Assembly: GCF_009914755.1 (NCBI RefSeq)
Contig: NC_060925.1
Reading direction: 5' to 3' (one strand)
Source of the DNA: the human T2T-CHM13v2.0 reference genome, Homo sapiens
DNA: 64,000 nt
Shown: piece after piece, positions 1-64,000 of the stretch
Layout: each line of letters starts with the position of its first letter
How positions within the stretch are numbered: the stretch's first letter is position 1
Program-made: the position numbers and the translations under genes
The notes under the pieces: generated by a model
The model's database searches: none
Told to the model about the DNA's origin: nothing
Seen by the model: the letters and a program-made list of their open reading frames with translations, nothing else

Positions 1-163
1 TGGAGCTGAGGAAAAGGAAGCGGGCTAGGGGAAAATTTTGGAGTTGGCGGGAATGTTGGTTAACTCAGATGGAATATGCCTGTAAAATTGCATTAGCTAT
101 GTGGAACACTGGTTATTTTCTTCAAAAGACAATTGAATTGCTGAATTTATCCAGTTACACAAT

Positions 164-362
164 AGCACAGTCCAATGCAACTTTCAACAATGATAGAAAT
201 GTTCTACATCTGCATTGTCTGATGTGGTAGCCACTAGGTACTACAGGTTGCTATCTAGCCTTTAAAGTGACCAATAAGACTGAAAAACTGAACTTTAAAT
301 GTTACTTAATTTCAGTGGTTTAAATAGCAACATGTAGCTAGTGATGTCACCGGCCAGTACAA
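164..362 (+). mobile_element. MER3 (hAT-Charlie DNA transposon)
   Basis: gtccaatgcaactttc...gatagaaatgttctacatctgc...gtagccactag follows the MER3 consensus. Confidence 0.75.
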
Positions 363-1074
363 TTCTAAACTATTACGCACATATATAATTCAATTTGCTT
401 TTTAAATCCTGCTACTTATATCTCATGGCTACTGTAATGTTACATCATGCTTGGGTGGATATTTTGGGTTATATTATTCTAGTTTGGAAAAGTATGTTTA
501 ATAAATCATCTACAAATTATACACCCAGACACCTGAAACCATAAATTAAAAAAACAAATAAAAAGATCTCTTACTGGCTTGTAGCTTTCATAAAGCCATT
601 TTTTAGTGGCTGAGATAGGTAGTCATGCCTGGGACCCTAACTTTGGGAGGTCAGACAGTGACTGGAGAGCAGTGCAGCACTTAATATAAGTGAGACATGA
701 GAAATATTGAGAGAGGCACAAAGAAGTCCAAGATGGAACATCCAGTAAGTGGCAGAGCCAGGATTTGGACCCAGTAGTCTGGTTCTAGGGTTTGTGCATT
801 AACCCACCATGCTCTATTACGACACTCCATTTCCTGAGAAACCACACGTATAAAGCACCATACTTAGTTTTGCAGGTTCTTAGGCTTGAAAGGGTCTCCA
901 ATAGTCCCTTATTATTCACTATAACATTCCTTCCAGTGAATTGTCCTGCTTCATTATGAATTCACCTCGTATCAAGAAACTCGCTATCTCCCAAAGCTGT
1001 GTGTTTTATATCTGGCCTTTTCTGACTTTAATGAAGTTAAAAATACTCACATAGCTGATAATATCATTATTTTA

Positions 1075-1550
1075 GCCAATATATTTTTGTTGAACAACTA
1101 TTACATCCCAGGCATTAGGGATACTGTAGTGAGTAAAACAAAGTTTCTGTCCTCAAGAAACTTGAAGTTGAAGGAGACAAATAATAGGCAACAAATATGT
1201 ATGCCAGCTGTTGAAGATTGCTATGGAAAAAAAAATGCAGTAAGTTGGGGTAAGGAGTTTCAGGGCTGGAGAGGAGCTAGTTCACATAGGGAAGGTCCAT
1301 GGATGCTTCTTGGAGATGTGAAGGGAGTGAGGAAATGAGCCAAGTGACACCTGGGAGGGAGAATGAGCCAGGCACAGGGAACAGCAAGTGTAAGGTGGGA
1401 GAGACCTTCGTGTGTGTGAGGAAGACCACTGAGACTGGTATGGCTGGAGCAGAATGAGGGAGAGAGGTGAGGTCAGAGAAGTATGGAGGGGTGGAGGGGA
1501 CCATGGAGGGTCTTGTCAGCTATGGTAATGACTCTGGCTTTTACTCAGAG
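1075..1550 (-). mobile_element. L2 LINE 3' fragment
   Basis: ttgaacaactattacatcccaggc...gggatactgtagtgagtaaaaca is the antisense L2 tail. Confidence 0.7.
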
Positions 1551-4500
1551 TAAAATTGTTTTCTACAGCAGTTTCTCTGTACTTGTACATAATCCATGCA
1601 TATCCTTCACGTCTTTCACATCCATCATCTTCCTTTCCATCTGCTGTGCTCTCACTCTGGCTGGGGCTGGCATCGCTTCTGGAACGGGCCATGGTAAAGT
1701 CTCCAAGCAAGTCCTCTTCACCTGCCTCGTCCCCCTCTGATCCATTCCAGCACAGTGAGTCCACACTGTTCCTCTGAAAGCACAGGTCTTGTGGAGTCAC
1801 CCATTACTCATGGAAAGAGTTTGCTGTCTCTGTGTGCCCTTAAGGTTTGAACCTTAACAGACCTTTTACACTGCACAGCCAACCTTTTACACTGACCTCC
1901 CCCTACTTCTGAACAAATACTCCATTCCTTTGCCAAAGGTGATACATCCCCAGTCCCTGAAGTTCCCACTTTTGTGCTCATGTTATTTTCTAACCTGGAG
2001 CGCCTTCCCTTCTACCTTCACATGGCAAAAAACTTGCTCATTTTTTTCAATTGCTTCTCACACATCTCTAATCTCATGAAGACTTTCTTCATCTTTCTGT
2101 TTGATGAGATTTAAGGTTCCCATAACCCCTATTGTCCTCTTCTAGGATAATCAATATATTTGACTGATATTTTATTAGATGTGTGTTCTTGCCTTTCCTC
2201 ACTATTCAATTGTAACCTCTTTAACAGCAGGTGAACTTGGGGCTCCACTAGGCCATTTGATGCCTTTTGGGAGAATTGGAAAAAGGCATCCTTTTATCTG
2301 AGTAAATGCAAGTCAGCATCAGAGACTATGGCTTGACAATCCAGGTAGCAGGGCTGGATTTCTGGACATATTCACTCCTTGGACCAGGCAGCCTTGGGCA
2401 GGACACAACCTCACACCTTTATGTGGTGGCTCTGAAAACACTGTATTACCCATTTTTGGATCTCTGGTACTGCCTTATATAGTGTCCTTTCCTGCCCTAA
2501 ATAAAACCTTGAAATATGTTGAATTGAATTTCAACTCTGATTTGATGCATGTGAAAACCAAAAGAAAAGAGCATGTTGTATTTGTGCATTTGGGGTTGAT
2601 GGGTGGGTTCATCTGTGGACACTAGAGCTTCATGTTTTGATCACTTCTCGAGCAATAGTTCAAGAATTGATGGTAGTGCAAGGCCAACATAGAAGACTGT
2701 GGATTTGGAGTACACAGCAGCAAAATGGCTCATTTTCAAGTTGATCATTGTATTCTGGACTTGAAGGTCAGTTTTATGTTGAGGCATGCTTTTGCCCAGC
2801 TAATAGATTAACGGGTGTGCATAAACATGTCAGGTGTAAGTAGTTCACGTGGATGGGGAAAAAGTAGCAACTGTCGATCAAGCAAGATAGAGGGTCTAAG
2901 AGGCAACTTGTCCTGAGATCAAGTTGGGAGATCTTGAGCAAATTAGTTAATGGCTTAAGACTCAATGTTCCCATCTGTGAAATGGCAAGATATTAATAAA
3001 TTCACAACTTAAAGAATTGTTATGCAGACTTACTACAATTAATGTGAAGTGCCTATCCTGGAGCTGGCACTTCAAAAATAGTTGTTCTATGTATCAATAC
3101 CCTAAGTAAACAGAAGTATCCCTGGTACAGAAAGAACCAAGAAGAAACAAAGTAGTGGAGATGGTTATTGGTCAGTTTTTGAATTCCTGTGCACTTTCTG
3201 TCCTGGGATATGCATTGTTTTAATAGGCTGGTTAATGTTTCTCTCTCTCTCTGTCTCTCCCCCTCTCTCACACACGTGCAGGCTCACATACAATTAAGTG
3301 TTCTATGAACTTTTGGCTACGCTTTAAGTATAATTTCATTTAAAGCCATGCCATGTTCCAATTTGAGGCCCCAGATTTAATAGAATGTGACCTTGATTCC
3401 AAGTTTTAAGGGAGGAAAAATGTTTTACAAACTATGCCAGCGAGAGTGCAATTTCTCCACCATTTTAGAGGGTCACGCTAATGCCAGAGCATGTCCCGGG
3501 GCTCTGCCTGGGCAGCACGCTCACTAATGAGCAATCCATAGCCACCCTTCATAATTTTAGAGTTAGACAGTTTACCTTCATGTAGGGAAGAGTGCCCCAG
3601 GCAATGGTCATTGCTTGGGGAGAGTAGCAGAGCTTCTCTCTGGGTATAAATGAAGTCCCTGGAGGTAACAAGGCATTTTTGTATTTCAGGCCTTGTCTCT
3701 CTCAAAGTGATCTTTGGTAGACATTGCAGGCACTTATGTATTCATGTGTGCTCATCCAGGGAGTACAGACTTCAACATCAAGACCTAGTTGGAATCCTAG
3801 CTCAGGGAGATCTTGAGCAGATGACTGAGTCTTTTAGGGCCCATTTGTAAAGTTGAGGGATAAGCTTAAATTTTCTGGGATGTTACACATATTCAAATGG
3901 GCAATCTAGTCATCCTTGAAGGCATCTGGCACAAAACTCTCTGCACAAGATTCTTTCCCTAGTATAGCTGGAGCTAAAAATATACTTATTAATACATATT
4001 TGATTACATTTTAAATTCTTAATTAAATACTTAATATTTGATTACATATTTATTAATAAATGGATTTTGTTCCTTCTTCTTCAGTGAAGTACCCTACATC
4101 ACCTTATTAGCATTTCATAAGTGCTCAAAATCTCACCACTTGTTTCTAGTTTCCATTCATGCCACACATTAGACATGAGTTCTCCTCTAAGCTAGTTAAG
4201 GCTTAGGGTATGATGAAATGGGACAGAAGAGTTAGTCTGGAGAAGGGAACTTAGGTAGCAAGACTCGGTGGTGAAGTGAAGTTGAGATTTCAGCAGTATC
4301 TGTTTTCCAGGCTCTTCAGGGGGCCTCCAGATCTCCTTCCTCATTGGCCTCCTGGCCAGCAGCTGATCTCACTGTTACACTCTTATCAGAGTTTCTAGGA
4401 ATCTCCTGGCTAGTGAACGCTTTGTTCAACCACTGGGCTCTGACACCCGACTCTGCCTTGACCTCAGGCTTTTTTGTACTCCCTAAATCCAGTTGCCTGT

Positions 4501-5904
4501 GCCATGCCAGCCCCAGTCCTTCCATGTATTTATGGTCTTGTCCTTTCTGGATCCAGCATATTTCCAGACCTGCCTCTTCAACTTACTGTCATCTACAGTC
4601 CCACTGCTAACATATGTCTTCTGTTTGATCAAACTGTGAGGTCTCTGAGACCCCAGGGCCATTGCCACAGTGAAAATACCATCTTAGAGGAGGACAGGGA
4701 GCAAAGAGAAAGCCAGAAGTAAACTTCTGCAAGGAAGAACTTTCAAAGTCCCTTCTCATACCCTGAAGAATGTGAGTGTCAGAGTTTTTAGGGAAAAAAA
4801 TAATTTGTAGATCAAGTCTCTTTTGGCTCTTTGAGGAGTTTTCCAAATTTCTTCTGGGAGGCCCCAATTTCTGTGGCTGGAGTATGGAAACCCACACCTG
4901 GGAGGCCTGCTTGTCTTTTCCGTGGCTGTCTTTATCCTGAGCATTCCTGAGAGGTACGGATAGTCCCCGCTAGTGGCCTGGCCCCAGGTTCTGTGGGAAG
5001 GAATGCAGCTACACTCAGACATTCCAGTTGCTGCTCAAACCCAGTGGCACTTCATTAAGTCCTGGGCCACTCCTCTCTTTTGAGTGTTTGCTGGCTTGCC
5101 GTGGCAACCAGATACCCTTTCTTTATGTTCCCCCCACTTTGCCCTACTCTAGTCAGCTCCATCACCAACACCTCTATGTGGGCATTTTCTGATCTCCTAG
5201 TTGCCAAGGGACATAGAAGCTACAGGGTGAGGATCCAAACATCTTCCTTCATCGGATACCCAAAAGTGAAACTGTCTGGAAGATGCAGAAGTCTGAAGTG
5301 CATTACACTGACCTTCCTGGTCAGGAGTTACCATGGTGTACATCTAAGTGAGTGTGGTAGAATGTGTCTGTCCTCTAACTGTATAGACATCCCAGTAGCT
5401 GGGATGGTCTGTCTGAAAATATGGCCAGGCCAGGATGATAGTTACACATTGTAGGTTAAGCCAGTGTAGGTTAAATTTCAGTGAGCTCAGAGATGGGAGG
5501 AGTTCTGGAGTTTCTATTTCTACCTATGCCAATAAACACATATCACCAGGAGCCTTGAAAGTGCACAGGCCCAGAGCCATAGTTGCGCCTCCTCCATGGC
5601 AGGGACTGCCTCTGTGCTAATGACCCGGATGCAGCAGCAAGGCTGGGAAATATAAAAAAGATTGCTATGTCTTGTTTGTTGGAAGGCTTCCAGTTTTGCT
5701 GTATGCAAGAACTGTGTGCATTGCCCCCCTCCTCCTAGATTACAAAACAAACAAAAAAAGCATTTAATCAAATTTTGCTGTTAGTTCAGTTCACTCACCA
5801 TGTTGAACTAATGTAGAAAGGAAGGTGATTTCAGTGAGCAACATGGCAGCATTGCAGAGTGGTACAAAGGGGATATCCTAGCCTCCCATGCTTAACGGGA
5901 GCTC

Positions 5905-6102
5905 CCAGCTGTATGGTCTTAGACCAGTTAATCTAAGTCTGACAAAAAGGAACTGAAGTTTGCAACATCTTATCTGTAACATGTAGATAGTGGTAGTATC
6001 TTTTCATAGGGTTGTTCGGTGATTTAGACAAGAGATACTATGCAAAAGTGCTTATATGGTGCTTGGTACATAATTAGTCATCAATAAACATTAGTTGCTG
6101 TT
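5905..6102 (+). mobile_element. MIR SINE
   Basis: tcatagggttgtt...gcttggtacataattagtcatcaataaacattag. Confidence 0.7.
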
Positions 6103-6457
6103 AAAAACAATAGCATCTTCGGCAACAAAGAAACCTCACATACAATAATCAAACCTCTTAAAGGAAGTTCAATTTCAGATTCAAAAGATCTTTGGCACAT
6201 AAAAAAATGATGAGCAATGGAAACTTGGAACATATTTTCTTGCTACCCTATCTTGTTACGAAGAGAAAGCAACTGGGGAAGGATAACGTTGGTGAAACAT
6301 GTGGTCTCGTTTCAGTGTCTAAGGAACACTGAAGGGGATTCTGGAGTGATAATATTAGTTGAACACCTACTAGGCATATTCTTGCCACTGCACTAAGTAA
6401 TTTCAAGAGTCTTATCTTGTTCCATCTTCAGACTGCTTGTTGCAGTTAGTAAGCTAC

Positions 6458-7330
6458 TGTGTCATGGCTGAAACCCATCCTCTGTCCTCTGCTTCGTGAT
6501 GCTGCTTTTGGAACACAACAAACCAGTTCCTTTTTATCAGTCAGTCCATGTTAGATTTTGTTGATGGGGGCATCAGAGGGAGACTGGAAGGAAGAAGGGA
6601 GAGGGGCTGGTGCCTTCCTGTTGGCTGGATGTTCAACTCAGCAGCTTCCAACCAATGGCTTCTCACAGGGGTGACAGCAGTGTATTCCTGTCTCTTTCAT
6701 CTTTGTGCATTAAAGAACCAGCCTGTGCCAGGCACGGTGGCTCACGCCTCTAATCCCAGCACTTTGGGAGGCCGAGGCAGGCGGATCACTTTAGGCCAGG
6801 ACTTCAAGACCAACCTGGCCAACATGGCGAAACCCTGTCTCTACTAAAAATACAAAAATTAGCCAGGCATGGTGGTGCCCAGCTACTCAAGGAACTGAGG
6901 CAGGAGTATCACTTGAACCCAGGAAGCAGGAGTATTGCTTGAACCCAGGAAGCAGAGGTTGCAGTAAGTCGAGATTGTGCCACTGCACTCCAGCCAGGGC
7001 AACAGAGTAGGACTCTGTCTCAAAGATAAATAAATGAATAAATAAACAAAATAAAATAAAGAACCAGCCTCACTATATTCTTCCAAAGAAGTCCCAGCAC
7101 CAGGCAAATGACCCCTCCTTTTTGAGGGAATCTAGTTTTTAGTAAACCAAATTCCTCCCTTTGCTCTCCCAGCCCTAAAGGTTGTGGCTGCATCCTGCAG
7201 TTATATTAATACCTCTGTAATTTCTCAGTGTTTCAGATATTTTTGCTTTGTTTGGCTCTCCAGAACCTTTTCACCAATTCCTGATATTAAATTCTCTCTG
7301 CCAAAGTCTTGACTGGAGCCTTACTGATGC
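6458..7330. mobile_element. LTR33-like ERVL LTR interrupted by an Alu
   Basis: gggggcatcagagggagactggaagg motif; LTR-like sequence resumes after the Alu TSD. Confidence 0.55.
6727..7059 (+). mobile_element. AluS with an internal 26-bp tandem duplication
   Basis: Alu consensus; TSD aaagaaccagcct at 6712-6724 and 7058-7070. Confidence 0.93.
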
Positions 7331-8004
7331 ATTGCTCAAGTGGCAGAAACAGATGGAAACTGAAATTTTTCATTTTCTGCCATCTAAGATACCAAATCAA
7401 CACTGTTAGGACTTTTAAAAAAATACTGATTTACAAATAAAAATGGCAGCTCAGAAAACATAAGGGAAATGCCATGAAATTGATGTGTAAGTAGTGGGGT
7501 TAGCAAATCTCAGACATGTAGTTTGTTCTCACTCTATTTCCATTTTCAACATGTAATTAACTTATGTTCCCCTTTGTATATGCCATAAGTTATATACAAT
7601 ATGTGATGCATACATAATAGATTTTCCTAAATAGTCTGAACTTTGAGTATTCCACACCTATTTTGGCCCTATAAATTATGCAAGACAAATGCATGGCACG
7701 TATCTTGCTATTTGCCATTTCAATATCTGTATGAAGTATTGATCATGCATCTCATCACTCTTTCTGGCCAGGTACAGATCCATTCTCAGAATCTTTTTCA
7801 AGTCAGTTTTCCAGGCAGCCACTGCTGCTTGATCAAATTTAGCACTCAAGTGGAAACCTATTTGTCACCCCTGCAATCAATCTTAGAATTCATAAAAATG
7901 TACTTACTTTTGGCATAAAATTGTTATCTTCCAGATTGTTTTTCAAATCCTAAAGAGTTACAAAATTTCTATGTCAGACGATATGTACTAACTTTTAGTT
8001 TGAA

Positions 8005-8450
8005 GTATATATTAATCAAGACCTAGTCAGGAAAGCAAAATACATTTTAGGTAATTCCACAGAGGAAGTTCAAGATGAGAAACCAATTAGGAAGACTTTG
8101 GGATTATAGAAGGACAAATAGGAGCAACCTATCAGATTAGCAACATCAGGGCGCAGCTCCTGCTTTGAGGGGATGGAAGGTCACACGGAGGAGACAGAGG
8201 TCATGAAGGAGATGCTGGAGATGCCATCTGAGGCAGGGAGAAGGGGAAATACCCTGGCTGCCGTCTTCTTCCTTTCCTCCAATCATCTACAACTCCTCTG
8301 ACTGTCCCAACACGCTGGAAGCCTGTTGACAAAGGAGTGTGGGAAAAGTTTCAATAGTTTATAAGAGTCAGCACTATGTGATACAGAACAGAACAGTGGA
8401 AGGTTGGAAAATGGATGTGAGAACAAAGAGGCAGTGGCTGATTAGGAGTA
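8005..8450 (-). mobile_element. Ancient ERVL-class LTR remnant (LTR40/41/79-like) hosting the candidate distal exon
   Basis: Starts tatattaatcaagacctagtcaggaaagc and ends cagaacag...ggatgtgagaacaaa, resembling old ERVL LTR ends. Family uncertain. Confidence 0.45.
8283..8322 (-). CDS. ASTN1: Candidate alternative distal last exon of ASTN1, coding part (R)LPACWDSQRSCR*
   Basis: Acceptor ctcctttgtcaacag|G is in the phase needed by the exon-22 donor. Twelve codons, then TGA. A variant signal ACTAAA is at 7999-7994. Fits my unverified recollection of an annotated isoform 12 aa longer than the short form. Confidence 0.6.
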
Positions 8451-9529
8451 TGTGCTTTACTGTTATTTTCAGTGGTCATCAGGACAAAACGGCATGTAAG
8501 GCACATTCAGCCTTAGTTTTATCTGTGGGCACTTAAGTCCTTCCAAACCACAGGGACAGGGCGTGAGTCGGTTTCATCTCTAAGTTGGTATTTCAGAGAA
8601 CACTGCCTGACTCATTGGACACCAATAGCCTCAGGGGCACTTGACATTTGAATTATTTGAAACAAAGGAAGTTGCTCCTAATTATTAAGCACAAAATATG
8701 GCTAAAGTTCTCCCACTGAGAAAGATAGTAAGGAATCCATTACACTAATTTGTACTCCCATGTGAGCAAGCATATCATAGACTCTAACAAAAGGCAGATT
8801 TGGTGAAGAAACATGATGTCAAAACCTGTCTCTAGGGGAATCAATCCAATTACAGCAGACACTGCAAACTACCAGAACAAAGAGTTTTATTTATTTATTT
8901 TCTCACTTTGGAATAGTGCAGACATGAGCCAAGTCCTGGACTCCCACATATGTCCACAGAAATTGTAAAATTTTATTATATAATGTTGAGGTTTCATTTG
9001 AAATCAAACTGCTCATTAACTGCTCACTTGATGTGACAATAAAATAGGAGTTGCTGGTGGGAGCAGGGTTAGGAGGCATTAGGTTATCAAAACATATCAA
9101 GCTATGCTGTCCTCAGGGCAGTAGGCATTTGTTCCCCAAGTTCTCACCCAAGCATTGAGTGTTACCATGGATGCATGCAGAAAACAGAGACTGGCACAAA
9201 AAGAACCATTAAAGCATAGTAAAAGGCAACATTGAACATACGGAGTGAGAGTCACAATTTCTTGGCTCTGAATCATCCTCACGTGACAGACGGAAAATAA
9301 AATAAAAAACCCAAACCAAGCTAAACAACTAAACAAACAAGAATAGACAATCTGCTCAGCTTGTGAAGGTAATCTATGTGCCCTAAGTTGATTTCCTAAA
9401 GGCATTACTGGGTTTGCACTGGCCAACCACACTCTCTCTTATTGTCTGACATGGGGTAACTGGGCTGTGACTTGCAAAAATCTCAGTGGGACGAGTCTTT
9501 CCCTTGTTAGAGAAGCAAACTCATTAATC

Positions 9530-9740
9530 ATGATGGCAGTATAGTGTAAGGGTTTGTGTCAGACAGCCCTTGGTCAAAATGACTGGACTTCCATTTAACT
9601 GTGAACTTGGGCAAGATATATAAAGATACTGAGACTCTGCTTCTTCTTTCTTAAGAGTATTTACTTCAGACTTGCAATGAAGATTGATGAATATTATGCA
9701 GTTCAAGTGTTTAGCACAGTGCCTGGCACATAATAAGTAT
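9530..9740 (+). mobile_element. MIR SINE
   Basis: ctgtgaacttgggcaag...ttagcacagtgcctggcacataataag. Confidence 0.7.
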
Positions 9741-10174
9741 GGGGTATGCACATTTGCATCCAAAAAGTTCCAAATACAAAGGGACAGAAAAACAAAGTAA
9801 AATTGGAAGAAACCCTTCTCTTCCAATGTTTTTTCCTTGTCCCAAATTGTCCACTCCCTTCTCTGTCTTTCTTTTCCCAGCTCTGGAACAATTCTCTTCT
9901 TCTCCTGGAATTCCTATCTGGGCTCTAAGGTTTACCCCCTCAGAAGTATTAGGATACAGTGCCCCACCCTTCTTCTTGCTCCCCTCCATGGAGGCAGAGA
10001 CCCACTTCATTGGTGATGGGGACATTGTGGATGTAGCCCAGCCTCCATAAGTTCTCATCTCCTTTCCACAGTGAATTCATGCCCAGGGCAGGGCTTACCT
10101 AAATATTCTGTCACTGAGTGGATGGAAAGGCACTGTTGACCCCTGACTGGATTATTTTTATTTAAAAGACCCCT

Positions 10175-10478
<304 letters not shown>

Positions 10479-10479
10479 T

Positions 10480-10987
10480 CCTTAGTGGCTTAAGGCAATA
10501 ACCATTTTATTATGTTACATAATTTGGTGAGGGGGACAGATATTCAGGAGGAGCTTGCAGGGTGATTATTCTCTTTCATGTGGTATTGGTGGAGGTTGCT
10601 TGGTGGTATGCAACTAGGATACCACCAGTCTTGGGGTCTCAATACAGCTTCATTCACCTGTTTGGTTCTTTGGCATGGTTATCTGAGCTGGGACTGTGGA
10701 CCAGAGTGCTGCCATGTGACCACTCCAGCTTGGTGGTCTCAGCACAGTGGCCTTGAATTTCTTAGGTGGTGGCTCAGAGCTCCGAGAGCAAGAGTTCCAG
10801 AGAAGCAGGCAGAAGCCCTAAGGCCTTTTACGACTTAGGCTTGAAAGTCACATAGTGTCACTTCCATTACCATCTGTTGGCCAAAATAGTTATAAACCTG
10901 CCCAGATCCAAAGGGAGAGGCAGTAGATCACACTTTATATGGGAGGGGTGTCAAAGAATCTGTGGCCATGTTTTAAAACTGCTACAG
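10480..10987 (-). mobile_element. MLT1 (MaLR) LTR
   Basis: ttagtggcttaaggcaataaccattttatt ... gtggccatgttttaaaactgctaca. Confidence 0.7.
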
Positions 10988-11757
10988 TCATCATCTTCTT
11001 TTAATTGCCCCTGCTTGGGCAGGGACTTGGATTCTGATCATTACTTTTCAAGAGGACCTATTAAGTCCAGGCACTTACCACCTGATTGTTGAAGAATTTA
11101 AATAGAATCACATATTTTGATGGTAGCTGAGATAATCTCTATTTAAAGTGGCATTGTAGAGAGAAAGAAAGAGATTACGTATTTTGGGCTACCCACCATG
11201 AAGCATTTCATAAGTCAGTCTTCCTCAAATGCTCCTACACAGTGCAAGACAGGAATGTGTCTGGGAGGGCCTTTTGCAACATTTTTCTTCAACATTTTTC
11301 TTAAATGGCCAAAGTATAAATTTCAGCAGTTCTCATAGCATCCTGTGCTTCTTTATCATAGTCCTCCTCACCCTTGTGGTGACAAGTTCAATGCCTAATT
11401 TTCCCCATAGGATGCCACGCTCTCTGATAGAGAACAAGCCTGTACCCTCTGCATCATTCGTAGTGTCTAGAATATAGCAGCTGTGCAACAAATACATTTC
11501 ACCGGCTACTTATTTGGAGAAGGTTGTAGAGAGAAGATGGGACTCACTACTATTATTTAATGATAAGTTTATAATTTGCTATGAAATATTTGATTCTTTT
11601 TTTTTCCAGTTAGAATGATGACTATAAGGCCCATTATGTCTGGAATCTGAAGTGTAACCTTTAAAACCTTAACAAGTTCCCTGATGAGTCTAACCAGTTC
11701 ACTCAGATTACTGAAAGACACAACATCCACATACCCAATGCTTACTAATAGCTTTGT

Positions 11758-11763
11758 TTTATT
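11758..11763 (-). terminator. Canonical polyadenylation signal AATAAA, main ASTN1 isoform
   Basis: Plus-strand tttatt. GT-rich sequence (ggatgtgttgtgtcttt-like) lies downstream on the minus strand. A secondary ATTAAA is at 11904-11899. Confidence 0.8.
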
Positions 11764-12335
11764 ATTCAGTTAATTATTTCATCTTTTATAATCATACAAT
11801 AATTCTCTTTTAAACAACACTGTTATACCTGAAGATGGTCATATTATATTCTTTCTTCCTTCTGCAGTAGTAAAGTGTTTTTCTTCATACTCAGTTTTTT
11901 TAATAGAACATTTGAATATCAAGAAGTGTAGTTAACTAAAAAATAATGAACGGACCAAACTCCATGGAAAACGATTGCACACTCAATTAAAAGTCTAATG
12001 CTATTACAGTGGTTCATGTACATTCAAGAGGAAACTCCAGAGGTCTTGGGGACATGGGAGCTGGGAGAGTGTTGGTGGGATATAAGCACCTCCCTTAAGA
12101 CCTGTTTGGCAGCTTGAAAACTCAAGGTTGAATACCGGTCCAGTACCATCACCCTTTCTAGCCAGGATGGGTTCCTTCAGGTAAGCATTAGGAAAAGTCA
12201 GCAGGTTGAGATCAATAGTGTCTTCCAAGGGGAAAAAATCCTCCAGTCAATTGTACAACCATCCTAAGATTTTCCCCTGCCCTGTTCATATCAGCCTTTT
12301 TAACTTGAATGTAAGTAGGAGCCAGTCATAGGAGT

Positions 12336-12386
12336 TGTGTGCATTGTGTGTGCACACGTGTGTGTGTGTGTACATACATACACACA
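12336..12386. repeat. (TG)n/(CA)n microsatellite in the 3'UTR
   Basis: Seen directly. Confidence 0.85.
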
Positions 12387-13329
12387 TTCAGTGGGGAGAA
12401 CTCAACGAGAAACAGGAGGAAGAAAGTCTTGGGGAAAGAGGAGGCCAAAAAAGGAGGGTCACAGAAAGAAGAAGTAAAAGACAAAGATAAAGAAGGTAGA
12501 GGAACTTGGGAGATTGAGGGAAAGATAGGAGAGAGGAAGATAGTGTGCCTAAAATAAAAACAGAAGGAGAGGGTACAGAGGAGTGACTCTGATACCTGCT
12601 TCACCCTCTCCCTGGCCTGTCAACTCCCACATCATCCACTTCTGGGCAGGAAGGCATCGGCAGCCTCACCCTCCTTTCACTCAAGCTTAAAACACCGTGT
12701 TCTGCACAGATATGAATAGAAGGATGGCAAAACAGTAGCAGCAAAGAGATGCTCTGGGCCCTGTCTGATTGGCCTGTCACATCTTCTCTGGCAATGGTGA
12801 AATATTTGCCCCTTGAGGCACTTTAACTGAGGCTCCAGCATTTGCCACAGGTGGGACAGCCAATTTTTCTGCTGATCTTTGCTTTGAAAGTAGGGGAATC
12901 TCTGAGGCAGGTGCATTAGAGAGTTTGAAATAAATCCTTCAGTGTTTGGAAAGAAGGAGAGAGGAGAGTGAAACCACCCTGTGCTTTATCTCAGCCTCAT
13001 CACAGGCTTCCTTCCCAGTCATGAGGGTGGGGAGGAGGGCCATGTGCAGTGGAACTAGGGGTCCCAAGGGTGCTCTAGCTCCAAAGGCTAAGGGCGTACT
13101 TTCGCCCCTCCTCCTTCCACTGCACAGAGGACATGTCCATGCCACAGATGCTTGGGAAAGGTAAAGCTCTCTGGGCAGGTTCCCTGTGGGGCTGAGAGCT
13201 TGGACAGTTGTGTGCCAGATGATACTGAAAACAGAACTGGGTATCCCAGAGTAGCTAAGATCCTGTGCCCTGGAGACCAACAGCCTGAAATCACACTGAA
13301 ACTCAGTGTGAGTTACAGTGCACAAGGGA

Positions 13330-13500
13330 TTTGAGGCAAGTTGTATAACCTCTCTTTGCCTCGTTTTCCTCAACACTAAAATGGAGACAAGAATAGCACT
13401 TTCCTCAGGAGTTGCTGTGAGAATTCAATGATACCTAAAGTGCTTACATCAGCGCCTGGCATACAGCAAGCACTCAATAAATGTTATCTGTCACTACTAC
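13330..13500 (+). mobile_element. MIR inside the ASTN1 3'UTR (antisense to the mRNA)
   Basis: gaggcaagttgtataacctctctttgcctcgttttcctc...gcactcaataaatgtta. Confidence 0.75.
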
Positions 13501-14955
13501 TATTTAGAAAAAAAACCAATATAGCTCAATGACTAGCCTTATAGGTCTTGCATCTGTTTGCTGACCTTTCTCATATGTTTCCAGATGAGGAGCCCTGGTC
13601 AAAGGCATGGTGGCTGAAGGTGTGTGTTCAGGCCACTGAGTTGTGTGGGACAGCTAAGGCCATTGCTAGTCAACAGGGCCTTGCCAGGCTCTTTCTGAAA
13701 GGCTGGGCTTCCTGTTGGCTGGGCCACCATTCATGACCATGCCAATGCTTGGGCAGTGGGATGGAAACAACACTCTAGATGTTAACTGCAATCAGTGGTG
13801 CTTCCCTACACAGAATCCCTGTGACTGGATGGGCAGTGACCATGGTGGAATCCTCCTGCTTATGGTCATCAGAGAAACGATTTGCAAAACTAGCAACACA
13901 AGCAAATTTAGCAAGGTGGGGATGAACAGAAGTTTTTTGTGATCAATAATAGCTTTAGTTCACTGTAACACTGATATGAAAGTGTTGACCCCTCCTGGTC
14001 CCAATCAGACATCGGCCAAGCCTTACCTGTCCAAGGTAAGAGGTGTGGGGGTTAAAGATAATCCAGGCACATGGATATATATTGGTAGGCTGGAGAAGTC
14101 TATCCAAAGGAAGCATGGTTTTTTTAAAAAACAATAAACTCCAAGTCTTCTCTTGAATGTGGACTGCTAACTAGTCTCCCAGGTAGACTTTTCTGAAGGT
14201 GCAGTTGACAGATGGCATCTTGTTCCCTCTCAAAGATCATGTTGTTCAGAGGAAGGGACAGAGATCTGACAGAGGGAGATTTAATCCCAGTCCTGGCTTA
14301 AAATAAGGAAGGATCTCAAAACCCAAGTGGCCCACTGGGGCCTATAATGAAAGCTGGTTTCACCTTTCGGGTATGGAAATAGTGATAGCAAGGCCTAGGA
14401 AGAAAACCAGGAGACACAGACAAGGGCCACCTTCCTCAATTTTCTATTGTCTCTCTCTGTGAGCAGGGCCAAGGCTCCCAGAGTGAGACGCTTCCTGAGG
14501 AATGCTTGAGGGTGGGGCCTGCGGCAGGCCTAACAACTTTCTGGCCTCACCTCTGCTCCCAGTTGCAATGGATTTAGGAACTGAGTGAGCACAGGGTGCC
14601 TACTTAATAGACTTTTCATGGGGAGCACGGCAGAGCTCTTGAGCATTTTGGTAAACTTCTCAGGGAAAAAAAAATGAATGGAACAAATTAATGGCAAAGC
14701 AAACCCCAAAGTAATCCTCTAAAGAAATATGGCACTGCATGAAGCCACTGGCTGGCAGATTTCCCAATCATGCAGATGGAGAACATCATACTGAAGAAGT
14801 TCTGCAGGGAGCAAGGATCACTTTCTCCCTGGTTTCGATGTTGCTGTGGAGGTTTTCATGTTCCATTAAAAAATATTAAAAATCCACAGACCAACCCAGA
14901 TGGATCCCTCCTCTTTCCTACTTCATTCTGGCAGCAGCTCCCTGGCCTTATGGTG

Positions 14956-15193
14956 CTAGATCTCTTTGCTGTCCCCATAGTCGTTGTAGGGGATACTCAG
15001 GGTCTGCTCCTCACACGTCTTCCTGAGGTCCCGGCTGAGCTCCGCCCAGTCAAGTCCGTAGGGTTTGATCTCGCTGTAGCGGCACCCCAGGTACTTGAGT
15101 GAGCTGCGCCGCAAGCTTATCTTGGGTTCCTGAAGGAGTCCATTGCACCAACTGCTGAGGTCCCCAAGCTGGGAAAGGATGAGACCAGCTTTC
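14956..15193 (-). CDS. ASTN1: ASTN1 terminal coding exon, [10 protein letters not shown]...[10 protein letters not shown] (78 aa)
   Basis: Acceptor ccatag|GAAA, TAG at 14958-14956. This C-terminus distinguishes ASTN1 from ASTN2. Confidence 0.97.
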
Positions 15194-16381
15194 CTATGGA
15201 TCAAGCACAGAGGATACTTAAGTTAGAAAGAAGAGAGGGTCTGGATGAGCACAGCTACTGTTAGTGTGAGACTCTAAACTTCAAGAGGGAAGAGTGTGGT
15301 GTGTTTTGCTCCCTATTTTATCTTTGGCACTTGGAACAGTGAGTCCTCCAAAAATATCTGTCAAGCAAATGAATGAATAAATGAATGAATGAATGAATTG
15401 GATAAATGTTCAAAGTGAGCAAGCACCAAAAAGAAACAGACAAAATGCATAATATTTTAGTGGAAATGCATGGCTTTTAAAAATCATAGAGTTGGCAGGT
15501 TTGAAAGACAAATCAAATCAAGTTTCTTTAAAGCTAGTCATTTATCATCACTAAATGACAAATAATATGCTTGACTGGATATTTCCCTTTCCAATGCCGC
15601 TTCTGAACTGGTAGAAGCAGCCGTTATGTTGAACTGAAAAGGATATTAGATGTGACCAATTATGCCTGGATGGAAGTAGCCATAGTGTAATAAAGGCAAG
15701 GACAATAATGCCCTCAGTTCATGTTGACACAGGATTAGCCTTTGGGAATATGCAGACTGTCAGTTGCACACATCACCTGATTAACCTCCAGGTGAGCTCA
15801 TGCTCCATTTCTCCACCTCCCTCAGAAAGTCAGGAGGCCATTATCATTGTCACTTAGCCCCAGTCAAAGGAGAGGGAAAACAGAGAAGGTGATGAAGGTC
15901 ACCTGAGCCATTGCAGATTCCTGAGAGAGAAGGGAGAGAGGACAGCAAGGTGCCCCAAGTTGTACACACTGGAAAGGAGTGAACCCCCTGGGCCAGAGTG
16001 TGAGAGCCTCTGGCATCCAGCTTGGGGGAAAGGACTGGCAACACCATGTCACTGGTGCAGACCAGTGGCACTCACTTCTGGTGTCATAGATAAAGAAAGT
16101 GTAGAGCCAGTTCTTAGACCTACTGGATTTGACTCTGAATACAGGAAGAGTAAAAGATCAGGATCCTCTCACTCAGTTGTGTTTTTCTTATTCTTTAAAA
16201 ATGCAAGTAACCAGAGACCCATGAAGGAAGACACTCTCATTTGAACAAGGTCTTGTGACTTGGAAAACTCAATGAAGACTACTGACTTGGAAACCTCAAT
16301 AAACACTATTCTTTGCAGCATTTATTGACTGCTAGTCTAACTCATGGGCAGAACCACTCTTTTCTAGTTCCATCAACAATT

Positions 16382-16724
16382 TGTATTAGTCCGTTTTCAT
16401 GCTGCTGAGAAAGACATACCTGAGACTGGGCAATTTACAAAAGAAAGGTTTAATTGGACTTACAGTTCCACATGGCTGGGGAAGCCTCACAATCATGGTG
16501 GAAGATGAAAGGTACATCTCACATGGCAGCAGACAAGAGAAGAGAGCTTTTGCAAGGAGACTCCCATTTTTAAAACCATCAGATCTCATGAGACTTATTC
16601 ACTATCACAAGGATAGCATTGAAAAGACCTGCCCCCATGATTCAATTACCTCCCCTGAGGTCCCTCCCACAACACATGAGAATTCAAGATGAGATTTGGG
16701 TGGGGACACAGCCAAATCATATCA
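16382..16724 (-). mobile_element. THE1 (MaLR) solo LTR
   Basis: tgtattagtccgttttcatgctgct...ggggacacagccaaatcatatca; perfect 5-bp TSD caatt at 16377-16381 and 16725-16729. Confidence 0.92.
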
Positions 16725-17964
16725 CAATTCCTTCCAGAAACTGAAATTTTATTCACCTTATTCAGAGGGAGGTTTCAAAGAACAATAGCCACATTCCTTT
16801 CATTTCTCTTCTACTGTTCTGGCAGAGAGCATCATCAAGAGATGACCTCCCTGCATTTCTAAAGGGTGAGCTGGGAGAAGGGCAGAGATTGCCACTGGAG
16901 GAAGGATTTGAGCTTCAGCAGCAAAGTCAAGGGCTAAGAGTAAAGTGAGGTCATGGGAGGGATAGTCATATTTTCTCCAACTTCAATGGTGGGTCAGAAG
17001 AAATCAAACACTCTGCCTGCTGACTAAATCATCTGGGGCAGATGATCTGTACTTTCCCTAAGAGCCTCTGCAGTTTGGCCAAGCAGGTTTTCCAAAAGTT
17101 GTCATCAACAAGAACTCTGGTGTCCCTTCCTCTCAGTCTGTCCTACTGTATGCCATTAGTTGTTGACAAGTTCATGGGAGGTGAAGAAAGAGGGAGTGGC
17201 AGAAGAGGGAGGGACAACATCAGCATCATCTTCAAGAAATGAACAAAGAACTTACATCATCCTTCCAAAAGAATGAATTAAATTAGTCCACACAGCCTTC
17301 GTTGCTGCTTTCAGTGCTCACTTTAAATAATAATAATTAATTTGGGATTGCCAAATTAATTTTGGAGCCTGTGACTTCCTTTCTAATTAGTGGTGCAACC
17401 AATGTTTTTCTCAAACTATTTTCAACCCTCAGCTCAATCTGGAGGCGTCATCAAGTTTTAATGAAATTGGGTTGTGGTGAACTGAGGGAATCCTCTGTTT
17501 GCTCAGAGGAAGTAAGTAGCCATAGACCCTTTTCTACTCATCTTCACAATTAACCCCAAAGTGGGTTGATGTATTTCAACACAGAGGATTTTTCCTTTCC
17601 TGTGGTTCTCTCTGAGATCCATGACACTAAACAGCCAAATTTTATTTCCTGCAGACTAATGAAACTACACAATGTTTTCTAATATATAGCCATGAAAGAC
17701 TAGTATTACACATGAAGGAACCTCCTGGGAGGAGAGTGTGCAGTCAGCGGTGGCCTTACTTTACAACAAGATCTACATTTCTTCCCCTGCTCACTTTCTT
17801 CATTAACCAATTTTCTTTCTGACTCTTGAGTCACAAAAGAGAAATTTTAAAAGCACTCCAAATGCCCTTAGAAATCAAGATGATATATGCAATGTTAGTG
17901 CCTTTCAAATTGTGACATTTATGTTCCCTGAAAAAGAACGGTATATATACACTCAATAAATGTC

Positions 17965-18062
17965 AGAAGAGAGAAGGGAAGGGAGAAGAAGAGGGGAGAG
18001 GGGAGCAGAGAGGAAAGGAGGGGGTGGAGAGGGAGGTAGAAGGGAGTGGAGAGGAGAGGACA
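17965..18062. repeat. GA-rich polypurine low-complexity tract
   Basis: Seen directly. Confidence 0.85.
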
Positions 18063-18589
18063 GTTAGAGAATGGAGTTGATATTAGGAATGAGTAAGAAT
18101 AAGGTAAAGATAAAGATAGAGTATGAAGTGAAGACAATATTTCTTAACATGTATCTACTTTCTAACTCTGGGTTTGTCTCTTATCAAAACTGAGACAAAA
18201 CAAATTAAAAATCCCTTACATTTTTCTCTCTGGTCTGTAGTGGTGGCTCTCTTTGTCCAAGAACTATCACCCTTTATAAACAGGAAATTATTTATGGATT
18301 GTAGAAAAACCCTGCCAGATCTTACACATAAAATCATTTTATTTCAGGAGATAAACCTAATTTTCCTCTTTCCTTCAAAAGTAAGAAAATAGAATGTCCT
18401 CAATGATGGTCTTCTGGGAAAGTTTATAACTGCAAGTCACAGCAGGCCAAATGAGGATGATTCTCTCTCCAGTTTAGTCAGAGGTCAGATGGATGGGATG
18501 ACTTTTGTATGGTACTTTCATTCTGCCCTGTTGGCTGGAGTGAAAGAATTCTTTAAGGGACAGAGGATTCTATAGTGTTGATTTTCTTC

Positions 18590-18700
18590 ATTTCCTTCCT
18601 TCCTTCCTTCCTTCCTTGTTTGCTTCCTTCTTTCCTTCCTTCCTTTTAAATTTTTTCCTTCCTTCTTCATTTTCTTTCTCATTCATTCTTTTTTCTATTC
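18590..18700. repeat. (TTCC)n pyrimidine-rich simple repeat
   Basis: Seen directly. Confidence 0.85.
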
Positions 18701-19503
18701 TCACAGCTCTTCCCCTATTTTTATTTTTTCTTCATGAGCACCTAAATAATTTGGGGACATATAGGTACCAACATTCCATATGAAAATCCTTTTTATCATA
18801 TCTATCCAAAAATTTCAGTCTTTCCAGGGAAGTCTGTTTTCTCAAAGCAGCAATATACAGTTATGATTAACAGAACAAAAGAAAAGTGATACATCTGCAG
18901 ATTCTTCTCATTTCTTACTTTCCAAGCACTCTAATCTGTCTGTGCAACCTAAAAGCAGTGGGTGTGGGTATTAGGCAGTCATGGCCCCTGGGGCCAAGAG
19001 AAGTTAGCACACACTATGCGACCCTAGCTCCGGCCAAGATTGATGTCAAGATGGGTCTTTGGCTACTCTCATGTTGCATTTCAAGAGATGTGGAATTTAA
19101 TTCAAAATAAGTATTTACAATGGATGTAACATATGAAAAACCTAAATGCAAAAAAAATTTTTAGATATCCTCTTTAATAAAATTCCAAATTTCCTTTCAC
19201 AAGACCATGCTTTTGACTCTTTGAGTTTTAGGGTTTGGAATGCAATGTCAACATGATAAAAAAGGAGGGCAAAATAGGTCAAGAGCAAAATTTTTTTTCA
19301 GAGTTCAGGAAAAGCATTCATGGCTGGACTGCTTAAATAGAGCTTATCCAAAACTAATCTGCATGGACTGAACTGTCTTAAATCAGAGGACTGACTTCTC
19401 TGATTGCCTAAGCTCATCCAGGAAATCTCTACAACTTCATGGATGCAGTATTACGGCACAAGAGGTACAAAATTTCAAGAAGTCTTTAAAAGGGTTGACT
19501 TAG

Positions 19504-19514
19504 TTTATTGATTA
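19504..19514 (-). terminator. In-frame stop plus AATAAA directly after the exon-22 donor (intronic polyadenylation isoform ending ...LGPR*)
   Basis: Minus strand reads CCC AG|G TAA TC AATAAA, followed by a T-rich tract. Confidence 0.7.
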
Positions 19515-19730
<216 letters not shown>

Positions 19731-19732
19731 TT

Positions 19733-19935
19733 ACATATATATAATAATGTATATATATACACACATTATATATGATCTATATCATATAGACATATCACAT
19801 ATAAACATATGTAGATCATTTATAATGTATATATAATATGCATATATATCATATAGTATATACATACACATATATGTGCGTATGTCAATGTGTATGTATA
19901 TACATATATGCATGTTTACTTATGTGTGTGTGAGT
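19733..19935. repeat. Degenerate (TA)n/(TATG)n array next to the exon-22 acceptor
   Basis: Seen directly. Confidence 0.85.
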
Positions 19936-20097
19936 ATGCTGTTACAGAAAGAGCATTGAACCCAAGGCCTGAAGAAAGTGATTTGAGTAATTCACTTTGT
20001 GTCTGCCCCACCAGGCTTAAGTTTTCTATTCTATAAAATAAAAGGCTTTGACTAGACTCTCTCTAAGGTCTGTTTCAGTTACAATATTCTTTCTTTT

Positions 20098-20650
20098 ACT
20101 CAGGTTTTCTAAAAAGACCTAGCTTGAGGAAAAAGCTCATATATTAACACTTTTTTGGAAAGTGCAATCCCAGAGAAGCAGGAGCGAAGATAAAGGGAAA
20201 TGAAGCAAGAAAGAAGAGAAAGTAAATATAAGGGAGAGCATGAAGGAGCTGGCCATGCCTTCCTGATGAGCTGACTGCTACATTTTGCAGGAGAGGATGT
20301 ATGAACTGCTGGATCGCCACTGGGTCATTCAGGGGTAGAAGGAAAGAATTTATCTCCAGCTTCCATCCATGATTGGTCTGAGTGTGTTCCCATGGGGCAT
20401 TAACAACCCTGCACTTCTAGGTGGCATGTGCTTGAATACCAGGGTTCCTGCCAAAGTAGCAGGGCAGCCCTGGCAGTGGGTGGTGCGCATTCGGCTCAGA
20501 GATGAAGTGAGGCACTGTCAGGCAGTGCTTGCGAGTGATGTGAAGAGTCTGGAGTGGCCTCAAGACTGTGGGAAAGCAGAACCCTTGTTAGGACCACCTA
20601 GACCAGGTGCAAAGGCAGATCTGTGGAGACCCAGAAATGGAATCTAGTGT
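20098..20650. mobile_element. LTR16-like ERVL LTR remnant
   Basis: gtgcaatcccagagaagcagg and cccatggggcattaacaaccctgcacttc motifs. Confidence 0.5.
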
Positions 20651-23249
20651 AAATGAGTAATCTTTCCATTTAATTTATGTCTCTGATATTTCTTCCTCAA
20701 AGGCATAAATTACTAAGTCTGAAGTTGGTGATGTGGCAAAGTGGAAATGATTTTGTATAGACTTGGCATTTTTTTCTTACAGAGCTCAAAGTAGTTCATC
20801 ATTAAATATTTTCTCTTTTAATTTGTCCAAAAGGAGATGTATTTACATTTTTCTCTCTAAACAGCTTGGAAACTAAGATCTGGAGAGCAACGTTTTGTCT
20901 TGGATGCAGTGTTAATTCTGGGCATGAAGAAATGAAGTCCACAGGTTCCTAAGCCACAACTTGGCCAGTGTGACCATCTGTTAGCTCGCAGCCATGGTAG
21001 CTTGATTCCTGGTCAAACTTCCAAGTGACTTCAGCACTGCTGGTCATGACAAAGTCATCCCTGTAGCAGTTTCCAGAGTTGGAATGAATAAAGTTTCTAC
21101 CTCTATCCTGCCCAGACACTGCAATTATTTCTTTACTTTTTTGTCTTACCTGTTGCCTATGAGGACAGGAGCCAGATTGTATGCCCTTACTATCCTGAGT
21201 GGCTAGCACAAGGCCAGACAATCTAGTAGATCCAAAAATGTTACCTGAATGAATAGAACTTAAACCTTTGGAAACAATTTAAATTTACTTTGGGGAAGAG
21301 TTTCTCACTGATATCTCTTGATACCAGGTGACACCAATCCTGTAGCAACCAAACTTGCAGCCAGCATATTTAGCTGCATTGCAAATAACTTTAGTATAGA
21401 AGTCCACTTAGATTTTCAGGTTGTTAAAATTCTCATATTGTTAAAAATGGAATTAAGAAATAAAGAAGATAGTGATTTAGAAAATAAATATCTATGGTAT
21501 CTCCAGTTGTTTATCAAAGGCCTATGATTGCCAAGAACTTTGCACATGTGATTCCCAATCCTTACACTACCACTGAAAGATGAATACGAATGTGCCTGTT
21601 TTATAAATGAGAAGATTTGGGAAAAGGCCAAGTTACCTACCTGCCCAAGGTCACACTGCCAGGGTGAGATGGAGTCAAAACTGAAAACTATGACTATCTG
21701 CCGTTGCTATTGTGTACTGATGTGTGGGAATAGATGATGTATAATCAATTTAAGGTACAGGAGGCAGAGTCATGGGATGGAAAATCTGGGATGACTCTCT
21801 CTAGTCATGAGCATTGCACTGATTGGGCCCCAGATGCCAAGAAAGAGGGAATCCTAGTAGCTGTGCAGGGGGTCTGTCATTTCTGAAGTTGAGACAAGAA
21901 GAGGCCAAGGGACTCTTCTAAGAGCTGTGTTGTATTCCATGGGAAGCAAGGAGCGCTTGCTGAGAGAAGAATGACCGGGGGAGGAAAAATGCTGGTGATA
22001 AGACCAGAGCTGAGATAGGCAGATCTGGACTTCCTCTCCCACCCCTGCACTGGTGCCAATCTGTGCCTACTTCTTGTGATAAGAAAGAACAGTCCACACG
22101 CCAGGCCCTGGTTGTGGTAGTCTTTGCGGAGGAGCAGTGATGGCTGAGGAGGTGCCTATCATTCTCATAACATAGTAGTCATATCCAGCTAGGGAAGACT
22201 AAGGGCTCCCAGCTTTTGCAGCACGTGGGATGAGACCAGTTTCCACCACCAATCTCCTAAAACCACGATATTCTAGCTCTTGGGTGTGCTTAAGAGCCCA
22301 CATCAGTAAGTCAGACGCTGTCTTCAGAAAGATCTATGCTCCAGGCTCCTAGAGCATGAATATTTCTGGCTCCTCCTATTTCCACAGAAAGAATTGAGAG
22401 AATTTATTTTGTTAGTCTTCATAGCATCTCAAGAATTCACTAACTTAAACAATGGAAAATAGTATAGGTATTTTTAGTTATAATTTTACTCAATTGCAGG
22501 TTCACAGAAACCTTGAGTTATTCAAGACAGATACCTGTCTTCTCTCTCTTTAACATTCATGATGTTCAGAAATAGATAAGATGCAGGTGAAAATATGGCA
22601 AAGAGCCTGTCTACACAGCCTCATCATAAAAAACATGATTAGAAAAGAACTGAGATCTCTCAGGCAGCCGGGTAAATTGGCTGAGACTGAGGCTCTCAGA
22701 CCCAGACACCATGGCATCAAATGGAGTTGGGCCACACCAGCTGTGTGGCCTGGGACAAGTTACTTAACCTCTCTGGGTGTTAGTTTCCATGTCTGTTCAA
22801 TGATGGTTAATAATACATACCCTCCAAGATTCTTGTGAGAATAAAAGCTATATTAAATGTCAAACCTTTTTTTTTTTTTAAAAAAAAAGCACAATGTTTG
22901 GACATAGTAAGCTTGTATTTATTGATTTATCAACTAAAATTGTTTTCGAGTGCTTACTATGTGCCTGACAGTTTTCTATGTACGTGCACTACGTTGGACA
23001 AAAATCCTCACCCTTATGGCACTTACAGTCTGGTGGTAGGAGACAGTCAGGTCAGGTAAGCAATAAACATAGTAAATAAGTAAAATATAGTGTGTTCAAA
23101 AGTGGGGAAAAATAAAACAAGATGAAGTTCCTCCTTTCACAGCCTCTATATTTCTGTGAAATCTATTCTCCAATAATGAAAAGGAGAACCGAAAGGATTT
23201 GCCAATGGGTTGGATGTAGAGCATGAGAGCAGGCAGGGGCCACTTCACA

Positions 23250-23735
23250 GTCCATCATGTCAGCCCCTTGCTCACAGTCCTCCAGGGCTTCCCATTCCAA
23301 TCCCAGGCAGAGTACAGTGCCCTATTTTGATGACCAGGCCCTGTGGAATCTTCCCCACACTCTTGGAGCTCCTCTCCTGCTCTTCTCCCTCCCACTGTTC
23401 CTCCTTCCTCTTCTTCAAACATGAGCCAAGAATCTCTGTACCGCTGCTCCCTGATCTGGAACGATCTTCCCCTAGATTTCTGCACGACTTTCTCCCTCAC
23501 CTTCTTCCCAAGCCACTCCAGTTAAAATTCTACCCTCTGCACCTCCTATCCCACAGCCCTCCTTATGTATCTCCATAACACGTATCGCCATCTGAAATAT
23601 TATACACATTACTGTTTTGCTGTTGTTGGTCATCCTTACTAAGATATAAGCTCCATGAGACAGGAGGTTTGGCTCCTACTGCCTAGAACAGGTATTTAGT
23701 AAGGGCTTAATGTGTATTGAATGACATAATGAATT
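23250..23735 (+). mobile_element. L2 LINE 3' fragment
   Basis: catcatgtcagccccttgctcacagtcctccagggcttccc...taagctccatgagacagg. Confidence 0.7.
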
Positions 23736-25344
23736 CATGAAATAGGATTATAAAATTCTTGAAAACAGATTTTGATTCTAATTGCTTTTGTGTGTAGCAT
23801 CTAATAGCAGGGTTCGATAAATGGCTGTGGAAAGAGCAAATAAAGGGATGGATAAACATTTATGTCTGCATCAGGAAGACAGAACAGGCATCAGGGAGGG
23901 GTGGATGAGAACTAGCCTTCCCTGGATGAAGCTTCATGAAGAACTCTCGGAAGGCCATGGCCTGACCTAGAGTCTAGCCAAGAGGGTTGATCTCATTACT
24001 CACATGAGCTTGAACCTACTGGGGGAAGGCTGGTTTCAGCAAAACATCGGTAGAAACTTATTTCCACAGTGGCTTTAGTGTCATGATGCAGGAAAATTCC
24101 TCAGAGAAAGTATCTAGTTTAGGATAAATCTTCACATAAGGGATGAAGTCTGGCTTTTAGGTAGATAATGAGGAGCTGAAGTCATGCTCCAGGTCACTTA
24201 AAAGGTAATTCCCATTTGTTATTGGATTTAAACTCAGACCTGAGTGCTGCGAGATCATATTTATGATCACCATCTGGGTGGGAGGAAGACAAAGCATATG
24301 GTATTTTGGTAGAACTGCTAGAACTGTATTAATTAGCAAGGATACCCTCAATTAGTCTAAGTCATTAATTCTGGATTTACCTGCACAGGACACCTTCCTG
24401 GCTGAAGGATAACAGGCCCTGGGAGTGTTATTTCACTGTCTCAACACTAAATTGGCTCTTCTGCTCCCAGCTCGTCTGCTGGGATTTCAGAAACTCCCTT
24501 TATTAAGAAGCACAAGCAGGCAGAGCACATCTTGATGTACTCTGGAGGGCTTGGGTTGACCCGAAGGAGCCCCGCATGGAAAACTGTGTAGTTGTCTGCT
24601 CCCAGCAAACTTCCCTATATGGGCCACTCTTTATTCTAGAATTACTTTCTACCTATCCATCCCTGTAGGTAGCATCATGCTGCATCCCCTCCACCTGCTA
24701 ATCACCTCCCTGATGTCCCACCACCCGCTGCCTACTCCCTGATTTCCCACTACTCACTGCAGGCTGTACTACCTGCAAGGACACCAGCAAATGCTCCAAC
24801 ACAGGAATAGCAGAGGCACCTTCTCGCTACCTGCCTCTCTCTGGCTTAGAGGAAGAAATCAGCAGACAATGAAATAAGGGTGTCATGGGTCCTCTGCAGA
24901 CAGTCTCTCATCTGGGAGTTTTCAATGCCAGTTTTCCTCATCAGGGAATTGCAGAGACCTTCGAAAGTCATTCAGTCTATACCCTATAAGCCAGCAGCAC
25001 TCACTCCAGAGGGTCTAAAAAGGGAGAGTTTCGGTATGTAACTTGAACAGTCTTTTAAAATGTGAGCCTTTTCTTCTTCACCAGTATTTAAAGACAAGGG
25101 GGAAGGGCTTCAGTCTTTGACATAATAATTCTCTAACCATTTTTTGGTAACATGGACAAAATGGGAATTGGGTAAAATAACAAGTGTGAGTGCTGGTTCT
25201 GCCAGATGCTTTGTGATCTTTATCACTTTACTTACTCCACTCTGAATCTCAATTGCTGCATCTATAACATGGGGGTATTGTGCCATTCCTTCAGTAAATA
25301 CTTATTGACTTCCTAGTAGACAGCAAGCTCTATGGTTGGTTACT

Positions 25345-26130
25345 GATAATAATGGCAGCTAACTTTTACTGAATATTATTATATGCCAGGCACTGGGTGG
25401 TTTTTTTCTATTTTAAATTAATTAAGTCATTCAATTTTCACTAGAACTTCATTAGCTAGGGTACTATCTCCCTCATCCCCAGTTTACCAATAAGTAAACT
25501 GAGGCACGGGGTGAAGTAACCTGTTGAAGATCAAGCAGTTAGATGGGAGGCAGGCATTTGAATTTGGGATGCTGATTCCAGGTTCTCTGCAATGAGTTGG
25601 TCAACCATGCTGCCTCCCAGGTGTTAGTGACCTAACAGTGGACAAAAACAGACTGGGATCCTGCTCTCATGGAGCTCACTGTCTAGTGAGGTAGAAAGGC
25701 ATTGAACATATCATTATAATAATAAATATGATGAATGTTCTGAAGAATAAAACATGGTACTGTGAGGATACCTTATTATGGCTCCTGGCCCTTTCTGCCC
25801 TGAGGAAGGAACACTTGATCTGAGATTTGCAGAATAAGAGGTGTTCATCAGTTGACAGGGTAAGAGAATTCTAGGTAATGGGACCAATGTGTGCAAAGGC
25901 CTCATGGTAGAATGAAAACGGTTTTGGAAGAACTGAGGAAGGCAGTGAGGCTGGAATGCAGAAATTGGCTAAGGGAGGGGGCCGAAGTGCTGGAGAAGTG
26001 GGCTGGGGCCACTCCATTTAGGTCCTAATTTACCTGTTTAATATTTTTGTCACAAGAGGAATGGCAATACATGAAAGAGTTTTAAGAAGGGCCCTTGATA
26101 TGATCAGGTGTCTGTGTTGGAAATAACCCT
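25345..26130 (-). mobile_element. MIR (25345-25615) followed by an L2 fragment
   Basis: aataatggcagctaac...gtaaactgaggcac, then gatcctgctctcatggagctcactgtctagtg. Confidence 0.65.
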
Positions 26131-27191
26131 ACCTTTAACATGCTCTGCAGATTAAAGATGAAAATCTTTTCAGATGTTGCATAGTGCTACAATATTAGTG
26201 GTTTTAATTAATGGGAATCTAGGTCACTCTTTCCCCTGTGATTTTGCATCATCACAGTGTCACCCCTTGGACATTCTGGGATTATGTCCCTCCTGTCAAT
26301 CTAATACACCTGGAGTCAGGAGCCATATATAAGATGATTTAAGGGATGTCAGCAAATCAGACTGGACACAATATTTCTCTTACTGAAACTTGCACAACCT
26401 AAAACTTTCAGCATCAATGTCTTTGTTAATATGCAAATGCTATCCGTTCAATACTACCACATTAGTGGTTGATAAGATTACTTAAATTAGTGCTGGAGCC
26501 CTGAAGAAGTGGTGACCAGGATGATTAAAATTCTGGTTATAAATAGGGTGTAAAAACCTTAGAACAGGGGATGATGTCAAGACCAGCCCGGTATTGTCAT
26601 GAGGAAAAGGTAAGCTTTGTGCAATGGATGTTGACTGAAGTCAAGTTTTTCTTAATTAACAGGGACTGATCCTGCAGGGGAGTTTGTACTAAAGACAGCC
26701 AGCTATTTATCAAAGAACTGGCCCACAACTTCAAAATATACAATTAAAAATTTTGATGTATTTTTGCCAGGGATGGGAGGATTTAGCAATTAACTGCAAA
26801 TCTGCAGCCTTGCTGTATATGTTAATTCAAAATAATCTTTCAGATGTACAAAAACCTATAGACAGAGTGAGTGACCCTATCAGTATCCTGAGGGCAGAGA
26901 TCACAGGTACTTCACTACATACGTCAGCACCTGGCATACAATCGTCTATGCTAGGGGGCTTCATCAGTGTCTCCTATGGGCTCCCTGACTTAATGACTGT
27001 GTGGAGTAATGCAATACGATGAGGACTTTTGCCAGCGGCTGAGTATTATTTCTGGAAAGGCAATGCTCCTGTACTGGGCCTTGAATTCTCCTTCCCTGCT
27101 GAACTCCAGGTTGTTCTATTCAACTCTCTTGGTCCTTCTGTCCTCATAGCAAGTGGTGGGTACCTGGGGCATCCCTTCAGAAACACTGCTA

Positions 27192-27374
<183 letters not shown>

Positions 27375-27567
27375 CTAGCTCATGGCCCAGCTCTGCCTGA
27401 ATGGGTGGCTATGGACCCAGATACTCTCGTCATCCTGGGTCACGTTTACTGCCACCATCCCAGGCAGAAAGATGAAGCCTAGAGCCTCTCACTGCTTCCT
27501 AGTGGGTCTTGGGTTGTAATTTGCTGTCTTGGGTATATTTTTTGGCAGAAAGCATCTGGCATCAGGC

Positions 27568-27744
27568 ACTGGTTCTCAAAGTCGGGCCCCCAGACCAGCA
27601 GGACCAGCATTACCTGGGAACCTGGGAGCAGCAGACCCTAGCCCAGACCCACTGAATTAGAAACTCTAGGGATGGGAACCAGACCTCTGTGCTTTCCCGG
27701 GTGTTCCAGGTGACTCTGGTGCCTGTTAAACTTTGACAACCACT
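27568..27744. mobile_element. MER5A (hAT-Charlie)
   Basis: Ends cactggttctcaaagt ... actttgacaaccact, with internal ccagacccactgaattagaaactct. Confidence 0.8.
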
Positions 27745-30700
27745 CAGGGGAACAGTTTATATCTTTGGAAACAGACAGTCAGAACTTGGGTCTGAAGCCA
27801 CATAGTTATAGTGAATGCCTGTGAAATGGAGATGATAATAAGACTACTTGTAAGCCACTGTGAGAACGAAATGAGACAACAATGTACAGAAATACCTGAA
27901 AGATAATATGGTTCATGACATTGCATATATCACACTAGTTCTCTTCAGTTCCTTCCCATGTGCAGTCAACACCTCTATGCAAAGGACCGGGGACAGCTTC
28001 CCTCTTTAAAGTGAGATGCAAAACAGCCCTAGTGGAGAGTCTCTTGGCTTGCCTGTGGCTAGACTCTTCATTCCCCACATACAGCTCACTCTGTTCCTCT
28101 GAGATACTGCCCACTGTGGACCAGGAATCCAGAGTGGAAACATCGCAGTCTCCATGACAATGTGAAGACATGATTCTAAGGAGCCCCTTCCTAGAAGAAA
28201 ATGAAAACCTGGCTATTAAAGGCTGAAAGTAAAATTTCCCCTTGGGTGATGGAGCTAGATGGAGAGGAAGAAGAGGAATTCTAGGTTCTGCCACTGAAAA
28301 GGGAATCTGAACACAGCCATGGCAATCAGCTCTGGTGTCTGTGCCAAGGGCCTCTGATAACCAACCCAGTCGGTCTAAAGAAAATCATTAATGTCGCCTT
28401 TCTTGTCACTTTACTTTCTGCTGTGTCACCACAGGAGGCTGCATTTATTGGCAATTATTTTGTTTTCTTTTGGCACAGTTACAGGGAGGGAGAGAGGTGA
28501 AAAGGAGAGAGAGGCCCCAAGACACAGTGGTCCAGTTAAATGTCAGCTTGGCATGGAACAGACGTGCTGGTGAAGTAGAAAAGATATAGATAATTGCCTA
28601 ATGATTCTGGCAAGAAATATGCATTTCTCTCAACAGAGAAAAGACAACCATGGCCCACCACTCCCTCCCCACAAAGACATCCACAGAATGGTCAGTGTGA
28701 GAGCCTGTGTGCCCCAATACGCCATTTGCCTTCCCTCTACCTTCTCCAAATTATCATGCTGAATTACGGGGGCCTCACACAGGCAGCCCCCATACCACCT
28801 GAACACTGGTCTGCTGGGACTCAGAATGTGACGATCTGCCTAGATTCAGGACACAGCAGGTTGGGCCACACCTGCTGGCCTCCTGCAGGACTCCTGCCCC
28901 TCCTTGCTGTCAGACCAGGACCAAGTGTGCAGCCCTTCACTCCTGTCTACAACACGGTGGCTCAATCCACTTCACTGGCCTCTGCCTCATCCCCTGTTCC
29001 TGAGTTCTTATAAATGGTCTTACCTTGTACTCAACCCCAGCCTGACCCTGATTCCAAACTCAAGGTCTTCTCACCCTTGTCTCCTTGCCATTCCTCTCCT
29101 CTAAGCTCAGAGGGGAGCCCCTACAGCTTCTCGGTGGCAATGCTAGGCTGGCTGGACCCCTAGCAGTGGCAGTCATGAAATTTTGCATCATTTGGCCCCA
29201 CATGCCATATGCTGATGTTTCATCAGCTTCTGGTACTGTTTCTAGAATTGTGAATGTGGCCACCAAACCCAGCAGCTGGTGTATCTGACCAGCCCCGTGT
29301 AGAACTAGCTCTGTTCCTGGTTCAATCCCACAATCCAGTCCCAGGTCAGCACCAACTCCCTCCTCTGCCCACCTGCTCTAGACCATCTTGACCTTCCCTT
29401 TCAAGAAGGCGCCCAAAGGTACCACTCTGCAGATTTCAGACTTGTACCTAGTAGTCTGGGACTCCCACAAGGCGAAGTTCCCCCTCATACCCGTGTTTCC
29501 TCCATAAAGTAGCAAGTGAGAAAGCCCCAGGATTAACAATGTCATACAAACCTCGGTAGCACTGCCCTCTAGGGGCCCGAGTGAGCCCCCTTCTCCCACA
29601 GAGGTCCTGACACCAGGGCTCTTGTGCGTAGGAAGTCCGTCCTCTGCCCAGAGGTGGAGTGGCTTTATCCTTGTTGCAGACTGTGCCCTAAGCCCAGTTC
29701 TGGCTATCAGTTCTCATCAGTGTCAGGAGATAGGAAGTCCTGTTCTCTCCCAGGCTGATGCTCTCAGGCCAGCATGGTCACAGGGCTGGCGCATGGGCCT
29801 GACCCGGTCCTCTGGTCCTCGCAGTTCGCTCTCCCTCTTCCTACAGGGCCTGCACCCCTGACTGTGTGTCTGAGTCCGTAAGTCTAGGCCCCTGTTCTGG
29901 TTTCCATTGCTGAGGTCCTGCCTGCCCAGTGCCCCATCCCCTGTCATTCTGGCCCTGCTCTGCCTGTTCCTGCCTGACTTCCAGAGCCCTGAGCATGGTG
30001 TTGGAACTCAGGTCAGGGCTGCAGTCTGGCTATGTGCAGCTCTGGGCCACATGATGCTGCCTGCAATATGTTAAAATGTCACCTGCCCTAGACCGTCTAT
30101 GGCTGCATTCCAGCCACCTTTTGTAGCCCACCATTCCTTAACCCTGGACCCTTAATTTCTAAGTGTCCTTGGACTATAATGAGAAACATCCTACTTCGTT
30201 GTCAGATGGACCCCTTCTCTCTCAGTCAATCCCCACCTCTCCCCCCGCCCCCAAGCTGGCCCAAGCTCTGCCCTGTGGCCTGCCTTGCTGTAAGTTCCAG
30301 CTAAACTGTATTGGATGCTGACCTAGGATGAAAATACCTGTCCTCACATTAATTCTCACATTACCCCAATGGGGCAATCAGTGCAAAATTTAAGTTCTCC
30401 AGCTCTTTCCACTTTTAGTAGTGTATTTTATTTTTAACATGAAGCAGGTATTAGAAAAGGAGATACTTCACTTAACCTTCTGAGGAGGGTCCAGGCTTGA
30501 CCTAAGGGCCATTCCTCAGTAGTCCCAAATCCCTCAGTTTTGGAGGGCCCACTGAAAGAGCAGTCAGTTTATTTCATCATCATGGCCGGGGGAGCACTTT
30601 ACACATTTCATGTGGAAATGCCACGTGCGGTCATCTCAGAAAGGCCTCGGCTTACCGTTAGCGTTATCGTTTCTACCACTGAACACTCAGCACCCTCAGA

Positions 30701-31843
30701 GGGTTAGATGGGATTACTGGGCAGAAGAGATAAGCCCTGCTCCCAGTGGGAAGGCTCATGTGTTAGTATATTTACTGCTTTGTCCAAAACTCCTGGGCTT
30801 CTTCCACTGCTGCCTGGCTGGGATTGTTCAGCCCACAGCTAGAGACTTGGTGATGACCCCAACGGAGGCCTGTGTGAGTGCGCACCGACACAGAACAGCT
30901 CTGCTTCCAAAGGTGGGTCTTAAAGGCCTGAAACTTGATGTGAGTGGAGGACTCGTAAGCCCCCTGCTAAGGACTGGCTCTCTTGTCTGATACTTTCCCA
31001 CTTTCCTTCTCCAGTCATGGTGGTTTCTGCCCATCCCTCTGATCTGCCTCCCTTTTTTCTGAATTATCTGTCTGCTGTCACACGTCCGGAAAGAGAGCAG
31101 CTCTCCTGTGAGCATGCATTGTGATGATGGGGCAGTAGGTTGAAAGGCCTGTGAGTCACCTCCCTACCCTGGCCTCAGTTTCTTCATCTGTAAAATGAAG
31201 AATGCTGGACCAGACATACTTTAAGGTCTCTTTCAAGTAGGAGTTCTTCGCTGTTTTTGGGCCATGGATCCTTCTCAGAATAATGTTTTAAAAAGCATTA
31301 AATAAAATATAAAAAGTGACAAAGGAAGCCAGCTAAGCAGAAATGCTGTTCCACCTCTGTGGATCCCAGGTGCAGAGCCAGCGCTCTGCTTTAATATGAG
31401 GTAATGAGGTCATGCTCTGAGATTCTCACAGTAACCTAGAGCAGCAGGGAGTTAAGATGCAAGGCTTGCATACCCGAAGCAACTAGCTGTGTGATTCTGG
31501 GGCGGTTACTCCGTTTTCTTGCACCTGTTTCCTCAATTAAAAAATGGAAACAATACCCCTAATCTCACAGAGTCAGAGGGGATTCTCAGAGTCAGCACTC
31601 CATTAATGAAGGCCGCCCTCCTCCCAGTTTATAGAAAGAAAACTTAGTTGGAGAAAGTTTCAGTGTCTTGCTTACAGCCATTTAGTGGTTAGGAACAAAA
31701 AACCAGGCTTGCAGCCCATGTATTCTTAACTCTTAATCTAGGGCTCTGTCCCTATCCCAAGGGCTGAAGCGCAGCTCTCCTGGATCCTTCCGGGAGAGGA
31801 ATGTCACTCCTGGCCTCCCACACGGCCCTCTTCTTGTGATCTG

Positions 31844-31862
31844 CAGCGCCACCTGGTGGAGA
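31844..31862 (-). promoter_or_regulatory. CTCF binding motif (reverse)
   Basis: Minus strand TCTCCACCAGGTGGCGCTG is a full consensus core match. Confidence 0.75.
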
Positions 31863-33527
31863 TTTGCTGTTTCTTCCTTAGCCCCCTGCATTGGCTCCAA
31901 CTTCTCAATAAACAGCATTCACAGTTCGCATTTTATAAGATGTAGGAGGGACATAATGGGAGATCAGCAAAGACAGCTGGAGTGAGAGACGGTATTGGCC
32001 TCGGTCTCTGATCAGAAACGCAGCCAATCAGGCCAACATGAGGAGGGTCGCAGTGTGGGTAATGGCTGCACTCCTAATACCACTTCTTGTACATTGGAAC
32101 TTTGGAATTCCTAAGTAACAGTGTGATTTAGTCACAACTGAAGGACTACTGAGCCTTTACTATAAATGATAGTTCAAGTTTCACTGAGTTTGAGATGCCT
32201 TACAGCAGGTTAGGTGGTCTGCACTCCCAAATCCTTGTTCCTTTCACCTGCTCCCCTCCAATAAAGGGCCACAACTGCCCCCATCAAAAGAGCCAACGAG
32301 AATCATGGCATTGGTGGAATCACCCAAAAAGTGGACCAACATGGTCTTAGTATTCTCATCTGTGTCTATATATACTGTCGAAATCCTCTAGAATGTCACT
32401 TGTGTTTATGTACTTTACTTTCATCATGCATAGCCCATAGCAACATCCCTTTTTCCTATATTGAAGACATTCAGCCTGAGCACTGAAGTTCATCTTGCAA
32501 TCAATGCCACTCAAATTTCTAGTGCTTTTCATCTCTGAACTCTTTAACTGTGGAAATAGACATGACTTATTCTGGAAACCTTGACTCTATTCTCGTGATC
32601 TCCTCTGCAAACTGTTAAATGTTTTTCATACTGATGGGGTCACGAAGTCCTACAACGACATCACTATGAATTCTGCCTTAGCACCCAAATTTTTCCATCA
32701 TGATTTAGATTCTATCATTATCTCTCCTTTTCTGGCATCTTTTACATCTCTGCGTCACAAACATTTTACAATTGTTTCCAGAGCACAGGGAGAAATGGGG
32801 AAGAGTTCGCAGAAAGAATAGGGTCATTCCAATGGCCATGATATAGTTCGCTGCATTTCTTTGAAGAAAAGTGCTGCCCATTTCTAACATTTCTAAATTA
32901 CTTCAATGCCATTGGAGCTAGCTAGCTTTCTAAAGCAGAGTTCTTGGTATTCTATGCCTTTCCTCAAAAATGACTCCTTGGACTTATAGCATTCTATCTT
33001 TCCAGTCTCACTTTCTTCCTTTCCCTTTTACTCACCGTCTGCCTCTGCCCTACTAGACTACTTGCTACTCACCTTCATGCTTCTTCACCTTTGCCTTTGC
33101 AGCTTCCTGAGCCTAGTATACCTTTTCCAACATGACTGTTGGTTGAAATTCTACACAACACAGTTTAGATGACATCCACTCTAGTTAGAATTAATCACTT
33201 CTTTCTTCTCTTTTACAATTTTTTTTTCATTTTTTGCTTTTCTATCTACATTTATTTAATTCTGCCTTAAGTTAAAGTTAGTTTTTTATATCTTTCCCCT
33301 CTATGTTGCAAACTCCTCAAGGGACAGGACCGTATTATCTTTCTAGATCCCCCCATTCCAGTGTCTAAGTACTCGAGAACATTCTCTATAATGCCACCTG
33401 GGATAAGACTTCAGAGACTCAACATGTTTTGCTGAGTCTCTAAAGGAACTCAAGTAGCAAGAAGAAACCGGTAAGAAGCCTTGGGACTGTCAGGGTAAGA
33501 AGTCACTAGGTAGGTGTGTGTTACTCA

Positions 33528-33731
<204 letters not shown>

Positions 33732-33869
33732 TCAACTCAATGAGAACTTAACATGACAATGATTTGGTCCTCAATCTCTAGAGTAGAGAAGGAGACTTAG
33801 AAGGAATGGCCTTTTCTATTTCATATTTAACCACTCAGAGCTGTCTAGAGTTAGTTCAGACACAACTAG

Positions 33870-34163
<294 letters not shown>

Positions 34164-35008
34164 TGGGCGCTCCTTTATAAAATTTTCTTGGCATGGACAG
34201 AGATAGCATTCTGGTCAGTGGTCCCTGCCGTACCTCAGCAATACCTGTGCGCATCAGGCAAAGGGCCTTGGAAGAAGCGGTAGGCAGCTCTCTATGCCTG
34301 AAGCAGCAGCTGCGTATGTCTCTAACCCTCAGTGGCAGGCTCACCAGTAGCTGTTTATTTTGAATTAGATTGTTGGTGCCATCATCCTGCTGGTGACCAC
34401 ATCCCATGCATAAGTTTTTGGGATTATGAATGTTGACCTTTCACTGTGTGCAGGTAGTGAAATACTAAGGCAAGGAACATTTTTCATGGGGTGTTTCCAT
34501 TTTGTTAAGCCTTCCCTCTTACTAGCTGGACCTGAGAAAAGCAGTTTGCTTCAGGAAAAGACATGGGCCAAACACATCTGTTTGCACATGCTTTTGCCTG
34601 GAAGGGGGTTATTAGCAAAGGAATTTTTTTTCTGTAATCATGGCAGTGGTTAGCAGAGAATTGTTTCCTAATTGTGGGCTAGGATAACTAGTGTATTGTA
34701 TTGTTGTTTCTTTGTGAGTGTGCCTAGAGGCAATGAAATGGACACCTCTTTTATAAACAAAAAACAAAATCAAAACAAGGCTTTGTCAGATGCTCACCAG
34801 GCAAAAACTCTTAAATGGACAAGATGGCTGCTGCTTGGAAGAACAGCTGCTTCCTGGAGAAGAAGAACAGCTTCTTCTTCTCCCTGCTCCTCCTGCATTG
34901 CCCTGGGATACTGGGGACCTGGAGCAAAGCCATGAGGCAGGGCATTTTTCTTTGTTTTAGTTTTATCACCTTGGATCAAGACAAGCCCATGAAGTAGAAG
35001 GTGCTCAC

Positions 35009-35160
35009 CTGTCTCCACTTTGGAGTGGTCCATCCTGTCAGTGACTTTCTCTTGACGGAGGAGGTAATCTACAATCTGCACCCCGATTGGTGGCTCTGAG
35101 TGTTCCCACTCCAGGACCACAAGAGTGCTGCTGGGCTCGTGAACCGTGGAGAGTCTCAGC
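35009..35160 (-). CDS. ASTN1: ASTN1 coding exon (probably exon 19), [10 protein letters not shown]...DHSKVET; fibronectin type III domain
   Basis: Acceptor cacag|GCTG, donor ACAG|gtgagc. Length 152 nt (1+150+1). Confidence 0.96.
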
Positions 35161-38100
35161 CTGTGTGCAGACAGGAAGGAACATGAAACAGGGACACAAC
35201 TGTGACTCACTTTGGGCACTGACTACCTCAATTGTGATACTGTAAGCTTTTCTTTCCCAACCAACTACAAAAATGATCTCTTTGAGGGCCTGTCTCTTTC
35301 AAAAGATAGTAATGTTTTTGAGGACTCTTGAGATCTATGTTTTATGTATTAAATGCCTGTTACATATTATAAACTCAGCCAATAAGTGTAAATAAATAAA
35401 TCAGTAGGTGAGTCAAAGATTAATGAATGTCTGCATATTACATGGGTCAGAGGATAGGGCTTTTGGAGTAGTACCATTTTATATGGCTGGAAAATATCAT
35501 AATTTCTAGATTTTCTCTTGAAAAATATCAAGAGAGTGTGTGTATACTGCTCATATAAAGACGTATTGAAGGTGATGTCCAGAATCTCAAATTAATAAGG
35601 CCACAGTTGGTTTGGCTTCCATAACCTTATCAGGATCTGCCGTGCTGGTGGGGGAAACCCCAGCTTCCCTTCTTGCTATGGGAACTAACCTATCCTTTTC
35701 TCCAGGCCATCTGCTAGCTGGACCTTGGAACAGGTTCAGTTTGGAAGTAATATTCATAGGGGGCTTTACTGGACAAGAGAAAGTTGGCCACATGTCAAGT
35801 TCTCCTTGGAGTGATGTCTTCTGCCTGCTTGCCCAGATTCTGATTTCAGTTTCTGTCTTTGCTCTTGGGTTTATATGGATATCCTGGTTCCTGATTCCAG
35901 CCTTTCCTTGCTTTTCTCACTTCATACTCTCCTTATTCTTTACAAGTTGTCCACATTTACCACTGTCTTGCCTTGCCAGCTCATACCTCTCTGTACCTCG
36001 CAGAAACTTAATAATCCTTGTTGGCATTCACTGGTATGGATCTCTTAATTGTCCACGTGGTTTCAATTCACAGCCACCTTCTGATTTCTTGTATGTGCCT
36101 CAGGTTTCCCCTCTTTCTTCCAATTCTGTGTTTCTTTCAAGATGAGTGGATTCTGGGAATGTTCCCCATTCCTGCTCACTCCAGCCTCCCTCCCTTACAA
36201 GTATCCCTGCCATTTATCTCATCCTTGGTTCCCAGATATCATGATCACTCATATTCCTGGCCCTCCTTTTCTCTGCTTGGCTCACAGGTGCCTGTCGGTC
36301 GTCTCAAGGATCACTGTGCAAGGTACTAAGAATGAATGACACCAAACCATCTGCAATCTTCAATTTCAATTCAACAGATATTTGTGAAGCATCCATTTGC
36401 TACTGGGGATGCAGTGGTGCACAAGCCCATCCCAGTCCCTTCTTTAAAGGAGCTTAGTGAGCAATAGAAGCATATAATTATACATGTGATTATAATAATA
36501 TGTGATAAGAGTTTCAAAAATAAATTATAGTAGACTGTGGACACAAAAGTAAGGAATTCAACTAGTGGGAAAATAATACAAAACACATGCTCTTCTGTTA
36601 GTGAAGGAGTGCATAGTTTGCATATGACATTGAAGATGGAATAGACCCAAAACTGTGCAGATATTGACAAATTCATTAATTAGAGTCATATGCAGAGTGC
36701 TGTTTTGAAAAAAAAAGCATTAGGAATGTTAAATAAGTTAGATTTCTGAGAACACAAATTCTGTGAAAATATGGACTAAACCCGGCCTCTTCTGAGAAAT
36801 AGAAGTGTATATGATTTACACAGACTTGTGTAAAACTAAAGTATATTTTCGTTTCCCACTGAAACTAAGGTTTGCTACTGAAGGAGGTGATCAGTTGTCA
36901 AGAAAAGGAAAGTCCTTAATAGACATTTACTGTTTATGAAAATTTAGCCCAATTTAATCTTTTGCAATAAGATTTAGTAAACACAGGTTTAAAAACAAAA
37001 TAAGCCCTAGGACATTATGGCTGGATCTTGTGTCCACCTGATAACATTTGGTAGCTTCAGTATTGTTTCAGAGGTAGCTCTCTTACCTGGTGAATTAGTG
37101 TAACAGCAGCAGTTCTCCTAGTGGCTCCCTTTATACTAAATGAAGGAACTTTTATTAATAATGAGCTTGATTCTCTTTTAACTCAAGAAGTCCAATCATG
37201 ACTATGAAGAACAGGAAGCCAAAGGCTAGTGTATCTACAGGCAAAGGCTGTAGGTATCTAAAACCACCTACAGAGAGAAGACAGACTGTGGACAAGAGAA
37301 GAAATTGGCTTGTAATGACCCTCTAGTGCTGCATTCTCCTCTTTCCTCTGATTTCTTCTTGCTCTGTCCTGGCCCTTTAGTGCCTACCCGCACCTGCATG
37401 AAACAGGCCAGAGGGCAGCCTCTCAATTGCTGCTTTCCTAAGCGGTCTGTTGCTCCTGCCTACTCAGCCTTTCACTTTTGCAGGCCCTGATCTTTACTTC
37501 AGGATTTCTTTGCCTTACCAGCCCCTGGGGTCACTCTCTTCCAGCTTGTCATGCCAGCAGTCTTTATTAGATACAATATTCCTGTGGCTTCAGTCCCATG
37601 GCAGATGCCATATTAGAGGCTACAAGGGATTCTTGTCTCAGGTCCTGGCCCTCAGCTTGGCCAGTTCTGTTTCGTCTTCCATTGAGGGGAAGGAAATTGG
37701 GCATGTCCATTCTCAGACACCTTTGTAGCACTTCATCCTCTTCACCCCTCAAATGCAGACTCTCCTATTGTTCATCCCCAGCCCTCTGCTCTTCCCACTT
37801 GATTATTGTTCTGGAGCACTCTTTCTAATAGCTGTGGTTTCATCTCCCATTTCTCTGGGGTTGACTGAAATCTCATCTCTAGTATTTACTTTTTTGCAGA
37901 GCTCCATCTTTCTTTCTGCACACTGAACATCCCCACACACTCAACTACCCCATGACAGCTCCAAGGCAAGCCCAAATGAAACTGGCTTCCTCCTCAAACC
38001 TGCCTATCCTTTGATTCTTCTTTGCTCACTGGTGGCCTATTCATCTTCCCAGCCACCAGGGTCAGAAGTCTTAAGTTCACTTTCCACTTCTCCTTTCTCC

Positions 38101-38697
38101 TCACCACTACTTCAATCAGTCACCAAGCCCTGTTGGTTCTGCCCCAGATCATCTCTCAATTTTATCCTCTCCGTACTATAATGGCCAAGAACATGCCTCT
38201 TAACCAATTCTGCTTCCTGCTCTACCACTTTGGAAAATCATTCAATCCATTTGAATGCATTTTTTTTTGTCTATTAAATGAGCAGTATCTAACTGCTCCA
38301 TACAATGCCTGGCACCCAGTAAGTGTTCAATGAGTGGTTATGTTTTTGGTCTAGTTAAGCTCTCAGTGTAGATCTCTAACTTCTTCCATTACAATGGCAC
38401 TTTTCTCCCCATTGTCTTCTAGTTATGCTGTCCTACTTTCTCCACCTTCAAGGAGAAGTTCAAGCGCCACCTCCTCCACAGAGCCGTCACCATGGCGTCA
38501 GTTCAGACTTGACCATTCCCTCTTCACACTTTCTTTAAATGCCTCTTGTTAACACTTGTCACACCCTTTCTCTACTAAAACCATCTGTGCTGCCTCCCTT
38601 GGTAGATTGAAAGCTCTCTAAAGGCAGGTATTGTGTCATATTTTTCTTTGTTTCCCAGTACCCAGCCTATTTCTTTGCAAATAGTAGACGCTCATTA

Positions 38698-38919
<222 letters not shown>

Positions 38920-39429
38920 CTAGGCCATCAGAATCAAGAGGCAGAGTGTCAAGGATCTGCATGGCCCTAAATTACTTCCAGCAGCAGGTTGTGTCGCCAC
39001 TTTATCATTGTCTCAAATTCTGATTCCAGGAGATTGTTTCTGGGAAGCCTGAGCCTCTTAGAACCTCTAGGGTGTCCATCTCCCTTTACCGTAACAGTTC
39101 CTCCTTGTGGTAATGGGCTGCCACTTTGGCAGCAAGTCATATTCCGCCCTCCATCTGTCTCATATACCACTCCATCATTCCACAACTTAGGCTCTAGAAA
39201 AAAAATTACGCCTCTACCACACATCTTCTGGGTGGCTACTCTTCCCTCTGCCCAGAGGCATTTGCCTTTTCCCAAATGCTTCTCTGTGCATCCTTATCTA
39301 CCTGCCCCAGTATTCCCTTTGCATTCCTTCAGCATGCTTTCTAACCTGCTTGCAATATTTTTGCAATGCTGCCTTGGGTTGTGACTTGGCATTAGGCATT
39401 TCTTTCTTAGTAAATCATGAACAGGAGAA

Positions 39430-39690
39430 GCAATGTGGCACACAGGCTAAGAGCTGGGCTCTGGAGCTGTCAGCCCTGAGTGAGAACTCCTGCTTTGCCA
39501 ATCACTGCCATGTGACCTTGGGCAAGTTACATAAGCTCAGTTTCCTCAATAATAAAATGGGATAAAAATAGCACTTTCCTAATAGGCTTGCTGTGATAAT
39601 TAAATCTAATAATATGTGCCAAATGAAATAATGTATGCATAGTACCTGGAACACATTAGTCACGAATAAATGCCAGCAATTATTATTGCC
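39430..39690 (+). mobile_element. MIR SINE, near full length
   Basis: tgtgaccttgggcaagttac...ctcagtttcctc..taaaatggga. Confidence 0.8.
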
Positions 39691-41412
39691 TTTGAATAAC
39701 AGGGTTGAGTCTTAGATAGAAATTTGTAACCATCACAGAACCTAGCAGAATTCTTTACATGCAGAGGGTTCATAGAGATATTTACTATTAAGTAAAAGGA
39801 CAGAAGAATAAAATTAGACCAGTGAAGTAACAGAACCCGTAATAGGGCCAGTCCCTGGTGGCGACGTGGATCCTGATGGAGTACTGACCCTTCAGTGGGG
39901 CGCTGCTGCCTCAGCCCTATCCCAAGGGGAGGGAGAGGGTGGGACTGGCTGCAGGGAGCATGGCTGGTCCAAGCTAGCCAAGTCAGGACTTTCTCTCTGG
40001 GTGAGCTCAACATCTGCAGCTTTGGCTGTTTCTTATGATTCTCTTCTCTTTGTTTCATTCTCACTACATTCACACCTAATCAGTAAATTAGAAAAGTGAA
40101 ACCTGGCTATCCTTGAAAATTTTAGACCAAAGAATTCAAAAGAAAAAAGAAAAAAGAAAAGAAAAAGAGACAAACGGAAAACAGGAGATAACTCTCCAAA
40201 AATCAGAATGTCTAAACCTAAAGCCAGCAGCCTATGTTCCATTCTTTCAGAACTTTACATTGGCCACCTTAGGTTAGAATAGTTAGACTAAGGGTCCATC
40301 CTGCCCCCTCCCCAGATTGGAAGCCTCTAGGAAACAGAAACCAATGAATGATTATAACTATCATTTGTGCAGAGATTTATAATTTACAAGGCCCTTTTTG
40401 ATGCTAACACTTTGATGAATGGTTATCATGATTTACAGTGGAGAAGACTGAGAGTCAAAGAGATGAGGTGACTTGCCCAGGGTCATAGGGTGGTGAAAAG
40501 GGCAGTGCCAGAACCTGAGTTCAACATGACTCACTGGACAACTCAGGCTCCCAGCATGAAGCCTGGTGCATAAGTGCCCACTTTATGCTTTGCCTGACTG
40601 ATCCAAACTCAAAATTAAAAGGTGCATTGCTTAAAACTAGGAAAACAGACGTCCTTTGAGATAGGTAGAATAAAGGCAACATTGTGACTACTGCCTTGCA
40701 GAGCCTTCAATCAACAATTATTTGCTAAGCACCTGCAAGGGGCCATTTTCTACGTGAAGCATTAAGGATACGAGGATGCACAAGACACCTGTGGCCCCTG
40801 TCTGCATAAATCTTAAAGTCAGATGACAAACAAACAAGCAAAGTTACAATAACCAAATCACCACACCTGTGGTTAGAACCTCAAAGGAAAAGGTTGAGCT
40901 GCCATGAATGCATATGGTGGCAAGAGAGACAAGGAAGGGTAGATAAGCTTACAGAAGGGTACGCGGAGGCCTCTATGAGGATGCAACTTTTTATCTGAGC
41001 TCTGAGGGCTGGATCAAAAGTTATTTACTCATGAAAGTTGAAGTAGTGTTCCAGGTTGAAAAAACAATGTCAACAAGACCAGCCTGGATGGAACTTGACT
41101 TCTAAAATCAATGGAAAAAAAGGTGGGTCTGTCTGTAAAAGACAGCCTGAGGGAGAAAAGACATTCTCAGCAAGTGGGAGGGAGACAGGGCTGAAACACA
41201 GAAGCCTTGTGGGTTATGGTGAGGCAGGGGGCCACATTTCAAGAGCGCTGGTAAGTAATTGCAGTATTTAAAACAGTGGAGCAACATGATCAGATTTTCA
41301 ATCCAAAAGAGAAAGGACAAATACCTGTGATGACAAATAAGCTAAATGTCATTTTGCAAAAGCTGTCACTTTCCATCTTCAATTCACACCACTCCATAAG
41401 AGTTCCTACTCT

Positions 41413-41727
<315 letters not shown>

Positions 41728-42135
41728 GAGTTTCTACTCTCTGAATCCTGGGCTGCAGGTAACTGCAAACTGTTGGATGAGGATAGAAGAGAGGAATTAA
41801 GAAGGAGCCCATTTGGAAAGAAAAAGAAAGGGAAATTACATTTGTCTGAGTATCTACAATGTACCCAGCATTGCATAGGGAATCCACATTTGTTATCAGA
41901 TTTAATTCTTATTCCAGGAAAGAAATAAAATTTTCCAATTTTTGTTATTGTTGTCTCTAAGGAGAGTGGTTGAACTTCAAGCTAAATTCATCTATCCATT
42001 CATTTATCTATTTATGCATCTATTCATTCATTTATTTAGCAGAAAATGAACTATGCATCAGCCACTTGCTAGGCACTGGGATTCTGGAGAAGAAAAACAT
42101 CCTCATAGTCTAGAGGGGAGGAAACAACTATGTCA

Positions 42136-42585
<450 letters not shown>

Positions 42586-45231
42586 CTAGGAGTGTAAGGA
42601 AGGGCTCTTGGCAGCTGGTGATCTTTGAGCTGAAACTGAAGTAACAGCAGGACTTTTCCAGTGGTAGAAATGTGGGCAAGAACATTCTTGGGACAGAGAG
42701 TTTGAAGTCTGAAGGGCCATAAGCATGAGAAAAAATGTGTTTGGGGGGTAGAAAGAGTTAAATATTGGAGTGCAGAGTATAAGATATAGAGTGGTAACAA
42801 CCTAAGTAAGTGAAGACAAAATTGGATCATGAGCTGCCTTATAATGATGTTCTGAGGACATTAGATTGTATTCAATAGATTCTGTGGAGCCATTAAATTA
42901 CTTTGATGCCAAATTATCTGAAGTTCATATTAGATATATAATTCTGGGTGGTCTGTTAGGGAGACCAGTGAGAAGATTACTTTAATGGGATAGTAGCCTG
43001 ATATCACAAAGGATGCTGGAAATACGTTGTGATGGGGGTATCATAAAAAGAGAATGAATTCAAGAGGTATTTGTGGCTCTTGGTGATAAAATGGATGTTG
43101 GGAATGATGAGGAAATTCTAGGAAGTGGCCCTAGTCTCCAGTTCAGGCAACTTAGTGGAATATAGTGCCATTCACTGGCATGGCCACACAACAAGTATGA
43201 GTTTGTGCTGGAAGATGATGAGTTCAAATGTGTTGGGTTTGAGATACCTGGTTCATTATATGGTTTGACCTATTTGCTTGTTTCTTTATGATATTCACAG
43301 ATTAGACTGAAATATAGCATCAGAGATTATTTAGTCCGACAGGAGGACAATGAGACCAACAAAGGTCAGAAAATGGACCCAATGATATGCCAGAGGTAGA
43401 AATAAAAACACACATTGAATTATATTCTAATGTTATGATTTGGCACTCCTCTACTCTTAGCTTCTTCACTCGTCATCTCCATTCTTTAGGAAAGGGCAAA
43501 ATTAGAAAGAAAAACAGAACAGCGGATGGCAAAGACAAAATATGTCTAAGGAAGAAACATGTGACAGTGACTGAACTCCAGCTAGGGCCACTTGTCTTTG
43601 TGTTTAGAAATTAAAGAGTTCAAAAGATGGCCAGATGGAAAGCATTTCTCAACCCATCTCTTAAAACTGGTGCAGGGAGAAAGGGAAGGGGCTGGGGTAG
43701 GGCCAAGTAGGGGATCCAGAAAGGGAGTTGCCAAAGACAAACTTCCTTCAGCTTCCCCATTTTGCTTGCAATCATACAAAGAAAGCACGATGTACTCTCT
43801 CATCTCCCAGCATGCTTTCTCCATTCTGGAGCTCTGCACGCCCTGTTGCAAGGATGGTTTTGCATGAACTCTCTGATCCCACTGCTCCCAGGCAAGTGGC
43901 CCGGGAGCTCTTAGGGTATCAGCAGCAGCAGCCTTGAGACAAAGAGGGGCAGGTAAGGGAAGAAGAAGAGGGCTGGGCATTGGCTTAAAGACACTGCAGC
44001 TCTGGGTCTCTATGGTGACCCAAGCCCTCTGCCTTTCCTTTATCCTTTCAGACCCATCCTTCCGAAGGTCTCTTTTCTACCACTCCTCTTCCTGTAGCCA
44101 CCTTTATCAGATTGAAGACAAACGTGTAGGCCACGAGAACAATTTATCTTTTTGCTCCTGTGAAAAACCTTATTTTCAAACACTCGGTGAAATATCTGTG
44201 GCTGAGGCAGGTAGGCGAGAGAAACACACACACCTACAAAATCCCTCCTGTTGGTCTGGGCATTACCTATGAAACAAACACCAGGTGTTCCTTAAGGAGA
44301 AAACAGAAAGCAATTATCACCCCACCTGGATGGGCACACCTCTCAGGCAGGTAAGCAGCTCACTGCTGCGACTCCTGCTGCCTTGTCCCCAAGGCTGCCT
44401 TTGCCATAGTTCCAGAAGTCCCACACCCGGCGTCTCCTTGTTTTTACTTTTGTTGTTGTTGCTGTTGCTACTGCTTTGTGTTTGGACTCACTCTAATCTC
44501 TATGTCCTTGAGGACGTTGGAGAGCTAGGAAAGGGGCTGAGCTATGGCTTCTGACACAGTTCTCCAGCCCTTCTTTTTGGTTCCATCCATTTTCTCCTGG
44601 CATCTTTGGAAAGGGAGAGGCAGAGGCAAAGGAGGAGTGGTTGGGAAATGTCATGGCCCAGCAGCATAATAGAAAGGCAAAAAGATTTGCCTGGATGTGG
44701 CGTTTTGTTCTTAGAGCCAGAGTGATAGGCAGAAAACCAACCCCTTCCAGGCTGAGGCTGCCAGATCCTTCCCTTTGCAACCTGTGCCTGATATGCTCCT
44801 TCTAGTCCAGCTGCAGCTGGGCCAGGCTAAGGGATCAGCGAGGGAAGCTGGCCCACCTCCCAAGCCAACCAGAGTGAGGCAGAACTGAGCATCCTCCCCA
44901 CAACTGTCCCCAAGGCACGAGGGTTCTCTGAACAATGATTTTGATGATGGCAAATGTTGTGCCTCCCTACTTGCTTTCTTCCAGCCCTACACAGGTGCTC
45001 AGTTGTGACTCCTGAATCATATTATCGTGGGTGTTGTAGATGCAATGATTTGAATTAATATGCAAGCATGCAAATTTAAACAAATTAGGTGCCCAGATTA
45101 GCTAAACAAAAAGCCTCACTATCCATATTCTAGCATGGCCCTCAACCACACCCTGTCACTTCCTCACACCATTTGGAAAGCCTTCTGTTGTGGTTGACGC
45201 CTCCCAGAGCCAAGAGTCCCAGGCCTCTTAC

Positions 45232-45500
45232 CCTCTGGGTCTGGTTGTTGGTCACTAGTTCATAGATGGGGGCTGCTTTGGTCACCTCCAGCAGAACCGG
45301 CTCAGCAGGGGTGTCAGGGCTGGATGTCACATGACACAGGGGGCAGGACGAGGGGCATCGTCCCTTGCTCTGGCACTCCATGCGGACTCCAGCCGCCATG
45401 CGCTTGGTGCCGGAGTCTGACAAGCTGGTGATGTATTCTGGGAATGTCAGCACCTTGGGGTCTCTTTCCCGCTCCTCAGACTCATCTGATGGGGAGTTGC
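45232..45500 (-). CDS. ASTN1: ASTN1 coding exon (probably exon 17), [10 protein letters not shown]...VTNNQTQR; C-terminal part of the MACPF region
   Basis: Translation matches the ASTN1 protein as I recall it. Acceptor ctgcag|GC at 45501/45500, donor AGG|gtaaga at 45232/45231. Length 269 nt (2+267). Confidence 0.97.
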
Positions 45501-46477
45501 CTGCAGACACAAAATGGAAAGAAACAGTGAAGGAGTCAAAAAAGTAAGGACTATCATGACCTCGTGGCCCCTGAGTGCTGGGGTCCAATCTTTGGGATCA
45601 GAAACAGCCACTGAAGGGGTAAGAATGTGATTCTGCCATCCCACTTAATTTGGGGCACCCAACCTCCCAGCGACACACAGAGTTGGAAATGGCCCTTTTC
45701 AGTGAGAATCTAGGTTGTTCCTTTTCTGAGAATCATCAGCTCCACTGAATCTCTAGAGGGATCGGGCTCCATGCTGATGACCCTCAGCAAGAATACAAAC
45801 CATAACAGTGATTGTTCTATGACTCAATTTCTTCATCTATGAAGTAAAGATACGAATAGTATCTATGTCTAGCATTGGGTAATGAATGAATGGCAATTCC
45901 TTTTATAAAGCACATAACACAATGGCTAGCACATGGCAAACCATCATCATAATAGTTTTAATTATAAATATAGCTAAGATTTAGGAAGCCTGTACTATAA
46001 AAGTGAGATCCATTCAAGGTCTACTTTAACCTTTATGATAACTCTCTGCATGGCGTTCTATCATTATACTCAGTTTATAGATGAGGAAAATGAGGCCAAG
46101 AGCTTCAAGGTCCCACAGCTAGTAGATTGTGAGAGCTGGGATTTGAATCCACTTTTGTCTGATTCTTAAGTCTTTTAGGTCAGAGAGGAAGAAGAATAGA
46201 ACTCTGCTTCATTATTAATCAATGTATTGAAGATGGGAAGGGAATTTTGACTTTTTCAAAAAGATTTGCACTCCAAAACTTGAGAGATGGGTCCACATCA
46301 ATTTTGTTTGTTGAGTAAAGGATAGTTAAAGAATCTTTTGGTCTACTTTTGGTGACAAACATAGGAATTGCCTACCAGAGAATAATGGTTTGTTCTTTAT
46401 ACAAGAAAGCACTGCTTGGCATTTCTCTTCCCAGTCCTCATGATTCTCCATTTAACTTATTAATTCTAAAGGAAGAT

Positions 46478-47647
46478 TGAAGTAGTGTTTGCTGACAAAA
46501 AAGCACTGGGTTTCTGAGATTCATCACTTCTTTTTGCACAGTTGTAGTCCTGAATGTGAAACAGCTTCAGAGAGACCACTAAGCTTTTGGACATCCTGGA
46601 TATATACAGGACATTCATTCTGGCCCTCTCAGACTCATGAAGAATGCAATGGACAATGGGCTGGACCTTTGGAGGCACTGGTTGGAAGGATTTTTAAAGT
46701 GGTACCCGAAGGTGATTGTAGATATGACTCATCGACTTTATAAAAGAGTTCTCTCTTATGGGGTCCAGGGAGCTCTTTGTGATTCCCTTCTTGTTTGCTA
46801 TGTAATATGAGCCCATTTAGAAACATCACGAGGCATTTCAGCATTGTTGTTTCCCAGAGGAAACAATGAGGAAGTTTTACCTAGCACGTTAAGGCAAAGG
46901 ACTCTATGACTATAAATATGGCATATAATTCATCGCATACTTGCATTTTGTTTAATAATCGACCCAGAGCCAAGCTCAAACCCTTCCTTGATTATAAGAG
47001 AACTGTATAACTACTCAAACCAAAAATAAGAATGACGGCTTCAAATAGAACTAGCCCTCAAATCACTTCACCCATGACTAAATTTTCACTGACAGGGAGG
47101 CTTACGCAACCCAGTCAACTGTGTGGCTACGGGTATTTGCAAAGTGGCCACAAGCTGACCCAAGACTCCCCCCTCCTCCAGCCCCTCACCAGGCCCCCAA
47201 TCTTTTTCAATATACTGTACGGATTGGGCGGAGCGAGTGCGGGTGGGGTGAGGTCTTTGATCCTTGGTGTGATTTCTGGGCAAACAGCCCTTCATTAATG
47301 CCTCATGGCATTTCTAAATGGGCTCATATTACATAGCAATCAAGAACAGAATAGCAGAGAGCTCTCTGCACCCCATAAGAGAGAACTCTTTTTATGAAGT
47401 CGATGAGTTGTAGCTCATAATCACCTTCTGGAACCACTTTGCAAATCCTTACAACCAGTGCCTCCAAAGATCCAGCCTATCAAGCATCACATTCTGATGA
47501 GTCTGAGAGGAACAGAATGAGTGTTCTGTGTGTGTCCATCATTCCCCAAAGCCCAGTGGTCTCTCTGAAGCTGTTTCATGCAATGTATGGAAAAGGGCTC
47601 AAGCATTTCAGAAACCCAGTGCTTTTTTGTCAGCAAACTCTACTTCA
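46478..47647. repeat. Long imperfect inverted repeat: arms 46478-46837 and 47297-47647, 459-nt loop
   Basis: Hand alignment: a 43-bp block with 2 mismatches, an internal loop of 36 vs 26 nt, then a ~281-bp block at ~83% identity. Perfect runs of 31, 24, 23 and 29 bp. Confidence 0.95.
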
Positions 47648-47664
47648 TTAAGAAAGTAAGTAAA

Positions 47665-48040
<376 letters not shown>

Positions 48041-48632
48041 TTATTGAAATTTCGCCATGCAAGTCTTGCCAGAGGGCTTGAGGGTCTCCTGGTTGGCTCT
48101 TACCCACCTTCTAATTATACGCATTTCCTTACTGACCCGCAGCCCTCCTTGTTGAGAATTTGTTCGAGTCTGGGAAAAGAATTTCCACGACATGACCGCT
48201 AGATGGTGATATAAGTCTAAAATGACTTTCGTGAGCGGGAGGAAAAAAAAATGGATAAATCTCACTTTGGCACTGTAGAAAATAAACTATGAAAAAGTAA
48301 CACACGGCTACTTTAAAAAAATGTTGTGGAGGTACAATTTTTCTTTAACCGGAGAATAAAAAATTAGAGACTAAAACAATTCCGTAACATTTACCCGACA
48401 GAGAAAAATATAGAGGGGCATAGATGATGACAGGATAATTAAAGGAAAATTAAATTCCGAAGGGAAAATAACCCCTACCCCCAATATCCTTAACATGGAG
48501 TAAACACTACTTCAAAGGGGAAGTAATATGCCACCAGTGCCTTTTCTCGCACCTTAAATCCCCAAATACCCAGGCATGCTCCCCACGCCCCCTCCTCTCA
48601 TTACTAAGCATGTACCGTGCTCATGACAAATG

Positions 48633-48651
48633 CGGCCACTAGAGGGCGCTG
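48633..48651 (+). promoter_or_regulatory. CTCF binding motif (forward)
   Basis: CGGCCACTAGAGGGCGCTG matches the CCASYAGRKGGCRS consensus fully and lies in a CpG-rich context. Confidence 0.8.
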
Positions 48652-51249
48652 CGACCACAAACACTCCGGAGCTGAGGGTCCGAGGGCCTTCCTGCCCTCC
48701 AGCTGGCCATCGCTGGGTCCTGTCATAGCTGTAAACATCTGAGGGGTTGCTCCCCTTGCTACTGTTTTCTGGCGATCCCAATTAAAATCAAGATGCAGCG
48801 AATCCCCCTCAAAGCCCTTCAGTTCTAGATACCTAGCAAGATTAGGGAGTAGAGAGGAATGGGAAGGATGTAGAAATCCGTGGAGGGAACCCACCAAACT
48901 CTTGTTTTAATTCAGAATCATATTTTCTGTCTCCGGAAAACCTTCAGGTCCACATAAAAAGAGCCCCGCCGGAGGCCAAGACCCACTGCCTTCTGGTCCC
49001 CTCGCCAAACAGGATGGGGCTGTCTGGAGAGGAGCTGGATTTGCACAGGAGTGATGAGCAGCAAGCTCCCAAAAGCTATCTATTCAGTTTCCAGCAAAGA
49101 ATAGAGATGTGTGTGTGAGGGAGATTTTTCAAAGAAGAAATGCATTTCCTATGTTCAGTTAAAGATACAATTGGGAAGTACTCTTTAAAATGATGGAGTC
49201 CAATGGTGAAAGCCCAGATAAATCTCCCTTAGCCCAAAGAGAGCACCTATAACCATCACGTCTGTGGTAAGTGAGAGTCGTTCAGGTCCTAAAAGCTTCA
49301 GGAGAGGCTGATCTTTGACCGTTGCTTTTAACTCCTCCTGTGTGGGAGTGAACAGTGGGGGAGGTTTGTGTGTGGAGTGTTGCAGAAGAAGACCCCGCCT
49401 TACTTCCTTGTGAATCAATGGCTCACCCCCTCCACTGCCCACACCTATTACAGTTCTTTAGGGCATCTTCCCTCTTCTACCCTCTAGAGTCTGAGTAGAA
49501 CTGCTCTAGAGGTTGGAGACACTATGCTGTCTTTTAGCAAAATAAATATTCTAGTCCAATAAATACACTGCCTCTCTGGACAGAAGAAATAAGCTACAAT
49601 TAAGGTCTCAAAATCTTATAATTGACAAAGGTGCCTTTTGATAAAGAATACCCAGGTGTGGCTCCCTCCCACCTCTGTTTGCAGAATTCACTCCACTGTT
49701 GTCAGGGAAGGTCCGGAGTCCAGTCAGGACACTTCAGTTTCTTACAAATAGAAGAACATCCAACCTGGAATGTAGTTAACAATCCTAAAACTGCAAAGCA
49801 TTTTGCAAATACAGCTTGCTATAAATAAATGCCATTTGCTTTAGGCTAAATCTGTATCCTACAGCATACAGTGGATGAGTTTCCCCAATAGAATATTGTG
49901 GTATGAGAATATCGCGTCCTTAAAGCTCAACATGTCATTGTGGATGTGCACATGGCCTTAGGCATGTATATAGTGGCCCACCTAAATTCAGGAGCACATG
50001 AGGGTGACAAAAGTGACCGTCCCATTCTCATGCAGGGTCTGCTCTTCTGGTGGTAACTGACAGGCCATGAGGTGAATTAGTTGTTAGGAAGTAAATTGGT
50101 ACAATTCCTATAGGATTCTGAGGCTGCTTAAGAATCTCTCTCCTGAGTTGCTGCCTAAGGCAATGAGATGCTAATGACATCACGGCTAGAATGACAGAAG
50201 CAGTTCATTAGGCAGCAAAGAAATCAAATGCAAGCTAATCAAATCCCAGCTTTTGGAGACAGCTTAGGATCTACAGGAAAGAAGGCTTGATGTGGGGCAA
50301 ATGAAGCACAGCCACCCTGAAGCCCACCAAAACCCTGCATTCCAGGATCTACCCCAACCCCCACCCCAGTCTACTGCTCAAGCCAGATGTCCTCGAGTCA
50401 TCAAAATTCACACAGAAGTCTATCCACCCAGTCTCTAATCAGTCTCTTGGGATGTACAATCATGTCTTTGGACAGAGAGATCACTATGGACTTAAAATGA
50501 ACTGCTAGACCTGCCATGATGACATACTCTCTGAGCTCAAATAAAACACAATGCAATGGATTAATAATTAGGGAAAAGAAGATAGGACATAAACTGACCA
50601 TCTTTTTCTCCACTTCTACATGAAATAATAAGTGCCTTGGGGTCAGGAACTATGTCTTTTTTACCTTTGAAACGTCTTTGCCTAGTTTAGTTCTACATAT
50701 CTATCTCCATATATCCATGAACATATTGGAGTGAATATATTAAGTCATGATCTTAGGTTCACATTTTTACAAAAAGTCAAACACAAAGAAGAAAACCAAA
50801 CCATTTGTAAACAGTTCTCTAGTCCTTTACTAACACATCAAACAGTAAAGAAGAAAGGAGAAAGCATTATTCTGATGACAGCCAAGTCTATATACCTGGC
50901 CAGGATCTCTCCCACAAGTAACAAAACCTCAATATGCTTGCTTGGACATCTACTTATATGTCCTACAGACACCTCAAACTCAACATGTCCCAAACTGTGG
51001 TCGTCATTTCCTCCGTACTCTCCTCAGCAGCTATTCCTCGTCGTGCAGGTCCTAACTCAGCAAAACGCACTGCTAACTTCCTAGTTGCTCAAGTCAGAAA
51101 TTACAGCTTCCTTGCTGGTGTGTTTCTCTCTCTCTCTCTCTTTCTCCCCACCCCATCAACTAATCTTATGAAATTTACATTCATTTTAGCCCCACACCAT
51201 CCACTTCTCTTGCTCCATGCCCACGGCCACTCAAGGGCTGTGTAAAGTG

Positions 51250-51470
51250 TGTGGCCTGAGGCAGACTGCCTGGGTTTGATCTCTGACCTTACCAGTTGCT
51301 AACTGTGTAATTTGGGGTGAATTTCTTAATCTTCCTGTGTTTGAACTTTCTCATACATAAACTGGAGATAATAACTGAACTGATTTAGTAAAGGTGTAGG
51401 AAAGGCTAACTAATATAATTCGCAAAGACAGTTTAGAACCGAGCCTGGGATATATTGAGTGCTTTCTAAA
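51250..51470 (+). mobile_element. MIR SINE
   Basis: gcagactgcctgggtttgatctctgaccttacc...ctgtgtaatttgggg. Confidence 0.7.
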
Positions 51471-54383
51471 TTTACTTATTCTCTCAATGCCTGTTCACTT
51501 ACCTGCCCTGCTCACCACCAACACCATCGGATGGCAGGTGCCTTGAAGGACAAAATTATGCCTTGTTCTCCACTATAATATCCCACATGCCTAATATGTA
51601 ATACACACTAATGTATTCAACAATTCATTAAACAAATATTCATTAAATGACTACAAGTGTTTGTTGACTTAATAAATCATGTCTAAAGACTTGCATACAA
51701 AATGACTACACTATATATTCTGCAGGTACAAACTAGATAGGATGGGTTTAAATTCGTCTGGGGCATTGCTGTTCTGGGTTCTTTTGAGATGCTCTGGGTT
51801 CTTTTAAGAAGAGGGGCATCAATCCAGAGTGGGTTCTACTACTTTTGGGTGCAAATAGGAATTCTTCAAAGATAACCTAGTTGCAGAGATTTGGGGAAAG
51901 ACTGCAAAAAGTTCATTTTGCAAATTTTCTAAAACATACAAACACATCTCAAAGATCATTAATTCCCTTGGGATGTGAGCACTTAAGCTTAAGAAAGGGA
52001 GCAGCCAGGTCTTGTGCTGAAGGGCAGACAGTGTGGTTCAATATGGTGAGAAAATCTGGGAAACTTGTAGCCAATAATGTCACAAAGTGGCAAAAGGGTA
52101 TATCTGGTGTCCTGGGTCAGTGAAACCACGGGTACCAAAGAGCAGCTGGGGTGAAAGGTAAACTTCTCCCTGTGGGAGCAGTTGGATGTAGCTCCGGGAG
52201 GAAAAGTACTTGCAGTCATACTGGGATTTGGCATATATGCTCTCCATCACCAGCAAAAAAGGCAGTGGCTGTGGTAGCAAGAGAGTGCCAATCTGAACCC
52301 AAGGATGGTCATGTGATGGAGCATGAAACCCTGCGTCTTCTGCAGTTTTGCTATGCTGCCCAGTCTCAGTCTGCACACAAGGAGCCCTTCCCAGTCTCCA
52401 GCCTCACATTCAGCTACTCATCAACTCAGAGTAAACACACCTTTCTTTGGGATTAAATAATGGAAAAACTAGTGGTTCACAACTGTCCAACACATCCAGA
52501 AATAGTCCCGAATCCAAAGGGTTTATGTTCTTGTCCCTTCTCACAAATGAATTTGCACAAGTTGAAAACAAATCTTTTGTCAGAATGTACCAGTACTTTT
52601 TGTTCCAAAATTAAGGTTACTATATGCTTCAGACCCTGTTCTTTGGTAATTGTTCAAGAAGTTTCTGGAACTAGCAAGAAGTCTTTGTCATAATCATGCC
52701 CTGCAGCCGGTCCCTCAAGAGCAGTATCTATAGGTACTGTAAGGTCCACTGAGATAATTAGCAGCCATCAGATACCCACAGGGCACCTCCGCAAAATGTC
52801 ATTAACTGGAATGTTCGAGAAAAGATGTCTTTCGGAAAAAAAGATTTAATTGATACTTACCCAGAAAATGCTTACGTTCCCTCCAATCCCTGTTGACGTT
52901 TTTCTTTTCTAAAAATGCAGTTTTCCAATTTCCTGCCTGCCTCATGAAGCGTTGCCTACCAAACAGCATTAAACCTTTCCCCAGGGAGCCTCCAGGTGAT
53001 GGTTTTATTCATCAATTATGACTATGCGGATTTGGAAGCTGTAGGAAAAATGGTATCTATACCCCGAACAGCTTTTTAAAAATTGATCGATAACATACAG
53101 TGGTATTTTCTGAAGATTTTCCCTTCTTAATAGGCATGTTGTCAAACAAATAACGGTCTGGTTGAGGTTCCCGGCTAATTAGGTTTATGTTAAACTGAGG
53201 TTTTGGTGTAGATGCCGTGGTTTGCCTTTGCCAAAAGGTGTTAGTCAGCATTGGCATGGAACAGTGAATTTAATAACGAATTGACTAAACAGCCTCCCGT
53301 ATGCTTCTTTCTGCTCAGTAATGGTCAGTTCCATTTGGAATGAGAGGTTGGGTCAAAGAAATGATGGGATAGTAGAATTTTCTAAGAGATTAATAAAACA
53401 CAAAAACAGCCTTTGAAACTTAGCTGTGACCCCAATTGCATCCCTTTATGAATCACAAACTTAGTGTAAAAAATAAAGAACAAATTGCTCAGCGAGGCAG
53501 ACACCTCTGTAAGGATTCCTGAGATCCAGCTCTACACAGCCCATGCATCTTAAGAGGAACAAGAATTAAATCCAAGAACTGCTGGGAAGCCCTAAAGCTT
53601 TCACTCCTCAAAGGAAGTCTTCTAATCAGCTAGACTGTTAGTTCCCAGTGGGCAAGAAGCTGCCTTATGCTTGAGTTGCCATGGTTCTCACCCAGTGCTT
53701 TACACTTGGAAGCATTCAAGAAATACATCAGGATGGAGAGAAGCAAAGGGGATTTAGCCTAAAATTCCTCAAATGACAACCCAAAGCCTCATGACAACTC
53801 ACCATAGGCAAGGCTGGGAATGTAAGGCACCTCCATGGGATTTTCCTAAAGCATCTGCTAAGCGCATATACGTGGGGGAGTATGGGAGACCAAGCTGACA
53901 CCATAGCTGCCTCCACCTTTGCACACCCTATAAAGTGTTTCCTTCTCTCTCTCTCTCTCTCTCCCCATTTCTTCCCATATATTTTTTGAGAGCTACTCTG
54001 CTCCCATCATTCCTTGCAGAACTAATTCTACTGGTACTTTGTGCCTGAGTCCAGAGGAGCCCGGACCTCGCTGTGCCAGTGCTTGGCTTTATGGCCTCTG
54101 TCCCACTCACTCCCAGGGCGAAGTGAGGATGTACCCCTCTGCATGTCCTTAGAGCCTAGCACTCGGTACTCTGCAGGAGCTCCCTCTGTCTCAGCTGAAT
54201 TGTAGTAAATTTGTGTGTGCATTATCTTATACCTACATTTTGAAACCTTTCGTATGGCAATTTTAAGTGTACTTGATTCCGTTTTTTCATTTGCCTCCTA
54301 CACTCCTCCTTTTTGATTCACCAGATGCCTTTCTTGTGACTCAGAGCTAATCACCAAGGCTCTTGTTCTTATCAAATCCCTTC

Positions 54384-54812
54384 CTCTTAGTTTCCTAGGG
54401 CTGCTATAACAAACCATCAGCAATTGAGGCACTTAAAACAACAGCATGCATTCCCTTCCAGTTCTGGAGTCTTCAAGTTCAAAATCAAGGTGTGGTCAGG
54501 GCCATGCCCCCTTTGAAAACTCTAGGGAAATATCCTTCTTTGTGTCTTCCCAGCTTCTGGTGGCTCCCAGCTGTCCTTGGCACTCCTTGGCTTATAGCTG
54601 CCTCACACTAATCTTGGCCTCAGTTATCACGCGGCTTTCTTTTCTGTGTGTCTGTGTCCAAATCTCCCCCTCATTTCTCTTATAAAGACACTAGTCGTTG
54701 AAGGTAGTCTAGGGTCACCTCATCTTAATGTAATTACATTTGCAAAAACAGGTCACATTCTGAGGTTCCGGGCAGGCATGAATTTGGAAGGACACTGTTC
54801 CAGCCACGACAG
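54384..54812 (-). mobile_element. MLT1 (MaLR) LTR
   Basis: ttagtttcctagggctgctataacaaa...aaatcaaggtgtggtcagggccatgc...ggtcacattctgaggttcc. Confidence 0.8.
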
Positions 54813-56789
54813 TGTCCATAGCCTTTAACATTGTGGCACTGGCGGGAGAGCCCTTCCCTGACCCACAGCCTGTGAGGACTCACTTATTGGCCATGTAGGG
54901 GCTTGCAGTCCATCCCCTCAGCTTCCTCCCAGGGCTTAAGGGCAGTGGGAAGTGAAAAGAAGTTCCCGGCTCCATCGGCGTCCTGCTGCCGAGCAGCAGC
55001 TGTGTGCAGCTTCTTGTCAAAGTCAAAATAAACCTGACATAGAGATTCGGAGTCACAGCTCCGGGATGTGGAGATCTGTGCTGGATTATCCCTGCTGTGT
55101 CGCCACAGACAGAGCAGCATGGGGAGAGGGAGTGCGGGGAGAGGACGACACTGAGAGAGAGGCGAAAATGAGGAACACCTGCGGGATTTGCTATTTCCAA
55201 ATCTCCATTAGCAGAAAGACAACGTGAATGAGTGGGCATGCTCAGCACGCTGCCAGGAAAGAGCCTCCCGTGCACTTGTCTGGAGATTAAGGCTTCCTCC
55301 GCGCCCCCAGCCTTGTTCCTGCTTGGGAGGCTGAGCTGAGAAGCCAAGTGTGCATCCCCAGACCACTCAGGAGCAAATGCTTCCCATCTTTCCTGGTCCT
55401 CCCAAAGAAGGAGCCTGGAAAGCTCTCAGGAATAGCCCAGGACACGGCAACTGTGGCAGAGCAAGACCGAGGCAGAGAGCGTGCTGAGGAAGGGGCGCCC
55501 AGCATCAGCCTGGACCTCGGCTGATGTTGAAGGCCCCACTGAGCTACAGAGTGGAATTAGTGCTGCTTTTCTCTATCTACCCTGCGGCATTTATTTCTCC
55601 AATAGGGAGTGCACATGAGTCCCTTGAGTTTGGGCAGAACCATCAGCCCAGCAATGCTCTCTTTATGACTCCATTTACCTCTCAGAGCACCCCTGCGTGC
55701 TTATCTGTTCTCCACCTCTCCTTCCCTATAAGATCCAGCTCCTGCCTCAACATCTCTCTTTTCTTCCTACCTTCAAATCTGGACAAGAAGAGCACAGGGC
55801 AGGGAACACCTGGATAGTTCTACAAAGGGTAAAACTGACAAACTGCCATTACTTGCCCCAGCTCCACAGTACAAACACTCAGCTGAATGTTACAACATGA
55901 CCTGTGTCTGTGTGAGGGTGCCTGATATGAGTCTATGCAGGCGGGTGTCTCTCACAGCTTAGGCAGCACCATAGCGGAAAATTCAATGCCTTGCTGAGAT
56001 GCTGCAAAGGCTGGCTCATAAATATCTTTAACTACCAAATGGTCTAGAAATTTTTAATAAAAATATTATTCAATAATAATACTACTCCAACCGGCAAGGG
56101 AATGTTGTAAGAGTCTCCATTTTCCTCTGGACACTCATCTGGCTTCTGTTTTTAAAATGGATTTGGATGTTAAATCCTCTTGCTGCCCTGACCAATTTAT
56201 TCTGCAAATTAACTATATCTGACAGAACTTAAAGTCCGTTACCATTTAGCTTTGCCTCACTGAAATTTATGCTGCTTCCCTGCCTGCTGGAGCCACAGGC
56301 CCAAATAGACATGGCTCTTGGTGGCGATTTGGGATTCTGCACGGTTCTCTCACCGCTTAGTCCTCATCTCTTGAGTTTTAAAATGTGCTGAGTGGATCAG
56401 GCTCTTTTCACCTCTCGGTGACCTGTGCCCTCTGTTTTAAAATACTCTGGTCTCTGCAGCTGCCTCTCCCAGCCTTAATGAAGCTTTCATTACGAGATGT
56501 GGTTTCACCCAGAGCTGCAACCCAAACTGGTTGGTGAGGGAGATTCATGTGGCTCTGACTGGGTTGCAGTACCATTCGCAAATGGTACAGACAGCTGGAC
56601 ATGGAAGGAAACAAAGGGGACAAAAGGAAGAGACCAGTGATGTGAGGGCCATGGCCACTAGGCCGAGGGATGGATCTCAGATTGAATTAAAAGAGCCTGG
56701 TGACTAAGGTGACACAGAGAAATGGTGCTGTGGCAAGCCATATACCAGCAGTTGGTTTACCTCTGGGTGCCTCAAGCTGAGAGTGACTC

Positions 56790-57000
56790 TGGCAGTGAGG
56801 ATTGTAGGGCATCTGGAGCCAGTGCCATATGAACAATGGTTGAAGGAACTGGGGGAGTTTAGAATGGATACAAGGAGACTTGGAGACAGACTTAGCAGCT
56901 GTCTCTTTAAATATTTGAAGGGTTGTCACGTGGAGACAGGACCACATGAATTCTGTGTATTTTCAGAGAGCAGAATTAGGATCCAAAGAGAGAAATGATG
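56790..57000 (+). mobile_element. L3/CR1 LINE fragment (end of ORF2)
   Basis: The ORF-track peptide GHLEPVPYEQWLKELGEFRMDTRRL...FKYLKGCH matches the CR1 motif [36 protein letters not shown]. Confidence 0.8.
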
Positions 57001-57229
57001 AGAAGAGTTTACTGAGCCACAGGTTTTCACTGAGTGCCAACATGTGTCAGAAACAGTGCTCAGTGCTCCATAAGGAAAGTACTCTGATAAATAAGAAATA
57101 ATGCTCATTTTCCAGTTTGCAAGGGGTGGGGCAGACAGAAGAGTAGACAATGATATGATAAGAGGTGTTATTAGTGGCATGGGACAGGGGATTTTGCTTA
57201 CACAGGAGGAAGTATTAAAATCTACTTTG

Positions 57230-57527
57230 CGATGGGCCTCGTGGTTCATGCCTGTAATCCTAGCACTTTAGGAGGCTGAGGTGGGCAGATCGTTTGAGGT
57301 CAGGAGTTCAAGACCAGCCTGGCCGACAAGGTAAAACCCCATCTCTACAAAAAATATGAAAATTAGCCAGGCGTGGTGGTGTGTGCCTATAATCCCAGCT
57401 ATTCGGGAGGCTGAGGCAGGAGAGTCACTTGAACCTGAGAGGCGGAGGTTGCAGTTGTGCCACTACGCTCCAGCCTGGGTGACAGAGTGTGACTCTCTCT
57501 CAAAAAAAAAAAAAAAAAGAAAAAAAT
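57230..57527 (+). mobile_element. AluS with a degraded 5' end and a small right-arm deletion
   Basis: Alu consensus; TSD core tctactttg at 57221-57229 and 57530-57538. Confidence 0.9.
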
Positions 57528-58788
57528 ATTCTACTTTGGTGGGGGAGGTAGGCTAAAGGAAGATGTGTGATTTCTTTCAGGATAATTTTTGTGATAGTTT
57601 ATAGCTGGTATAAATTAGGAGAGATGCCTTAGAGATGGTGAACCCTTGACTAGCACAAGTATTCATGTAGAAGCATTCATATAGAAACCAGTCAATCACT
57701 TGCCAGGGATGCCAGAGCAGAGGGAACATTCCAGAGAATGAGTTCTATTTTCCTTTTAACAGCCAAATGTTAAAGTTCTATTATTGTATGACCTGATCTG
57801 CTCAGTATTTCCCTAAATCCATGGAGCTGGAGAATCTGCATTTTATCAGGCACTCCAAGTGATTCTGACTTAGGCCATCTTCAGATAACATGTTGAGATC
57901 CACCACCCTGGACAAAGGTAATTTATTAAATATGGTCAGAACGCTTTTTATAAATCTTATAAATAACCCCAATATGTAAGACAGATAAAGGGGGGAATAT
58001 ACTCCTTAGGCATTTAATATCATTACTGTTTGGTAAAAAGAAACAACTCCATTGTTGATGCAGCTATTCCAGCATCTACTCAAATCCCCAGGGTACAAGT
58101 GGCCTGATTTGAAAACTACTGACGTTCGTCTGAACTGTCCTACAAGTAACCAAAAGTATTACTTCACAAGCACTTTGCTTCTTGAATTTTTCTAGACAAA
58201 AAGCACTGTTCAGTCAGTCCTGCTTTAGGGGGAAATAATGCAAGTCAGAAAACTTTTATATACTTGACCAAAGAATAGATCTACATAATCATGCAAGTTC
58301 ACCTTCTTGTCAAGAAGGGACTTCCTGGAGAAGTTAGAGAAGAAGGCAACACCCCTGTAGACAGCCCCATTCAATGGGATGAACCCCTACAACACAGAAC
58401 ACAGGGAGGGGCAGACAGAGAAGCCAGATCTAATGCTCTCCTCCAGACAATGGCTGGAAAGGCATGTATGAGTTAAGAGATTACAGTATCAACTCATCCC
58501 ATTCCACTGCCATGAAGAAAACTTTATCATTATGTCCAAAAGAAGGTGCTGTGGTTTTAGGTCACCTTCCTGCACTTTTAACAACAGTAGATATTAAAAC
58601 AATTACAAACCTAAAACAGCATAACTGCGTGGTCCCTTTACAGGCCCCTACTGAGGAAGGTGGAAGCTGTTATGATCATAGGAGGGCCCACTTGGCAGTT
58701 ACGATCACCAATAAAGATGGCTACCTTGTTACTTTGCCCTCTAAAGCTTCTGCCACCAGGACTTCCTTTAATATCTAACTCTCTTATG

Positions 58789-58815
58789 CAACACACACAC
58801 ACACACACACACACA
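58789..58815. repeat. (CA)n microsatellite
   Basis: Seen directly. Confidence 0.9.
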
Positions 58816-61219
58816 GAGTTAGCTTTTTAATTAAAGAAATTACTGGATGAAGGTTGACTAAGGAGCAACAGCAGCAGCCATAGCAGCAAACAGACAGCCA
58901 GGCAGACATACAGACCTGGCCCTGCTCAGCCAATGTGCCAGCAGAGGCTCACACACCCACTGGCAAATGAGGACATGGTCTATAAGAAGACCAAGTCTCT
59001 GAGACTCCTGAGTTTGGACAGCAGGTGATATCAGGAAAGCAGACCCACATCTGGCCCTAGAAAGAAAGGAGAAGGCAGGAGAGAGATGCAGCAGCCCCGT
59101 CATGTCTGAGTAAGCAGCCAAGGCAGAGGCTATAGCATATCATATCCCAGGCCAACCCCTCAGCTGGCAAAGATGTCTTCACCTGGAATTCCTTATCTCA
59201 TGGCACAAGGCAGTCAGCCTTGGGTTCACATTCAAAGCTCTGAGACATCATAAGATGCTTAATCTCTTTGGCCTTCAGTTGCCATATCTGTAGAATGGGT
59301 TAATAACAGAACTCATCTCACACTGTTATTCTGAAGGTTAAATGGGATAATACATGCCAGGCCCTTAGCATGGCTTCTGGTATGTAAGCTCTTGATGGTA
59401 GGAGCCATTCTTCACCATTTTATCCTTATCACCTAGTACAGTCTTGGCAACCAGAAGGTATAAACGTGTGATTAATTAAAAAAAAATAGCAATGCTCAGA
59501 AAGAAAACAAGAATCTCTATACACTAGACACTGAACAAGAACATTTAGTAGTAAATAAAGGCTAAATTTGTAGGCTTCACGTCTGCAAGAATGGAGCCCA
59601 CCAAGGCTCCATTGGCCAGTGAGGCCAATTCCTGCATAATAAAGGGGCCAGAAGTCTCCTACAGTGGTGGTGAACCAAAGCCAAGCCCAGAGGGTGAAAG
59701 TAGGATTAGGAAAGTCTCCACCACTTGCCCCCCAAAATGTGGCTGAAGAAGTCTTCACCCAGTCCAGGTCTCTGACAGCATCAAGTTGGGTGCCTGTGCT
59801 GGCAGGAGGGAGCAGACTATGGGCCCACATGAACTCTGCTTCAGGCCTGGAGCCACACAGTCCCCGACAGCCTCACAGGTTGAGAAAGAGGGAAGGAAAA
59901 GATGATGTTAAATGCATAACTAGTTGGTGACAATGGGCTTCCATGTAAAGTTTTGATGCATGAGATCTATCAGAAGATGTGGCTATTTTGCATAATGGTG
60001 GCATCTCAGACATTCTCATTGTTGCAGGCATGCTTGTTTAGAATGACATGATGCCTGTGGTTCCAAAGGGACCCTCAAGGCTGGCAACCATTCTCTCTAG
60101 GAGTTGGGTGATCCTTTAATTTATATTAAGGGGAAAATGGGTAAAAAAGATGCTGCTGATCATCCTGAGCTTTAGCTCCTTCAAATAAAAATGCAACACT
60201 AGCAGAACAGAATTAAATTTTGGTCCCCCAAGCCAACCTTTTTTGTTACAAAAGATTTCTCCCTGAAATGTAACACTAGTTGGATGGTGCTCGCATGGGG
60301 TGAATGGTATATAAATGACAGCCTCTGAAGACCTCCATCCTAAATCTTGAATAACTATTTATGATACTTAGCTGTTAGTACTAACAGAGTGCCAAGATTT
60401 CTAGATTCTTTTTAATTTTCACAGAGAAGAGAAAAAGCCTATCCCTCCTAGGTATCAGTAAGACCCTGGGCGTATCTTTCCACTGTCTAAGTCTGGAATC
60501 ACAAACCCACAGAAAAATACAGAAAATAAGCCACTCAGCTACATTATGTCATGAACTCTATTTCCAAGGCTTGTAGCGATATAGGATTTTGTATTTAATT
60601 TTTCATTCCTACAGTAACAAGCCTACTAAAGCCTAGTCTAGAGTCAAACAAACCACACAATGGAATGCCTGCCTCTGCATGTATGTTTGTGCATGCAACC
60701 ATCCCCCAACAAAACACCCCCAATTCCAGGAAATTAAATGGCGTTGTGAAAACTGAGAGAACAAAACCCTTCTAAATGGTTGATAAGAAAATTCACTGCT
60801 ATATTTCCAAATTTCTGAGTTGCATCTAACATTTTATTTTCAGAAGCAGTAAGAAGCGAATGTTATCAAGAAGCAACCAATGCTGGAATTTTGCACGTAT
60901 CCTGGTAAGCACCTATCTCAAGCTTGTTACTATTATTTCTGTTTTTGAGTGCACATCTTTTTAGGCCTTTCTTGTGCTTCCGTCCTCAGTCTCCCAGGGC
61001 TTTGTTTCCATCAAAAAGTTTGTTGACAGCAGTGAAAAGTCAGAAGACCCTAACAAACCCCACTCAATTGGGTAGAGCAAATACAAAGTTATTGAATGTC
61101 CACTCACAAGATACGATGCTGGTCTTCCAAATATGCCAATATGAATTATGTGTAATCTCTACATTCAATGGATGTAATATCTTGTTGAAGAGATAAGACA
61201 GACACTCAGAATATAAGCA

Positions 61220-62720
61220 CAGTCACACATTGCTTAATGACAGGGACACATTCTGATAAATGCATCATTAAGTGAGTTCATCATCAATGCGTACATCACA
61301 GAGTGTCTTCACACAAACCTAGATGGTATAGCCTGCCACACACCTAGGTATATGGTGTAGCACAGGGGTCCCCAACCCCCAGGCCATGACTGGTACCAGT
61401 CCATGGACTGTTAGGAACCGAGCTGCACAGCAGGAAGTGAGCGGTGGGTGAGAGAGCATGAACACCTGAGCTCCACCTCCTGTCACATCAGCGGTGGCAT
61501 TAGATTCTCATAGAAATGCAACTCTATTGTGAACTGCACATGCAAGGGATCTAGTTGTGTGCTTCTTATGGGAATCTAATGATAAATGTAATGCTCTTGA
61601 ATCATCCCCAAACCATCCCCTCTGACCTGTCCATGGAAAAATTGTCTTCTATAAAACCCGTCCCTGGTGCCAAAAAGGTGGGGGATCACTGGTGTAGCAT
61701 ATTGTTCCTAGGCTATAAACCTGTACAACATGCTACTGTACTGAATTCTGTAGGCAATTGTAACACATGTAAGTATTTGTATGTCTAAACATAGAAAAGG
61801 TACTGTAATAACATGGTATAAAAAGATAAAAAATGGTCCACCTGTAAAGGGCACTTACCGTGATTGGAGCTTCCAGGACTGGAAGCTGCCCTGGGTGAGT
61901 CAGTGGGTGAGTGGTGAGTGAATGTGAAGGCCTAGGGCATTACAGTACACTCCTGCAGACTTTAGAAACACTGGACACTTAGGCTACACTAAATTTACTT
62001 TTGTTTTTCTTTCTGCAATAATAAATTAACTTTAGCTTACTATAAGTTTTTTACTTCATAAACTTTTTAATATTTTAAATGTGTTCACTCTTTTGTAATA
62101 ACACTGAGCTTAAAACACAAATTGCACAGCCATATGAAAATATTTTTTCTTTATACACTATTGTATATGCTTTTCTCTATTTTTTAAATTTTTATTTTTT
62201 TATTTTTTTTACTTTGTAAACTTTTTTGTTAAAAACGAAGACACAAACAAATACATTAGCATTGTTTTCCACCTCCATATCTTGTCCCACTGGCAGGTCT
62301 CTAGGGGCAGTAAGATGCTTGGAGCTGTCATCTCCTGAAATAACAATGCCATCTTCTGAACTACCTCCTGGAAGACCTGCCTGAGGCTGTCTTACAGTTA
62401 ACCTTTAAAAAATGAGTACACTCTAAAATAATGATAAAAAGCATAGTATCAGAAATATGTAAACCAGTAACTGCCATTTATTATCAGGTATTACGTACTG
62501 TACATAATTGTGTGTGTTAGACTTTTATACGACTGGCAGCGCAGTAGTTTTGTTTACACCAACATTACCACAGACATGAGAGTGACGCATGATGCTGTAA
62601 CATTACAATGGCTACATCACTCAGTGGCAGAAATTTTTCAGCTACATTACGATCTTATGGGACCACTGTCATATACGTGGGCTTGCATTGACCAAAATGT
62701 TGTTATGTGACAAATGATGG
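61220..62720. mobile_element. Tigger3/Golem-family non-autonomous DNA transposon
   Basis: Left end cagtcacacattgcttaatgac...ttctgataaatgcatc; internal acacaaacctagatggtatagcct; right end gaccaaaatgttgttatg. Confidence 0.85.
61363..61691. mobile_element. MER1B (hAT-Charlie) nested in Tigger3
   Basis: TIRs caggggtccccaacc / ggtgggggatcactg; perfect 8-bp TSD gtgtagca at 61355-61362 and 61692-61699. Confidence 0.9.
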
Positions 62721-62854
62721 TGCTCTTTAATAAAATATCAAATAAGGACCAGATTATATCAGGAGACGTATGCAAGGGAAGAATCATTGAGAAGGAAGCT
62801 TTTGGGATAGGCTCAAGGATACAGGCATCTTTAATAACAAGAGCTACCATCTAT

Positions 62855-63183
62855 GGTGGAAGTCAGCAAACTTTTTCTGTAAAGAATCAGATAGGAAATA
62901 TTTTTGGCCATGCAGTCTCTGTTGCAACTACTCAACTGTGCCTTTGTAGTGCAAACACAGCTATGGGTATTATGTAAACAAATGCACATGGCTCTGCTTC
63001 AATAAAACATTATTTATGGATGGTAAAATTTATTTATGATGTTCATGGCACATAATATTGTTTTTCTTTCTTAGTTTTATCTTTCAATCATTTAAAAAGG
63101 TAGAACCCATTCTTAGCTTGAGGGCCATATAAAAACAGGTAGCAGACCAGATTTGCCTGCAGGTCATAATTTGCTGACCCCTG
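62855..63183. mobile_element. MER58 (hAT-Charlie)
   Basis: gtcagcaaactttttctgtaaag...ctgttgcaactactcaact...tttgctgacccctg. Confidence 0.8.
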
Positions 63184-64000
63184 ACTGTTCATTAAAAATA
63201 AATGCTTTAGTATACCCATTCTCATTGAATTCTTAGACCTGCTCTTTGAGGCAGGTATACTCATTTCCATTTTCTAGATATCCAAGATGAAGTTTAGAGA
63301 ACTTAGGTCATACGGATTTCAAAGGCCTTTCTTTTAACCACTAAGCTATACTACCTCCCATAATGGTAAGGAACACAGGGGGATGGTGGAATGAGTAGGT
63401 TTTCTTTAGCCAAAGGAATTTAAAAATCTAAAAGTAGTTTTAACAAAGAATATGAGGCTTGCTATCATGGCTTTCTCATAGCAAGCTCATTTTAGATCTC
63501 TGCGATTACTACATTCTCTGTTTTCACAAGTCAAGCACAGGAAAGATATAATGTTAATAAGCTCTACTTTTCAGAATATAATATTCCCCCATATTTGAAG
63601 AAAAAAGAACAGCCTTCTAGCATTTGTTCCAACTTCTCTCCACCATCCATGATCCCACGGAAGGTCGTGCCCACCCCTGCAGGTAACAGGTATGCTTGAA
63701 GATCTTGCTCTCCCCTGCTGGAAGATCAAATTCTATCAAAGTTGCCCATTTCTCTCTTTCCTTCTCTCACTGATTTAAGCAACAATTCTCTCTTACTTGG
63801 CTTCCTTGCTTTCTTCTTGTTTAAAGGTAATTTTATGTGTCAGAGAGAATGGAAGGAAGACAGGGGTTGCCATGTTCTCTCCATTACCTATTAAGATTAC
63901 AGGAGGTGGTGATTTCAATTCTTCTTTGGTCCTCTTCTTTCTCTAAACACAGCTAAAATGTCCTTTATACTGTCTGTGGGTTTTTTCACAAATGTAGGAT

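What the first reader, a model, noticed from the sequence alone, without database searches (positions are those of the whole stretch)
46478..47647. ~320-bp intronic dsRNA stem from an inverted repeat of no recognisable repeat family, ~1 kb upstream of an ASTN1 splice acceptor
Seen: arm 46478-46837 is the reverse complement of arm 47297-47647 around a 459-nt loop. Perfect blocks are gtttgctgacaaaaaagcactgggtttctga (31 bp), tgaaacagcttcagagagaccact (24), aaaagagttctctcttatggggt (23) and ttgctatgtaatatgagcccatttagaaa (29), separated by mismatch clusters. There is one 36/26-nt internal loop. By hand count, of ~47 substitutions about 13 become G-U pairs and about 16 become A-C mismatches on the ASTN1-sense RNA, so there is no clear strand bias. 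I see no Alu, L1, MER or Tigger similarity, TIR or TSD. Established: long imperfect stems with A-C mismatches are preferred ADAR substrates, and long hairpins can feed Dicer or alter splicing. Inference: the pattern of old divergence plus intact 20-30-bp blocks suggests a structure maintained by selection or gene conversion. Candidates are a neuronal hyper-editing substrate, an endo-siRNA source, or a regulator of the acceptor at 45500. It may already appear in comparative RNA-structure screens; I cannot check.
Basis: partly seen in the sequence, partly recalled or inferred. Interest (0 to 1): 0.85.

Follow-up and report, generated by a model that had tools for sequence, protein, structure and literature searches.

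The report
Old single-copy inverted duplication in ASTN1 intron
A stretch of about 375 bases in an intron of the brain gene ASTN1 was copied backwards next to itself long ago, so the gene's raw transcript can fold into a long imperfect hairpin, but nothing in the sequence shows that this hairpin has been kept for a purpose.

Summary
Window 46478-46858 is the reverse complement of 47275-47647 around a 416-nt spacer. Identity is 82.5% over 349 aligned positions, with 61 substitutions and 4 indels (self-BLAST E 1.9e-85). Perfect blocks of 31, 29, 24 and 23 bp exist. Neither the arms nor the spacer has another copy in the T2T human genome by BLAST or by a two-arm profile. There is no Rfam or Pfam hit, no intact reading frame and no target-site duplication. 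It is therefore a local inverted duplication and not two repeat copies. K2P distance of 0.20 between the arms suggests roughly 45-85 My, using recalled rates. The ASTN1-sense RNA is predicted to form a stem of about 296 pairs (-465 kcal/mol against -205±5 for a shuffled arm). The inference of selection or gene conversion is not supported. The block pattern mostly disappears once adjacent mismatches count as single events (p=0.03 and 0.26). The longest identical run is not exceptional (p=0.08). The sense strand carries 13 G·U against 21 A·C. The stem lies 978 nt from the exon-17 acceptor, too far to mask the branch site or pyrimidine tract. Conservation, editing and small RNAs could not be tested here. 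Verdict: a real but probably neutral intronic dsRNA-forming duplication, of low to moderate interest.

The parts
46478..46858 (-). Left arm of the inverted duplication, which is the 3' arm of the hairpin in the ASTN1-sense RNA. The core is 46478-46840. Homology is weaker over 46841-46858.
   Evidence: 82.5% identity to the reverse complement of the right arm over 349 aligned positions. The outer boundary at 46478 is sharp.
46859..47274 (-). Spacer, or loop, of 416 nt. It is unique sequence with a G+C-richer patch at about 47100-47260.
   Evidence: no other copy in the genome; the fold of the loop alone is no better than shuffles (z = -0.19). G+C is 0.50-0.55 at 47000-47299.
47275..47647 (-). 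Right arm of the inverted duplication, which is the 5' arm of the hairpin in the ASTN1-sense RNA and is transcribed first.
   Evidence: The outer boundary at 47647 is sharp, and an Alu starts 19 nt further on.
46517..46557 (-). Mismatch-rich block with a 10-nt indel, opposite about 47578-47608. It is the one large internal loop of the stem.
   Evidence: alignment columns 40-80; internal loop in the minimum-free-energy structure.
45232..45500 (-). ASTN1 exon 17 of NM_004319.3, given for context. Its acceptor at 45500 is 978 nt from the left arm.
   Evidence: The inverted repeat lies in intron 16 (45501-84807, 39.3 kb).

Best explanation
This is an ancient, single-copy, local inverted duplication. 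A unit of about 375 bp of unique intronic sequence was copied in reverse orientation about 0.4 kb away, most plausibly by a replication or repair template switch (the mechanism is inferred). The two copies have since drifted apart roughly neutrally to 82.5% identity. Both copies lie in intron 16 of ASTN1, so the nascent pre-mRNA can fold into an imperfect hairpin of about 300 pairs, with uninterrupted helices of up to 31 bp. Such a stem is expected to be bound and promiscuously edited by nuclear ADARs in neurons, and then discarded with the intron lariat. That expectation rests on established ADAR substrate rules and is not shown here. No dedicated function is indicated.
For: Shown: the inverted repeat is real. 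The arms and spacer have no other copy in the 3.1-Gb reference, either by BLAST at E up to 10 or with a sequence-only profile of both arms, whose best non-self hit has E 0.18. There is no Rfam family in 45500-48500 apart from the flanking Alu. None of 9 ORFs has a Pfam hit reaching its curated cut-off (one weak sub-threshold match, E 0.031), and both arms have stops in the frame read across them (frame 1). The outer boundaries are sharp and have no matching flanks (columns 1-18: 4 of 18 identical). The decay looks neutral. K2P is 0.20, transitions to transversions are 34:27, and 2 of 3 left-arm CpGs read TpG or CpA in the right arm. The longest identical run has p=0.08. Block clustering has p=0.03 and 0.26 after adjacent mismatches are collapsed. 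The sense strand has 13 G·U against 21 A·C. Folding: the sense RNA of 1221 nt has an MFE of -588.5 kcal/mol with the full-length stem. The arm duplex is -464.8 kcal/mol with 296 inter-arm pairs, against -205±5 for 30 shuffled-arm controls. Context: a genome-wide prediction paper reports about 0.49 million non-repetitive predicted dsRNAs in the human genome, of which 4,597 are edited on both arms (PMC11838218, passages read), so the class is known.
Against: No orthologous mammalian sequence was available, so conservation and covariation, which are the decisive tests of neutrality, were not done. If mismatches are treated as independent, the four perfect blocks of at least 23 bp are unexpected (p about 2e-4). 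After collapsing, a residual p=0.03 remains, so some heterogeneity of rate or constraint is not excluded. Template switching is usually documented for much shorter inverted copies (PMC5453318, search listing and abstract only; 10.1101/2021.04.15.439925, passages), and no clean microhomology junction could be shown. The profile search scored only 149 of 23,770 first-look candidates. Dfam and RepeatMasker were not available. The RefSeq soft-mask covers only 4.7% of the window, so a very old low-copy repeat inside the duplicated unit cannot be excluded.
Confidence: 0.62

Rival explanations
1. The hairpin is a selected RNA structure. It would be maintained as a neuronal ADAR-recruiting or hyper-editing element, a source of hairpin-derived small RNAs, or a modulator of intron 16 processing.
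For: The stem is very long and stable in the sense RNA. Four perfect blocks of 23-31 bp are unexpected if mismatches are independent (p about 2e-4), and p=0.03 remains after collapsing. The host gene is neuronal. A dsRNA-prediction preprint reports that conserved predicted dsRNAs are enriched in synapse and neuron-projection genes (PMC11838218, passages).
Against: G·U does not exceed A·C on the sense strand (13 against 21), and the antisense strand would fold better (-496.7 against -464.8 kcal/mol). The block signal mostly vanishes under an event-based null. The same preprint reports that conserved dsRNAs are short (median 65 bp) and weakly structured, unlike this stem. Described editing inducer elements are 81-149 nt long and 45-220 nt from the edited site in the rows visible (PMC5654063, passages), whereas this stem is 978 nt from the exon. 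ASTN1 does not occur in the main text of that paper (0 occurrences). Full-text searches for ASTN1 with 'A-to-I' (2 papers, judged unrelated from title and abstract start only) and with 'endo-siRNA' (0 papers) found nothing.
Confidence: 0.1
2. It is an older inverted duplication whose arms have been partly homogenised by gene conversion. The true age would then be greater than the 20% divergence implies, and the perfect blocks would be remnants of conversion tracts.
For: Inverted repeats with short spacers are classic substrates for intrachromosomal conversion (established knowledge, recalled). Mismatches are clustered.
Against: The longest identical tract is only 31 bp (p=0.08 under shuffling). 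That is shorter than typical mammalian conversion tracts (recalled). No long tract of identity stands out in the alignment.
Confidence: 0.12
3. It is a relic of a single non-autonomous DNA transposon with terminal inverted repeats of about 375 bp, from a family that left no other recognisable copy.
For: Both outer boundaries are sharp, and the termini lie within the best-preserved 40 bp. The overall architecture is arm-spacer-arm, 1170 bp in total.
Against: Copies of a family of the same age would be about 80% identical to this one and easily found, yet none was. The flanks show no target-site duplication of 2, 8 or 9 bp at the homology boundaries; only a trivial 3-nt match appears if the boundary is shifted by one base (read). 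There is no transposase remnant. The termini do not resemble the superfamily ends I recall; this is recall only, since no repeat library was available.
Confidence: 0.06
4. It is a duplicated cis-regulatory DNA element, such as an intronic enhancer copied in inverted orientation. The perfect blocks would then be constrained protein-binding sites at the DNA level and not RNA pairing.
For: Identity between the arms is blocky. The intron is repeat-poor by the RefSeq mask. RefSeq lists enhancers elsewhere in the window, at 30653-30797 and 54559-55552.
Against: No RefSeq functional element overlaps 46478-47647. The block signal is weak under an event-based null. No motif or chromatin data were available.
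Confidence: 0.05

Closest known systems
Non-repetitive intramolecular dsRNAs predicted genome-wide (dsRNAscan catalogue, PMC11838218)
   Same: Two complementary arms lie within one transcript, in an intron of a protein-coding gene, and do not overlap a recognisable repeat. The spacer of 416 nt is close to the 509-nt median loop reported for edited non-repetitive dsRNAs.
   Different: The stem of about 300-350 bp is much longer than the reported medians for non-repetitive dsRNAs (75 bp unedited, 144 bp edited). I could not check whether this locus is in their tables, because supplements are closed.
Inverted Alu pairs (IRAlu), the main human ADAR substrates
   Same: The stem length (about 300 bp), arm identity (about 80-87%) and intronic location are all similar. 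Alu pairs in this same window are 77-89% complementary.
   Different: The arms here are unique sequence, not SINEs. The signal recognition particle RNA matches that mark Alu fall only at 47666-47946, outside the arms. The two arms descend from each other, not from two independent insertions.
Template-switch mutations and inverted duplications that create hairpins de novo (PMC5453318; 10.1101/2021.04.15.439925; 10.1101/2023.04.19.537475)
   Same: A reverse-complement copy sits next to its source, creating a perfect stem in one step which then decays.
   Different: The events discussed in the passages and abstracts I saw are bases to tens of bases long, whereas this copy is about 375 bp. Junction microhomology could not be shown after 20% divergence.
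Editing inducer elements (PMC3479170; PMC5654063)
   Same: A long intronic stem-loop in a neuronal gene, near an exon, and prone to hyper-editing.
   Different: Described elements are 81-149 nt with 32-54 bp, lie 45-220 nt from the edited duplex in the rows visible, and are conserved. This stem is about 6-9 times longer in base pairs and 978 nt from the exon. I found no ASTN1 recoding site in the searched literature.
Hairpin RNA (hpRNA) endo-siRNA loci of Drosophila and mouse oocytes (recalled, no paper read here)
   Same: A long inverted-repeat hairpin transcribed as a single RNA.
   Different: Those hairpins yield abundant 21-22-nt RNAs in cells with a suitable Dicer. No small-RNA data could be examined here, and the stem is intronic, in a gene expressed in somatic neurons.

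Membership tests
Interspersed repeat or DNA transposon with terminal inverted repeats | Multiple related copies elsewhere in the genome | tested here: not met
   Searches (BLAST, E up to 10; two-arm profile; best non-self hit E 0.18; only 149 of 23,770 candidates scored): the only matches are the two arms to each other.
Interspersed repeat or DNA transposon with terminal inverted repeats | Target-site duplication flanking the element | tested here: not met
   Flanks read: no 2-, 8- or 9-bp duplication at the homology boundaries. The 9-mer direct repeat (D4) has its first copy inside the arm, because extends homology to 47275.
Interspersed repeat or DNA transposon with terminal inverted repeats | Match to a curated repeat consensus (Dfam or RepeatMasker) | not testable with these tools
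   No repeat library was on hand. The region is unmasked in the RefSeq soft-mask, but that mask covers only 4.7% of the window.
Interspersed repeat or DNA transposon with terminal inverted repeats | Transposase or other coding remnant | tested here: not met
   none of 9 ORFs reaches a Pfam cut-off (one 14.4-bit match against a cut-off of 27), and there are stops in both arms.
Inverted Alu pair dsRNA | Both arms are Alu elements | tested here: not met
   the SRP-like matches lie only at 47666-47946; only query positions 1198-1261 (the Alu edge) hit other loci.
Known RNA family (Rfam 15), including miRNA precursors | Covariance-model match at or near the gathering score | tested here: not met
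   no match within 46478-47647 at E up to 1.
Non-repetitive intramolecular dsRNA | Complementary arms within one transcript, not overlapping repeats | tested here: met
   stem in the sense RNA; unique sequence; both arms in intron 16.
Non-repetitive intramolecular dsRNA | Evidence of formation in vivo (A-to-I sites on both arms) | not testable with these tools
   No RNA-seq or editing database was available. A full-text search for ASTN1 with 'A-to-I' gave 2 papers, judged unrelated from title and abstract start only.
Editing inducer element | Lies within a few hundred nt of a site-selectively edited duplex | tested here: not met
   The stem is 978 nt from exon 17. Published elements in the rows visible lie 45-220 nt away. 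ASTN1 does not occur in that paper's main text (0 occurrences).
Editing inducer element | Sequence and structure conserved between human and mouse | not testable with these tools
   No other mammalian genome is reachable.
hpRNA / endo-siRNA locus | 21-23-nt small RNAs mapping to both arms | not testable with these tools
   No small-RNA data were available. A search for ASTN1 with 'endo-siRNA' found 0 papers.
Template-switch or local inverted duplication | Reverse-complement copy adjacent to its unique source | tested here: met
Template-switch or local inverted duplication | Microhomology at switch points, and an outgroup with a single copy | tested here: inconclusive
   The inner boundaries are blurred by divergence, and no outgroup genome was available.

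The most novel reading that the evidence does not exclude
The hairpin is not drifting. It would be conserved across placental mammals, kept pairable by selection, with the perfect 23-31-bp helices as the constrained core. It would act in neurons as a long-range ADAR-recruiting or dsRBP-binding platform, or as a rare somatic hairpin-RNA source, that tunes processing of the 39-kb intron 16 of ASTN1. That would make it one of the longest non-repeat, functionally maintained dsRNAs in a human gene.
Probability: 0.07. Interest if true: 0.65.

Novelty: new member of a known kind. Interest (0 to 1): 0.22.

Why it matters
If it is only a drifting duplication, it matters little. It is one more intronic dsRNA, unusual mainly because its roughly 300-bp stem is built from unique sequence and not from Alu. 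That does make it a clean, uniquely mappable reporter for nuclear ADAR activity on long dsRNA in ASTN1-expressing neurons, because reads from it would not suffer the multi-mapping problem of Alu. It is also a natural example of a hairpin created in one step by inverted duplication. If orthologues showed constraint on pairing, it would be a rare long, non-repeat, conserved dsRNA in a neurodevelopmental gene and worth a deletion experiment.

Tried and rejected
Repeat-family origin. I ran a whole-genome BLAST with the full element, with the left arm and with the spacer. I also built a sequence-only profile from both arms (model R1). Only the two arms match each other. The other hits all fall on query positions 1198-1261, the edge of the flanking Alu. 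The non-self hits have E of 0.18 or worse. I rejected this origin, with the caveats that 149 of 23,770 candidates were scored and that no Dfam library exists here.

Known RNA family. The Rfam E-value scan of 45500-48500 gave 5 matches, 4 in the Alu and 1 at 46044-46141 (E 0.36), none in the arms or spacer.

Coding remnant. Twenty-two ORFs of at least 30 aa overlap the region. I scanned 9 of the 22 against Pfam at E up to 1. One gave a sub-threshold match (14.4 bits against a cut-off of 27) and the rest gave nothing. Translations of both arms are full of stops.

Target-site duplication. A 9-mer direct repeat at both ends of the right arm (D4) looked promising. Its first copy, however, lies inside the weakly homologous inner end of the arm, so I rejected it as a clean duplication.

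Structure in the spacer. The spacer folds no better than shuffles (z = -0.19; 41 of 100 shuffles fold at least as well). Only short, chance-level internal repeats were found.

Selection from block pattern. The signal is significant only under an independent-site null. Strand bias of wobble pairs is absent, and if anything reversed. From recall (Green et al. 2003, not read here), transcription-associated A-to-G excess on the coding strand would by itself favour G·U on the sense RNA, which makes the lack of such an excess more telling.

Literature. No paper was found whose main text links ASTN1 to an intronic inverted repeat, A-to-I editing or endo-siRNAs; the papers holding the terms were judged from listings, apart from one passage read. 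The supplementary tables of the dsRNA and editing catalogues are closed and could well list this locus. The ASTN1 mention I checked in PMC6165225 concerns an unrelated lncRNA name.

Full report
1. THE OBSERVATION

- The repeat finder reports five collinear inverted pairs that together cover 46478-46855 and 47279-47647, at 82-86% complementarity.
- A BLAST of the region against the whole reference returns 46478-46837 against 47297-47647 on the opposite strand, at 80% identity and E 7.4e-84.
- A more sensitive self-comparison extends weaker homology to 46858 and 47275 (384 columns, 79.4%, E 1.9e-85). I therefore set the arms at 46478-46858 and 47275-47647, with a 416-nt spacer.
- A MAFFT alignment of the left arm with the reverse complement of the right arm, trimmed to the core, has 288 identical positions, 61 substitutions and 13 gap columns in 4 indels, one of them 10 nt long. 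That is 82.5% identity, with K2P distance 0.20.
On the ASTN1-sense RNA the 34 transitions give 13 G·U and 21 A·C.
- All other inverted repeats of at least 45 nt in the 64-kb window are Alu pairs.

2. WHERE IT LIES

- ASTN1 is on the minus strand.
- In NM_004319.3 (23 exons) the exon at 45232-45500 is exon 17. The preceding exon 16 is at window-relative 84808-84996, so intron 16 spans 45501-84807, or 39.3 kb.
- The acceptor is a good pyrimidine tract followed by cag|gc.
- The hairpin occupies the last 1.0-2.15 kb of the intron. Its nearest edge is 978 nt from the acceptor.
- In the pre-mRNA the right arm is made first, then the spacer, then the left arm.
- An Alu (47666-47979) begins 19 nt beyond the right arm and is not part of the repeat.

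3. WHAT IT IS NOT

Not a multi-copy repeat:
- The whole element, the left arm alone and the spacer alone each find only themselves in the 3.1-Gb reference, apart from the arms finding each other, even at E up to 10.
- A sequence-only profile built from both arms finds the two arms (E 1e-104 and 1e-101). The next best hit has E 0.18, although only 149 of 23,770 first-look candidates were scored.
- The age argument matters here. Two arms that are 82% identical are each about 10% from their common ancestor. Other copies of a transposon family of that age would be about 80% identical to them and easy to find.

Not a known RNA or a coding remnant:
- No Rfam family matches inside the arms or spacer.
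- None of the 9 ORFs tested (of 22 listed) reaches a Pfam cut-off.
- Both arms have several stops in frame 1, the one frame read across each.

No transposon signatures:
- The flanks outside the sharp outer boundaries are unrelated (4 of 18 positions identical).
- I found no target-site duplication.
- A 9-mer direct repeat at the two ends of the right arm (D4) has its first copy inside the weakly homologous inner part of the arm.

Caveat: no repeat library was available. The RefSeq soft-mask leaves the region unmasked, but it covers only 4.7% of this window, so it is weak evidence about old repeats.

4. WHAT IT IS

The simplest reading is a local inverted duplication of a unit of about 375 bp of unique intronic DNA, placed about 0.4 kb from its source.
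- Replication or repair template switching is the known way to make a reverse-complement copy next to its source and so create a perfect hairpin in one step. The supporting papers are PMC5453318 and 10.1101/2023.04.19.537475 (listing and abstract only) and 10.1101/2021.04.15.439925 (passages).
- The events described there are mostly much shorter. After 20% divergence I could not demonstrate junction microhomology, so the mechanism is inferred, not shown.
- With K2P 0.20 between the arms (0.10 per arm) and recalled human-lineage neutral rates of about 1.2-2.2e-9 per site per year, the event would be about 45-85 million years old, provided there has been no conversion and no constraint.

5. IS IT MAINTAINED?

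I tested this with the information available inside the locus.

(a) Block pattern.
- Shuffling mismatch positions as independent sites gives four or more blocks of at least 23 bp in only about 0.02-0.04% of shuffles.
- The 61 substitutions and 4 indels fall into only 42 separate events, because many mismatches are adjacent and one region is a complex indel block.
- With each event counted once, the same statistic has p=0.03 and the sum of squared run lengths has p=0.26.
- Dropping the complex block as well gives p=0.33 and p=0.06.
- The block pattern is therefore largely a by-product of clustered multi-base changes.

(b) Conversion tracts. The longest identical tract, 31 bp, is reached or exceeded in 8% of shuffles, so no conversion tract stands out.

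(c) Wobble pairs.
- If pairing in the ASTN1 RNA were selected, transitions should preferentially survive as G·U on the sense strand.
- The opposite trend is seen: 13 G·U against 21 A·C (binomial p=0.23).
- The antisense strand would fold better than the sense strand. The arm duplex is -496.7 against -464.8 kcal/mol, and the full 1221 nt gives -608.3 against -588.5 kcal/mol.

(d) CpG decay. Of the three CpGs in the left arm, two read TpG or CpA in the right arm, the ordinary fate of methylated CpG.

None of this proves neutrality. Identity between the arms cannot distinguish compensatory change from no change, and only orthologues can. Still, the internal evidence gives no support to selection.

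6. WHAT THE RNA WOULD DO

- The sense RNA of 1221 nt folds with the full-length stem at -588.5 kcal/mol.
- The two arms alone form 296 inter-arm pairs (283 Watson-Crick and 13 G·U), with uninterrupted helices of 31, 31, 30 and 26 bp. The energy is -464.8 kcal/mol, against -205±5 for 30 controls with one arm shuffled.
- The spacer has no structure of its own beyond chance (z = -0.19).
- By established ADAR substrate rules, which favour long and largely double-stranded RNA, such a stem in a neuronal pre-mRNA should be promiscuously edited in the nucleus and then degraded with the lariat. This step is inferred.
- At 978 nt from the acceptor, the stem cannot occlude the branch site or the pyrimidine tract.
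- Described editing inducer elements are 81-149 nt long and 45-220 nt from their target site in the table rows visible. ASTN1 does not occur in that paper's main text, and only the first rows of its 23-substrate table were visible (PMC5654063, passages).
- The stem is intronic and nuclear, so cytoplasmic sensors would not normally meet it (inference).

7. COMPARISON WITH WHAT IS KNOWN

- The class is known. A genome-wide prediction reports about 5.1 million human dsRNAs. About 0.49 million are non-repetitive, and 4,597 of those are edited on both arms, with a median length of 144 bp and a median loop of 509 nt.
- The same study reports that conserved dsRNAs are short (median 65 bp) and rarely edited (PMC11838218, passages).
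- This locus would sit in the long tail of the non-repetitive class. It resembles an inverted Alu pair in size and identity but is built from unique sequence.
- Full-text searches linking ASTN1 to an inverted repeat (3 papers), to 'A-to-I' (2 papers) or to 'endo-siRNA' (0 papers) turned up nothing relevant. I judged the five hits from their listings, plus one passage read.

8. VERDICT

- The thing is a single-copy, old, local inverted duplication that lets the ASTN1 pre-mRNA form a long imperfect hairpin.
- The suggestion that it is maintained by selection or conversion is not supported by any internal test, but it remains formally open until orthologues are compared.
- I rate it a new member of a known kind, with interest 0.22.
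- The most novel reading still allowed is a conserved, selected long dsRNA in a neuronal gene. I give that about 7%.

Noticed in passing
window 47666-47979 and 33892-34152: The Alu 19 nt outside the right arm is inverted relative to an Alu in the intron after exon 19 (149 nt at 87% and 111 nt at 84% complementary, I1 and I5). The pair brackets ASTN1 exons 17-19. This geometry is generally associated with back-splicing into circular RNA (recalled).
   Followed up: no
window 47290-47298 and 47643-47651: An exact 9-mer direct repeat sits at the inner and outer ends of the right arm, as part of a 26-nt, 73% direct repeat (D4). It looks like a target-site duplication or a switch-point microhomology, but the first copy lies inside the weakly homologous inner end of the arm.
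   Followed up: partly
window 1-64000: The RefSeq soft-mask covers only 4.7% of this 64-kb window, in 13 intervals that are mostly Alu-sized. Either this part of ASTN1 is unusually repeat-poor or the mask misses old repeats. In either case 'unmasked' is weak evidence.
   Followed up: partly
window 47100-47260 (inside the spacer): A G+C-richer patch (0.50-0.55, against about 0.37-0.44 around it) contains a short imperfect local inverted repeat, 47184-47202 against 47235-47253, 74% complementary (I1). The spacer as a whole folds no better than shuffles.
   Followed up: partly
window 45458-45500 and 62189-64000: Two Gnomon non-coding ASTN1 transcript models end inside this region. XR_008486049.1 ends with a 43-nt last exon (45458-45500) that uses the exon-17 acceptor. 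XR_008486050.1 has a terminal exon at 62189-64099 within intron 16.
   Followed up: no
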